Shown: piece after piece, positions 1 to 64,000 of the stretch
How the letters are laid out: each line of letters opens with the position of its first letter
Position numbering within the stretch: the first letter of the stretch is position 1
Position numbers and translations under genes: made by a program
Assembly: GCA_964188305.1 (NCBI GenBank)
Contig: OZ076898.1
Strand: one strand, 5' to 3'
Length of the DNA: 64,000 nt
Source of the DNA: Podarcis bocagei
Taxonomy: Eukaryota
Notes under the pieces: generated by a model
What the model saw: the letters and a program-made list of their open reading frames with translations, nothing else
The model's database searches: none
What the model was told of the DNA's origin: nothing

Positions 1-1769
1 CTTTGGCAGGAGCCATGACTGTTTAAAGTGGTGTCATAGTGCTTTAAATGTGTGGTATGAATGTAGCCTAGGTGTCCTCAGAAGAATGTCTTGTCCTGCC
101 AAGGTCTTGCTTCTCCTAACTACTTTAATTATCCATTTTCGAACCTCAATTGGCCCTCTCATTAGGTGTTTCGTATTTGTACCCTGAGCAATCCCACTAC
201 TGCTGCCTTAATTTTCTTTAAATCCCCTTTATTACCCTTTCATCGGCCCTTTACTTACCTATTTCATAGGCTGAGCCAGCTGTGACAGAGCAGCCTTGCT
301 TGTTTCTTCATGTGCCTGCCCTGACCATTCATAAAGTGGGAGACCATCTTGCTTTGACATGAAAAGGGAGCTGAACTTGGCCACATCCTCTGCCTGCCCT
401 CACTGTGCTCCATTCACTTTAAGCACCAGCAGCCTGGTTCACTTCCAGTGTCCTGGGGGAAAATGTTTCTAAGGTGCCAGAGGGGAAGGAGAGGAGTCAG
501 AAGATGCCGGGATTCGGCTGTCCTTACCTGTGCATGCCTTTTCTTCTAAAATTTAGAGCCACCCTCTCCCTGCTTTGTATATGAAGGGGCAAAGACGTGA
601 ACAACAAACATGGCTGCCTGTCAGGCTTACTTTGACCCTGTTTTTGTGCATCTAAACCAGGGTGCCAAGAAAGCAAATGTGCTACTGTGATTAGAGGGTT
701 GAACTATGACCAGTTCCAGTGTGAAATCCTAAGGATAAAGGGGACACAAAAACCATAAAGTCTTTGGAAGAAGAATGGGATTCAAAATTATTTAATAAAA
801 TCCATTAAAATAACCAGCAAAGTTGTATTTGTATCCCAGCAGTTGTCTGGAGATGACCTTTTCTGGAGCTGCAGGTACCTTTCAGCATGCACAAAAGAGG
901 TTTTGTTGTTGTTTGGAAGGGGGCCTTCTCCCACCCCCTGCTCAAGCCATGCTTTCAGTCATAGGCACAGCAGGTGAAGAGGACAGTCTTTCTCTAAAAA
1001 CAAAATAATCAAAGAAAGCCCCTGCCACTCGTGCATAGCACAATACGGGCAAATGCTGAAAGGCAGCCCTTTGGCTTTCTGTACTGGCCACTGCTATGCC
1101 ATGTGCCTGCTTGAGTGCCAACTTATTTCTTGAGGAATATTTTTTGAGAAGAATTTTCTCTCTCCTATGCAAGCTGACTCCCATGGCTGTATTGGAGATG
1201 ATTGATGATCAAATCAGGCCTACAGGCCTTACGTTTATTGCTCTTGATTTAGGCAACCATTTAGGCAACTACCATGTGCGGCCCTCATACACTACATGCA
1301 AATGGCATGGGCTACGGTGGCAACAAATTCTGTAAATTAATTGTGCGTTGCATTAAGAAGCATTTTCTTTTGCCCATCCTGAATTTGCTTCTCATCGATT
1401 TCATTGGGTGATCCTCAGTATTATAGCAGAGAAATAGAAAATGCTACCTCCCTTTTGCATACATTTCATACCCTCCTTTATTCATATTTTTCTAAACTAA
1501 AAAGCTTCAGATACTCAGCCTTTCCCAAAATAAGAGGTGCCTAAACTTCACCAAACCCTCCTGGGTCTAAAACTTCCTGACCATGGCAGTATGATCTGAA
1601 ACTCTTTCAACTGTTATCCATCACCCAAAGCTCTTCCTGAGTGTTTCACTTTTCGACAGAACATGCCATTTCAGGACCATGCTTAGCTAGAAAGTCTAGA
1701 ATAGATAGGTTAGTTGGACACATTGAATATGATTGAGCATTTTCCGGGCAGTTAAGTACCATTCAGCAA

Positions 1770-1950
1770 TATCTCGTAAAGGATATCACAGAGCAGGATA
1801 AGGTTTAGAAAAGGGCAAATAAAATGATCAAAAGGATGGAGCATCTTCCTTATGAAGACAGTCTTAAAAGGTTTAGAAAAGCAGCAAGCCAAAGGGGAAC
1901 TGAGATGGAAAATTATAAAATTATGAATGGTATATGCAGACGGTGGAGAG
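1770..1950 (+). mobile_element. CR1-type LINE 3' ORF2 remnant
   Basis: QKRA.KMIKRMEHLPYEDSLK...YKIMNG resembles the end of CR1 ORF2. Degenerate, boundaries approximate. Confidence 0.55.
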
Positions 1951-3022
1951 AGGAACACGAGAACTCAGAGTTTTCAGCAAGAGAAACTGTGGCAGAGAAC
2001 AATGAGGCTGCGTACACGAGAGTGTTAATGCACATGTGGGTGCTCACTGTGATCAACTCCCACCTGGAAACCTATGTCCCCACTGTGGAAGGATGTGTGG
2101 AACCAGAATTGGCCTCCAATTACTTACAGAAACACAGTTAAAAACAATCTTACTTGACGATGAGTGGTTGCCAAAGAAGAGTCACACAGATTAATTTTTC
2201 CGTGTGAGCTTTTGTGCACATTCATTAACAAATGAGTGCTTTCAACTGAGTGCAATCTCAATGTTTCCCAGTGGGTGGTGCTTAATGGGATGTATTCACA
2301 CTGAGTGTTGTTGTCGCCTCCCCTCAACTAGTACTCCCCCAAGTTCCCAAAACCTGGTGTCCATTGTGGCCATGCACACGGGTATTTGTTTAGCTATGTG
2401 CATGGCCTTTTTATTTATCTCTTTGAGATGCAAGTTTTCCAATATAAAAATGTGTCAACGTTAGATCTGGGAAAGAGTTTTTGAGAAACAGCCTAGCTTT
2501 TTCTAAGTGCTTGCAAAGTTTTTGGCTGAATAACTTTCTTGTAAAGAATTTCATTTATTTGGAACAGTTAAATATTCTTGGCTAGTTTGCTTCTTTCTTG
2601 TTTTAGGGGATAGGCACTTCTTGGATGTCAGGTTGCTACTGTGGTATTTCAAGAGTACTCCCTAAGAACTCACAGGTGGACTTCCTAGAACCTTATCAGA
2701 GGTTCACAGAAAACAAATTTGGTAATGGAAGACAAAGACAGCTTGTTCACTGTTATATCTTCCATTTCAAGGAGCAACTTCAGGGAACTCTCTGTTTGCA
2801 CAGGGTAGCAGTCGCCTGGCGGGCTCCCTATATATGAACCAACAGCAGGTCTTAGAACATCCTTCCCCAACCTGCTACCCTCCTGATGTTTTGGACTACA
2901 ATTTCCAATAGCTCTAGCTAGCATGGCTGTGCTGGCTGAGGCTGAGGGGAGTGTTAGTCCAAAACATCAGCCGGGTACCAGGTTGAGAAGGCTGCCTTAG
3001 AATGTGCCCCAGAATCCTTTGC

Positions 3023-3945
3023 CCTAAGAGAAAATTTAATGAAAATGATTTATAGGTGGTACATGACACCAGTTAAGCTTGAAAAAATTTACCATTTGCC
3101 CGATAATAAATGTTGGAAATGTAATGAGACTGAAGGTACATTCTTTCACCTTTGGTGGACGTGCCCAAGGATTAAGACATTCTGGGAGATGATTTATAAT
3201 GAAATGAAAAAGGTATTTAAATATACCTTCCTTAAGAAACCAGAGGCCTTTATCCTGGGCATGGTCGGCCAATTGGTGCTAAAGAAGGATAGAACTTTTT
3301 TTATGTATGCAACAACAGCAGCAAGAATACTCATCGCGAAGTATTGGAAGACACAAGATTTACCCACCAGGGAAGAATGGCAGATGAAGTTGATGGACTG
3401 CATGGAATTGGCGGAAATGACTGGCAGAATCCGAGACCAGGGAGAAGAGTCGGTGGAAGAAGACTGGAAAAAGTTTAAAGACTATTTACAGAAATATTGT
3501 AAAATTAAGGAATGCTAGAAGAATGTTGGAATGAAGTGATATGGCTTTAGTAGAAAGGTTATAAGAAATTAAGTACAAATAGATTAATAGAGTATTAAAA
3601 GAAAAATAAGGTTGAAATGTGTTAAGATAATTATAGGCTAGGAAACAGGGGAAGATGGAAAGGAATTGCTGAAATAATTAATAGAAGTGGAATACAAAAA
3701 GGGAGGTGTGAGGAGGTCGTGGAAATATGTGAAAGAAAGATAAGACATTGAAATTTATTTATTTATTTTTCTTTTCCTTTCTTTGTTGATGTGTTTTTAA
3801 ATTGTTTTTGTTTTGTCTTGTTAGTTTAATGTTTTAGTGTAAGGTAGTGTCTTTGTATTGTAATGTATTGTTTTTTCTTTGGTTTTTTTTGTAGTGTTTA
3901 AATTGTTGTAAAAGCAATAAATATTATTTTTTAAAAAAAGAGAGA
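3023..3945 (+). mobile_element. 5'-truncated L1-clade LINE (ORF2 C-terminus plus 3' UTR), flanked by a 38-bp direct duplication
   Basis: ORF 3039..3518 contains the L1 ORF2 C-terminal Cys/His motif CWKCNETEGTFFHLWWTC and ARILIAKYWK. AATAAA at about 3916, then an A/AG tail. Duplication at 2985-3022 and 3946-3983. Confidence 0.85.
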
Positions 3946-5300
3946 GAGAAGGCTGCCTTAGAATGTGCCCCAGAATCCTTTGCAACACACAAGAGTTCTG
4001 GCAGAGAAATAATGTGGAAAGAGTTCCTGAAGAGAAGGAGATATGGAAGCTACTGGGCTCTTGCATAGCGTTTTCCGTCACAGGAACAAAAGTTGGGGCA
4101 ATTTTCCCCCATGTTGAATTGGGTAGTGCCCAAATTTTAATGGGTTTTCAAACACTGATTCCCATTCCTGTTCCCTGTATGTTTGAAACCAGTTCTCCAT
4201 CCCTCAAAGTCCAGAAGGCTTAGAGAGAAAAGTTGGGTTGAAAAAAAGTCTAATAGTCGCATAATTTCTGTGTAGAGAACAAATCAAATTCAGTTCAGCT
4301 TCTCTTTGTCAAACTCCATCTCTCACTCCCCCCCCCCCCCGCTTCTTCCACCCTCCTGCGGGTGACTTCTCTTTTGAATAATTTACACCCGCACTTAGCA
4401 TGACAGAAGGTTGCTAGTCTGACAGTTCGTCTGAATGAATGATGACTTTCATTATGTCAGGGTGGATGGCAAGAAGAACATGCCCCTGCGAGACCTCGGC
4501 CTTCTGCACATAGGCCAGCAACACTCCGGAGCCCCCTCCCACTCCTGGTGCCCCTTCTGGGTCCCTCCTCCTGCTTGTTTGCGTTGTGTGGCTCCTGCAC
4601 GCAGCCCCTCCCGGCAGGCGGCGTGACAAGTGCTGCTCTCATCTTGCTAGAAAATTTCTAATTAATTAGGTTTATTTATAACAAGAAACAAACAAACATC
4701 GTCCAGAGAAGAACAGGGCAGGGCACACAAGATTTGACAAACTGTACTAAGAAGCAGATGGTGCTAAGGCTGAGAGCCAGGATGCCTGATTTCTCTTGGG
4801 ATGGGACTAGAGACAGAGACAGGGGGAGGAAGAGGGAGGGGATACTTGGGGGTTTGAGCAAAAGGAAGCTCCTGGGTTTGTGGGGAACTGGAGGATCATG
4901 CTTTTATAGAGTTGAAAGGAACTTGGTGGTCATTTAGTCCAACCCCGGCTCAGCACAGGATCTCTGCTGAAACACACCCAGAGAATTAGGGCTTGTCACC
5001 TCCCGAGGCATCAGGATCCACAATTAAGAAGTTCCTTTTAATGTTTAGACAAAATCTGCTTCCCGGCAATTTCCACCTATGGGTTCTAATCCTGCTCACA
5101 GAAGTGACAGAGAACAAATCTGCTGAGTCGTCTACATGACAGCCCTTCCAGATATTTGAAGACTGCTATTTATCATGTCACACCTTAATCTTCTCTTCTC
5201 TAGCTATGTGCATCTCAGTGGGGAAGGAATGCCATAGACCAAAGGCCATCACAGAGAAAGCCCAGTCACTCTCACCTGCCAATCAAATTGACCTTGTGGG

Positions 5301-5495
5301 GAAGGGATCTGGCTCGGTGGTAGAACATCTGGCTTCCATGTGGAAGGTGCTGGGTTCAATCCCTGGCACCTCTAGGTGGGGCTGGAAGAGACACCTGTTT
5401 GAAATTCTGGAAATCTGCTTCAGCCAGTGTAGATAGTTCTTAGCTAGATGCGTCAATGGTCTTACTCTGTATAAGGCAGCTTTCTAAATGTTCCT
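5301..5495 (+). mobile_element. tRNA-derived SINE with CR1-like tail
   Basis: GCTCGGTGGTAGAACA...GGGTTCAATCCC head and TATAAGGCAGCTTTC tail. Related copy at about 34450-34622. Confidence 0.55.
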
Positions 5496-5750
5496 CGCAT
5501 GAAGTCTCTCTTCTGTGTAGCATCTCCTGTGTACAGGCTCATTTGCTGGACACCTTAAAATGCCACGCTGCAAACTGGACACAGTACTCCAGAAACAGCT
5601 TAACCAAAAGTTAGGAATCTTATGGGGAATACAGGGTTAAAGGGTATAGCAGCCAGGAGCCCCAAGCTCTCTGGAATGGTAGTGGAGCCTAGTAGTTAGG
5701 TCTAGCCCATATTTGTGGCAGAATGGGGTGGTAGAATGCTGAATGCACTA

Positions 5751-5992
5751 CAGTGGTACCTCGGGTTACATATGCTTCGGGTTACATACGCTTCAGGTTG
5801 CACACTCCGCTAACCCAGAAATAGTGCTTCAAGTTAAGAACTTTGCTTCAGGATAAGAACAGAAATTGGGCTCCAGCGGCGCAGTGGCAGCAGGAAGCCC
5901 CATTAGCTAAAGTGGTGCTTCAGGTTAAGAACAATTTCAGGTTAAGAATGGACCTCCGGAACAAATTAAGTACTTAACCTGAGGTACCACTG
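5751..5992. mobile_element. Non-autonomous Tc1/mariner-pogo-type MITE (CAGTGGTACCTC TIRs)
   Basis: TIRs CAGTGGTACCTC...GAGGTACCACTG, TA on both sides. Same family at 33977, 59022 and 63171. Confidence 0.85.
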
Positions 5993-8202
5993 TACTTCAG
6001 ACTCCAGGTGGGTGATATCATTTACGAAGTCTTCTCTGAACTTAACTGCAACAACCACCTCCCCCCTTGAGAAGAAAATTAGCACAGCAAAAGTGGTATC
6101 CACTTGAACCATTTTTCATTGTACTTGCTTGTTGGTTTACTTGCAGGAAATTCTTATACTCCACTCTAATACTTCAGGATTTTACCACCTCATGCTACTG
6201 CATTGATAGACAGGTATACTGTGAAGGAGCTAGGAGCTGGGATTTCTGGGTTTTCAGGAAGTAGCGACACTCCCATTTACTTTTAACTCACAGCTGTGAT
6301 GATGGAAAGAGGTTTTAATAGTCAAGACTCCTGGGTCTTCTGGAGGAAGAGTAGGGTCCAGCCCTACAGCAGGGAAGTAGACTCTCCTAGGTTCTTCGCA
6401 GAATTGCCACAAACAGACCTCTTACACTTTAAAAACTGCCTGAAAAATGAGCATTCAATGTGTGCATTTCTATACTGGGGAAGTGAGGAATGGAGGAAGC
6501 TGCACCTGTTCAATTTCTGCCTGTCACACAGGTTAAAGAGACAAAAATAAAATGGGGGGAAAAGTAAAAGTGAACCCACTCTTTCCAGAATAGTTAAAAT
6601 TAGAAAATGCCCTCAAAAACAACTATAGAGCTTGAAAGTATTTAACTATTCCACACTACCTGCCCCTCCCCGTCTTCTTTCCTCTTCGTTTCTGTGGTGA
6701 ATGGGCACAGTTCTCTCGTTCCTGGAGAAAAAGGAACTCTGCCCAGGAAAGTAGGGTGGCTACCAGAATGACGCAGGATGGGGATTAGGCCTGGTAGGTT
6801 GGCCTGAAGAGAGACTGTGGGACTGGACTCTCCTGGGTTTTGTTTCCCAGCTCTGTAGGTCTTCATCTGACTGCACATTCCATAGCACAAGACCCTTATC
6901 TCTTTGCTACACAAAGCCAGTGGCTGCTTGGGCTTCCCCTAGGCAGTTAATACATAACCTGTTTCCCTTTCTGTTGTTTTTTTATGGGAGATTAGCGCAA
7001 GGATTAAAATAACAGCACCTCCTACCTGCTGCCATCCCATGTTCCCTTAACAGATTAAAATGGCCCAAACTTGCCTCTCCTCAGCCACTGCTGTGAGTTT
7101 CTGCACAGCAGTATCCTCAGTCACATGCTGTCCACTTCTCCCTTAGCACAGCACCCATTGGGGGATTTATCCCTATTTTCTCTTTTCTCATCCAGTATCT
7201 TCCAGTCTCCCACTGGACTTGCACTTTTCATGTGCACCGCAGCACTCCCCCCCCTTATTTGTTCCCATCCAAGGGGCAACGGGTCTTGTTTACTCGTCTA
7301 GGAACAGAACATCTGGAGCAATTCGGCACTTAATTACCGCACTTGTCACCGGCATCACCACGGATACAGCGCACGGGAGGGGAGCCGGCCAAGAGGATGA
7401 GATAAATAGATTAGTGGGAGATGGAGAGGGGGAAAATAAATGGAAAAAAGAGGCCAGCAAACAGCATCCTATCTAAATAGTCGTTGTAGCCCAGATGTTG
7501 GGTGTTGCTTGACACCATGTAACAAATACCAGTTGAAGTCCCTCTCAGTCTCTCCAACCTAGAAAAACCCACCAGAACATTTTGCAGATAAGGTTCCCAT
7601 GCTGGCAATCAGAACTCACAACTGCTTCTGAATTCTCTGAAAAAGGAGATGGAATAGAGAGTTTTGGGGAAAGAGGGAGCCAATTAGATGCAGGACTCCT
7701 GGGAGCCAACTGGAAAGGACTACAGGAGAGGGAAAAGACTAGTGGGTGTCATGGAATTCTACTCATATTGATCCAGAGCAAGGCTCAACCCTGCTAAGTC
7801 TAAACCTTAATAGTAGGAGTCCTGGTTTCTTTGTGATTAGGCTTTGACCTGCTAGGTTAAGGCCTATCTCAAACTTTAAAAATCACCTGCCCACCTTTTC
7901 TACTTATTAGATCCTTTTTGTCTTCCCCCAACCCAGGAACCTAATTTGGTTTATCTGTCTGGTTCCTACATCCTTTGAGCTGCTTGTTCCCCACCTACCT
8001 GACTGCACACACCTCTACCATGTCGCCTCTGGCTCTGGCTCTCTTTCCCACATACATAACACCACCTGAAGTGAATGGACGGCCACATTTCTCCCTTTCA
8101 GCAACCCCACTGCAGTTGCAGCCCTTACTTTGGGAGGCTGAGATGGCTTATGGCAGGAGTGAAGAACTTTTTTTCAGAGGGCTGCATTCTCTTCTAGGTA
8201 GC

Positions 8203-8610
8203 TGTCAGGGAACTGCCATCAGAGCATCAGGTGGTGGAGGGACTCAGGCAGGATGAAAGAGACTCAACTGCTGAAGCAGGGACCAGCAGGGGGAGGAGTG
8301 GGTCTCTGAGGGAATGCGAGCAGGAGGGAGGGCTCAGGGAGGCTTCCAGCGAAAACAGTGGGGAGGTATCGGAGTCTCCCATAGGGAGACCCATACCTCG
8401 CAGGAAACTGTCACGCCGTGAGTCCAGGAGACGCGTTTCCGTTAAGGAACTTCTTTGTTGGAAACGCTTCCGCAGACAGCCACTGTCGGACTCTACTAGT
8501 GACTAGAGCAGACATGTCTGAGGAGCTCCGTCACACACGGAGGTTTGTGGGGGCGCACAAACTCTGAGGGAGCACGTTTTCACGCACAAGCAGCTAATCA
8601 AACCCTCACA
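8203..8610 (+). repeat. 5' LTR (408 bp)
   Basis: No difference from 13265-13672 found by eye. Starts TGTCAGGG, ends CCCTCACA. Confidence 0.96.
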
Positions 8611-8612
8611 GC

Positions 8613-8623
8613 AGTCCGACAGT
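8613..8623 (+). promoter_or_regulatory. Self-priming primer-binding site (Tf1-type)
   Basis: AGTCCGACAGT lies 2 nt after the 5' LTR and is the exact reverse complement of ACTGTCGGACT at 8482-8492 inside the LTR. There is no TGG-starting tRNA-type PBS. Confidence 0.85.
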
Positions 8624-8655
8624 CTTTGTACGCTGCCTGTGCAAGAGAAGGCATC

Positions 8656-9669
8656 ATGAGCGAACCAACCGGAACCGGAGGAGCAGGGGCTGGAGCTGGT
8701 CCAAGCTTGGAAGATAGATACCGAGCGTTGGAGGTTCAACTGGCCCTGCAGACGGCGAGGCTGGAGGAGAGAAGGGCTCAGGATGCAGACAAGAAGGGGA
8801 GAGCCACTCAATTCCCCAGAAAGGTACCAGGATTGGTGCAGAAATTTGGGGGGGACCCCAAGGACTACCATGCTTTTAGGACAGAGATGCAATATGCCCT
8901 TAATGTGCAGTTCGATGAGTTCCCTGATGAGGAATCGCGAGTTGCTTTTGTAATTGGGCATCTTGAGAAAGGGGCTAGAGACTGGGTGCGACCCCTAATG
9001 GCAACGCACAATGACATACTAAAGGACACAATGAAGTTCTTTCGTGCAATGGATATCATGTTTTCCAGCGATATTGAGGAAGGGGTGGTGCGCAGACAGC
9101 TAATGGCTTGTAAGCAGGGGAGTCAATCTGTCCGTGAATATTGGACTGAGTTTACCATGCTGATTCACAGACTGAGTTGGGATTTATCGGCGGCACCCGT
9201 TCAAATGCTATTTGAAGAAGGTCTTTCTTCGGGGGTGAAAGACGAGCTGGCACGGAGCCCCAGGGCGGAGTCTATGGATCAGCTGACCAAATCTGCGCTG
9301 ACCATAGGAGCGCGGCAGGAGGCAAGAGCCTTGGAGAGGCGGGAAGGGAGAGGGGAACGTTGGAAGGAGTTCCGCATTCCAGACATTCCTGAGCCAGCTT
9401 TCCCGCCGGCAGAGCCGATGGAAATCGGAACAGCGCGCGCGCGCGCATTTTCAAAAACCAGCGAGGGAGCTAAGAAGGAGGGAAAGGGCCCCCGGAAATG
9501 CTATCTCTGCCAACAGCCAGGCCACTTTGCCAGAGTCTGCCCCCAGAGGAAGGAATGGCAAGGGATGGTGGGAGCTGTTGAGGGGGGAGAAGAAGGGGGA
9601 GCGGAGCAGGTAAAAGCCAACGCCTGGTTGCCACAATTGGGGCACTGCAGCCAGGCCAAAGAGCAGTGA
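8656..9669 (+). CDS. gag: Gag (capsid-like domain plus CCHC zinc knuckle), about 337 aa
   Basis: First in-frame ATG after the PBS (MSEPTG...) within track ORF 8545..9669. Retrotransposon-gag-type core (KFGGDPKDYHAF...KQGSQSVREYWTEF), EPMEIG motif and knuckle CYLCQQPGHFARVC. Confidence 0.92.
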   Translation: MSEPTGTGGAGAGAGPSLEDRYRALEVQLALQTARLEERRAQDADKKGRATQFPRKVPGLVQKFGGDPKDYHAFRTEMQYALNVQFDEFPDEESRVAFVIGHLEKGARDWVRPLMATHNDILKDTMKFFRAMDIMFSSDIEEGVVRRQLMACKQGSQSVREYWTEFTMLIHRLSWDLSAAPVQMLFEEGLSSGVKDELARSPRAESMDQLTKSALTIGARQEARALERREGRGERWKEFRIPDIPEPAFPPAEPMEIGTARARAFSKTSEGAKKEGKGPRKCYLCQQPGHFARVCPQRKEWQGMVGAVEGGEEGGAEQVKANAWLPQLGHCSQAKEQ

Positions 9670-12600
9670 AAGTGCCCGTGCCAGAAGCTCCTCGACCTGC
9701 TCTAGTGATTGAAGTGTCGCTAGAGCTGCAGAATGGGCACCCCCTAAAAATAAAGGCGCTATTGGACTCAGGCAGCTCCTGCAATTTTATGAGCAAGGAG
9801 TTTGTTGCTGAACACCAGATACAGACCATCCCTTTAAGCAACCCCCTGCAGGTGACCACGATTGATGGCAGGGAGTTGTTGGGAGGAGGAGTCCGCTTGC
9901 AGACTGTCCCAATGATAATGAGGGTGGCAAGGCACACAGAACTGATAGCGTTTAATGTGGCCACCCTGGGAGGCGCTCCCATTATTTTGGGAATGAGCTG
10001 GCTAGCTCTACATGATCCGCTGGTTGGCTGGCATCAAAGAGTGGTGTCCTTTGGTTCAGCACATTGCCTAGAACACTGCAAAGGGGAGAAGGGTTCAGTA
10101 GGGGCCCAAGCCACCCTAGCAGGGACTGAAGTAATGGGAAAGGTGAAGGTACCACCACAGTATGCAGATCTCAGCGACGTGTTCAGCGAGAAGGAAGCTG
10201 ACCAACTACCACCTCATAGACCCTTTGATTGTCAGATCAATTTACTCCCTGGAGCACAGCTTCCCGTGGGCAAGTTGTATGCCATGTCAGACAGGGAAAT
10301 GCAGGAGTTGCGAGGGTTCATTGACAAGAACCTGAAGAGAGGCTTCATCAGAGAGTCCAAAGCAGCAGGGGGGAGCCCAGTGTTCTTTGTGGACAAAAAA
10401 AATGCGGACAAGCCGAGACTTGTATGTGATTTTAGGCGGCTGAATGCAGTGACTGAACCGGTGGCGTTCCCTATGCCCAGAATTGATGATATTTTGACCA
10501 TGGTGAGGAAGGGAAAGATTTTCACAAAGCTGGATCTAAGGGGGGCGTACAACCTGATACGCATAAGGAAAGGGGATGAATGGAAAACCACCATGTTTAC
10601 CCCTTTGGGGGCGTTTGAATACCTCGTTATGCCATTTGGATTACAAGCAGGCTCCGCGTGTTTTCAATCTTTTATGAACCACGTGCTGGGCCCTTTGCTC
10701 TACAAGAATTGCGTTGCCTTTCTAGATGATGTGTTGGTGTATTCTGAGAATGAGGAGCAACATGTGAGAGACGTCAGAGAAGTGTTGAGCAGACTGCAAG
10801 CCAACAGGCTGTGGGTCAAACTGGAGAAGTGTCGGTTCCATACCAAGGAGGTGGAATTCCTGGGGTACCGCCTGTCAGACAAGGGATTGGCCATGGATCC
10901 CGGCAAGGTACAGGCAGTGCTGGAATGGAAAACACCCAAAACCAAGAAGGATGTGCAGAGGTTCCTAGGGTTTGGAAACTTTTATCGTAAGTTCATCCGC
11001 AACTTCGCCCATCTGACGGCGCCCATCACTGACTGTCTCAGCAGTAAGAAGAAGTTTGTATGGACGGCGGAGGCGGGGCGAGCGTTTGAGGAACTGAAAA
11101 GGGCCTTCGCCTCTGAAGAACAACTTCTGCATGTGGATTTACGAAAGAAGCTAAGGGTTGAAACAGACGCATCTGACAGAGCCATAGGGGCGGTGCTTCT
11201 TCTGCAGCCGGGGAAGGAGGAGTCGGAGTGGCGTCCGTGTGCCTTCTTCTCGCGGAAGCTGAACAAATCCGAGAGGAACTACACGGTGTACGACCGAGAA
11301 CTGCTGGCTATTCATGAGGCGTTCCGGAGATGGAGGCATCTGCTAGTTGGTGCACAACATAAAGTGCAAGTGTGCACGGACCATAAAAATCTAGAGTACT
11401 GGAGAACGGCGCGAGTGCTCAACCAAAGGCAGTTGAGATGGGCCCAAGAGTTCTCCAAATTTAACTTTGAGATTTGTTATGTGCCAGGCCCAGAGAATGT
11501 TAGGGCGGACGCTCTCTCACGCAAGCCTGAATATTTGGAGGGGGAGGGAGCACCCGAAGAAACCCATATCATTCCAGAGGACCGCTGGGTGTGTGGGGCG
11601 ACTTTGGTGGGGCAAAGGGAATTGGTAGAGGGTACGGTGCAGGATGCATACGCCCAGGGGAAACTCAGGGATCTCAGAGGGGAGGAAGACAAACCCGGTG
11701 GTTTTGAGGAGAGAAATGGGGCATTGTATTATAAGGGAGCGTTATATATACCTGAAGGGGAATTGAGGGAGAAAGTACTCAAGCAGCTGCACGATAGCCC
11801 CACAGCAGGGCACTTTGGGCAACACAAAACCATGTGGCTGGTTACCAGGGAATTTTGGTGGCCCAAGGTCAGGGAAGATGTGCGGGAGTATGTGAGAGGG
11901 TGTGAACAATGCCAAAGAGCCAAGGGGGAGAGGCAGGCGCCGGCTGGTTTATTAGAACCACTGCCCACACCTGAGAGACCGTGGGAAGCAGTGGCAATAG
12001 ATTTCATGACTGATCTGCCAAGGTCTAGAGGGAAAACAGCCATCATGGTTGTAGTAGACCTGTTAACTAAAATGGCCCACTTCATAGCCTGCTCACATGC
12101 GGTTACAGCAGAAGAAACCGCCAAATTGTTTGTAGAGAATGTGTTTAGGTTGCATGGCGCCCCCTTGAGGGTGGTTTCAGACCGAGGGAAACAATTTACT
12201 TCCAGGTTCTGGAGGAAGCTCATGAGCTTACTGCATGTAGAGGTTAATTTCTCGACGGCCCGTCATCCTGAAACCAACGGGCAGGCGGAAAGAGCAAATG
12301 GGGTTCTCCAACAATATTTGAGGTGTTATGTTAATGACAGAGAGAATGATTGGGTGGAGAAGCTGGCGTTGGCAGAATTTGCCTACAACAATGCAGAGAA
12401 CGTGTCCACGGGGATGAGCCCCTTTTTGGCTAATCACGGGTGCCATCCCAGAGCCTTCCCAGGGGGGGAGGGGGAGAACTGGAGCGTTCCAGCTGCAGAA
12501 CAGTTCGTGGAAGAAATGGAAGCGATCCATCGCCAGCTCCAACTCAACTTAAACAGGGCTAAGGAGGAATATAAGAGGCAAGCAGACAAAAACAGAAGGG

Positions 12601-13568
12601 AAGGTGAAAGCATCAGGGTGGGGGACCAGGTGTGGCTGTCAACCCAAGGGTTGCCATTCAAAGGAGGTTGTAAGAAATTAAGACCCAAAAGGCTGGGTCC
12701 GTTTGAAGTCATACAGCAGGTCAATCCAGTGGCTTTCAGGCTCCGGTTACCGAACCACATGAAGCTGCACCCAGTTTTTCACAGGTCGTTGCTGTCACCG
12801 TATAGAGGAGACAGTGAGGGGAGGGTCACTAGGGGACCAGCAATGGAGGAGAAGGAACACAGCTACCATGTAGCGGAGATCCTCGATTCCAGGTGGAAGG
12901 GAGATCAAGTAGAGTATTTGGTAATGTGGGAAGGGGAACCGGAGTCGGAAAACACCTGGGTTAGGGCAGAGGATGTCAATGACGAGGTTTTAATAGAGAC
13001 TTTTCATCAGAGGTTCCCACGTAAACCTCAGCCTGTAGCGAGGTTCCGAAGGGAATACTTTGCCACCACCGACGAGGAAGAGGAGTTGGAGGGGTTCCCA
13101 GATTCTGAAGAGGAGGAGGATTCAGCTGGCCAGGACGACGATCGATGGAGAGAATTGTTCGAGACGTCAGAAGATGAGGAAGATTCGTTTCGGGGTTTTA
13201 GCCCTTCACCTCCCAGGGGGGAGGAATTGGGAGGGGGTGAGGGGGGCCCTGGAGGGGAGGTGGATGTCAGGGAACTGCCATCAGAGCATCAGGTGGTGGA
13301 GGGACTCAGGCAGGATGAAAGAGACTCAACTGCTGAAGCAGGGACCAGCAGGGGGAGGAGTGGGTCTCTGAGGGAATGCGAGCAGGAGGGAGGGCTCAGG
13401 GAGGCTTCCAGCGAAAACAGTGGGGAGGTATCGGAGTCTCCCATAGGGAGACCCATACCTCGCAGGAAACTGTCACGCCGTGAGTCCAGGAGACGCGTTT
13501 CCGTTAAGGAACTTCTTTGTTGGAAACGCTTCCGCAGACAGCCACTGTCGGACTCTACTAGTGACTAG
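9582..13568 (+). CDS. pol: Pol polyprotein (protease-RT-RNase H-integrase-chromodomain-acidic/basic tail), -1 frame relative to gag
   Basis: Frame open from 9582 (after TGA at 9579) to TAG 13566-13568. Protease ALLDSGS; RT LDLRGAY, VMPFGL, AFLDDVLVYS; RNase H VETDASD; integrase HHCC (LHDSPTAGH...CEQC), DDE (IDF/SDRG/AERAN), GPF motif; chromodomain YHVAEILDSR...YLVMWEG...ENTW. Confidence 0.96.
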   Translation, partial: GGRRRGSGAGKSQRLVATIGALQPGQRAVKVPVPEAPRPALVIEVSLELQNGHPLKIKALLDSGSSCNFMSKEFVAEHQIQTIPLSNPLQVTTIDGRELLGGGVRLQTVPMIMRVARHTELIAFNVATLGGAPIILGMSWLALHDPLVGWHQRVVSFGSAHCLEHCKGEKGSVGAQATLAGTEVMGKVKVPPQYADLSDVFSEKEADQLPPHRPFDCQINLLPGAQLPVGKLYAMSDREMQELRGFIDKNLKRGFIRESKAAGGSPVFFVDKKNADKPRLVCDFRRLNAVTEPVAFPMPRIDDILTMVRKGKIFTKLDLRGAYNLIRIRKGDEWKTTMFTPLGAFEYLVMPFGLQAGSACFQSFMNHVLGPLLYKNCVAFLDDVLVYSENEEQHVRDVREVLSRLQANRLWVKLEKCRFHTKEVEFLGYRLSDKGLAMDPGKVQAVLEWKTPKTKKDVQRFLGFGNFYRKFIRNFAHLTAPITDCLSSKKKFVWTAEAGRAFEELKRAFASEEQLLHVDLRKKLRVETDASDRAIGAVLLLQPGKEESEWRPCAFFSRKLNKSERNYTVYDRELLAIHEAFRRWRHLLVGAQHKVQVCTDHKNLEYWRTARVLNQRQLRWAQEFSKFNFEICYVPGPENVRADALSRKPEYLEGEGAPEETHIIPEDRWVCGATLVGQRELVEGTVQDAYAQGKLRDLRGEEDKPGGFEERNGALYYKGALYIPEGELREKVLKQLHDSPTAGHFGQHKTMWLVTREFWWPKVREDVREYVRGCEQCQRAKGERQAPAGLLEPLPTPERPWEAVAIDFMTDLPRSRGKTAIMVVVDLLTKMAHFIACSHAVTAEETAKLFVENVFRLHGAPLRVVSDRGKQFTSRFWRKLMSLLHVEVNFSTARHPETNGQAERANGVLQQYLRCYVNDRENDWVEKLALAEFAYNNAENVSTGMSPFLANHGCHPRAFPGGEGENWSVPAAEQFVEEMEAIHRQLQLNLNRAKEEYKRQADKNRREGESIRVGDQVWLSTQGLPFKGGCKKLRPKRLGPFEVIQQVNPVAFRLRLPNHMKLHPVFHRSLLSPYRGDSEGRVTRGPAMEEKEHSYHVAEILDSRWKGDQVEYLVMWEGEPESENTWVRAEDVNDEVLIETFHQRFPRKPQPVARFRREYFATTDEEEELEGFPDSEEEEDSAGQDDDRWRELFETSEDEEDSFRGFSPSPPRGEELGGGEGGPGGEVDVRELPSEHQVVEGLRQDERDSTAEAGTSRGRSGSLRECEQEGGLREASSENSGEVSESPIGRPIPRRKLSRRESRRRVSVKELLCWKRFRRQPLSDSTSD
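9609..9677 (+). promoter_or_regulatory. Predicted -1 programmed ribosomal frameshift cassette (slip site G_GTA_AAA, 6-nt spacer, H-type pseudoknot)
   Basis: Heptamer 9609-9615 is in gag phase. Stem 1 GCCTGGTTGC (9622-9631) pairs with GCAGCCAGGC (9647-9656), one G-U pair. Stem 2 GGGCACT (9640-9646) pairs with AGTGCCC (9671-9677). Confidence 0.75.
13251..13264 (+). promoter_or_regulatory. Polypurine tract (PPT)
   Basis: GGAGGGGAGGTGGA immediately 5' of the 3' LTR. Confidence 0.75.
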
Positions 13569-13672
13569 AGCAGACATGTCTGAGGAGCTCCGTCACACAC
13601 GGAGGTTTGTGGGGGCGCACAAACTCTGAGGGAGCACGTTTTCACGCACAAGCAGCTAATCAAACCCTCACA
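13265..13672 (+). repeat. 3' LTR (408 bp), first 304 nt overlapped by the pol ORF
   Basis: Direct repeat of 8203-8610, preceded by a purine-rich PPT and followed by the GTAGC TSD. Confidence 0.96.
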
Positions 13673-14502
13673 GTAGCCTTATGAGGACTGCATGCCAGAG
13701 GTGGGGATGGGGCTACAAGCAAAAGTGGACAGAACAATTAATGTTAATTTTACCTTTGTGCAGTAAGCTTGTGCTTATGTCCACTCAAATGTCCCTCTCT
13801 ATCTTCCACTGAGATAAGCAAGAAGCATTATTAGGGTTCAAGGACATATTGCATCCAGGCCAAAACACCCAAGGAGGGTGCAAAGAAGGGCTAGTGAAGG
13901 GTGTGGCCCGGGGGGCTGTATCCTGACAACCAGATAAAGATGCCTGGAGGGCCACATTCAGATCCTGGGACGAAGGTTTCCCATTCCTGGTGTATAGGCA
14001 CAGTAAGAAGTCACAGAAAATTGAATGTTGTGCCATTCCCCTTCCCCCACCCCCTGCTTTTTCATATTTTCTTAGGAGAGGCTGAGAATAAGGAACATAA
14101 GAACACAAGCCTGTAAGAACAAGCCAATGGCCCATCTAGTCCAGCATTCTGTTTGCGCAGTGCCTGACCAGATGCCTGGGGGGAAGCTTGCAAGCTGGAC
14201 ATGAGCGCAACAGCACTCTGCCCACCTGCGGTTCCCAGCAAGTGGGATTAGAGGTATAATGAGAACAGAAAGGCAGGTTCCTCTGGAAAGAAATCCTTGT
14301 TGGTTAGAGAGATGGGAAACATTGGGAGCCAGGATTCCTGTTTGTAAACAAGCAGGTTTGCCACCTTTTTTCTTTTCTTGCAGGGCTCCTGTCACGTAAC
14401 AGGCACAAGTTCAATAAATGCTGCCTTTTCCTGTATGGAGCTGCCCTACTGGCATATACCTAACCTGTTGCCTTCACGCTGACTTTAAAAAAAAGGCACA
14501 GC

Positions 14503-14505
<3 letters not shown>

Positions 14506-14556
<51 letters not shown>

Positions 14557-14575
14557 AGGGAGGGAGGGAGGGAAG
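14506..14575. repeat. (AG)n followed by (GGGA)n microsatellite
   Basis: Directly visible. Confidence 0.95.
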
Positions 14576-17500
14576 GAGGAAGCAGCCTACCTACCAACCT
14601 ACCTACCTTTGGATGAGTTATACATGGTTCAGTGGGTTAGAGGGGGAAGAAGAAGTTGGGACTCCAGGGTTCTCTGTATGCAAAATGTGGTTTAGAAGGT
14701 TCCAAGGATGGGGGAAGCTGAATTTTCAAGTTCTCTTGAGAGAATTGGAACCAAATGGTTTAGAAAAAGATTTTTTGTGGGGTGGGGTGGTGTTATATCC
14801 AGCAATCCTGAGTTCTCCAGAAGGAGAACAGGATGTGGCAGGCAGTTTAATCTGCATTGTGCCTGGAGCTGTTGGGGGTCCCACTCGTGTTAAATGGCTA
14901 ACAAGGGACTGACGGTGCCATAGCAACCACTACCACCTGCCATTTGGGCATCTGACACTGTGTGCTTATGCCTGTGTGATGGTTTACATTATAGGCACAG
15001 ATCCATGTGTATCTGTGGGTGAGCCACAATATCTGTCCTCAAGTTTGTGCAGAGGTGTTCAGGTCACCACTATGTGCCCATGTGTACGCAGGGAGGAGAG
15101 TGGAAGCAGAAAGAGAAGAGATGTTCCGCAGGTCACAGTGTACCTCTACATACGAAGGCACCAAAATGGCAGCGTACATGTGCCTATGAATTTAGGTATA
15201 TGGTGTGTTATTGTGTGCATGCAACTAATGTGGGCACATGCAGAGAAAGGCAGAGTATGCTACATGAGCTGCAATGTGCGTTTTTCTCCATGTCTGTACA
15301 ATGATTCCCTTGTGCTGCGTTGATTAACTGGTAGTGTGTAAGTGTGTGAGTGCATGTGGGTATGGCAGAGAAAGAGACGGAGGGTACCTGCACTGGACAG
15401 TCTGTCATGGTTATATGGCACTGTGTACATGATGTACACAAGCCAAATTTAAATATATATGCTTTATAATACAAGCAGATTTATATGTATTCATGGAGGA
15501 TAAGGCTATCTGTGGCTACCAGCCAAGATAGCTATGCTCTGCTTCCATTATCAGAGGCAGTAATGCTTCTGAATACCGGTAGCTGGAAGCCACAGGAGGA
15601 GAGAGTGCTCCTGGGCTCAGGTTTAACTCATGGGTTTCCCACAGGCATTTGGTTGGCCAATGTGAGAACAGGATGCTGGACTAGTTGGGCCATTGGCCTG
15701 ATCCATAAGGCTCTTCCTATGTTCTAATGTTTGTTTACATCAGATCACTAAAAGAACCTAAATGTGCAAATTCAGGCATCTCTAGCCCTGAGTCACCACC
15801 ACCATTGATTTTAACCCACTAGTACTTATTTTCCACAGAAATACGGAATGACTGCCCGCACCCATTCACCCACCTACGCATCCATCCTGGAACTATTTGT
15901 TAATACTGCTTAATTTCCCGTCTTACTTCCCGTCTTACTTAAATCTTCCCTCGCTGTCTCGTAGTCCTTAGTCTAGAACATGGAATCACTGTGAAATGTT
16001 AAAATGTTTGTGAGCAGGAAGAAACAGAAATATCCAGCAGTCAGGCCTAGCCTTTAATTGTGCTCTCAAAGGCTGGTCAAATCCTGCTGTTCCAAGGAGG
16101 AAATCTCCAAGAGATTCATCCGAGAGCTTTCCCTCCACATCCCCAGGATATGGGGGGATTTCCAGAGGCTGAGATTTGCTTATTAAATGGTTGGTCAGGG
16201 ACTGGCAGGATGAAGGATGTGGGAATCAAATTAGATGTAAAGGATAAGAGCAGGGATGGAGGGTGGGGGGGAGAGAAGTGAGAGAAAGTATAAGAGAAAA
16301 GGCCTGAGGAATCCTAGCTCCTGGCTGCTACTGGAACATGGGAAGCCAAATTATATAAAGTCAGCCCATTGGTCCATTGATCTCAGTACTGTTTACTCTG
16401 ACAAGCAGCAGCATTCCAGGATTTCAGACAGGAGTCTTTCCCAGTCCTAACCGGAGATGTGAGGGATTCAATCCGTGGCCTTCTGGATGCAAAGCATATG
16501 AATCAACCCAGACCCTTTGATCATCCTCTTTTTCATGTGCCTCCTCCGTTAGAGGTTCAGAGGGTGGCAACACAAGAATAGGCCTCTTCTGGGGTGGCGT
16601 CCCATTTGTGGAATGCTCTCCCTAGGGATGCTTACCTGGCGCCTTCATTGCATATCTTTAGGTGCCAGGTAAAAACATTCCTCTTCTTCTTGGCCTTTGG
16701 CCAATTAAATAATCTATGGCCTTTTTAACTATGTGGGTTTATTGTTTTCATTTGTTACTATGTTATGTAGTTTTGTGTTGCATAGAAATTGCGTAGAAGA
16801 GGGAATTATTGCAGGCAGTGTTTTTCCCAACTGTGCATGAAAAGCTATACCTATCCAAGTTTTCTCTTCTCCATAGCTACTCAGGAAAGAGGAGTCCTGT
16901 CCTCCTTGGCATCTGGTCTATTCTACCTTTTATATGCAACTTAGGTGTCCTGATCATTGGCACACATTCACAAACATGATTTTCCTTACAGATGTTACTT
17001 TCAGACTACTGCCTGTTAGCGCTGTTGAGGTTTTACTTTTTTGCAGTTAGGTAGACATAGAATTAAACAGAGGTTCTCTAAAAACATAATTCAGCAGTGC
17101 CCTTCTCCATGGCCAAGATCCTTCTATCTGTATACTCAAAGCAAGTCCCATTTAGCAAAGATCATCAGCAACATCGATTAAAAGTTTCCTCCTCAGTCTA
17201 TTTTATTTCTTCTTCTGTTAGTAGATTGGTTGTTAATTTCCATTTAACTCTGTTCCCCTCGGTGGGATGGTATTTCCCCCCTTTTATCATTCTGCTATTT
17301 TGTTATAAAATAAAGAAGAGGAAGGAAAATAATGGAAGAAAACCAGTAATTCACACATAAACAGGCACACGGTGAATTTAAGGTGAATCAATCACTAACC
17401 ATGCTGTACAGGATACAATAAAACAGTGACTGCAATCAGGAAGCTTCACATTAAAGGCACAATAACCCTTAAAAGTCTCAATAGCACTTTGCCTGTCATT

Positions 17501-18710
17501 ACTGGATTACAACCTGGCACTGCAATTATATTTCATTCCCCCCACCCTCCAAATCACCACAAATCAGGTCTGAAGGGAAAACAGGGGAAGGCTTTGCAAG
17601 AAGAACTTAACTGACAATTTAAAAATGACACTGGGTGGACTCCTTACAAAAAGTGAGTGAGGAAAGGACAGTGATTCCACAGAAAATTCTAGTGTGAATG
17701 CAACTTCCGTCTTGGGTGCCAAACAAGAGATAACATTTTGATAGGTGCAGGTTCTTTTACCCCTGCAACATGAAGAGCTGCACAGCCCTTAAAAGTACAA
17801 GAGTACCACCTTCCTTTGCATCTAGTCATCCTGCTCCAGCATCATCCTGTTGGTGAGAGCTTCTCACACCTGAAAAGAAGCATCTCTAACCTGCCAAACT
17901 CCACCTATATTCCAGAGAAGCCTGAAATAATGGCCAGCACACATGCACACATCTTTCTCAGTTGTGACAAATAAATAGATAAACCTACTAGACCTCATTC
18001 CCCTTCCACGAGATCGCTGCTGACCTTTCTCCCAGGTGACACAACTCAGAACCACTATTTCTCTCACATTCGCTGCATTTTTCTCCTTCTCCAGAATGCT
18101 CACTAGGTCTCATGCTTGTCAGTTAAGCACCCTGAGCCTTCAGCATCCCTCTCCTTTGCTGCAACCACTAACCCTCTCTCTCCTCCCAGAGGCTTCAGAA
18201 GCCGTGGCTCCCCTCTGAACTATAAAACAACGCTGAGGTTATGACATTCTGGCAAAATGCCAGGACTAGTCGCCCAGATAAGCTTCCCTAGGCAGTGGGA
18301 TTAGAGGCTTCATTAGGGATGGATTTCTTGCCCGAACCCAACCAAAGTGACTCGTTAGAAATAATGAGAAAGCCAGCCAGAGCCCAGAGAAGAGAGAGAC
18401 ACTCAAGAGAGAATGGTTTAAGGGAGGGTATTTTCTTCTCTAGGGAGCCCCTGTTCTAATCTGGGACCAGCTGACTTTAGACTCCCATCCTCCAGCCCCA
18501 TCATTGGTCACCTGGGTCAGGTCGGAGCAAGATAAATTGGTAGCAGCTCCAACATGACACTCAAGTCCTTGAGCCCTGGCAATTTATTATTCATTAAAAG
18601 CAGTGCGAGGCAATCACCTTGGATAGAGACATCTGTCTGCATTTATGAGGCAGCCCAGCAGTGGAAAGCATCCAGCACCTGGGAGAAAGAGTGGGTGGGT
18701 GGAAGGTGCA

Positions 18711-18760
18711 GATGGATGGATGGATGGATGGATGGATGGATGGATGGATGGATGGATGGA
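18711..18760. repeat. (GGAT)n microsatellite
   Basis: Directly visible. Confidence 0.95.
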
Positions 18761-20779
18761 CTCAGTTGTATTCTTAGTAATAATAAGGTTTAACTATGAT
18801 AGAGAGCACATTTCAAGTGTTCAGTGTATTTCCCATATACATGATCTCAACATTCCTTTAAAAAGCTTTGAAAGATTGGCCAGTCTTATGATCCTCATAC
18901 TGCAGACCACAGGTTTGAGGCTGAGGGAAGTGTTGCTCCTCCTATTACTGGCCACCAACTTCACGAAAGCAGTTCACTATGCGGCAACCACAATCACATG
19001 GAGCAACTGAAAACAGTCATTGTGTAACATATCAAGTGGGCATCAACAAGGTGACTTGACATTTCACAGGACTTAGCTCCAGAGTCTGTTTTCAGTGGCT
19101 GGGTTTGAACCTAGACAATTATAAAGCCATCAGAAAAATAAGTGCATTGAAACATGCACAGAGTGCATTTTCTTCCACAGCACACTGAGCAACAACAAGC
19201 CACAGATCTGGGATTAGGACTTCCAAGACAGAGGGCATGACTTCTACTCTGGCCCTGGCCCAAGAGTCCTTCATTTTACAAATTAAGCAATGAGGTGGAT
19301 GGCTTAGATAGGCGAGTGGAGAAAGAAACACAAGGTTAGGCAGTTCTGAAAACGGTCTGAAATGGAGTAGGATGCAGGGGTGAAGACACCTTCTTTTCAC
19401 CCCACTAAAGTTTGCTAATGCACCCTGTACATTCCCCTGCTTCTTCCCGGATAAGCCCTAGCCAAAAAGCTTGCCTGGCCTGTGCATAAGCAGGGCGTAA
19501 TTACTTGTTAATTAAGAGCCTAACAAGATGAGCAGATGGTTTGAGAGAATCCATCACAAGCCCTGCCGTTCTCTGAAGAGAAGAAAAGGTTACGCTGTGA
19601 GAGCTGGAGGGGGAAGAAAGACAGAGGGGAACCCAGGAGTCCTGCTTCTCACCATCCTCTCTTATAGTTCACTAGATCTGCCACCACCTAATCCTTCCTC
19701 AGCCTTTCCCTGTTACATAAACCAGTGGCAAGACAGGAGTGAGCCTGAACAGACAGGTATGGAGGTCTAGCAAAACATTTTTTGCCCATGTTTCTCACTG
19801 AGCTCAGAGTTGCAGTATAATAGTAAGATAATCCCATTAATTCTGGAAAGGAAGGGGGAGACCATAACTCTGTTTTTAGTTCTAAGCTATTATACCACAT
19901 TCCTCAGCCCTCAAGAACTCACAGATCCAGTTTCGGCCAAACTATTCCTGAAAACCCAGAAGTCCCAGCATCTGGTGTTCCCCAGTTCTACTCGTTCCCT
20001 CTTTCAGAAAACCCAGACTGGCAAGAGAATAAGAGTGTGTGTCAATAAACTCAGGTTAGGGAGGAAGGCGTGATCTGCTCCTAGTGGCCCCTGCTGGGCT
20101 CAGTCAGACACCACCGCTTTGCTTTTCAACTTGTCAGGGGCTTTATTTTTTAAAGCCAGGTTGACTCCTTGCTCCCTGAGGATGGTTTTGGGATGGAGAG
20201 AAAAGCTTCCCTGCTGGGTAGGGAAAATGAGGGCTTAGAGAGAGGTGGGGGGAAGAGGAGGTGTTAAAGAGATCAGAGCAGTGACAGACCCATGGCATTG
20301 TAGGCACCCTCATTTAAAAATGAATGTACAACGTGCTGTTCAGGTCTTTAAAATGTTCTTTTACTTCATAATCCTGTTTTGCAAAGGGGCTCCTGAGGGT
20401 GAGAAATGGTATTTAGCTCAAATATGCAGGTTTTGAACCATCTCTAAACCCCATGGTCTCTCCTCTGCACACAGCACCACTAGTCTGTGGAGCAAACACT
20501 TTTACCTGACCACAATCCCTCCTTGTCATTTCTCTGCCCCTTCCCAGCTCCTTGTCTTGGTGCTCCCACAATGCCCCCCCTCCTAGCTCTCTCCAGGACC
20601 CTCCTTGGCTGCCATGCGGCTATTTTACTAAGGTGAATGATATGTGTCTTTGGAGTCATTCAAGGTAGGAGTGCATGAGCTTTAGTATTCCTTGTTGGGC
20701 AGAAGGGAACATCAGTTATGTTGCTTAAAACCTTGCATACTCTTATGCACGTCAGTCTAGACATTGTCATCCTGTATCC

Positions 20780-21200
20780 TAGAGTTGAAGTGCAGAAAAA
20801 AAGGATCAAAATTCATTAGGAGGTTAGAGCATCTTCTCTATTGGGAAAGGCCAAAGCTTTTGAGATTTTTAGTTTTGGAGGGAAGAACTATGAAGAAGGG
20901 ACAGGAAAGAGGTTTATAAAATTAGATGCAGTGTAGTAAAGTACTGTACAGTAACTGGATAGAGTGAAGTAATTGTTTTTTCCTTCCTCAATCTCATAAT
21001 ACTAGTTCACATGGGCCATCAATGAAACTGATGGGCAGCAGAGTCGGGACAGACAAGAGAAAGTGGTTCTTTCCACAATGTATAATTAATTCATGGAATT
21101 TGCTGCCAGAGGATGTGGTGTGATGGCCACTTGCTTGGAAGGCTTTAATGGGGGATTAGACAAATGCATGGAGAATAAATCTATCAATGGCTACCGGTTA
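20780..21200 (+). mobile_element. Degenerate CR1-type LINE 3' end
   Basis: Typical CR1 3'-end phrases (gaggtttataaaatt, ggacagacaagagaaagtggttcttt, ggaatttgctgccagaggatgtggtg, ggattagacaaatgcatggag). Boundaries approximate. Confidence 0.6.
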
Positions 21201-24200
21201 CGGTGGCTATATGGAACATATTCCGAGGCAATGTGCCACAGAATAAATAGTTATTGCCAGACAATGGCAGAAAATATCTACCGCCTTCATGCTCAGTCTG
21301 TGAGGCTCCTGAAGGCATCTGATAGGCCATTACAAGAAGCAAGATGCTGGACAAAGTGGATCTTTGTTCTGATCCAATAGGGCTCTACGGGCAGCCAGGG
21401 TCAGAGGTGCCTTAGTGTGAAATTCCAAGATTTGATGCCCAATAGTCACATGAACCATGCCAGACTCTACCCTTTTCAATGTCTGTTGATTAGTAACTAA
21501 ATGTGCCCTTATGTGTAGGTTTGCTCATCAGCCCGATTCCCTCTCCCCTTCATTTATCCTGCTCTGATATAATCTTCAACCTGCAAAGGATATATAAAGC
21601 CAGGGAATGTTCAATTACCAAGGTAGGAATGAGATGCAGAGGGGGGACTTCACACAGGAGAGACTGATGATATTGCATACTGTTGTTGGGAAAGGATGCA
21701 GAGCAGTGTAGAAAGCAAATCTCACAAATTGGTCCAGAGCCAGATCTTTGGCTTCAGGGCTCTGGTTTGGGTTAATTAGCATATGCAAACTAGCAACAGG
21801 CAGATTTTTTCTCAGTTTCCCCAAGGAGATACAGCAAAGATCTTCCTCCACTCTCACCCGCCTCACTGTAGCAAGGAGTCACTGAATTTTGTCTTTGTTT
21901 CTGAATTTCTTGTAAACATCCCCCTGGGCTCACAGCAAGCCACTGATCCAATCTTCGCCTTAAAACAGGAATCTTTCTAAGGCAGACAGTGACAGCCAGG
22001 CCAGGCCTCGTCCTACATTCAACTCAAGAAGAAATGAAGGTGACGGCAAGAGGAGACAACAGAATATGTCTGGTTACTTGCTGAAGGCAGAAAACTCCTA
22101 CAGGGGACAGCGGCTCTGGCCTGATACTTGTAAAATTAGACAGTACCAGACCTTCTACCCTAGGAGGTACCAGCTCAATCCAATTTGGCACCCTGTTTGT
22201 TAGCTGGAGGCTGATCCACAACCATAATGAACAGTGCTGGCTTCCTCTTTGTGCCAGATCACTGGCTATTTCCTGCTTTCAGCTCTTGGGTCAAGGCATA
22301 AACCTTTGTCTTTGACCACAGAGCCATGATCTGGGCATGCAGTGAGAAATCTCCCAATGATAATATTACAATGTCAGGGTGAATACTGTTGCTATTCACC
22401 CCAGTTAACAAAAAAACAAACCTGGAAGAATATGTGCCTCAGCTCAGGAAAGGAGAAGCAAACCAGTTCCAAATAAATGAAGTAAAATTGAAATCAAATA
22501 AATCTAAAGGGAAGGTTTACAAAATGTTAGAACACCACTATAGGGTGAGGCATGAGTGAAAACAGAGATAGCCTCATTGAAATTGGTCACAATATGAGCA
22601 TTTCTACACAGGGGCTGTATAGCAGAGAAGTATATGCACAAACTCCCAATATTTTTTTTAAAAAATGATTTATTTATTTTTAAAACCCATTAACTTTTTA
22701 AGTTCATGGTGGTAGGGTGGTTTGCTGGGAGAGTTGTATGCCATTTGTCACTAACTACGAGACCAAAGCAAATTCCAGTAAACACCATGAGACTCCACAA
22801 GCTCATTCCACAATTTTTATTTTTATTTTGATAACAGGAGTAGATGCTCTATTTGGTTAAACCACTGCATTTTCTCCAGGCAAAAAGTAGTACACTTGCT
22901 CAGAAAAAGCAACAGAAGTGAAACCTTGGGGAAGATGTCTGCAAGGACAAAGGGGTGTTTACCAAGTACTGCAATGACTGTGTAAGAAAAGCTCTGAGGG
23001 ACAACTTAGAGGCGTGTATGCATTAAGCTGCAAATCATCTCATGTGACCCTGCACTGTGTAGATCATTCATCCCCAACCTGGTGCCCTCCAGATGTTTTG
23101 GATCACAATACCCATTATTCATGGGCATTGCCAAGGGAGGGCAGGGGAACAGCTGCCACCCTAAATCAATCAAAATCAATACAAATCTGAGGTTCTGCTC
23201 CCCCAAACAAAAGTCTGCCCCCCTCTACAAAAATCCTGGCTATGCCCATGCCATTATCCTTCAGCCATTCCTTCTTCGCCACAGCTTTCCAACCAGCAAT
23301 TGTTCCCTCGCTTTTTCATCCATCCATTTGTCTCTCTTTCCCTCACTTGTCCAGGCATCCACACAGAAGAAAACATTAGGGTTCAGAGACCCACCTTAGG
23401 ACTAACAGTTCTCATATCCAGGCTGCAGGCCTGGAGTGCAGTAAGATGCAGGTGAAACTTGCTGCTTCTCCTTGTCCCTGCTATGTAGTGCTTTCTCATT
23501 GCTGCTGCTGCTGCAGCAGCATCCTTCTTCCTGATTTCAGATTGGGAAACTCAGTTGGATTCAGCAAAGTGAAAACAGGTAGCCCAACACCAGGCCTCTG
23601 GAATAGCTTGCCCTTGAGGCATTCTCAGAGGAACAGAAATTGAATTTCGGATGGCATGAATCTGCTTAAATTCCAAACAAACAAACAAACAAGTCCTCCA
23701 AGCAAACTAGGCAGCTACATGTGCTCATAGGCCAGGATATGAGCTTTGAAGGCAGAAAACAATTTCACATACATATACACGTGGCAGTTTACAAAGACCA
23801 GTTACTGATCCTGTAGGATATTCCTCCTGTAGGATCTTCAGCTTTCCCATATGACAGAGCTTGCTGGCTAGAGCCACATGGAGCTATTTGGCCTGTTCTC
23901 TAATACTACATGTCTACTGCGGAAGCTGTCCACGTTGCAGAGGATTTTCAGTACATCCTATGACGCACAATCAGTTCACACAGTGCATTAGCCAGGCCTG
24001 GGGTGGCCTCACTGGTGGTGAGCCTGAGTGGAGAGCATGACCAAGAACACAATTCATATATCTTGTGGCTCTGCATGGCAGGAGAAGGTGGGCAATGATG
24101 AGCAAGCTGTTACAGAAAGACATGCCTGCCCTTACTAATCTTATGTGAGAGAATCCTGACAAACTTCTGGAAAGAAACGACAGCAGAATACAATCTGAAA

Positions 24201-27200
24201 GAAGTTTCTCTATGATGGCATGTTGCACATTATGTGTTTAGAGATAGGTGTGAGCCAAGGGGCTTCCAAATTCACTGTACTCAAGGCCCCAGGAAATATC
24301 TGGACGGCCTGATGACGATCTGCCTATATAGCGACATCATGGAGCATGGTGCTTAATAGCACAAGAGAACAAGTCTCTGCCCCAAGTAGCTTATAATCTA
24401 AAATCTGACATAAGGGAGAGGAGAGGCCTTTTACTGCAAATGTTAAATTGTGAGCACCTTGGGACGGAAACCCGTCCACTTCAATTTTGTAAAGCGCCAT
24501 GTACTTAAGTTTCACCACAGGAGGATATGGAGGCTAAGGGGTTATGCCAAAGGCTTCATGGAAGAGGTCCTCTGCCACGTCTCCCACTAACCATTCTCTA
24601 CACACCCTTCCTTTCTTTCGATCCACGTACTCCAATGCTTACAACCAGCCACCAGTCCTTAACATGTAAGCACACGTGACTCCCACTAAACAGGTTCTTC
24701 TTCCCTTGAACCCCTTTCCTTCTTTCTTTTCTTTTGCTCTTTGTCTCGTCTCTCCCCCCCCCCTTTTCTGATTTAATCTCCAGGATCTCCACACTTCTTG
24801 GCTGCATGATGCCAAGTTATTATCAGCTCAGAGACAGAAAATGATTCCCTCAGTCATTCTCTCCCTGCTGATGCAGCTGAACATTGCAGTTATTTCGTAG
24901 AGAGCCTGGCGATGAGGGGTGGGATTCCCGTACAAATAGCTGCTGCTGTCTCCCCAGAGTTAGCTGCATCTCAGCTCCCTGGAAGCCTCCAGGTGCAAAT
25001 GAGAATGAAACTCAGCTCAGTTACACACTAGTCTGCAACACCACTAAAATCACACACATTTGGGTATAGTGGCACCTTAGTCCCATCAGACACATACAAA
25101 GAAATCACAGCAGACACAATGATGTACTAGATAAGGTCTCTCTTTGAAGAGGTGTCTACTACGCACCTCAATGTGACTGCGGGAATATATGTAAACACAA
25201 ATATGTAGCACACGTGTTCCCAATACCTATTTCATGCCTAGAAAATGGCTGTGGAAATGACCATATGCAGTATACACAAATACAGCCTCCGAATATACCA
25301 GCCGCATAAAGGCATCATCCATCAAAATTACACAATACGGGCACAGAAAATAACTTTGGGGAAGAACACACTCACACATCAGTACTACTGCAAACATTTC
25401 ATAATATACCACAAATACCATCATAATGGTCACACACATTTACAGCAGCATGGTGGCTATAAGAAAACAGCCAGAAATGCATCACAGCCACGCAACACCA
25501 AGACACACAATGACACCTAGACAACATACATGCTACCAATGTAACAAATGCACAGGAATTTATAGCAAAACACACACAGTCACAAAATCAAGCCATAACA
25601 CAGCCCTCATGTTAAAAGTATGATATCAAATCAGCCACTGTGTGAGGATCCAGGATAGCTGTTGAGAAACAGGACTTTACTTGACAAGTTACTTCAAGGC
25701 AAGCTGCTCCCAGTGTCTTTCATTTTTGCATTAAGAAACTTGGTTATAACCCAAGATTGCGCTACGCAACCTTTTGACCAACGTTTCAAGGCGCAAAGAC
25801 AGGTTACAAAACTGTAAAGCACACAAAAATACAATTGCAAACACACACACACCAACCAGCAGCTAAAGATTTTTTCCACGTACAGCACATTTCAGCCAAT
25901 GCAGACTTGAATAAATGAGGCTTCAGAGGTTTGGGGGAATTGGGTGAGAGAGACCAGCAGCAACGAGGCTCTATGAATCTCTGTGGGTGGGAAGTTTCCA
26001 AGGTGTGGGATCGCCACTGAGAAAGCCCTCCCCCTTCATATTAATCAGCCGGATGGGTCTCAAGCACTGCTCTTAAGGCTTGGTCAGGCTGAAGGCTGCA
26101 GGCTGCAGGTGTGTAGCTAGCTAGCTCTGCAAGGGCTAATGAGCCTTTAGGACAGAGGGTGGATGAACTGTCTCTCCTATGGCTTGATAGTGTCCTTGCC
26201 CTGTTCCTTCTCAGACCTTCTCTTTTGCCCAGTAAAGGCTTTGACCTCCTGTGACAGGACATCTAGAACAGCCTTTCCCAACCCGGAGCCTTCCAGATAC
26301 CATTTGTGCCCAGGCTGGGGAAGGCTGATGCAGAAAGAGCATCTGGTGATGTAGCAGTGACAAAAGCAGATGGGCTGCCCCCGCAATCTGCCTCTGCTCG
26401 TTTTGCTGGCTCACGGGCCATGAGTGATGCCTTTTCACCTTTGAACATCGTCCTATGGACTTTTCTATGGCAGGGTAGCTCACTCAGCTGAACCATAAGT
26501 CTGATTTTTCTTCCCCTACCTTTTTAAAATCCCATGCCTTTTAAAGTCTTCTGATGCCCTCAAGCCCATAGCCCTCTCACCCTTCTCCCCATCCTGTCGT
26601 GCGCTACCCTGAATCAGGACGGCTCCTTTTCATTTCCCCCTCTTGCTTTCGGAGCGTTCAGTGACTAGTGTTAATTTTCATGCTGACTGCAGCCCTGACA
26701 GGTGGCAAGTCCCATGGGAGGCCTGCAGCAAACCCACGAGGTGCCAACGCCTCCCTGGTATGCAGCGGGCGAGACCCGCAAGCCATGCCACTGCTTAATT
26801 TAGCTTTCATATCAAATTGGGAAATCAGCGGAAAAGCTACAACATAAACAGGCCCGAAGTCCCAAGGGGAGCCCGTTAAATTAACCCAGTATGCTACAGG
26901 CTGGCTTCTGTAAAATACCCCAGGCTGAGATAACAGAGGAAGGCTTGTGGGAGTTGAAGGAGGGGGAGGAATAACTCAGGTTTGGGACTATGGCAGTGGG
27001 GAAGGAGGAGGAGCTATGATTAGAACTGGCCCATAATCTAGACGGATGGGACTTTTGTCCCGGACGCACTGGCTCTGCAGAGGTTCCAAACAGCCAGCTG
27101 CCACTGCTGCGGCAGGCACAGGGCTGTGAGTTCAACCCTTTTCAGCCGCCTTGCAGTTGTGAAATTAGAGTGCCACCCAGTGGCTGCGACCTGCAGTGAC

Positions 27201-27668
27201 GTCCCTAATTTCCATTCTGGTCATTGCCCCGTATTTTCCAGCGCCACAGAGAAAGAATTGCCACTTCAGTGGAGATGGTGAGGCTGGGATGGGGCAGAAT
27301 CCAGGAAAGCTTCTCACTGACACAGATCAGATTGTTTAGATCCAATTACTGACATGAAAATGCATTTTTAAACGTAATAAAACTGAACAGGGAGCTAGTT
27401 TGGAGTGCTACCCATTCACATTCCCCCATAACATGCCCTTGCCCTACCCCCACCCCAAACAATGAATTGGCAATGGAGCAATCCCAGGTGGCTGGATGAA
27501 TCCAGCCTTTCTCCTTAATTGATAAGGTTCCTTGCCAACGCAGGTGGGCAAGAAGCCTGCATTTGAACAACAAGGGTGAAGTCATTGTCTGGCCTACACA
27601 CTGGGAATGGGGACCAAGGCATATTTTTGCCCTTTGGCAGAAGAAGGAATGCTAGATTAAACAAGTTA

Positions 27669-28180
27669 CCGTATTTTTCGCACCATAGGGCGCACCGGAC
27701 CATAGGGCGCACCCAGTTTTAAGGGGGGGGAAATCAAGGGAAAAAAATATTTTCCCCCCCAGCCCCAAAGAGCAGCGTACAGGCTGCACACAACCTCTCC
27801 CTGCCAGAGGGGTTGTGCGCAGCTATGGAAGAAGGCAAGGCAGCGAGCGGGATGGATCCCGCTCGCTGTTTTGGCTTCCCCTTTAGCCCCGTGCAGCCTC
27901 TCCTTGCCGGGAAAGGCTGTGTGGGGCTAAAGAAGCCATAGCCCCGTGCAGCCTCTCCTTACCCAAGGGGTCGGGCGCAGCTATGGAAGAAGGCATGGCA
28001 GTGAGCGGGATCTATCCCGCTCGCTGTTTTGGCTTCCCCTTTAGCCCCGTGCAGCCTCTCCTTGCCGGAGGGGTTGCGCGCAGCTATGGCACAAGCCTGC
28101 ATTCGCTCTATAGGACGCACACACATTTCCCCTCAATTTTTGGAGAGGAAAAACTGCGTCCAATAGAGCGAAAAATACGG
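27669..28180. mobile_element. Non-autonomous TA-targeting DNA transposon (CCGTATTTTTCGC TIRs) with internal duplication
   Basis: CCGTATTTTTCGC...GCGAAAAATACGG with TA TSD. Internal repeat of about 160 bp and palindrome CAGCGAGCGGGAT-GG-ATCCCGCTCGCTG at 27841-27868. Confidence 0.85.
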
Positions 28181-29570
28181 TAAACTAGGGAAATTCAGAA
28201 GGAGAGTAGCAAAGGGGGCAAAAGGAAGTCCACATGGCCAACTTTGGAGGGGAGAGATCTCCTGCAAACGTAGATGACTCTGGAGTGGAACACAGGCTTG
28301 GGAAGACCTTCACCAGAAACCGTAAAGAGCCACTGCCAATCAGAATAGAGAATACTGGGCTCGATGGACCAATGGCCTGATCCGGTATAAGGCAACTTCC
28401 TATGTTCCTACTGAGACAGCAGCAGGAGCTGGAGCCACTAGCCTGCTGCCAGCACCTGACATCCTTGGGCAGCTGCCAGGTCCCCTGTGCAGGGATCCCA
28501 ATGTAGATGTCCACCCTCTCAGTGTCCTTTGAGGGACTTTGAGCAACAAAAGGCTAGATCGAGCCACTCTGCTCTCAACCCAACGTTGCTCTGGAGCATT
28601 GTGGGAAAACTAAAGGGCTGAGAGACCCAGTTGCCCGCAACTGCTTGGAAGGGATACAGGCTCCTAAGCTTGCCAGGGCTCACTGACAGAGGTAGGGGCT
28701 TACCAGAGGATTGTTTGCCCAGGACTCTCCTCAAAGCTAGCGATCACTGATGTGTGAAACTGCCATTGACTCATTTAGTTTAGTACTGTATACTATTGAC
28801 TCCCAGCAGCTTGCCAAGGTCTCAAGACACTAGAAGCTGAACCGCAGAATGTCTGCATGAAAAGCAGGAGTTCTACCACTAAGACATCACCAGCAGTCCT
28901 TAGGAAAACCTCCTAAATTAACTCAGTATGTTACAGGCTGGTTTCAAAAAAACCACTGTATGTTGAGATAACTGGGGAGGGCTTTTAAAACTTGGAAGGG
29001 ATTGATCTTTACCTTAAAAGAGGGAATTTGGGTCCCACTCACACAAGCACACATACACAAATCAGTTGCATTGGAAGGTAACTACTGGAGCATGAGTATA
29101 AACTAGAAATTGTATTTTATTTTGTTCAGCAACTTTGTTCTGTATTCCTCTTACTCTTTATCCAACCGGTCATTCCTATCCTAACAAAACTCTTCTTTGG
29201 TTTACCCTAATTGGACAAAAAAAGCGCATTGTGCTCATGAAGTAGGACACTGAGGTAAGCTGTCAGCTTTAGGGTACTGACTCTACGGAGATACCGATTC
29301 TTTATCTAATGGTCACATGCTTGAAAGGGCTCTGGGACTGAGGCAGGCACTGTTGCAGTTCCCCACAAGTACAAATTTTGAGAGAAATTTGCTTGCAGCT
29401 TGGGATAGATGAGGCTGGGCACATACCTGATGCCCAGGTGTGAGTAAGTGGGAATTCACTGGTGCTGATTTGGCAATACAGAAAGCCTGGCCAAGGGTAT
29501 CAGAAGAGTTTGTCACATTTGTGCAGCAGTGGGATTGGAGCTAGTGTCGGGAAAGACTGCTTTAAGAGGA

Positions 29571-29573
<3 letters not shown>

Positions 29574-29638
<65 letters not shown>
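29574..29638. repeat. (CT)n(CA)n compound microsatellite
   Basis: Directly visible. Confidence 0.95.
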
Positions 29639-29640
<2 letters not shown>

Positions 29641-32600
29641 ATTCTATGAATACACGCAAATACATCCCTACACCTGCTCTTCAGGAATTATTATTTGCAC
29701 ACAGCCTTGGGTGTGAAGCACTATTTCAGCTCCTTGCTCTGCCATGAAGCTCACTGTGTGACCTTGGGAAAGACACAGTCTCTCAGCCTAACAACTTGGC
29801 TTCACAGGGCTGTTGTTATGAGCTGACAACTGCAAATCCCATCCTACGTTGAAAAGTGTTACAGGCATTATAAATAAGAGAAAGCTGAGGCTGAGCTGAA
29901 AGGAAAAGCCCAAGATGGAAAGCAAACCACCCTGGCAAATTATTTGTGCAGGTCTTTTGACTAGCCAGGTGGCTTCTAACCAAGGAGGAACTGCCCCACT
30001 CCACAACTATCTTTGCTAAGACTCAACTCCTCGCCGCCACCTGCATCTAGCTTCAAGACCTGGTTTGTTAGCAGATATAAAGAAGCAACTTCATGATTCA
30101 AACCAGTGGGCAGTCCAATGCAGTAATGTCTGTCCCGACATGTTAGGCAGGGTTACCCAATATTTTTGACAAGAGATGATGGGGACTTTACACAAGTAAA
30201 GCAGGTGCCACAACCACTGAGCTATGGCCCTTCTGGAAAGTTAGGGTTGCTGCCTTGCTCTGGCAGTTCCTGGAACCTTTCTTAGCTGCACCAGAGAGAA
30301 AAATTCAATAAGTAAAAGCATTCCTCATGCTGAGAGGAGCCTCACCTATTGAATTTCTGGCTGACATGCAGCTGTTTTAAGGCACCAGAGCCTTGCCAGA
30401 AGAAATGTAAAAAAAGGCTGCATGACTCCCAAATTGTTTTTTTTAGCATTCAGGAACTTGACACCTCTCAACCTGCCAGAAAGGTTCTTCACCTCTGTTC
30501 TCAGAGGCAGCTCAAGACAGACAATGCAAAAATGCCACCCAGGTGAAAAGCACATTGAGTAAACTAAATCATTGCCAGTTTCCTGCCTTTTAATGGTACC
30601 CTAAAGTGTGGCACAACCTTGGACTTCATAACTGTTGGGTTATCCCCATGTGCTGTAACAAACATATAGTAGCACCTGCCCTCGTTCAAAAGGTAGGAGT
30701 CTGGTGACACGTTGATGTGACCCTGAAGTGCCATAGCCTGTGTTGCCTCTACTGTGGTGCCCCCTGCTGATGCCCTCCAACTTCTCAAGCTGCTGTTTCT
30801 CTTCTTCCTTGCCCTTTCAGCGCTGACTTACTATCGTACAGCATCCAACTGTCACTGTCACCAGCAGCCAGCAGCTTCAGCTGCCCGCCACCAGAACCTG
30901 CCGGTGCGCTGCCTGCCTTGTCACATTATGGGATGCGACCCTCCCGCTCGACTGCACACAGCAAGTTTCTGGCTGAGCCGTGGCAGCCGGCAGGCTTCGG
31001 GACATGCTTGTTAGCAATTTATGATCCTGCTGAGGATAGATGGCAGCCTGCAGGGCTGGGATTCAAAGGAAACTGGGATTGCTGTAATCTCAGAGACACA
31101 AGGCGGGGGTGGGGCAGTGGAGAGAGCGCTGTACCAAGGCCAAAGCAGTAGGGAGTCCTGTAGTGTGGATATCTGGCCAAGGCGAAGCACTGGTGCAAAA
31201 CACAGGAGCTGCTGGGGTTGGGAACTGGTTTCCCAGGGAGCAAGTTTTGTCTCTACTTGGCAGCCCTTGGATAAAAGTTTCAACAGATTTTAAGAACTCT
31301 TTTTGTTTGTTTCTTAAGCAGGCTTGTAAGTTATTTACCAAGTTGCTTACGGCAAGTTAGAATCCCCTTCACTTTTGCAAACAAAAAGAAAATGGTTGGT
31401 GTTTGTTATTCTTAACAGAACTAAATCTAGCTATGCCTGGACAGGCAGATTGCAGCAGAGAGAGAGAAGCAAGGCAGGACCACCCTATCAACTCTGCTGA
31501 GAAACCAACTCCATCAGGCTATCCCTCTCCCCCAACTATCATTCAGTCACATCCATTCCATCAGGTTTCAGCAGAGGGAGAGATGGGCTTGTCTCCTCTT
31601 CTGCTTGAACCATTTCTATTCCAGCTGGTTATTGTAAGAACTTTGCAATTTAGAACTAAAGTCTGAGTTTGCATTTTTTTTCTTCTTCCCTCGCAATCTC
31701 TTCTTTCGTGCCATGACTTTGTAATCCCGAGATCAGGGACTCTCCTATTTCTGATCTTTGTAAGCCACTCTGGGAACCTTTTCGGCTGAAAGGCCAGGTA
31801 AATATGTGCTGATTAAGTCATTAAATAAATAAATATTGTTGATATCTAGGAACAATTATGGGCTTTTTAGCAAAACTGGGTAGTGGTGTTATTTTAAAGA
31901 ATGGCATGTGCCACTGCTGAATGTCGGGTTTTCCCATGAATCTTTTAAATTCAGTTTGTAATAAAATGAACGTAAGAAGAGCCTGGATCAGGCCAATGAC
32001 ACATTGAGTCTAGGAGCCTTTTTCTCACAGTGGCCAACCAGATGCCCGAAAGGAGCCGAGTGTAACAGCACTCTCCCGCTCCACGGAGTTCCTGCAATTG
32101 GCATTCAGAGGACTACTGCCTCCAACAGTGTACATTCAGGTTTCTGTTGACACAAGGCTCTGAACTGAGACCTGAGTGTACACTGTTTGTACAGTGGAGA
32201 GGGCTCAGTAAGTATGAAAATTGGGGAACTCAATTGGGAGTTTCAATTTAAAATGTTGGGAGTGTATGCAAGAATAAGCAAAATCCACATGAATATAATG
32301 GACTAGGGTGGGTGAAAGGAGCTTATGCTGTGATTGAAGTATTGCTTTTGCCCTTTTATTTTATTTTCACCTAGTTGAGTATGCACTCAGTGACACAGGA
32401 GATTGCACAGTAAGGCTGTCACCTTTCTTTGTCTTGACAAGGACTTCTCATGTGTTTGACAGTAAAAAATCCAGATATTCTACAGTGGCATTGCCATGCA
32501 GCTGTTAAAGGCATACACCTTGAGGCGGTGGGCCTTTTGCTGCTCTCTCCTGCCATTTTTAAACCACTCAAGAGCAAGTGGATTTTGCTATTTTATCCTT

Positions 32601-32740
32601 TAACCAGTGTGTGTGTGTGTATTTTGCTTTACACCTTAGGATCTAGAGGACTCTGACAACTCTGACTTGGCTAGATTTATTATTGCTTGTAAGCCGCTCT
32701 GAGCCCGGCCTTGGCTGGGGAGGGCAGGGTATAAATAAAA

Positions 32741-32786
<46 letters not shown>
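32741..32786. repeat. (ATT)n microsatellite, tail of a short retroposed 3' end
   Basis: Follows GGGCAGGGTATAAATAAAA. Confidence 0.9.
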
Positions 32787-33514
32787 GATTAACCCCCCAA
32801 AACCTGACTCTGCCACTGCCAGATCTGTACTTGGCTCCACATCCAGCCACCATTTTTTTATTTCAAAAGTTGGCGATGCCAAAAACTTTGTGTGTTCCCA
32901 CTGCCCCTGACACAAAAGTAGGGATTTTATAGTTCAAGTTGTCCTCTCCTTGAAAGCTTCTTATATTTTCTCAGCCACACCCATATTGGCTGGGTTCTGG
33001 GGAAATCTCTTTCAGTAAAAGGATATTACATATAATAACATCTCCTCATACTTCTTGAATTCCTTGAGAGTTTGGTCAAAAATCCAAAATACAGAATTAG
33101 TGCAACTTTGTCAGCAGAATCTTCTAAAGTTCTCTACTCACACAGAGGCATAATCATTCGTAGCTGACTAAGTGAGCTGCTTCAATGTAAACTCACCATG
33201 TAAGTACAGTACTCCTTCTCTAGCAGGCAAGTCACGTCAGTCCCTATGTCCTGCTGAAATCCAGTGGATAACCTTTTGAATAAGAAAAGGGGAGAAAGGT
33301 GAATGAGGTACTAACAGGCGCACTCCTATGTAATCCCTCAAAATTGAGCCCCATTGGAATCAATGGTGATTACGCCCAGGTAAGTGCAGCATAAGCTAGG
33401 CAACTGTAGGAAAGGAGACTATTTGTGACTATTTTTATTTGGTTTTGTTTTACGTGGTGGAAAATGACATAGTTGAAGTCATACTTAATTCTGTCTTCCA
33501 AGAATGGTTGGGAC

Positions 33515-33666
33515 TAGAAATCATAGAATTGTAGACGCAAAAGGGACGCTGAGGATCATCTAGTCCAATCCCCTGCAATGCAGAAATATGTAGCTGCCCC
33601 ATATGGGGATCAAAACTGCAACCTCTGTGATATCAGCACCATACACTAACCAACAGAGCTATCCAG
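33515..33666 (-). mobile_element. tRNA(Ile-like)-headed SINE with the same CR1-like tail
   Basis: On the - strand: TGGATAGCTCTGTTGGTTAGTGTATGGTGCTGATATC...GATCCCC, then CTGCATTGCAGGGGATTGGACTAGATGATCC...ATTCTATGAT. Confidence 0.55.
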
Positions 33667-33976
33667 GCAATTAATTCCTAAAAAAATAAATACTGCAGTT
33701 CGCACCTGCTCCAAAAATCACCTCCTTTGACATAGAAATCCTGCCAGAAATCCCAAATGTTTGAGAGCTAGCTGTGGCTATTCAGGAACAGTCTGCCCAT
33801 GCTCAGAGACACAAGTACTTATTATGCATATGCCATGGCTAAGGCCTAGTACTAAAAATAAACTAATGATCTAGTTTGCTTAGTATGGCTGGCTGCTTTT
33901 GTTCTTCTGCGTATATAAACTCCTATGTTTGTAATAAAAACCTTTAAACCACTTTCACGGATGCCTTACTTATGTA

Positions 33977-34372
33977 CAGTGGTACCTCGGGTTAAGTACT
34001 TACCGTATTTTTCGCTCTATAACACGCACCCGACCATAACACGCACGTCGTTTTTAGAAGAGGAAAATCCGTAGGCATGCCACCCGTAGGCATTGCCTCC
34101 ATAACACGCACAGACATTTCCCCTTATTTCTAGGAGGAAAAAAGTGAGTGTTATGGTGCAAAAAATACGCTAATTTGTTCCGGAGGTCCGTTCTTAACCT
34201 GAAACTGTTCTTAACCTGAAGCACCACTTTAGCTAATGGGGCCTCCTGCTGCTGCCACACCGCCGGAGAACTATTTCTGTTCTCATCCTGAAGCAAAGTT
34301 CTTAACCTGAGGTACTATTTCTGGGTTAGCGGAGTCTGTAACCTGAAGCGTATGAAACCCAAGGTACCACTG
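33977..34372. mobile_element. CAGTGGTACCTC-family MITE interrupted by a nested CCGTATTTT-family MITE (34003-34170)
   Basis: Outer TIRs with TA TSD. Inner element CCGTATTTTTCG...CAAAAAATACGC is inserted at a duplicated TA. The uninterrupted site (GTACTTAATT) is visible in the 63171 copy. Confidence 0.85.
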
Positions 34373-34869
34373 TATATATATTAAATAAATCTGTCAGCAA
34401 ATGAACTGGCCCTTTGATTGATGACATTGTTCCGGTTATTGCAATATGAAGGGCCATAGCTCAGTGCAAGCCAAAGGTCCCTGGTTCGATCTGCAGCATC
34501 TCTGGGTGGAGTTGGGAGACTCTTGCCTGAAGCCCTGGAGAGCAGCTGCCAGTCAGTGTAGACAATACTGAGCAAGATGGACCAATTGTCTGACTCAACA
34601 TAAGGCAGTTTCCTATGTTCCTATCTCAGTAGTCAAAACTGCGCATTTGTGTGCGTTTTAACTAGATAATTAATTCATTGAAAGTGAGGAGAGAACAACG
34701 AGAGGATAGTAATTTTTAAGTGCTGTGAAGTAGAATAATTTATAGAATTACCGCGGCTGGGTTTATGGGGAGAAAAGCAACAGGCGCCTGAAGTGGAGGA
34801 TACCACTGAGCCTTTCAGTAGCACTTTAAAAACAAAATTTAAATAAATCAATAAGGCTGCGGTGAATAG

Positions 34870-35530
34870 TCGGTTGCCATGGTAATGGAACCAATTGCCC
34901 TTTTCTGAAATGGCGCTTCGGGATAGCGCTCTTTGTGGGGGAAGGGAGTCCTCTGCCCTGTTCCAAAATGTCCTTTGATAAACTTGCCCACACTTAAAAT
35001 GGCCGTTTCGGGGGGAGAATTAATAGGTGCATCGGTATGCAGTGCACGGCCTCTTTAGAGACAGCGCGGCTGCCGACTGCCCTTTTCTAAGATGGTGGCG
35101 ATCCGGGAGTAGCGCCTCTCAAAATGGCGGCAGGCATTCTCTGCCCATACTCAAAATGGCGCTCACCTTTTACCGTGTTTTCAATGAGGAATAAAGCCGC
35201 GCAAACCATAAAAACGGGCTACCGCCATTCCATCTTCCCACAACTCTGATTTCCAGCGCTGACTTTCAGAGAGAAACTTCTCTAAGACTGCATTTATTTA
35301 AAACAGCAGTTTCCCTTAATAAAGATGGCGGCATTCTTCTCTTTTAAAAAATGTGACTGGGTGCTAACGCTTAATAAGGCTTCCAAACTCTCTTACCTAA
35401 AATATCTTAATTTGAATTCAAAGTGCGGAAGGAAGACTTTGACCCGCTGAGTTACTAGGGGCAGGATTTTTGATCTCCAACCGGGAAAGGGAGAATGAAT
35501 AACGTTTTCCAATATGGCCACCTGCTCCTT
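34870..35530. promoter_or_regulatory. Cluster of YY1-type motifs (AA[A/G]ATGGCG) plus an RFX X-box
   Basis: AAATGGCG, AAAATGGCC and AAGATGG motifs at about 34909, 34997, 35089, 35121, 35153 and 35322, all on one strand. GTTGCCATGGTAAT at about 34873. Locally raised CpG. Confidence 0.55.
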
Positions 35531-36108
35531 TTTCCTTTTAACTGAATTAGCGTTTCCCTTTTGAGAAACGTAGACTAAAAATTCTAGAGTGATCATTCCA
35601 ATAGTCAGACACGGGACAATGATCGTTTTGACGTAATTTCCCCTCGGATGTCGAGTGAAAGTGATAGCAGCCCATAGGACACAAAGCAGAAATTCAGGAA
35701 TACTGTATATAGTGTAGCTATGGTTGGGCAGAAGCGTGCCCCGAAGTAGAATCTACCTGAAACGTGGTTTTATACTCTTTTAAGTTCTTGTTTTTTGTGA
35801 CGAATGTGCGTGTCTGTTTGTATAAAGTCTCAAAATATTTGCAAATTGTGCCGCAAATGCAAATCAAATACTCAGCCTTCTTTTTTATTCCTAACGGGTA
35901 GGATGGGGCGCTGAAGCTGAATAAGTTACAAGAACTCTGCAATTGAAGTCCAGGGATTTTATATTAAAACATTAACGCTACACCACCTCCAGCCTTTGGC
36001 ACAACAAACAGCCTTGTTAAACGGTGCTTAACAACTTTATTATTAATTTATTATTCGCTTCCTATGAAACATCCCAAAGCTATTGATGATAAAAAAGGTA
36101 TAGCTTCT

Positions 36109-36589
36109 TAGGGACAGAACTACCTAAACCGTATACTGTAGAAACTTATTCATGTATGCTGCTACAGTGGCAAGAATGTTACTTGCCCAAAAATGGAAAA
36201 AAGCGTAAGTCCCAGCAAAGGAAGAATGGATGCAAAATCTTATGGAATATGCAGAAATGGTGAAACCTACCAGAAGAATAAGAAATCAAGAGAACACAAT
36301 TTTTATAAAAGAATGGAAATTGTTTATTGAACATTTACAGATAAATTGTAAACATATAGAAACGTTGGCAGGATTATTGTAATAACCTGCAGTTTCATAA
36401 GAGTATATATTTAAAGAAGATGAATAAATGAGCAAATTAAGTTAATTCGGACATGCAGAAGATATTAAAAATAAATTTAATAAACCGTAGAAAGAGGGGA
36501 GAGGAAGTCAAGTTTTGAAATGTCAAAATGATTGCAAAATTAGTGAAGTGTATAAACTTGAAAAGTAAGTCTTTTTTTAAAAAATAAGG
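36109..36589 (+). mobile_element. Older 5'-truncated L1-clade 3' fragment
   Basis: Degenerate translation (MYAATVARMLLAQKWK...KEEWMQNLMEYAEM) parallels the C-terminus of the 3039..3518 L1 ORF. Flanked by a 13/14-identical repeat AAGGT[A/C]TAGCTTCT at 36095-36108 and 36590-36603. Confidence 0.7.
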
Positions 36590-36878
36590 AAGGTCTAGCT
36601 TCTCACCAGACGAAGTTATTTTGAAAATTGAAAATCTTCTATACAAGATACACCTCAGCGGTATTTAAAGTGGTCTCTGGAATGCCCTCGCAACTCAAAA
36701 GTCAGAGCTTTACATGCTAACGAGCTCCTCAAACAGAAATGTGGACACGGTAAGTCGAGGTGCTCGCGTTAGTCTCCAATTTCTGCGTCTATGTTGAGTA
36801 TACGTCATCGAAGGAGGAAAAAGGGATGCCGAGCCCATAGTGGGGCGTGGCTATGGAGAGCAGCTGCCCGCTTTCAAG

Positions 36879-39800
36879 ATGGAGGAGCCCAGCACATGGG
36901 ATGAGCCGAGCAGCGGCTCCAGTAGCAGCAATGAGGAGGATGAGGACATGGAAATGGAGGAGAAGGCTAAAGAAGAAGAGAAGGGTCGAGGGGGAGCTTA
37001 TGTGCCAGGACAGGGGGCCCCTCCAGCACCTGGGGAAGAACTGGTGATGGACGAGGGTGCCTATCGCCTCTATCATCGCGCAGGCACAGGTCAGATCATG
37101 TATTGGAAGGAGGGGGGGTCTGTCTTTTTGGACTGGAAAGGAAAGGGACGCTTGCTAAGGTGAACGGGAAAGGATTCCAAAATTGTAGACAGGGAGGAAT
37201 GGAGGTGGGAATTTGTCAGGGTATAGATGCATTGGTTCTTCGACGTGGGCCACACGGGTTAGTTTGGTTGTATAGGCGAGCCCTGACTCCTAAAGACCTC
37301 AGCCACAAATATTATGGGAATGTGGCATGGCATGTGATGAGTGGCTGTAGGTTAGGAGCGTCCTTTAGGGGCCAGAAGATATGGGGTATGTGTGTATATA
37401 TATATGTGTGTGTATATATATGATAGGTTTAAAGCGACAAGGGGTATGCACTGAACCTCATTTGTAGCAAACCCATGACCTCTTAATTCTCACCAGCCAC
37501 GTTGGTAAAGTTGCAAGAGCTGTGGCTAAATAGTAAGATTCAAAATAGATTCCACTGCATGTTTTTGCACAAAGTTAGTAATTGTGAGTACAGAACTAGA
37601 AGCTGAGGGCTGTGCCGGACCTCCTGTTGTACTATTTATATCAAAAAGGTGAAACAACTATTAAAAACACAAAGCAATTTCAGCATAAACATTTCTGGCA
37701 GAAAGGCCTAAAACTAAATCCGCAGTAAATTTACATACCACCATGTGTTGCATATGTGTATACGTTAAGATACGAACAATTGTTTGCATACGGCAAGGAC
37801 TGTAAATCAACGTGATGAAGAAAACTCACAGTAGATATGGGGCAAAGAGGGGCATTGCCACAGAAAGGAATGCTGATGTCCCTGTGTCTCCTTCGACCCT
37901 GTGCAGGTTCCCCTTGCTTGAGCTTTGACATTTTGCGAGATGCTCTTGGAGAGAATCGAACCACCTACCCGCTGAGCCTTCTCCTTTGTGCTGGAACTCA
38001 GGCTGAAACTGCCAATGCCAACAGGTGAGTTTGTGAGGAGCTTGGCTTCCAGCAAGCCAGCTACACTGAAGCCAGGACAAGAGGGCCTGTGGCAGGGATG
38101 TGGGACCCCTGGCCTTCGCTTGTTAGACTCAGCTTTGCGGTCAGTTGTCGGGAATGCTGGGAACTGTAGTTCCCACCATCTGGAGGGCCAGAGGTTCACC
38201 ATCCTTGAAAACACCTGCTTATAGACCACTGAAATGTCTCCTTTTCTCTCCCCCACTCCCTGCAAATAGGCTGATGGTGATGAAGATGCACCACCTCTAT
38301 GGGACCAAACGTGCTGGCAAGGATTCTTCAGGGTCAGAGAGTAGCAGCGACAGTGAAAGTGATGAAGACGAAGAGAAAAAGCCCCAATTGGAACTGGCCA
38401 TGGTCCCCCATTATGGGGGTATTAACAGAGTTCGGGTACGAAACCATATTCCTGCTGGTCTCTCACTCTGCTCTGGCAAAGTTCTCTACCTTAATGGTCT
38501 GTTGTTGTTTTGATAGGTGACAGAATTGGGTGGATCACAGATCGCAGCGGTTTGGTCTGACAAGGGGCAGGTGGACATATACGACCTACAGCGCCCCCTC
38601 GTGGCCCTGTCCGACTCTCAAGCCATGGCAGCCTTTCTGCGAGAAGAGCAGGCCAAGATCAAACCTGTCTTCTCATTCGCTGGGCATATGACGGAAGGAT
38701 TTGCTATGGACTGGTCTCCCAAGAAACCAGGTAATCAGCTGGGATGGAACAGGAATGGAGTTGGCAGAGCTGGGAACAGGAGACCTGGACCGGCGGGACC
38801 GCAGTTCAGAATAACTTGTACCTTACCTATTCCAGGGACTCTTTTGACTGGTGATTGCAACAAGAACATCCATCTGTGGACACCCAAGGAAGATGGATCA
38901 TGGCTTGTAGACCAGCGGCCTTTCACAGCCCACACTGCGTCAGTTGAAGACCTGCAGTGGTCCCCAAATGAAGCTACAGTGAGGAAGTGGTTTGATGGGT
39001 GCAGCTTGCTTTACAGTGAAAATTTCTGAGCTTGGGGAAATGTTAATGTGCTTCCTAGTTACCTGGGACTTAATCAAAGTGTTTCAAATCAGCTAAGGCT
39101 GCATTTTTTATTTTTTAAAAAGGCAGTTGCCTATTATTTCTCTTGCATATGCTTGGCCACAAGGTTGGTTTAATGGAATCTGAAATCAGATAGGCCTTGA
39201 TTTGTATTTTTAAAAAGGATATAATCGAAGACCAGATCCTGGTGTCAGGTGAAGTTTTCCTTTGCAGGTGGGCTTGAATTTAAGCTGGTATTGTACAGCA
39301 AAAATGTTCCTTTGCCCCCAGTTTTCCTTTCCTCACATGCTTTGAAATCAAGAATTTCCCTTTATGCTGCCTTTGCGGTTTGAAACCAAACTGTCTGGGC
39401 AAAAGAAGCAGGTCTTGTTGTCAGTTGCAGCTGCAAGCCCCACTTTCCTTAGGGGTTGGCTCTACTTGAAGTTCCTGAGTGGAATCAATTCCAGGGTGGC
39501 TTGCATTTGCCACTACATTTCAAAGGAATTGAATGTAAGCCCTGCTTGTCAAAGAACAACTCCTGATCCTCTGCAGCTATATTTTTACTTGCACCCAGCT
39601 TGATAAGACATCGGGTGGGGATTTCTTAGGGGTGGGGACTGCCTTACAGGGGCCATATTAAGACCCCAGCCAGGCCTAATGCTATGCTCTGCCTTTGCAG
39701 TCAGAGGTAGTGATGATTCTGACTACCAGTTGCTGCAAACCACAGGAAAGTGCTCTGGTTCTGCTTGCAGGCTTTTCATAGGCATCTGACTGGCCACAGG

Positions 39801-41306
39801 GAGGACAGGAAGCTGGGCTTGATTGGCCTGATCCAGCAGGCTCTTCCTATGGTCTGAATTAGGCCTGCAATACAGAGGTTCTCCACTGCATCACTTTGCA
39901 TGGCTTTTTCCACATTTCCTTTTACCTGTGTTCCACTGCACTGGATATACCTGTGCCTTTTCTCCTTCCTATTCATTGTGGACAAAATCTCAAATTCTGC
40001 AAAATCTTGACATGAACAGCACAGAACGAACATATTTATTATACAAAGCAAGTCCATGTACCTAGGCACTGCTTTGCTAACCCGAGCACAGGTTGTTAAG
40101 CCAAGATTTGTAATTACCAGGTAACTGGTCCGATTCAGAACATCAGTGCACAAGTTTTGATGCTAAACTTTGACAACAGTTCACAGGTGAAAGGCAGATT
40201 TATATGACTTCATAAGGGGATACTGGAATTTGCATGGGGAAGAAGGCCTGATGCAGGGACATGAGAGCTCTCCGCTATGTTTAACCATAACAGTTCTTTG
40301 CCCTTGTTCTTGGGTCAGGTTTTTGCTTCCTGCTCAGCGGATGCCTCCATCCGCATCTGGGATACACGGGCACCACCGGGGAAAGCCTGCATGCTGACCG
40401 CCAGCCAGGCGCATGATGCAGACGTCAACGTCATCAGCTGGAATCGAAACGAGCCCTTCATCGTCAGCGGTGGCGATGATGGGATCCTCAGGATCTGGGA
40501 CCTCAGGCAGTTCCAGGTTAGAAATCGCTGTCAAAATATGTTAGGGAAAACCTTTAGATCAGGAGTTGGCAACCTAAGGCCCATGGGCCACAAGTAGCCC
40601 ACGGGGGTCATTTAACCGGCCCCCGAGCCGCCCACTTGGCGAGTCCCTGAACACTGCGCTAAACCAGCGCGGCGCAGGGACTCACTTCTGCAGCGCTGGA
40701 AATCGCAGTCGCGCTTGCTCATGGGCACATGCAATTCGGCCCATGGAGGTATCTCCACTGGAGTGAACCGGCCCAGGCAAGGTAAACCTTGCCGACCCCT
40801 GCTTTAGATGTTGCTGAACTACAACTCCCATCAGCCCCAGTGAGCATGGCCAGGGATGATGGGAGTTGTAGTTCAGCAACATTTGGAGGGCCAAAGGTTC
40901 CGCACACCTGTACACATTATTCCCCCTTCAAATCTTCTTCACAAGCAATAGCCCTCAAACTCAGCCCTTCTTTTGTCCTCCCCTTTCTCTGCAGAAAGGG
41001 TCAGCTGTCGCCACCTTCAAGCAGCACACGGCACCCATCACGTCCGTTGAATGGCACCCTACAGACAGCGGCGTGTTTGCAGCCTCCGGCGCCGATGACC
41101 AGGTGACGCAGTGGGACTTGGCTGTGGAGCGAGACGAGGAAGCAGAGGCCAAGGACCCAGCTTTGGCCTCCATCCCACCCCAGCTACTGTTTGTTCACCA
41201 GGGAGAGAACGACATTAAGGAGCTGCATTGGCATCCGCAGTGCCCTGGCACCCTCATCACCACAGCCCTATCTGGCTTCAACATCTTCCGGACTATCAGC
41301 GTCTGA
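36879..41306 (+). CDS. GRWD1: Glutamate-rich WD repeat-containing protein 1 (Rrb1 ortholog), about 453 aa, 7 coding exons
   Basis: Exons 36879-37089, 37907-38024, 38270-38435, 38517-38730, 38836-38978, 40319-40516, 40995-41306. All introns are GT-AG with consistent phase (1362 nt total). Recognised peptides [51 protein letters not shown] and C-terminus LHWHPQCPG...FRTISV. Start ATG is inferred. Confidence 0.95.
40560..40801. mobile_element. Non-autonomous hAT-type element in GRWD1 intron 6
   Basis: TIRs CAGGAGTTGGCAA / TTGCCGACCCCTG. Perfect 8-bp TSD CTTTAGAT at 40552-40559 and 40802-40809. Confidence 0.8.
40810..40910. mobile_element. Palindromic MITE (actacaactcccatca...gatgggagttgtagt family)
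   Basis: Near-perfect hairpin. Related copies at about 2860-2995, 38095-38218, 46275-46385, 52540-52660, 52750-52885 and 53470-53600. Confidence 0.65.
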
Positions 41307-41834
41307 GGGAGAGCGAGGCTTTCAAAATGGCCGCCTGGGGTTTGCGGACCTGTTGCTAAGAGAGGTGCTAAGCACAGTACCCTTCGTTGCTTCTTTCAAG
41401 ATGGCTGCAGTCTCTCCTCCCTGTGGACTCTAAAACCTAAAATAATGGGTTCTTTTGTTGATTTAATAACTAACTTTTGCTTTTGGAATAGGTCTTCACA
41501 GCTGCCCCGATTAAGCTTTGCAGTCTTTTGATGAGGTCATCACCTCTCCCTGTCATCACGTTAATGAGTGATAATGATTAGAATAGCCTTTGCTCTGCTT
41601 TATCTACACTCATTCCTCGGACAAATCGGATGATTCAGGTCTCATTTAGATGTTTCCACTCCGCTATGGGAAGAGTTCAAAACAGACTTAATGGCTTTTT
41701 CTGTGTGTGAAACCATCCAAACGTATGATGTATGACACAGTTTGCAAGCATCTGCTTAACTGTTGATCAGAGCCTACCACTGATGTGGCGGGGGGGGGGG
41801 AGAGGAAATTGTTTGTAAAGAATAATGTATTTTA

Positions 41835-41840
41835 AATAAA
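41835..41840 (+). terminator. Candidate GRWD1 polyadenylation signal
   Basis: AATAAA about 530 nt after the GRWD1 stop. Confidence 0.45.
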
Positions 41841-42645
41841 TATAAATTATTTTGGAGGAAAGGCGGAAACCCCGTCAACATTTTGACAGGCTGCATTTTT
41901 CTTGTTTTACCTTTGGACAAGCTGGGACATACTAAGCCCACGGCCTTGCACCATCCAGCAGGGGCTCTCTAAGCCTGATCCATTTGCCACTTACCAAAAA
42001 CAGAGAAGAACTGGGGGGCAGCATTGCCCTACAATAATTTCTCTGATCATGTATAATACATGATAAGGCAGGGCTTTTTAATCATTGTATTTTTTATGTT
42101 GTGAGCTGCTCTCAGAAACATGGGTGATACACAAATTTAATAAAAATTAATTTTTCAAAGTGGAAGTTAGGAATTCCCTTTGCCCCGTGTCGCTAAGAGC
42201 CAGTGTGGTGTAGCGTCAGACCAGGACCTGTGAGACCTGGGTTCAAATCCCCACTTGGGCTTGGCACTCACTGTGGGTGACCCTAAGCCAGTCACTGCCT
42301 TCCAGCCTAACCTACTGCCCAGGGTTGTTGGGATTAAATGAGGCGGAGAACCAGTTACACCACCTTGAGCTTCCCGGAGAAAACAGTGGGATATAAATGC
42401 AAGAAACAAATAGGCCTGTGCCTCCCTCAACCTCTCATGCCAGAGGGGAGGGTGTCCCTGCTTTCTTATCTGGCCTTAGGAAATCTGCCTAGGTCACATA
42501 CCCCTTTCCCTAGGCCAGATCCCATCACCTTTACTCCACACCTTCCTTGTGTGGCTGATGTGTTCTTGAACTGCGATGCTTCTTGCTCACCTGCGTGGGA
42601 AGAGGGGTTTGTAGTTGCAAGCAGAGAGGCCTCTGCCTGAATGTA

Positions 42646-42984
42646 AAGGTAAAGGGACCCCTGACCATTAGGTCCAGTCGCGGACGACTCTGGGGTTGCG
42701 GCGCTCATCTCGCTTTATTGGCCAAGGGAGCCGGTGTACAGCTTCCGGGTCATGTGGCCAGCATGACTAAGCTGCTTCTGGCGAACCAGAGCAGCACATG
42801 GAAATGCCATTCACCTTCCCGCTGGAGCGGTACCTATTTATCTACTTGACTTTGACGTGCTTTCGAACTGCCAGGTTGGCAGGAGCAACGGGAGCTCACC
42901 CCGTTGCAGGGATTCGAACCGCCAACCTGATCAGCAAGTCCTAGGCTCTGTGGTTTAACCCACAGAACCACCCGCGTCCCCCCA
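42646..42984 (-). mobile_element. Sauria SINE
   Basis: Head GGGACGCGGGTGG... and (ACCTTT)-type tail on the - strand. TSD CCTGAATGTA at 42636-42645 and 42985-42994. Confidence 0.8.
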
Positions 42985-43143
42985 CCTGAATGTAGCTTTC
43001 AATAAATAAAGGAAGACTCACAGCTGTTGCTCTGGCCCCACCAATTCACCACAGGCTGCTCACCCCCCACAAAGGTTGCCTATGGAAGAATGTGGCCTTT
43101 GGGCTGCAAAAGGTTTCCCCTGATAAGGCTCAAACTTCTTCCT

Positions 43144-43149
43144 TTTATT
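43144..43149 (-). terminator. Candidate TSEN34 polyadenylation signal
   Basis: AATAAA on the - strand about 325 nt after the stop. Confidence 0.45.
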
Positions 43150-43472
43150 TCTGAGCACGCACAAACCTTGTCTCCGGGCAGCTGGAAAAAGACAAATTAC
43201 ACTACTGCAGAAACGCTGCCAAAGTCAGTCCAAGTATTTCTCCTTGGCCATCTTCTTTATGTACACAGAGCTGCCCTCCATGAGACATTCGCACATGGAG
43301 ATGTCTGCTGGGAGACTACACACACCGACAGTCATTTGCACAATTGTAATGTGGAGGGCTAACTGTAAATGAAGTAAGAGAACAGCCGGAGTAGACTGTG
43401 CTATAATAGCTTAAGCCAAGCCCCACACCACTGTCAGAACAGCAACCCTAAATCACCACTGGCATCCTCTTC

Positions 43473-46400
43473 TCACTGCATCCCACTCCACTGCAAGGAC
43501 GTAAAGACTGCAGTCCCATCCTGGTCCACCGAACAAAGAAGCACCGTCTTCTTCACGTTGGTGCCGAGGCGTCCTGCGCTGACAACATCACACAGGGAGA
43601 GAGGGGTGTCTTTAGAGACACACAGGGCAATGTAATGGGCATGGAAACGCATGGGGTCACCTGTAGGAGGGAGGGAAGGAGAAAGGTGGGGTTAGAAGAC
43701 GAAAATAGCCCGTTGGCTTCCTCCCTCCTTAACAATCGCTCTTCATGAGAGCCAGTGTGGTGTAGTGGTTAAGAGCGGTAGATTTGTTATCTGGGGAACC
43801 GGGTTCGCATCTCCGCTCCTCCACATGCAGCTGCTGGGTGACCTTGGGCTAGTCACACTTCTCTTAAGTCTCTCAGCCCCACTCACCTCACAGAGTGATT
43901 ATTGTGGGGGAGGAAGGGAAAGGAGAATGTTAGCCGCTTTGAGACTCCTTAGGGTAGTGATAAAGCGGGATATCAAATCCAAACTCTTCTTCTTCATTCT
44001 AGAACGAAGCCATTTTGAATTTTGCCGCAGCAAAAAATGTCCTTGAGTCAAGGAAAGGGCGAGTCTTTTTTCCTAAGGGTAGCAGCAACCACTACCTGCC
44101 CAGCAAGAACCCTGGGAGAAGCAGCGCTGCAAAAAAAAGGGGAGCTAAGTGCTTGGGATTTTGTAAGTTTGTGGCAGGCGGGCAAAGTCCCTTCTACCAT
44201 CAGACCACTGTCAATACCAGGGGTGGGGAACTTTTCGGCTTTGTGGGTCAAAACTTTCAGGCATCAAATCCACCTATCACATGATGACATCATCATGATG
44301 TCACCCACATGTCAAATGCATAGCTTTGCAAGTCTTCCTACTTTAAACACTCGATTTCAGAAGACTATGCTGGCTGGCCGTGGCTCTCTAGTTTCAGATA
44401 GAATTTCCTGCCTGGAAGGCAAATCGAATAGCATGGCAAGAAACTTGCACAGAGGCATTCAACCCTGCCATAATTTGTTGCATATTCCCTCTTCAGAGTT
44501 CTATCTACACACACATGTTCTTTAATTTCTGCACTTCCCTTAATTCCAAGGAGATTTCAGGGCAATGCACAGCAAACCAAGGAAATACAGTATTTTATTC
44601 TGTAGACATTACTCCTCAAACCATTAGAGTACTCCTGCCTTCCCCATTTTCAGCAGACCTGTATTCCCTATAGAAGGGAAAGCTGCTATTCACTGCAAAG
44701 CAGAACAGGACTCTGAATCTCCGTGTGCAAGGACAGAGGGAGGCATTTATTTATTCAAGACGGGGCCAGGAATCATGCCTGCCTCTTTAAATACCTCTCA
44801 CCCTTCTAACAGAGGGCCGGCTAGGCCTTTCAGCAAATATTCCATTCACTCCTGGGCTAAGAGGCAAAAACGCAGGATAAGATTGCTCAGCTTTTTATTA
44901 TTCACATTTGCCTTTGTGACGCAGGAGAGTTTTGATATCATGCTCTCTGCTCAGAGGGGCAGACTCTGAAAACCATAGCATTTGTCACCCCACCCCACCC
45001 CCGGCTTGGATTCCCCAAGATCCACAAGCCTGCCACTACCTGGATAAACAAGGAAGTCGCCCCCAAATTTGCTCCCACTGGTGATGTAGTAGCCCCGTTC
45101 CCAAAGATTCTGGAAAATGCAGTAACGTATCTCGTGCTCCTCCTGTCCAGCATATGGCCAGTCTTGGGATGGGACATGCCAGTCCACCTCTTCTTCTGGG
45201 CCTGGATGTACTCGTTCTGTTGGGAGCTGGACCATCATAGATTGTCGTGGAAGCACAAAGGTGGATTCCGGTTCTGCAGGAGGATCTGGAAATATAATAC
45301 AGAGTGGCTTGTAACGGGCTACCTTAGGACTACCTTCTTCCATGTATTCCCTCCTGTGGCTGTGGCCCTTGTCTAGTCATTACCACCAACAGCCTGAGCT
45401 ATAACAGATAAGTACCAGGGCAGGTCCTTCTTGGTTGTGGTGCCAAGATTAAGCAAAGCTCTCCCCAAGTGAAACCCACCTAGATCCTTCCTTTAAGTAT
45501 TTCCTTATTCAGCTAAGATGTGGTTAGACATCTAGTTAGCCACTGAGAGCAAAATGCTGGACTAGAGGAGCTACTGGCCTGATGCAATAGGCTCTTCTTT
45601 TACAGAGATGTTTGGGGAAAGCTGGCTATTATGGTTTTCTTTGACGGTGCTCCAAAAAAGCAAGCAGGTTGGCTTTCCCTTGCCGCATCTTGAAAACAGC
45701 CCTGCTGGATCAGGCTGAAGGCCTAACTAGCCCAGCATCCTGTTCTCACAGCAACCAGCCGGGAAGTGGGAAGCCAATAAGCAGGACCAGCGCTCAAGAG
45801 CCCTCTCCCCTTCTGCAATTTCCAGCAACTGGCATTCAGAAGCATTGTTGCCTCCAACTGTGGAGGCAGAGCATAGCTCTCATGACTACAGTAGCTCAGT
45901 TGGTAGAGCATGAGACTCTCAATATCAGGGTCGTGGGTTCGAGCCCCACATTGGGCAAAAGGATTCCTGCATTGAAGCAGGTTGGACTATTTATTTTTAT
46001 TTTTTATTTATATACCACCCTATACCCGGAGGTCTCAGGGCAGTTCACAGAACAAAATCAAAATATAAAATCACAATATATAATCAAAATAAAAACAACA
46101 ACCCAATAACACCCCCCCTTCACATTCCACAGTTCTATGACTAGTAGCCACAGGCAGTCTTACTCTCCATGAATTTGTCTAATCCTCTTCTAAAGTCATC
46201 CAAAAATCTGTCGTTATTGTGCCCTGAGTGCTGGTGCCACAACTGAGGAGAAAACATTTTTCTCTGTCCTCCATAGGTTCTGGGACTACCACTCCCATCA
46301 GCCCCAGCCAGCACTGCCAATAGTCAGGGATGATGGGAGTCGAGTCCAGGAACATCCAAAAGGCCACTGTTTCCCCACCCCTAACCTATACCAATCATAG

Positions 46401-47653
46401 GGACGCGGGTGGCGCTGTGGTCTAAACCACTGAGCCTCTTGGGCTTCCCAACTAGAACGCCAGCAGTTCGAATCCCTGCGACGGAGTGAGCTCCCGTTGC
46501 TCTGTCCCAGCTCCTGCCAACCTAGCACTTCGAAAGCACACCAGCACGAGTAGATAAATAGGTACCACTGCGGTGGGAAGGTAAACAGCGTTTCCATGTG
46601 CTCTGGCACTCGTCGCAGTGTCCCGTTGCGCCAGAAGCTGTTTAGTCATGCTGGCCACATAAACCGGAAAGCAGTCTGTGGACAAACACCGGTTATCTCG
46701 GCCTGAAAGCGAGATGAACACCGCAACCCCACAGTCGCCTTTGACTGGACTTAACCTTCCAGGAGTCCTTTAACTTACCTCCTGCAGCTTCCTGGGGCAC
46801 TTCCAAATAAAGCAAAATAGTTGCCACATAGCAAACGTTGACGCTCACCTCCCTCTTCCTGCCGCCGTTTCTTTGCCCGGCCCTGGGCTATACATTCCGC
46901 AAGAGTACCCAGCACGGCTTTCCTCTGTTCAGCCGCCAGCCGAACCTGCTCCTGATAGCTCTCCTCTTGCTCGTTTTGGTAGGCGGCCACCTCCTCAAGG
47001 GCTGAAGGATCCTGCAGGCACAGAGAAGCAAGTTCAGCGCTGCCCATTCTCTGACCACATCCACACCATGCATTTAAATCACCCACAGGCACATACATGT
47101 CCACAGAGACCTTCCCTGGTGTCCTCTGGGTCCTCAAGCCACCCCAATGAAATTAGGCTTGAAAAAAGTATTCTGTTTTAGCCAATATAATAAGTTGCAG
47201 TGTGTGCTCAGTTGCAGCGTGTGTATGGGGCCCACAACAGTGCCTCTGGTTTGCAAATGTGCCCTGGGCTTCAAAAAGGTTGGTGGCCCATGATCTACAC
47301 TGCACAGTTTGCAGCAATTAAGCAGAGCATCCTTCACTTTTGCTCCAGGTTTGGGGGTTTTTCTTCTTTTTTAGAGAACTAGCAACAATTGGTTGAACCA
47401 TCACCTGGCTTTTATCATCTCGAAGGGGTTGGGACGCTGCGTTTTTGAACAAAGCTGCCAACCCCTTTTCTGCCAGTAGCCGGACCTCTTCCGGGAGCAG
47501 CTGCAGGGGCAGCCCCAGCCGCACATTCTGCCGCGGCTTCCGAGCCAACGCTCCAACCAGTGTGCCGACAATACGATGCTCCTCCCGCAATCTCCGCGCA
47601 TCAGCAGCATTCCACACAAAAGCCTCTCCCTCCAAGATATGGATTCGGATCAT
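43473..47653 (-). CDS. TSEN34: tRNA-splicing endonuclease subunit Sen34, about 281 aa, 4 coding exons
   Basis: Exons on - strand: 47653-47405, 47011-46849, 45285-45040, 43660-43473. GT-AG introns, phases consistent (846 nt). Motifs [55 protein letters not shown] and GRLGTNVKK contain the catalytic Tyr/His/Lys residues. Confidence 0.94.
43748..43995 (+). mobile_element. Squamate tRNA-derived SINE (Squam3-like) with (CTT)n tail
   Basis: GAGAGCCAGTGTGGTGTAGTGGTTAAGAGC A-box head, GGGTTCG B-box, ends AAACTCTTCTTCTTC. Older relatives at about 42195-42405 and 53678-53890. Confidence 0.7.
45885..45990 (+). mobile_element. tRNA-Lys(CTT)-derived SINE (not a functional tRNA)
   Basis: TAGCTCAGTTGGTAGAGCATGAGACTCTCAATATCAGGGTCGTGGGTTCGAGCCCCACATTGGGC with damaged acceptor and anticodon stems, followed by a GATTCCTGCATTG...GGTTGGACTA CR1-like tail. 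Confidence 0.75.
46400..46779 (+). mobile_element. Sauria SINE in TSEN34 intron
   Basis: GGGACGCGGGTGGCGCTGTGGTCTAAACC head, GTTCGAATCC B-box, 3' end ...GGAGTCCTTTAACTTACC. Confidence 0.8.
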
Positions 47654-48599
47654 GCCTCGGCCTGTGCTTCCCTGAGAAGATGGGAAAGGAACAACCATAA
47701 AAATACTATAGCAATCACTTGACTTCAAGATTTTTTGGGAGGGTGGTGGGATCCACTCCTCTGAAAGGTTTTGCCAGCAGCCTTTGGGGTAAAGGCAATT
47801 GGTTGTCAGAGGTTCTTATACTAAGCACTAAAATGTACCTAAAATGGCAGAGGCAGGTTACTTTACTTTACTTTTTTTAAAAAAAAAAAGTGGGTTGGCT
47901 TTAATCTGCTCTCTCCACTATTTAATAGGTTTGTAATTTATGTAGTTTTATTGTTTATAAGAGTTCTCTTATGCTGCTTAAAGCAAAGCAGCATAATCTC
48001 TCTGCTCCCAGAACCCAAAATCTTGGCCAATCTCTTCTTTCTCCCTGAACAGAAACACAGCAGAAATACAATGGGTTGTAAGCATCCTGAATAAATTATG
48101 ACTGGTCCAGGGACATAAATAAGAATAAAATGGGTGGCAAGGTGGGGGGATGCTTGGGGTGCTTAAAGTGGATTGGTTGGGGCACCTCTCTGGAATAAAC
48201 TGTTTTATGCAAAGGGAAGCAAATACATGCAAATACATGCATATTGCACTGTAAGTCTGAAACTACACACACACTTAACTAGGCAATAAGCTTCAAGTTT
48301 CAGACAACAGCGATCATTATGACCAGCGGACCTTACGTCTGATCTTCGGATGAAGGTTGGTATACAAATTTAAGTAATTTATTTATTTATTTATTATTAT
48401 TATTATTAATATACCAGATGAAGAGTAGGCTGCTAATAAAGGTTGGGACGATGCACTCTCCCTCCCCTGGCTGACACAGCCTCTTCGTTTCCTGCAACAT
48501 CACCCCAAAATCAAGATCCTTCCCTAAATCACCAGCACCCCTGCCCCTTCCTCCTTCCCAGGACCCAGGAGTCCTAGCACCCTCCCCAACCCGTTTTAA

Positions 48600-49175
48600 T
48601 CCCATAAACCACTTTCACACCGGATCGCCTTTTGCTTTTAAGCCATGAGGCTCCTCTTGCGTGAGAATCCCGGAGATATTTTCCTCCCCTTAGTCCCCGC
48701 CCCTTGCTCTAAATGATCCTCCAATCACTCTTTCGCCACAGCCGAAGAGCTTGGAGTGATGGCTCCGGTATCCAATAGACGGTCGGAGAAGGAGCCAATG
48801 GCTTGGGTCTTGGGAAGACAGAGGCGGTGCAAAGGAGGAGGAGGAGGAGGAGGAGGAGGAGAAGAAGAAGGAGGGTGGGGAAGCATGCACACACCGCCTC
48901 CCCTTCCATCGCGCACAGTTCATTCTGCAAAGCAAAGGAAACTGTGCAAGGGGGACAGGAAGCGCGCACCTAAGATTGAGAAATTGTTTTGCAAGGCTGC
49001 TTGGAGGCGAAGGGGGAGGTGGGGCAGCCATCTCAGAAATGGATTTTGCAAGGAGCTGAGCTCTTTGCATCGCGCTCCTAGGCTGCTGCTTCTTGCCCTT
49101 CCCTCCTTCAGCCCCGCTCTCGATTCCCCCTTTGGGCAGCAGCACGTGCTGAAAGGGCCCTCCGAAGAGGTGAGT
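48600..49175. promoter_or_regulatory. Bidirectional TSEN34/MBOAT7 promoter, with a probable non-coding first exon of MBOAT7 ending at 49169
   Basis: CpG-enriched segment between the divergent genes. Three CCAAT boxes (48721, 48772, 48795), a (GGA)n tract, and a strong + strand donor GAG|GTGAGT at 49169/49170. Confidence 0.65.
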
Positions 49176-52062
49176 GCCGGGCGGGGTGGTTGATTTGGGA
49201 AAACGAGACTATGTGGTGCTGGCAAGCCGGACTCCTGGGTTCCATGGGAAAGGATGAAGCGGGTTTTAGTGGCTCACCAGTATGGGGCCTAAGGCTAGGA
49301 GCCAGGGCTCCAGGGTTCCCTAGATCGGTGTCAAACATAGATGGGGCAATTTTATTTTTTGCTCAGGCGTAAGATCTAGATGGGGAACAGATGACTTACC
49401 CAGGAGTATAGCGGGGATAAATAGGAGCCAGCACGTCTTGGTGCTCTATTTTCAGGTATTATACAGTGTAGTTATAGCCTTAATCACCCACCCGGGATGT
49501 GCAGCGCCAGTCTCCCTGAACCCTGCTTTTTGATAGATCTCTTCCTCACATTGCATTCAGTGTCCCCCCCCCCCATTTTAATCTGGTATGTGCATGCAAC
49601 ACCTACCTGAGGAATGATGCTGCCACTTATTTTCCCCTCTAGTTTCCCAGAGGATTAAAAAAAATATTCTTCCTTACATTCCTCATCAGATGAAAAACCC
49701 CACAAAAATATTTCCTGCTACCAAGGATTTCCCCCCTTTCATTTTGCGGTTGGTGGAGCCCTGGAAGTTGACGAGTCGTTGTGTTTTGCTCCTAAGCAGG
49801 CAAATGATTAGCTCTTACCTGTAACCCCAGATTTACTGGGGTTGTTTAGTGCTGTTAATTGGGGGAATGGATTCTGCACATACTCAGAGGTGCTAAATTT
49901 AGGGCTGAATATTCTTCTTGCTCTACTACAGGAATTCCGCTGAAGCTTTTCCACTTTGGGTATTCTAACCCAGCCAACCTGGGTCCCTTCAGATGTTTGG
50001 GACTTCAGCTCCCATCTGATGGATGGAGAGCGGGCAAGGAAGTATTTGGCAAAGGTTAAAGGAGCATTGCCATCATGTTTTCTAGAAAGTCTTCCAAGCA
50101 CAATTATAGCTGCACACAAGGGAGAAATTAAGTAGGTGGCATTTCTTTTCCCAATGGGAAAAAAATGGCTCAAGTTGTGCTTTGTTAAGAAATGAACAAA
50201 TGCAACTACAACATCCCTGGCATGTGGGCCTCTGCTGAAGCACCTCCAGCCTGCTCCACTGCCCAACAGCTGATACTGTCAGGAAGTTCCTCTTAATATT
50301 TATCTGCTTCCCTGCAGATTTGGATAGTCTTGCCCCCTGGAGCAACAGGTAACAATTCTGCCCTGTCTTCTGCATGCCAGCCCTTCCATATATGTGAAGA
50401 CTGCTTGCTTAATCTTATATTCTCTAGGTTAAACCTCTCCGGCTCTGTTGTCCCATCTTATTAAAACAAAAATTAAAACCTGTAGCTCCACTCCAAATTC
50501 TTCAGACGTTTAAGAAACTAGTAATTTCATATCAGATTTTTGCTTTAGGCAAGTTCCTTAGGCAACTCTAACTCAGAGTTGTTTTCCTTTTCCTTTTAGC
50601 CCTTGTTAACTGTTTTTATTCCTGCCTCCCATAATGTGCACTTCCCTCTGCACCATCAAGTCTCTCTGAACGGAGCACCTTCTCACCTGTAGCAGGGCAT
50701 GTCAAGACGTCTGTTCACTCCCTCTCAAAGGATCATGGGAACTGTAGTTTAACACAGAGCTACAATTCCCAGCAACCTTAACAAACTACAGGTCCTGGGA
50801 CTTTTCAATGTATGGAGCCTTAGATTCCATCACCCTCTTCAGTGTCTCTTCAGCTTAATTTCTTATCTACTTCCTATTTTCCTGTCCTTCGCATAACACT
50901 CCTGTCTATATACCTCCATCTGTTCCTCACACAGAAAACCACCCAACTTTCCAGGATTGTCTGCACTTTCTTCACCTAGCAGGGCTTCCTGCACCCTCTA
51001 CACCCACTTTAGTCCATGTCTTTGCTCTCAGCAACAATACCCTTGCCTACTTCAACAGCACACAAGGCTTTCCCTCACCCAGCAACTCATGTCAATGAAG
51101 GAGCCTTTGATCGAGGTGGGCCACGAAGCTGCAAATTTGCGGGGGAATTGGAGTCAGCCCCAGCATTTACCTCTGAATCCAGCAAAGGGGAGGAGATGTG
51201 TAGACATTGCGATTCTCTCATCCCTACGTAGGATGGGCTTGGGTGGACATTAGCTGTTCCTCCAAAGGTTTGGGTAAAAGTTGCAAGTAATGAGTATTTG
51301 GAATTCTCCCTCTACCCAAGGGATGCCAGGCAAAGTGGAATGGGCTGCAGTTGGCCTACAAAACTATGCATGGTACAAGCCTGCTGCAAACTCTCGTCTA
51401 GTGATTCACTGGAGGGGAAGAGTGTGTGTGTGTGTGTGTGCGTGCGTGCGCTTTCTGTGTGCGTCTCGCTGGACTTCTTAGATAGACACTTGCTTTTAAT
51501 CTAGCTGAAGGATTCCTATTTAAATATAGAAAGCATGGGGTGGAGGAGAGATGCGAGGGATTACAGGGAGACAAGGACATCAGCACAGAGGAACGGGGAG
51601 AAAGTGGCGGGGGTGGAGTGTGTGGAAACTGGTCTGGGTGTGTTCAGCTACAGTCATCCCCAGCGGGGACAGGAGGAAAGGGGGGTTGCCTTGCAATCTG
51701 TCTTTGTAAATGAAGCTTGGAATGTGGAAGGCTGGGAGCAAGGTAGAAAGAGAGCACCTGTACTTTTCAGAGTTGCACAAAATTCATTTTTTCCTCTTCC
51801 CTCCCTGTCCCTTTCCCCTTGTGTGTCGTGTCCCCCCCCCCCATATTATTATTGTAAGCCTGCAGATAGGGATTGTCTTGTTTTAATTGACTGTCCATAA
51901 GCCACTCTGGGAGCCTTTTGGGCTGAAGAGTGGGGTACAAATACAATCAAATCAATCAATAAAAAGAGGAGGGGGGTTTCCTCACCCAGCGTGCCTTCTT
52001 GTTTTGTTCTGTGCAACTCTGAAAGGTGTGGTAGCCTGCAGCTGACAGTTCTTTCTGTGTGT

Positions 52063-52192
52063 GAGCATGAGACTCCTAATCTCGGTGTTGTGGGTTTGAG
52101 CCCCACGTTGGGCAACAAGATCCCTGCATTGCAGGGGGTTGGACTAGATGACCCTCGTGGTCCCTTCTAACTCTACAAGCCTATGATTCTAT
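52063..52192 (+). mobile_element. 5'-truncated copy of the tRNA-Lys/CR1-tail SINE
   Basis: GAGCATGAGACTCCTAATCTC...GAGCCCCACGTTGGGC followed by GGGTTGGACTAGATGACC...CTATGATTCT. Confidence 0.75.
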
Positions 52193-54337
52193 TACTTGCT
52201 CCACTCTCCTTCTTAGAAGAAAGCGAAGAGACCTGGCTCATACCCTTGACCCCTGTTTGGTCCCCACAAGCTGCCCCACCTTTCAGTAGCCTGCACAATC
52301 CATAGGGAAGATGCTTAAGAAAAAGCAGATTTGTGACCTTTTAACACACGTAACATCCTAAGGCCCCATCTGCATGATATGTATGATATCGCTTTAAATG
52401 AATATTGTAGAAGTAGCCATAGAATGGTATAAAGCTGGACTACTCCATCTGGGGTGCTTTGAGTGGGGATTCCAATCCCAAAATAGAGTTGCCAACTTTC
52501 TCCCCCTGGCAGTGCTCGTCTGTACCTTTAACAAAGGGATGGGGAGCCTGTGGTCCCCCAGATGTTGATGGACTACAACTCTAGGAACTCCTAGCCACTA
52601 GCTACATTGGCTAGGAATTGTATTTCAACAACATGTGGAGGGCCACATGTTTCCCACCTAGCAGGCAGAAGTTGAACAGGTGGTGCCTTTCCTGCCACAG
52701 AGATGAAGTGATAGAATAAGCATGTTATATTTCTGCTGGCTGGACATCAGGCAAGGGTGGCTAGCCTGCAGTTCTTTAGGTATTGCTGGACTACAACTCC
52801 CAGCATCCCTGACTATTGTTTATGGTGGTTGGGGCTGATGGGAATTGCAGTCTCAACACCTGGAAGGCCACAATTTACTCCTGTGTTAAAGGCATAGGAA
52901 TGCTGTTCAGGGGAGGACCATGATTAGGGGTGATGAGTTGCATTCCAGTAATTCCACAAGCTCCCCATCCCTACCATAAGATTTGCAGAAGTACAAAAAA
53001 AACACACCTTCAAATAAGAGTCCCTAAGATCCTTTCTGGAAACAGGGGATAAAAGAAATTGGGGACATTATTAGGGAAACTGTGATCCTAGACACTAAAT
53101 ATTTTTTATTATAATTGTTTGAAAGGGGTAATGCTTCTCTTGCTGAGAAGGTTTACTTGCTGGTTGCAACCAGACGGATCATCTCACAAGGCTAGAGGGA
53201 AACGTCATATGTTTCTTCAGATGGATGGTATTCAGAAATGCTTTCTATTGGTGTCTCACAAAAACTTAACACATTACTTAAGACTTCTTTGAAGCCAAGT
53301 TGCACCAGAGGACTTTGCAGCAGTTTATAATCTGTATAAACAAACCACCACATCCAACTATTAATCCTTCTACGTTTGAGGTTATTTGGTGGAATTTGCA
53401 AACTTTCATCATTCGTTTCCGTAAGTTTGTCTTTCCAACAACCTGAAACTTGGGTGGGAATGGAATGGAGCAGTGTTCTTCAACCTTGTGTCCCCATTTG
53501 TTGTTGGACTACAACTCCCATCATCCCTGCCCCTTGGCTAAGCTGACTGGGGATGATGGGAGTTGAATGTCAACAATATCTGGAAGGCGACTGAGCACTG
53601 AGGAGAAGCCTTCCGCACAGGCAAGATCCATGCCAGGTCTCATCCTGTCATGACTGGTAGCCATTGACTAATACAGTGAGAGCCATCATGGTGTAACGGT
53701 TAGAGTGCTGGATTAGGAACTGGCAAACCCAGGGTTTGAATCCCCATGCAGCCATGAAGCTCCCTGGGTGAGCTTGTGCTAGTCCTGTTTCTCAGAGTTG
53801 TCGTGAGGATAAGACGAGGAGAGGAGAACCATGTAAACTGCCTTGAGCTCCTTGGAACAAAAGGTGGTCTATAAATGTAATAAATAATACATCCGCCCTC
53901 TCTGAATTCACTTTCTTCCCTAAATTGCATAAATTAATCAGGCATTGTGTGTGAAGAAGTCCTGTCTTTCCTTTGTCCTGAATATATTGCTCATCCGTTT
54001 CATTGGGTGACTATCCCCTCCCTCCCAGTCCCACCCCCACCCAAGTAGTAGCATGCTGCAAGATTATTGCTTTACGCCACCATCCCTTAGGTTTTCTCTC
54101 CTTTGATACCAGAATCCAGGTGCCTTGACAACCTTGCTTTTACCTTTCTGGTATAATATTAATATGCAGCCCCAGGCATCTGGGCCACTTCCTTCAAAGA
54201 TACTCACCCTACCTCAAACCAGCTGCTGGACCAGTAGCACAGCCTTCTCCCTGGTTCTTTCCAGTATTCCCAGCATTAATCTCTCCAAACCATTCTGCAC
54301 AGCCTGTTCTGACTCTCTGCATCTCTTGCCAGCCACA

Positions 54338-56542
54338 ATGTCACCCGATGAAGTCATCTACTTGGCAGTCCTTCTCGTTTCCATCCCCATCGGCTTCCTC
54401 TTCAAGAAAGGGGGTGAGTGCTAAATCTGGGTGGCCAAAGTGAGTTGGAGGAGATGACGTCGTGTCTAGGGGGGGGGCACAACTGTTTCAGAGTCAGATT
54501 TAAGCAACCCAGCATTGCCCAAGGACTCCTAAGGCCCTGAGATGAAGTTCTTTCTTTTGATATGTTGCATTTATATAGCTGTCCATCTATGCAGCGGTGG
54601 TCTATGTGTGTGTTTTTAATGAAGCGATACAGAAATCTTGCTAATTCCCCAGGTAGCAGGCAAACAAAACAGACAAAATCAATTCTCCAAAATACAAAAT
54701 ATCATGATTAGAAGTCAACAGTAAAAGGCCATAAAGCATACCAGAGCAAATGAAGCAGCTCAGATTTAAAACACAATTTAAAAGCCTGGCTGAGTAAGAA
54801 AATATGTTCACCTGGTGCTGAGCAGACCACAGAGAAGACTCCAGGAGAGCCTTTTTGGGGAGCACATATTGCAAGGTCAGAGTGGCACTACCAAAAATAC
54901 CCTCTCCTTGGTAGGGACACCTGTCGCTAGACTTATGAAAGGGATCTTAAGGTCCCAAGCTGTTTTGGGCTCTATAGATTAAAACCAGCACTTTAAACTG
55001 GGTCTGTAAATGGACTGGGAGGCAGTTAGCTGACAAAGTCCTGTCATAATAAGATAAAAATGCCCAGTTGCGGAGAATTCAGTATTCTGCTCAGTGTGGA
55101 TTTTACTATTCTGTAATGACAGGAGAATCTGCAGCCTTAGTAGAATTTTGTGCACCTTTAAAAGGTACAAGAGTCTGCACTGGTTGCTAGTATGTTTCTG
55201 CTCTGAATTCAAGCCTTTATCAGTAACACATAAAGGTGTTGAATGTTATTCATTGAGGGTGTAGTATTCTCCAGCCCAGGGTCCTTGGATTAAGGGCGGG
55301 CTATAAACTTATAAAAAAGATAAAATAATTAATAAGAATGGAATATTCCATTTGGGGTTTTTTTCTGGAGCTGAAGGATTGCCGGGGGGAGTGCAAACAA
55401 GAAATGGGGACTCCAAAAAGCTGCCTTATTCGAGATAAAACTATTTCTCCCTTTAGTTTAATGTTCTCCTTAGGAGCAGCTCTCAGTGGTCTTGGGCAGA
55501 AGTCTTTTCCATCACTTATTATCTGATCTTGAACAGGAAGTACTGTAATGGGAATTGACTGAATGGTTGTGCTGGGGGGGTGTCCTGTGCATGTAAATAT
55601 TTTGCTTTACCACCAAGGTCTAATCTCTCTTTCCCTGCATTCTCCTTTGTTGAACTGACTTGCAATCCCTAACTCCTGAACTCACTGGGTTGGATCTGTT
55701 CACAATAGGGGAATTTTTTCCATCTGCTTATTCCCCACAGACCTGAGGATCAAGCAGTTTGGAGGGGCAGCTGCGGGGCTCGTGCTCACGCTGGCCACCT
55801 GCCACATCCACACCCTCCACTCACTTATCACCATCTTGGGGACGTGGCTGATAATCAACATCTCACCAAGGTAAAGGAGGAAGCTGGGAGGTGGTGGAAT
55901 GGGAAACACCGGGGGGGGGGGGTATGCTTGTAGTTCTGTGTGGCGGGCCAGGAGGCCTAGTAAGATGAATCAAGACACCTTGCAAACGTGGTTTGGTTAT
56001 TTGCAGGTGGCTACAGTTTAGCAGGCAAGGTTGAGATTGCGGGAATCGGATCTCCCAGAATTTCTACCTCTGAGGTTTGAAAAGTTGAAATAATGGGGGG
56101 CTTAAGAGCAGGGCAGATAAGCCAGTGGTCCTCCAGAGGTTGGGCTACCACTGGCTATGCTGGCTAGGACGGATAGAAGTGGCAGTTGATTAGCACATAG
56201 AAGGCCACAGACATATGCCAGGTTTAGAGAAAAGAAGGTTTTGTCCCTTTTGACAATGAGACATAGAGCCAGGACCCTCAAAATGGGACAGACATCTACC
56301 AGATTATTACTTTACTGTCATTATTGTTGCTATATTTATTACCTGCCCTTCAGCCTAAAGTCACAGGGCAGGTTACAAGAATTTTAACTTCAACATTAAA
56401 AACACACAGTTTGAAAAAAAATACAGTCTGGGGAAAGAAATAGGGCAGGTCTTGAAAATGTATATCTTCAGTAAATTTACAACATTAGGATATTGGTCAG
56501 TGAGAATGGAACAGCCAGAGTAGAGTGTGTGTGGGGTGTGGA

Positions 56543-56600
<58 letters not shown>

Positions 56601-59600
56601 CTAGTGTTGCAGGATGGATTACAACAACAAAAGCACAGTGTTAAAAATATACACCTCAAATGTCAAAAGCCAAGGTAAAGAGGTGTATCTTTAGCATTTG
56701 CCGAAAGCTGCATAAAGAAGATGCCAGACACACCTCTACAGAGAACAATTCATTAAAGAATAATGAATAGTTCATTAATATTTACAGCCTTTTATCTGTT
56801 TCTCCCCTCTCACACACCAGGGCCTGTCACTACCTGACACTTGGCTGGACCTTTTCCTACCTGCTCTTTTTCCGCACAATCGCCTACTTTGGCTTCCCAG
56901 AGCCAACACCTTTCACCAATGCCGTGCAGCTCTTACTCACTCTCAAGGTAAGAGGGGCTGCGCTTTGGACGGGGGTGTGGGGAAGGGGCTCCCTAGGAAG
57001 CTCATTTCCCATGATGCCTTAATCTGTGTCTCCCAGATGGTGAGCTTAGCCAACGAAGTACAAGAACTCACTTGGGCGAAGAAACAGGATGTGACATCAT
57101 TTGCCAAGAGTCCACTGATTGGCGTGATCCCTAAAATGCCCGGACTGGTGGAGATACTGTGCTACAGTTATTGCTATGTTGGGCTCATGACAGGTACCTG
57201 AGTTACCTAACAGAAAGCAGTAGTCAAACTGGGTAGGGTGAAATATGTGTACAGCACCAAATTCTAGAGATGGGTTTGTCATGGTTACCACAGCTTTAAT
57301 CTGTATCCCTTCACCAAAATATGAAAATTGATGACAGGAGACAGAGGGCCTGGGGGTTCCCATTTTCTGTTTCAGTTTTCTTTTGAAGAGAGAGCAAGAT
57401 AAGAGATAAGAACAGAAAGTCCAAAGAACCAAGCATATTTCACCTTTGCCTGTTGTTCTAATCGTCACAGCTGCTGACTTTTGGTTTTTTGTTTTGTGGC
57501 ATGATTGTGTGTGCGTGTGTGTATCCGTAGTAGCACCAGCATGCCTCTGACCCTTGGTGTTTATGGAAATAATATGCCTTTCTTCCTCTCTCCATTCATT
57601 ATCTTTGTGTGTCTTTCCAGTTCATGTGTGGTAACGTTGATTGTTCTTTCCTTTTCTGCTTTGTGAGAACAGCACGAAAATATCCCAACGCTACTTCTGC
57701 GACAGATAATGAGGGCTTGGAATGAACGCTGAGATCCTGCAGGTTCTGCTTATGGCACCAGATCCCGTGAGAAGACATAGGGCTAGGCTACAGGGCGCAT
57801 CAGACTCTTACCCAGCACCCAAGCTACACATCCTCTTAAGACTGAAGTTATTAAGATGTGTGGTTGCATGAGAGGCTTTTGTGTGTCTTGGTTTTTCTGA
57901 GGAACAATTCATTTCTGTCTGCTCGTTGATCTCAATTTCTTTTTTCTTTTCTTTTCTTTTGCACCTAGGCCCGTTTTTTCGCTACCGCACTTACCACGAT
58001 TGGCTGAACCAGCCTAACTCCACAATCATCCCTAGCTGGAAACCGCTGCTTTCGAGAATGAAAATGATCCCCATCTTTGGGGTCTTTTTCCTGGTGGCAT
58101 CTCACTTCTTCCCCCTCCAATATGTCCGGAGCGACGCCTTCTACGAACAGGGACTTCTGTTCCGAATCTTCTACATGATACCCATCTTCTTCGTCTTCCG
58201 CATGCGCTTCTATGTCGCCTGGCTCTGCGCTGAATGCGCCTGCATTTCTGCTGCCTTCGGTGCCTATCCAACCACCGCCAAATCACGGTCAGGCGGTGGG
58301 CCCACTGTGGAATATGTGCCGATCAGCAGGTTAGTCAAGGAGATGTTCCCTGTCTGCAGTAGAAGATGGGCTAGATTTAGAGAATGGCATGGAACTGTCC
58401 TGCCCCCAGAAGGCAAGGTGTCATATTCTGACACATATACAGTCTTCAAGGGTAGCCCAATGTAGAGAGCACTGCAGTAGTCAATTCATGAGGGCGTTAA
58501 GATGTTCTTGTTTTGTTCACATTTCTAAAGCAACTCAGATGAAGGGGGAGCGTCCAGCATCACCTATGATTATGAGACAATCAAGAACATTGATCCACAT
58601 GGCACTGACTTCTGTGTCAAGGTGAAGGATGGCATGCGCTACTGGAACATGACTGTCCAATGGTGGTTGGCGCAGTACATTTACAAAAGCGCACCCGTCC
58701 GGTCCTATGTCTTAAGGTGAGCAAAGCAGTACCATTGGGGGGTATGGGGGAGATAGCCTGTTGGGGTGGATTGGTGTGAAGGTGGACTCTGAGGTTCTGA
58801 GATCAATTGCAGGGAAGGTTCTTCTGGGAACAGCCAGTAAAGAGGATTCTGGGATACGTGGTTGGTTGATTTGAAGACAGGTAGAGTAGAGAAATGCAAG
58901 CATGAGGGGGAGTAGCAGAAATATGCAGGTGAGTTAGGTGAGCAGTAGTGAGTAAAGAACTAAATGTTGAGCCAAAAATATTATTGCAACCTTGGATGGT
59001 GCAGTGGAACATTCTGGAATACAGTGGTACCTCGGGTTACATATGCTTCAGGTTACATAAGCTTCATGTTACAGACTCCTCTAACCCAGAACCCCATTAG
59101 CTAATGTGGTGCTTCAGGTTAAGAACAGTTTCAGGTTAAGTACGGACCTCCAGAATGAATTAAGTACTTAACCCGAGGTACCACTGTACAGTGGTACCTC
59201 TGGTTGCGAACAGGATCTGTTCTGGAGGTCTGGCTGTATCCCAGAGTTTTTGCAACTGGAGAGACCGCTTCTGTGCATGCACACACGGCGGTAGAACGCT
59301 TCTGCTCATGCGCAAGCGGCGAAACACTTGCGGGCTTGCCGCTTTCGGAACCTGAAGTTTACGTTACCCGAGGGTAACATAACGCGAAGTTCCACTGTAG
59401 ATGGAAAAAGCAAGGCAGTTGGCATGAAAGACTATGGAATGGTGGGAGTTGGTATATTCCCCCCCCCCACCTGCTTCAGTCATCACCTGAGTCCCTCCAA
59501 GAGTTGCCCTCAAGGGCTTAAGGGCCCAGTCACAAGTCTTTCCCCCATGTTGTCAACCTAAGAGGGCAGGGCTGTGGATGCAGCAGGGTCCAAACGAACC

Positions 59601-61200
59601 AAGGTTCAGTGCAGAGACTCCATCTAGGTCCAAACATGAACCAGGGACAAACTCAGGCATGTCCCAGATCAGCATCACATGGAGTCCAATTAAAGTACAG
59701 CACGGCAAAGCAGTGCTCACACATTAGAAGTTTATGAAATTATGCATGGCATGGAGAAAATGGATAGAGAAATGTTTTTCTTTCATGACATTGAAATCAT
59801 GGATGCCCAACGAAGCTGAATGTTGGAAGATTCAGGACAGGTAAAGAAAGTCCTTGTTCACACAATGCATTATCCCACAGGAGGTAGGAACAGCCAGCAA
59901 CTTAGATGGCTTTAAAAGAAGATTAGACAGATTCATGGAGGTTAAGTGCCTACTGTCCACAATGGCTATTCCTCCACAGTTGGAGGCAGTAATGCTTCAA
60001 AACAGCAGTTGCTTGAAACCACAGGAGGGGAGGGGATATTCTTATAGCAAAGCAAGGAAGCTAGAATCAGTGCCGTGAGCCAGAGACTTGTGCCGTTTCC
60101 AGCAGCTGGAAGATTCAAGAGGGAGGCCTTATATACTCTGGCCTCCTAAACCACACTCCTGAACAGCAGTTGGCATTGAAGGGCCTAAGCATTGACTTCA
60201 GGGGGCCCTGCCAGTTCCTCAAGGTCCTCAGTCTGCTTCATCCTCTGCAGGTCTGCATAACATGACTTAAGGATGTGAGGCTGGTGTCAAGTAGCTATAG
60301 TGTTTTTGTTTTTGTGATGCCTATCCTGAGGAATTCCTTGTAAGTGAGGTCCATCGGGCTCCATCACTATATTTTGTCAGGCGATTGGTGAAAACCTGGC
60401 TTTTAGAAAAGGCCATTGGGTTAATTGTGTCATCTTGCTGACTCAGTCCTATGTTTCAGAATAGAAAATTTTTTTAAAAAAGTATCAGACATAGTATTGT
60501 TACTGTTCTTGGCAGAGTATGAATAGCTGGTTGGCTGTGGGCCAAGAGAGGAAGAGCTGACAGAAGTGTAGGATATCAGCAACTTGGTTGTAGATAAGCT
60601 GAACTAGGAAGGCAACAAAATGTAAAGGGAAGCTTGGCTTGAGAGCTGCAGCGAAGGATTCTGGGATTGACTTGACCAATGTGTAACAACAGCAATGGAG
60701 GAGTCAAGGACTGATAAGTAGGGAAGTGTGAGGAGAAATGGTGAAGGGTTCTGGGATATGTGCTGGAATTGGCCTGAGGGGAGGATTCTTGGACTGAGAA
60801 GGCTCTCTTTCTTCCTAGGAGCGCCTGGACCATGCTCATCTCTGCATACTGGCATGGGATTCACCCTGGCTACTACCTCAGCTTCCTTACCATCCCACTC
60901 TGCCTAGCAGCTGAGGGGGCGATGGAGAGCGGTTTCTTGAGGCACCTGACCCCCGCCGGCCGTCTCTATGGCGACTGGGTGCAGTGGTTCCTGAAGATGA
61001 GGGCCTACGACTACATGTGCATGGGCTTTGTGCTGCTCACCTTCGAGGACACAGTCCGCTACTGGAGCTCCATCTATTATTGCATCCACTTGGGGGCATT
61101 GGCCATCTTCCTGCTGGGGAAAGGGCTGGGGCTCCAGAGAGGGCGAGCCTCCCAGAAGGACAAAGATGGTGCTTTGGAGAAACCCCAGCGGCAGGAGTGA
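54338..61200 (+). CDS. MBOAT7: Lysophosphatidylinositol acyltransferase 1 / membrane-bound O-acyltransferase 7, about 472 aa, 7 coding exons
   Basis: Exons 54338-54413, 55741-55870, 56821-56947, 57037-57193, 57969-58329, 58531-58716, 60819-61200. GT-AG introns, 1419 nt in frame. Peptides MSPDEVIYL...IPIGFLFKK, YCYVGLMTGPFFRYRTY, YWNMTVQWWLAQYIYK and catalytic SAYWHGIHPGYYLSF. Confidence 0.95.
56543..56598. repeat. (ATT)n microsatellite in MBOAT7 intron
   Basis: Directly visible. Confidence 0.95.
59022..59397. mobile_element. Two abutting TA-targeting MITEs (59022-59186 and 59189-59397) sharing one TA
   Basis: Each begins CAGTGGTACCTC and ends CCACTG. TA at 59020-21, 59187-88 and 59398-99. 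Internal sequences differ. Confidence 0.8.
59725..60030 (+). mobile_element. Degenerate CR1-type LINE 3' end in MBOAT7 intron
   Basis: gtttatgaaattatgcatggcatggagaaa...ggaagattcaggacag...gattagacagattcatggagg. Boundaries approximate. Confidence 0.6.
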
Positions 61201-61826
61201 TGCGGCTGAGGCAAGGCCGGCATAAGCCCGCAACGTGGAGTGCTGCCAAAGGCCCTGGAGGCTGAGGGAGCAGATGGGACTCAAGATAAGACTTGTTTTT
61301 TTAACGTGTGTTTCATCGTTGAAACCATCGTTGAGGATCCGACTATAAGGAACCAGGAGTTGAGTCTCGAAAACTCAGCTCCTCACTTGTTCTCATACCT
61401 GAGGACTTAGGAATACCATAACCCAGTGCCACCTCACTAGGCACCAGTGTTTCCCTGGGGCGTGTGTGGGGAGGGAACTCCCAGAAATCTTATCTTCTAA
61501 CACCTTTGACTATTAGATTTTCCTACTGGCTTTTGTTCACCTTCCAAGAAAGGTCAGAAGTCCTGGCTCCTAGCATCTCTCCAGAACTTGCTTCCTCTTT
61601 CTTTTCTATTTTTTTTTAAACCCCAAACACACAGGAAGAGAAACTGGGACTTTGCAAGAATGAGCAGGGCTCCATTCCTATCCTCATTCCCATCCGTTCC
61701 CAGCTCTCACCTTGGAAGTGGGGGTTTACTGCCACAATTGTACCCTTTAAAGTGTATGTGGCAGGTGGAAGAGAATATTGCAGATTTGCTTCTGGGTAGT
61801 AGGTAATCTGAGGATACTAAGGTAAA

Positions 61827-61925
61827 AACACCGGCTCCCTCGGCCTGAAAGCAAGATGAGGGCTGCAACCCCATAGTCACCTTTGGCAGGACTTAACTGT
61901 CCAGGGGTCCTTTACCTTTACCTTT
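61827..61925 (+). mobile_element. 5'-truncated Sauria SINE / Bov-B-type tail
   Basis: Matches the 3' end of the 46400 copy, with tail CCTTTACCTTTACC. 12-bp TSD TACTAAGGTAAA at 61815-61826 and 61926-61937. Confidence 0.75.
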
Positions 61926-62470
61926 TACTAAGGTAAATAAAAGCCCCAACTTCCTTCAGGGAACTCTGCAAAAACCTGTGAGGCTGTGATTTCCACCACC
62001 CCCACTCCCGAAAGAAAACAGGCGTGTGATTCTTGGAGGTGTAAGGACACCTCTGGGTTGAGGAGTTTAGCTCGGTAAGGCTAATGCTTTAAGTACTGTG
62101 GAATGGGAGAAGCCGAAACTAAAAAGCAAGATGAAATTTTGCACGCCACGTCAACAACATTTAAAAATGTATCAGTGGTGATCTTCAGTTATAGGGAGCT
62201 GGTTCAAGTGGCAGCAAATTTAAGCTTGTGGCTTGCAGAATTTGCTTTAGGACACACAAATTCTTGTCTCATGGTTCTAAAACCTTTTTATGTATGTTGG
62301 GTTGGGAGCCCTGTGGGTTTTACACTGCAGAACCCATGACTTAACTGTATTTTTTGCCTGCCGCATGGATTACGTCTTTGCGTTCTGAAGAAAGTAAGGT
62401 ATAAAACAGCTCATCTCTATAAACATTGTGATCCAGGTCTGATGCAGCTTTATTGGAAGCCTGAATGTGA

Positions 62471-62476
62471 AATAAA
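62471..62476 (+). terminator. Candidate MBOAT7 polyadenylation signal
   Basis: AATAAA followed by T-rich sequence, 1.27 kb after the stop. Another AATAAA lies at about 61936. Confidence 0.4.
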
Positions 62477-63170
62477 AACCTTTTTTTATATATATAAAAA
62501 AAGAACCATCTCTTATTTATTCAGCTCCTTGCTTATCCTCCAGAGGGCAGTAAATGACAATCCCCAAGCCTTGAAAATAGTGTTCTCTTTATTGCTGTTG
62601 CAAATAATTGGATTTCAGCAGTTCCCAGCATAGAAATAATTGCCACATGTAATTTGAAAGTGGACTTCTATTAACTGCAAGAATCCTTCCCTGGACATAT
62701 AAAGCAATTCTATGACTTCTACAGCAGTTAACACTGCGACTGAGGAGGAGGAAGCTGGCAGACAATACTATCCCCTGTATTGGGCTGTAAGTAAGAAGGC
62801 AGGCAGGTGGGGCTCAGGGAAGACTGAAGATGGTGTAGCAGTGCCCCATTTGCTCTAATGGTCCAGCCTTCGCTGCAGCCAGATCTCACTTTTTATATGC
62901 ATAAGCAGCAGTAATCCCAGAATCCTTTGCTGCTTCGCCTTTCCAGTTCAAATCGGCTCGTCGCAAGTCTTACTGTTCAACCAAATCCCCACAAACTTCT
63001 ATCAGTATCAGAAGCCTCTGCAGCTTAACCTTTTCCATGTCAGACGATGATGCCATGTGGATCTGTGTGCTGTTTTAAAGGACCTTTCTGGTGACTTTAC
63101 TATTAAAAGACCGAAAGCGGCTGCACACATTATTTGATTAGACATAAGCCTTAAGATATCTTAAAGAGTA

Positions 63171-63396
63171 CAGTGGTACCTCAGATTAAGTACTTAATTC
63201 GTTCCGGGGGTCCATTCTTAACCTGAAACTGTTCTTGACCTGAAGCACCACTTTAGCTAATGGGGCCTCCTGCTGCCGCCATGCCACCGGAGCCCGATTT
63301 CTGTTCTTATCCTGAAGCAAAGTTCTTAACCTGAGGCACTATTTGTGGGTTAGCAGAGTGTGTAACCTGAAACCTATGTAACCCGAGGTACCACTG
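63171..63396. mobile_element. CAGTGGTACCTC-family MITE
   Basis: TIRs and TA TSD. Reverse orientation relative to the 5751 copy. Confidence 0.85.
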
Positions 63397-64000
63397 TATA
63401 TACACACTCAAGTGTGTCATGTGTGAATGTGACAAACAGCAAACAGATTTATTACCAGCACATGCTTGTCAACTTCGTGTTGAGTGGTACACCCAGGTTC
63501 GAGACTGCATAGCACCTCAAATGGCCTGTTTTCTATTTTGATCAAATTTTTTAAAAAGTGTTTCCAAAGGGTCAACATACACTATTCCAGAGGCAACTGT
63601 ACCACTTTTAAAAGGTCTTGTAGTAAAGATAAACATCTCTTTGCCACTGCTACTGCTTCTAGGCTTCAGGTCTGTTTGTTGCCAAGTTACTGCCTTTGTT
63701 CATGGGACAAGCCATCCGGAGAAATCATTAATCCATGCCCAGCCTTGTCTTAGTTCCTTGTTCCTTGTTCGTTCTACTGGCAAGAGTAAAGTGCACTGAA
63801 CAGAAACTAGAGAAATACAACCTGCAGCTATGGGCGACGGCCAGGAAAGCAGTTATGAGAGGAGAGAATACAAAGCAGGTATGTGGTGGTCTTTTCCCCC
63901 TATAGATTGCTGGTTTGATCTGGGACTGATTGGTCGCAAAAATCCTCTAGCTTTTGAAATCTGTTGTTACTCTACCACTGTCACCGCCTGATCTGGAAGC

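Follow-up and report, generated by a model that had tools for sequence, protein, structure and literature searches.

A squamate chromovirus with a Pol frame open through the PPT and U3 of its 3' LTR and a putative LEDGF/HRP2-binding integrase tail

Why should the Pol frame of a retrotransposon remain open after its chromodomain, cross the PPT and terminate only within the predicted R region of its own 3' LTR? This question is raised by a complete LTR element located on the (+) strand at positions 8203–13672 of a 64,000-nucleotide stretch of Podarcis bocagei DNA, which is hereafter called the window. Its 408-nt LTRs have TG...CA ends and 0 differences between them; the 5' copy (8203–8610) is directly preceded by the TSD GTAGC at 8198–8202 and the 3' copy (13265–13672) is followed by the same 5 bp at 13673–13677. 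The gag frame (8503–9669, stop to stop, with Retrotrans_gag/Ty3_capsid and zf-CCHC) is continued in −1 register by the pol frame (9582–13568, stop to stop), which codes for protease, RT, RNase H, integrase, SH3, chromodomain and a 184-aa tail, the Pfam matches being ordered as protease, RT, RNase H, H2C2, rve, SH3_Tf2-1 and Chromo. In the chromodomain at 12864–13013 (PF00385, E 1.5e-11, above the cut-off) the third aromatic-cage position is occupied by E (W-E-G-E). Within the gag/pol overlap (9582–9669, −1 frame) a GC-rich stretch that looks stem-forming follows GGTAAAAGCC, and one copy of a third family, described below, has a single frame of 1889 codons.

The PBS at 8613–8623 (+) is complementary to the predicted RNA 5' end and is the exact reverse complement of positions 13544–13554 (+) in the 3' LTR. 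The latter was taken as the predicted start of R and self-primer copy, the RNA start site being placed by the Tf1 mechanism, where the same pairing between RNA 5' end and PBS is described (PMC4600332). PBS and primer copy do pair in the MFE fold of the predicted leader (8482–8640), the z-score of the whole fold being only −0.74, and the two halves co-vary in sister families. Judged by its domain order, chromodomain and self-priming PBS, the element is a Tf1/sushi-type Ty3/Gypsy chromovirus (Metaviridae). With the vertebrate chromoviruses of this type it shares the order PR-RT-RH-IN, the SH3/GPF module, the chromodomain, the 11-nt self-priming PBS and the 5-bp TSD (PMC4600332), and it differs from them in the 184-aa tail and in a chromodomain lacking the third cage aromatic. 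Its closest relatives by Pol are Podarcis muralis proteins, and the closest named ones are squamate and fish proteins.

The Pol frame is open for 1328 codons and ends at TAG 13566–13568. The chromodomain ends at residue 1144, and the remaining 184 residues cross the PPT and 304 of the 408 nt of the 3' LTR (13265–13568), i.e. all of U3 and 25 nt of the predicted R, so that the stop codon stands 25 nt past the predicted RNA start. A preliminary description of this DNA had counted about 100 residues encoded by the LTR with no stop after the chromodomain, and both the frame and the LTR coordinates agree with that count; it had also correctly read the PPT, the TG att end and the self-primer copy as coding. 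The purine-rich PPT region (13230–13264 (+), GGGEGGPGGEVD) shows a dN of 0 in 15 of 15 pairs, the TG of the att end falls across two codons, D and V, of V-D-V-R, and the primer copy at 13544–13554 lies within the codons of P-L-S-D-S. The first part of U3 (13266–13460 (+)) codes for a Ser/Glu/Gly-rich spacer whose sequence and in-frame length both vary; it is followed by a strongly basic end motif (13461–13538 (+), RRKLSRRESRRRVSVKELLCWKRFRR), and translation and charge pattern are as initially claimed. No Pfam domain was matched by the tail, nothing useful was found for its acidic and basic parts among PDB sequences, and the ESM Atlas search gave no usable match. A 17-codon ATG-led ORF after the stop was dropped as a candidate, since it is not retained in a distant family. 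Since U3 is present in genomic RNA at the 3' end alone, it can act as promoter in the 5' copy and as coding sequence in the 3' copy, which makes the overlap possible.

The initial statement that Gypsy pol normally stops before the PPT proved to be overstated. In plants, CRM group A and several Beta chromoviruses, including Bingo of Beta vulgaris, have an ORF that reaches into the 3' LTR (PMC3059260, PMC3605345), and the likeness to nef and sag proposed earlier is a poorer comparison, these being separate accessory genes. In CRM group A and Bingo, as here, the Pol ORF crosses the PPT and the 3' LTR codes for a putative targeting part (PMC3059260, PMC3605345). However, CRM group A comprises tRNA-Met-primed centromeric elements of plants with a CR motif replacing the chromodomain, whereas the lizard element in the window is self-priming, has its chromodomain upstream of the PPT and has all of U3 coded; no sequence likeness was found between its tail and CRM or Bingo. 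No report of an LTR/Pol overlap in vertebrate chromoviruses was found, in the full-text literature searched, including the available part of PMC3601003; an earlier mention in older chromovirus papers or Repbase-type records is possible. What is seen here is a known arrangement in a vertebrate element, with all of U3 included.

In dinucleotide shuffles the 300 LTR-coded nucleotides remained open in 3.9% of cases, and the 531 nt from the chromodomain to the stop in 0.34%. The open frame of one copy is therefore only moderately unlikely, and family comparisons have to decide. A 38-nt family marker that lies upstream of the LTR matches the genome exactly at 459 places (0 for the reversed control), and all 3' flanks were different in the 59 family copies read (59/59). 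Since the marker is independent of the LTR, the sample it gives is unbiased for the state of the tail. On two contigs (C1 and C2) 65 matches were registered: 36 copies have a 234-aa end identical to that of the window, among the remaining 29, 27 read on to the same stop, and the two broken ones carry different single-base indels in the G-runs of the PPT. Thus, the tail is open in 63 of 65 copies, and neither a stop before the LTR in most family members nor a frameshifting U3 was observed. The element is young and currently amplifying. A contig of run X9 joins position 8197 to 13673 as an empty site, with the 5-bp TSD ambiguous (side of 25 nt), which fits a recent or polymorphic insertion. Run X1, whose RNA nature is only a guess, has even coverage of the element with its tail and none of the unique flanks; it was discarded as expression evidence, because high-copy DNA would look alike.

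Sister subfamilies and a second family (45–50% tail identity) were gathered by tail-protein searches, which bias the sample to in-frame copies; from 86 loci 72 3' LTRs were parsed, some of them being the same place fetched twice or duplicates on contig C19. The U3 lengths of 71 LTRs (one was mis-parsed) fall into five classes of 279 (37 LTRs), 285 (2), 306 (18), 309 (2) and 324 nt (12), the differences being always multiples of 3. The stop stands 25 nt past the primer start in 66 of the 72, six older copies having premature stops, and the LTR boundaries were confirmed by paired LTRs and by the co-varying primer and PBS of the sisters. The position of the stop is fixed though its codon varies (TAG/TGA/TAA), and the two other sense frames carry 2–9 stops in most representatives.

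The dN/dS ratios of the window copy against five sisters were 0.00–0.06 for the integrase core, 0.07–0.13 for the chromodomain, 0.12–0.27 for the acidic region and 0.17–0.30 for U3, with 0.25–0.54 in its spacer and 0.03–0.08 in the basic motif; nowhere in the LTR-coded region is the constraint stronger than in this motif. In closer sister pairs the U3 ratio climbs as high as 0.50; the spacer seems to be almost neutral, some pairs having values close to 1. In the basic motif, codons for Arg, Leu and Ser vary freely (dS up to 1.1) while the amino acids stay the same; one example pair has 11 synonymous against 2 replaced codons in 31. Since these codons change freely at silent sites, it is the protein and not the promoter sequence that is constrained. 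The 60 non-coding nucleotides after the stop also show third-position excess (7/10, 10/18) and make an unclean control, and the antisense frame 13265–13540 (−), which shares the wobble positions of Pol, is open for 91 codons, with 0–1 stops in all parsed representatives. It is likely a shadow of Pol codon use; as a selected frame it was rejected, having a lower synonymous share in 6 of 6 usable pairs (the mis-parsed row L111 was dropped). Amino acids that stay fixed while their codons change are explained neither by the post-stop excess nor by the antisense frame. The tail is under protein-level selection and is not the product of a leaky stop; very probably it works as a functional protein. 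The deliberate integrase extension suggested at the outset is borne out by the 63 open copies, the in-frame U3 lengths and the synonymous excess. Protein constraint on U3 in these families affects LTR dating, as well as annotation that treats LTRs as non-coding. Non-coding R/U5 (13569–13672) shows a third-position excess of differences in the continued Pol register, and the main length classes of this region (117, 126 and 129) are likewise multiples of 3.

A third family (P0155, about 45% identity) was found with a query lying wholly upstream of the LTR. Its LTRs are about 740–830 nt long, and in 10 of 16 the Pol frame is open for 613–703 nt through an S/E/G spacer to RRKEQRKRWSKARVLNW, whose spacing is identical, residue for residue, to that of SRRESRRRVSVKELLCW (E-x-R-[KR]-R...L-x-W). 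The four U3 lengths (591/648/678/681) are all multiples of 3, and the stop lies about 21 nt past the family's own self-primer. This family is older, and the G-runs of the PPT are crossed without loss of frame in only 1 of 9 copies. Its many stop-bearing copies on C19 were considered as an amplified tail-less subfamily and rejected as such: 13 of 14 share one flank and are therefore segmental duplicates of one dead insertion. C19 is a 96-Mb contig with dozens of near-identical copies of older sister families, and the copies checked share flanks; we infer that segmental duplications abound on it, as could be expected of a W chromosome. A query with the tail of P0005 found no match in this genome.

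What this protein might do is suggested by two acidic motifs preceding the PPT, RREYF-ATTDEEEE-LEGF at 13047–13097 (+) and WRELF-ETSEDEEDS-FRGF at 13146–13199 (+). The acidic motifs that had been paired initially with the basic tail were left unnamed; they stand, and they fit the TND-interacting motifs (TIMs) that bind the integrase-binding domain (IBD) of LEDGF. As defined in PMC9987994, a TIM consists of a helix, an acidic linker of 8–16 aa with CK2 sites and an optional FxGF; for LEDGF and HRP2 the FxGF is uniquely important, and all their known partners possess it, JPO2 among them. The linkers of the window motifs, 8 and 9 residues long and rich in D/E/S/T, are within this range. The anchors W-x-x-x-F and F-x-x-x-x-F are conserved at the sequence level, the helices themselves being putative. 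W, F and S-F-R-G-F of motif 2 are invariant in 12 of 12 aligned copies with 38–79% identity; motif 1 has L for the first F (LEGF) in the family of the window and FVGF or FEGF in a sister family. The x of FxGF may be R, V, E, L or Q, with F, G and F constant. Host motifs of this kind (CDCA7L/JPO2, KMT2A, IWS1, POGZ) are likewise built of a helix ending in F, an acidic S/T-rich linker of 8–10 aa and FxGF, and CDCA7L also has two in tandem, which in the lizard protein read LADIF-NTPSDDED-FLGF and LREIF-REDTESENEA-FEGF. In contrast to host TIMs, the motifs are found here in the integrase of a mobile element, their binding is predicted, and motif 1 has LxGF in the window's family.

The resemblance was assessed with a gapped helix/linker/FxGF profile that had seen only 65 segments of host CDCA7L in training and was run on 156 element proteins (102,819 aa). 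The window motifs scored 29.1 and 23.0, i.e. ranked 1 and 5; the top 12 matches (16.6–29.1) all belong to the tails of this lineage, the next best one having 12.7. Sampled host self-scores were 30.7–41.0, and none of 3000 tail shuffles reached 29.1. A plain local HMM of the host segments separated poorly (−0.2 and −1.3 for the window motifs, the best value of 9.5 coming from a sister), and among the profiles tried only the gapped-linker one separates the window motifs. With the motif 2 profile none of the LEDGF-TIM fusion chains present in the PDB was returned at E<=10. Complex prediction without alignments for the lizard LEDGF domain (P0158 400–492) and motif 2 (34 aa) gave 0.17 and 0.24 against a mark of 0.34, peptides being outside the tested use of that tool. 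The host does have a LEDGF-domain gene, an exon of which is 99% identical to Podarcis muralis PSIP1. Readings of VSVKELL as PIP-box, EH1 or LxxLL were abandoned, as these motifs are broken in distant families. That the acidic motifs are of TIM type and would bind a TND seems more likely than not. In the full-text literature searched, including the available part of bioRxiv 10.1101/624023, no description of a retrotransposon integrase with a TIM/FxGF motif was found.

The chromodomain itself deviates in the same lineage. By the definition of the aromatic cage in PMC3059260, the three-aromatic set of type I, the H3K9me reader, is incomplete: E takes the third position in the window and the first is also lost in sisters. 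Out of 155 relatives, 116 had a readable cage. The TIM-like motif, sought with a regex drawn from the window's own motifs, occurs in 7 of the 10 whose cage is degenerate and in 0 of the 106 whose cage is intact, an association that probably reflects one evolutionary event. In the majority of the relatives returned the cage is intact and the tail is short or AT-hook-like, and 27 of the 116 carry an AT-hook-like motif instead. Eight relatives (P0026, P0030, P0032, P0048, P0049, P0056, P0076 and P0115; two are named as fish) have AT-hook-like RPRGR, a G-rich stretch and V, then 8–30 aa closing in S/P-P/S-x-Y/F. Judging by these ends at the protein level, relatives of the RPRGR type probably have a shorter read-through of PPT and LTR with a conserved end.

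One can assume, on the basis of sequence features, the following scheme, for and against which the chances seem evenly balanced: the selected tail would be a targeting module that combines a LEDGF/HRP2 tether with an LTR-coded basic helix. Translated within Gag-Pol via a −1 frameshift and retained on the mature integrase, the tail would bind the integrase-binding domain of LEDGF/HRP2 by its two TIM-type motifs, with affinity raised by CK2-type phosphorylation of linker S/T. The PWWP domain of LEDGF/HRP2 would then bring the integration complex to H3K36-methylated, transcribed chromatin, and the tether would replace the H3K9me-reading role of the worn chromodomain. The LTR-coded basic helix, with clusters of net +7 within 20 aa, could provide nuclear import or chromatin/DNA contact; an NLS or a nucleic-acid binder is a plausible reading of this composition. 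The broader proposal, that a squamate Gypsy lineage swapped an H3K9me-type chromodomain for a pair of LEDGF/HRP2 motifs and an LTR-coded basic helix and uses the tether of HIV by mimicry, with hundreds of its present insertions directed into transcribed genes, is tentative, and a real gene-body bias of insertions is conceivable but somewhat doubtful.

Lentiviral integrases are tethered by LEDGF (PMC9987994), and the element is predicted to reach transcribed chromatin through the host domain that they use. According to PMC10854676, HIV-1 IN contacts LEDGF by a prearranged folded site and cellular partners by an unstructured motif; unlike HIV-1 IN, the window element would copy the cellular motif. 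Ty1 integrase also has a short host-binding motif and a basic NLS in its disordered C-terminus, but Ty1 belongs to the Copia superfamily and binds AC40 of Pol III, and LTR coding is unreported for it in the available text (PMC7459421). If the proposal is true, the LEDGF/HRP2 tether, so far tied to lentiviruses, is used by an amplifying endogenous retrotransposon of vertebrates. Targeting would then have converged by another molecular means, namely a linear motif taken over from host partners, and this would bear on the site choice of vertebrate chromoviruses once the chromodomain cage decays.

The tail might, on the other hand, be selected mainly for nuclear import and general binding of DNA or nucleosomes, with the acidic part as counter-charge and FxGF serving another partner, transcription or silencing. 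This is a serious reading, although we regard it as rather unlikely. The basic motif is indeed the strongest constraint in the LTR-coded region, basic ends without FxGF occur in the squamate relatives P0011 and P0020, AT-hook-like RPRGR stands at the tail position in fish relatives, and Ty1 integrase has a C-terminal NLS (PMC2490736); but two invariant helix-linker-FxGF units with host-like spacing, and the restriction of FxGF to cage-less chromodomains, would remain unexplained. Improbable is also a variant in which the motifs bind other TNDs and tie the integrase to elongating or promoter-proximal Pol II. Such domains are present in TFIIS, ELOA, IWS1, MED26 and PNUTS. TIM helices and acidic linkers do bind several TNDs with varying selectivity, but FxGF, as described in the same source, is special to LEDGF and HRP2 (PMC9987994). 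Finally, a passive by-product of a purine-rich, T-poor U3, conserved owing to promoter or RNA signals or the antisense frame, would agree with the share of open shuffles, the nearly open antisense shadow, the excess past the stop and the near-neutral spacer of some pairs, but it is very improbable and largely refuted by the silent variation under fixed amino acids, the five U3 length classes here and four in the distant family, the stops in the other sense frames and the constant location of a varying stop codon.

None of 136 ORFs flanking the insertion gave a Pfam match, and no host exon was found around it. Elsewhere in the window, a 186-codon ORF at 2958–3518, which has no Pfam match and lies in a repeat of high copy number by read depth, is probably the 3' end of a LINE ORF2. 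Exons of the host that match WD40 and MBOAT are located at 38517–39029 and 57872–58465; they presumably belong to genes like GRWD1 and MBOAT7, respectively.

Follow-up and report, generated by a model that had tools for sequence, protein, structure and literature searches.

An intact, young Gypsy-type retrotransposon in a 64,000-nucleotide stretch of the Podarcis bocagei genome (contig OZ076898.1; hereafter the window) carries in the tail of its integrase two tandem units, each composed of a short helix ending in phenylalanine, an acidic linker and an [L/F]xGF sequence. These units closely match the host motifs that dock onto LEDGF, and the element may therefore choose its insertion sites as HIV does. 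Judged from their sequence, they are a well-supported candidate for a variant of integrase-tail tethering. The choice of integration site sets the harm and the success of a mobile element, and only a handful of tethering routes are understood: HIV-LEDGF, MLV-BET, Ty1-AC40, Ty3-TFIIIB, Ty5-Sir4 and the chromodomains.

The element shows the features of a chromovirus, with TG..CA LTRs, a target site duplication (TSD), gag followed by PR-RT-RNaseH-IN and a C-terminal integrase chromodomain (Table 1). The two LTRs are 99.5–99.8% identical in a self-BLAST of the 5′ against the 3′ copy. Pol is ordered as PR, RT, RNase H, IN zinc finger, IN core, SH3, chromodomain and disordered tail, and its C-terminal end, encoded in the LTR, is strongly basic. 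No second copy of the element was found within the 64-kb window.

Table 1 Features of the retrotransposon and of its integrase tail (positions in the window)
Feature	Position	Strand	Basis and remarks
TSD GTAGC, 5′ copy	8198..8202	+	Read directly; 3′ copy at 13673-13677, after the 3′ LTR
5′ LTR, TG...CA, 408 bp	8203..8610	+	Direct repeat; boundaries read from sequence
gag ORF	8656..9669	+	Translation; Pfam Retrotrans_gag (capsid-like), Ty3_capsid, zf-CCHC (CCHC zinc knuckle)
pol ORF, 1300 codons	9666..13568	+	-1 frame relative to gag
Integrase chromodomain	12864..13013	+	Pol aa 1067-1116; Pfam Chromo 44.5 bits; AlphaFold2 pLDDT ~90
Motif 1: helix (V)ARFRREYF, linker ATTDEEEE (8 aa), LEGF	13044..13097	+	Pol aa 1127-1144
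Spacer between motifs, acidic, variable	13098..13145	+	Identity 0.25-0.31, ~23% indel columns
Motif 2: helix WRELF, linker ETSEDEEDS (9 aa), FRGF	13146..13199	+	Pol aa 1161-1178
Polypurine tract (PPT) ggaggggaggtgga	13251..13264	+	Directly 5′ of 3′ LTR; encodes part of GGGEGGPGGE
3′ LTR, 408 bp	13265..13672	+	pol reads ~100 codons into the LTR; stop at 13568

Translation of positions 12900–13300 (+) in the Pol frame gives ARFRREYFATTDEEEELEGFPDSEEEEDSAGQDDDRWRELFETSEDEEDSFRGFSPS and confirms the sequence-only reading, which had placed two helix-F/acidic-linker/FxGF units directly after the chromodomain; the Pfam match of the latter stops 10 residues short of motif 1. As that reading had also stated, motif 2 fits fully, with a complete FxGF (FRGF, 13188–13199) and a match to the whole rule for IBD-binding motifs (IBMs) and TIMs, while motif 1 of this copy departs from FxGF by an L at the first F position (LEGF). 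The first F is reported as important in known partners, and its replacement by L or M in this copy and its closest relatives counts against the match; the TTG codon of the L is one base away from TTC or TTT. The linkers (8 and 9 residues) consist of acidic and S/T residues and contain the CK2 consensus S/T-x-x-D/E at T1134, T1135, T1167 and S1168, which are putative sites by sequence. In an AlphaFold2 model based on a 9-sequence alignment, pLDDT lies below 50 from the end of the chromodomain onward, except for short helices predicted at aa 1124–1131 (VARFRREY) and, with three residues, at 1162–1164. The resemblance to TIMs and IBMs claimed earlier agrees with the published definition, which requires a helix anchored by F/V/L/I, a linker of 8–16 acidic or G/S/T residues and FxGF (PMC9987994), and with the four solved human IBMs.

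Next, we analyzed how often such an arrangement is to be expected. A six-frame scan of the 64-kb window for [FLWYIM]xGF with at least five acidic residues in the preceding 10 returned these two sites only. When the 84-residue tail was shuffled 200,000 times, 0.5% of the permutations contained one or more strict helix-F/linker/FxGF matches, and 0.07% contained two relaxed ones. The strict rule was derived from the four solved human IBMs (JPO2 M1, JPO2 M2, POGZ and MLL1); motif 2 matches it as it stands, motif 1 once L is allowed. In a set of 268 further Gypsy proteins, 223,496 residues in total, it picked out 13 integrase tails, which all belong to three lizard lineages, besides a single false match within a kinase domain. 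Naive FxGF matches in the RT motif ..VEFLG[FY].. and in the kinase DFG region were rejected, as both lie in folded domains.

The human IBM sequences used for comparison were taken from PDB fusion constructs (POGZ = P0271), in which JPO2 indeed carries two motifs and POGZ one. They contain EVADIF-NAPSDDEE-FVGF (JPO2 M1), LRRIF-IEDTDSETED-FAGF (JPO2 M2), LHQLF-EGESETES-FYGF (POGZ) and FRAVF-(14 aa)-FLGF (MLL1), with linkers of 8, 8, 10 and 14 residues across the set. An hhalign comparison of 15 retrotransposon motifs with these four IBMs yielded a probability of 89.7% and an E value of 1.8e-6, with helix-F, linker and FxGF all aligned; the anchor F is unchanged in 15/15 motif instances. In addition, a tail-only profile of the 15 motifs was run with hmmsearch against 177,635 PDB sequences, and 6EMO, the complex of the LEDGF IBD with JPO2 M1, ranked first at a non-significant E value of 0.59, its alignment falling on DIFNAPSDDEEFVGF. 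Mimicry of LEDGF ligands predicts this first rank, for which an E value of 0.59 is by itself weak evidence. A phmmer search with a single tail gave no match in the PDB, and 6EMO was retrieved only with the 15-motif profile. The FxGF-IBD interaction as such is conserved across animals, as exemplified by Drosophila JIL-1 and JASPer (PMC6877644). The sequence-only reading knew of no description of such motifs in Ty3/Gypsy integrases, and our literature search, which covered papers outside subscription-only journals, likewise found none linking FxGF, IBM or TIM motifs to LTR-retrotransposon integrases.

To compare relatives of the element, a word-indexed search with the Pol tail region was used, which returned three close Podarcis paralogues only; farther relatives were reached by an exhaustive representative search and a full-Pol profile search. 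Pairwise identity was 0.66–0.77 for the motifs and 0.77 for the chromodomain, against 0.24–0.31, with indels, for the spacer and the downstream tail. Five Pols share F1127, F1132, T1135, G1143 and F1144 without exception. Motif 2 is kept as F[RL]GF in P0001–P0004 and P0006, and the first F position of motif 1 reads LEGF in P0001 and P0002, MEGF in P0003 and canonical FVGF or FEGF in P0004, P0007 and P0032. The spacing of FxGF in relatives, whose loss had been named beforehand as grounds for giving up the reading, was thus checked and the motif survived; every part of the earlier idea that is open to a sequence test held. Between the window, L002 and L001, the codons of the invariant F, G and F differ synonymously (TTC/TTT for both F, GGT/GGG for G), and the linker codons vary freely between acidic and S/T codons. 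With motifs as conserved as the folded chromodomain, synonymous changes at their invariant codons and a canonical FxGF of motif 1 in the more distant relatives, the motif pair is not due to chance.

This codon pattern bears on a nucleotide-level explanation, in which a purine-rich cis element near the PPT and 3′ LTR, serving for instance plus-strand priming or RNA packaging, is what is conserved and the peptide is a by-product. The region does lie 50–220 nt 5′ of the PPT, it is GA-rich owing to its GAR/GAY codons, and the PPT-encoded, G-rich GGGEGGPGGE is itself highly conserved (identity 0.62–0.92 among relatives), as expected of a cis-acting DNA element. However, synonymous changes leave the invariant residues intact while linker codons are free to change, a poorly conserved stretch (0.24 identity) parts the motifs from the PPT, and the Anolis lineage retains the peptide in a different sequence context, which leaves this explanation with hardly any probability. 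A simpler version, which equates the acidic codons with the PPT, was discarded, since the tract lies 3′ of both motifs.

Shared ancestry over a short time has to be weighed as well, since the closest relatives are 87–93% identical overall. Acidic, S-rich tails that lack FxGF are widespread among chromoviral integrases (P0015, P0085 and P0166–P0168), so the resemblance to IBMs is partly compositional. The tail might accordingly be a generic acidic disordered segment, its FxGF without specific function and its conservation a product of short divergence within one family. A co-fold of a bird PSIP1 IBD (P0275:1-100) with the 66-residue tail, run with ESMFold2 without alignments, a tool unvalidated for peptides and disordered chains, scored 0.01; it lends binding no support and, given that limit of the tool, counts neither for nor against it. 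Yet the motif is retained at 30–60% tail identity (P0004, P0006 and P0025 lineage) and in an Anolis lineage with an overall identity of just 43–44%, while the spacer next to it is scrambled by indels. Besides that, the shuffle probabilities (0.005 and 0.0007) and the background of one false match per 223,496 residues do not fit a generic tail, which we therefore disfavour as improbable. The motifs are under protein-level constraint, align with the solved IBMs position by position and are found again in two or more lizard Gypsy lineages.

The Anolis version reads RLRDIF-AEPSDEDS-FEGF, and a sister Podarcis lineage has FFDDWLF-TPTLSAST-F[QHR]GF with a linker that is S/T-rich rather than acidic, a point against IBM mimicry. 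Motif-less relatives occur within the same squamate Gypsy clade in Anolis, Podarcis, a snake and one more. A single clade of motif bearers was rejected by the AU test (p 0.006), which implies two gains, or one gain and several losses. In Anolis, FxGF persists where the chromodomain is sub-threshold (15–19 bits) or absent.

Taken as a whole, the sequence evidence gives an about even chance to the explanation that both units are functional SLiMs in the disordered integrase tail which imitate LEDGF/HRP2 IBD-binding motifs, that is, FxGF-class TIMs. In the intasome, each unit would insert its short helix, anchored by F1132 or F1165, into the first of two pockets on the IBD or TND, a hydrophobic one, the acidic linker, probably phosphorylated by CK2, would rest on a basic patch, and [L/F]xGF would fill the second pocket. 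The tandem arrangement might increase avidity, as it does in JPO2, or serve to contact a LEDGF dimer. LEDGF and HRP2 read H3K36me2/3 via their PWWP domain, and integration would therefore be tethered to transcribed chromatin, or the integrase held or stabilised there. We infer from the motifs the binding partner, the phosphorylation and the consequences for integration; the intact chromodomain of this copy could be its real targeting module.

A different partner would also account for functional, conserved motifs. Candidates include other TNDs (TFIIS, Elongin A, IWS1, MED26 and PNUTS), a histone surface of the kind that chaperone-like acidic-aromatic motifs bind, an Atg8/LIR-type receptor recognizing the core WREL after DDD, and an intramolecular contact with the basic LTR-encoded integrase C-terminus. 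Conservation and synonymous changes show constraint and name no partner, the first F is missing from motif 1 in this copy, and the strongly basic Pol end could bind an acidic segment in cis. Moreover, TIMs bind several TNDs, for many of which helix and acidic linker suffice (PMC9987994). Against this, FxGF is specific to and essential for LEDGF/HRP2 partners (PMC9987994), what stays invariant is precisely the anchor F together with FxGF, spaced as in IBMs, and the PDB search is led by an IBM instead of a histone chaperone or a LIR peptide; the LIR variant further conflicts with P0001, where WREM lacks a canonical L/I/V following W. Overall, we regard another partner as unlikely, though the strongest of the alternatives.

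If LEDGF/HRP2 mimicry is the correct explanation, the element would be the first non-lentiviral retroelement proposed for the LEDGF/TND hub. A second novelty would be the use of LEDGF by motif mimicry and not by the catalytic core. It would illustrate the emergence of new targeting peptides in disordered integrase tails. A wider scenario, which we offer tentatively and with some doubt, is that squamate Gypsy integrase tails evolved LEDGF/HRP2-binding mimics repeatedly or retained them for long, that the ancestral chromodomain decayed or was lost in some, and that integration switched from heterochromatin to H3K36me-marked transcribed chromatin. In that case they would be a retrotransposon counterpart of lentiviral LEDGF targeting, arrived at through convergent SLiM mimicry. 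The motif-less members of the clade provide a natural comparison group.

Among known systems, the closest are the cellular IBMs of JPO2/CDCA7L, POGZ, MLL1/KMT2A, IWS1, ASK, MED1 and Drosophila JIL-1. They share with the integrase tail a disordered context, a helix ending in [hydrophobic]-F, a linker of 8–14 acidic or S/T residues with CK2-type sites, FxGF and acidic residues thereafter; JPO2 also has its motifs in tandem, and its M1 DIFNAPSDDEEFVGF is very close to the Anolis version DIFAEPSDEDSFEGF. In contrast to the retrotransposon, where the candidate motif sits in Pol/integrase, these IBMs belong to host transcription regulators, and none of the replacements of the first F of motif 1 (L here, M in P0003) agrees with their FxGF.

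HIV-1 and other lentiviral integrases would have in common with the element the proposed tether and IBD domain as well as the proposed outcome, insertion into H3K36me-marked transcribed chromatin. Lentiviral integrase contacts the IBD through the folded dimer interface of its catalytic core and not through a linear FxGF; the proposed contact of the retrotransposon would instead run through a disordered tail, by a SLiM copied from cellular proteins. Lentiviral tethering by LEDGF/p75 to H3K36me-marked transcribed chromatin is described (PMC3185499, PMC7459421). Targeting by C-terminal integrase peptides is likewise established for the TD5 hexapeptide of Ty5 with Sir4, TD1/bNLS of Ty1 with AC40 and the MLV tail with the BET ET domain (PMC7459421). 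As proposed for the present element, a short peptide there binds a host chromatin or transcription factor and thereby determines where integration occurs, but host partner and chromatin class are others, and genetic and biochemical proof stands in place of the sequence evidence presented here.

Targeting by the chromodomain of chromoviral integrases (Gao et al. 2008, as cited in PMC7459421) concerns the same element class and the same C-terminal region, the motifs lying directly 3′ of the chromodomain. The chromodomain is a folded reader of histone marks, while the motifs are linear candidate partner-binding peptides, and related lineages keep FxGF with the chromodomain sub-threshold or missing. 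Finally, a LEDGF-binding FxGF motif also occurs in POGZ, a protein domesticated from a pogo transposase; POGZ is a host gene that arose from a DNA transposon, whereas the motif described here belongs to an LTR retrotransposon that looks active.

The Podarcis bocagei contig OZ076898.1 carries a Ty3/Gypsy chromovirus that is intact and 5470 bp long. Its insertion is very recent, as judged from LTRs that are 99.5–99.8% identical (about two differing positions in 408 bp) and from an intact target-site duplication. Based on Pfam, pol encodes protease, reverse transcriptase, RNase H, integrase H2C2 zinc finger, integrase core, a Tf2-type SH3 domain and a chromodomain, in this order. Features of gag, pol and the LTRs look intact throughout, and the closest matches in the database are Podarcis muralis proteins named "Gypsy retrotransposon integrase-like protein 1" (87–93% identity). 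The pol reading frame crosses the polypurine tract and enters the 3' LTR for about 100 codons (13265–13568), which makes part of U3 protein-coding. The resulting Pol end is strongly basic (..RRKLSRRESRRRVSVKELLCWKRFRRQPLSDSTSD), is kept in the close Podarcis paralogues P0001–P0003 and could be a nuclear-localisation or nucleic-acid-binding segment.

Coordinates of the chromovirus and its integrase-tail motifs in the window
Feature	Position	Strand	Remarks
Target-site duplication	8198-8202 and 13673-13677		GTAGC, 5 bp; both copies intact
5' LTR	8203-8610		408-bp direct repeat, TG...CA ends
gag ORF	upstream of pol	+	capsid-like domain and CCHC knuckle (Pfam)
pol ORF	9666-13568	+	1300 codons; both units in its last part
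Chromodomain	12864-13013	+	Pol aa 1067-1116; Pfam, 44.5 bits
Unit 1	13044-13097	+	LEGF
Unit 2	13146-13199	+	FRGF
Polypurine tract	13251-13264		ggaggggaggtgga; directly 5' of 3' LTR
3' LTR	13265-13672		408-bp direct repeat, TG...CA ends

After the chromodomain, the Pol frame translates as ...FHQRFPRKPQPVARFRREYF-ATTDEEEE-LEGF-PDSEEEEDSAGQDDD-RWRELF-ETSEDEEDS-FRGF-SPSPP.... The sequence-only reading had recognized two tandem host-like motifs in this tail, each with a helix ending in F, an acidic linker and FxGF, the second complete and the first with L for the first F; translation in the pol frame placed both exactly where it had put them. According to a six-frame scan, they are the only such sites in the 64-kb window. 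Shuffled versions of the 84-residue tail contained one or more strict matches in 0.5% of cases and two relaxed ones in 0.07%. AlphaFold2, run on an alignment of chromodomain plus tail, folded the chromodomain confidently and predicted a helix at Pol aa 1124–1131, a short helix at 1162–1164 and pLDDT values below 50 for the remaining tail. This model is the expected picture of a short helix in a disordered tail. The linkers contain the CK2-type sites T1134, T1135, T1167 and S1168.

TND-interacting motifs (TIMs) combine an obligate short helix, whose F, V, L or I side chains are anchored in a first pocket, with a flexible acidic linker of 8–16 residues, in which E, D, G, S and T abound and which CK2 phosphorylates. 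FxGF, which occupies a second pocket, is an optional part of TIMs, but every known partner of LEDGF and HRP2 requires it (PMC9987994); conservation of its interaction with the IBD extends to Drosophila JIL-1 and JASPer (PMC6877644, PMC11910589). As far as its sequence goes, unit 2 has every feature of an FxGF-class TIM; unit 1 of this copy departs from strict FxGF.

For comparison with solved IBD-binding motifs (IBMs), a protein database was searched with a typed LEDGF IBD sequence, which recovered PDB fusion constructs of the IBD with JPO2 M1 (..EVADIF-NAPSDDEE-FVGF), JPO2 M2 (..LRRIF-IEDTDSETED-FAGF), POGZ (..LHQLF-EGESETES-FYGF) and MLL1 (..RRFRAVF-(14 residues)-FLGF). The two motifs of JPO2 and the FxGF of POGZ, both named in the sequence-only reading, were thus confirmed. 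A rule drawn from these four ([hydrophobic]F, 8–14 residues with at least four D/E/S/T and at most one K/R, then FxGF) matches unit 2, unit 1 if L is allowed, and the integrase tails of 13 proteins, all from three lizard lineages. The remaining sequence of 268 Gypsy proteins (223,496 residues) yielded a single match, in the kinase domain of a chimeric gene model. The resemblance is specific: hhalign of 15 retrotransposon motifs against the four IBMs gave 89.7% probability (pairwise E 1.8e-6), with helix-F, linker and FxGF all aligned with their IBM counterparts. Among 177,635 distinct PDB sequences, the best match of a tail-only HMM was 6EMO, "LEDGF/p75 IBD-JPO2 M1", on DIFNAPSDDEEFVGF, with an E-value (0.59) that alone is not significant. 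IBMs occur in very few PDB chains, so this first rank is as the hypothesis predicts and unlikely otherwise. A co-fold of the PSIP1 IBD with the integrase tail returned "no answer" and counts neither way.

The reverse transcriptase motif ..VEFLG[FY].. (window Pol aa ~395–401; also, for example, in P0171, P0224 and P0264) follows acidic residues and fits a naive "acidic + FxGF" pattern in many Gypsy Pols; it lies in a folded domain and was rejected as a false FxGF, and any motif census needs to mask it. Several database proteins (P0161 of Hemibagrus guttatus, P0005/P0008 of Ranitomeya and others) are chimeric gene models in which pieces of a Gypsy Pol are joined to host domains (protein kinase, trypsin-like or metalloprotease-like), and they can mislead domain-architecture searches.

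Non-conserved FxGF spacing in relatives had been named as a ground for refutation; the comparison was run, and the units are retained in close and more distant relatives. The three Podarcis paralogues carry RFRR[EK]YF[AG]TTDEE[EQ]E[LM]EGF and RWR[EG][MV]F[EK]TS[ED]D[ED]..SFRGF, separated by a spacer variable in sequence and length. Chromodomain plus tail, searched exhaustively with HMMER against 1.84 billion cluster representatives, added P0004 (64% identity) with both units (RFWEEQF-ATTDEEEED-FVGF and RWEAVF-ESTDDDSSS-FRGF) and P0006 (49%) with the second only (QWKTVF-ESDENEDTD-FLGF). Because unit 1 reads FVGF or FEGF in P0004 and the Podarcis fragments P0007 and P0032, canonical F is the commoner state and the L/M of the window's subfamily a single-base derivative (TTG or ATG versus TTC/TTT). 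A second search used a profile of five full-length Pols with seed words from the PR-RT end, and was therefore blind to the tail. It added two further motif-bearing lineages: a sister Podarcis family (P0025, P0154–P0156; 56% identity) with FFDDWLF-TPTLSAST-F[QHR]GF at the same place, and an Anolis carolinensis family (P0226, P0238; 43–44%) with RLRDIF-AEPSDEDS-FEGF.

The other chromoviral tails seen in Anolis, Podarcis, Rhineura, Vipera, Crotalus, amphibians and fish lack the motif, although acidic residues and serine abound in many of them. Units 1 and 2, with pairwise identities of 0.77 and 0.66, are as conserved as the folded chromodomain (0.77); the spacer reaches 0.31 and the segment following unit 2 reaches 0.24, and about 23% of the columns in each contain indels. 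That the units belong to a merely acidic tail without function is thus an improbable account. Three columns alone are invariant in 15 motif instances: the anchor F and, within FxGF, the G and the final F. Related elements with canonical FxGF tails were also found on two short contigs, L001 (ENA ERZ27260045, contig k141_42000, a metagenome assembly) and L002 (Logan ERR14657319, a sequencing run). Between these and the window, codons of the invariant residues differ synonymously (TTC/TTT, GGT/GGG) and linker codons interchange among those for acidic residues and S/T. Conservation through synonymous changes points to selection acting on the peptide rather than to a nucleotide-level element, and constraint of the latter kind near the polypurine tract is very improbable.

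Trees built from RT-to-SH3 columns, excluding the tails, placed all motif bearers within one squamate clade (FastTree, IQ-TREE). The window and P0025 families form a fully supported clade (100/100) with the motif in every member that has a tail, and the Anolis pair is sister to the motif-less Podarcis element P0167 (99/97). A tree uniting all motif bearers, a group defined after the first tree was seen, was rejected by an AU test leaving out the truncated, tail-less P0159 and P0160 (p 0.006). Consequently, the motif was either gained twice or gained once and lost several times. The tail of the motif-less Anolis carolinensis element P0168 (..DIVMPDEEENLGF..) resembles a degenerate helix/acidic-linker/xLGF and may be a decayed remnant, which, if true, would fit an older origin followed by losses.

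Chromodomain scores (Pfam cut-off 25.1 bits) vary among FxGF-bearing lineages, from 44.5 bits in the window family to 15–19 bits, below the cut-off, in the P0025 family and no detection in P0226/P0238; the motif is therefore independent of the chromodomain. The motif-less P0167 and P0168 score 57.7 and 37.8 bits. The FxGF motif may functionally replace the chromodomain. At the place of the third aromatic "cage" residue of related chromoviruses (WKGY or WVGF), the window lineage has WEGE; together with the low or absent scores, this may be a sign that the histone-mark reader has decayed in the lineages that bear the motif.

LEDGF/PSIP1 and HRP2/HDGFL2 read H3K36me2/3 through their PWWP domain. 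We infer, at roughly even chances, that the two units are IBM-type linear motifs docking the integrase on the IBD of either protein. PWWP reading would then position the intasome on transcribed chromatin or keep it there, with affinity tuned at the CK2-type linker sites; two units could provide avidity, as in JPO2. Both units might also engage a LEDGF dimer, which is known to strengthen MLL1 binding (PMC10854676). A real motif with a partner other than LEDGF/HRP2 is a lesser, though appreciable, possibility.

For the proposed LEDGF/HRP2 docking, the parts are familiar. LEDGF is a known lentiviral tether, and FxGF motifs are known in host proteins, among them POGZ, a domesticated transposase, whereas the window's motifs belong to a Ty3/Gypsy integrase. 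In full-text literature that includes few subscription journals, we found no link of FxGF, IBM or TIM to LTR-retrotransposon integrases. Tethering by an integrase C-terminal peptide is likewise already known from Ty5 TD5-Sir4, Ty1-AC40 and MLV-BET (PMC7459421). What we propose as new is the combination, a Ty3/Gypsy integrase with a putative copy of a cellular LEDGF-binding motif.
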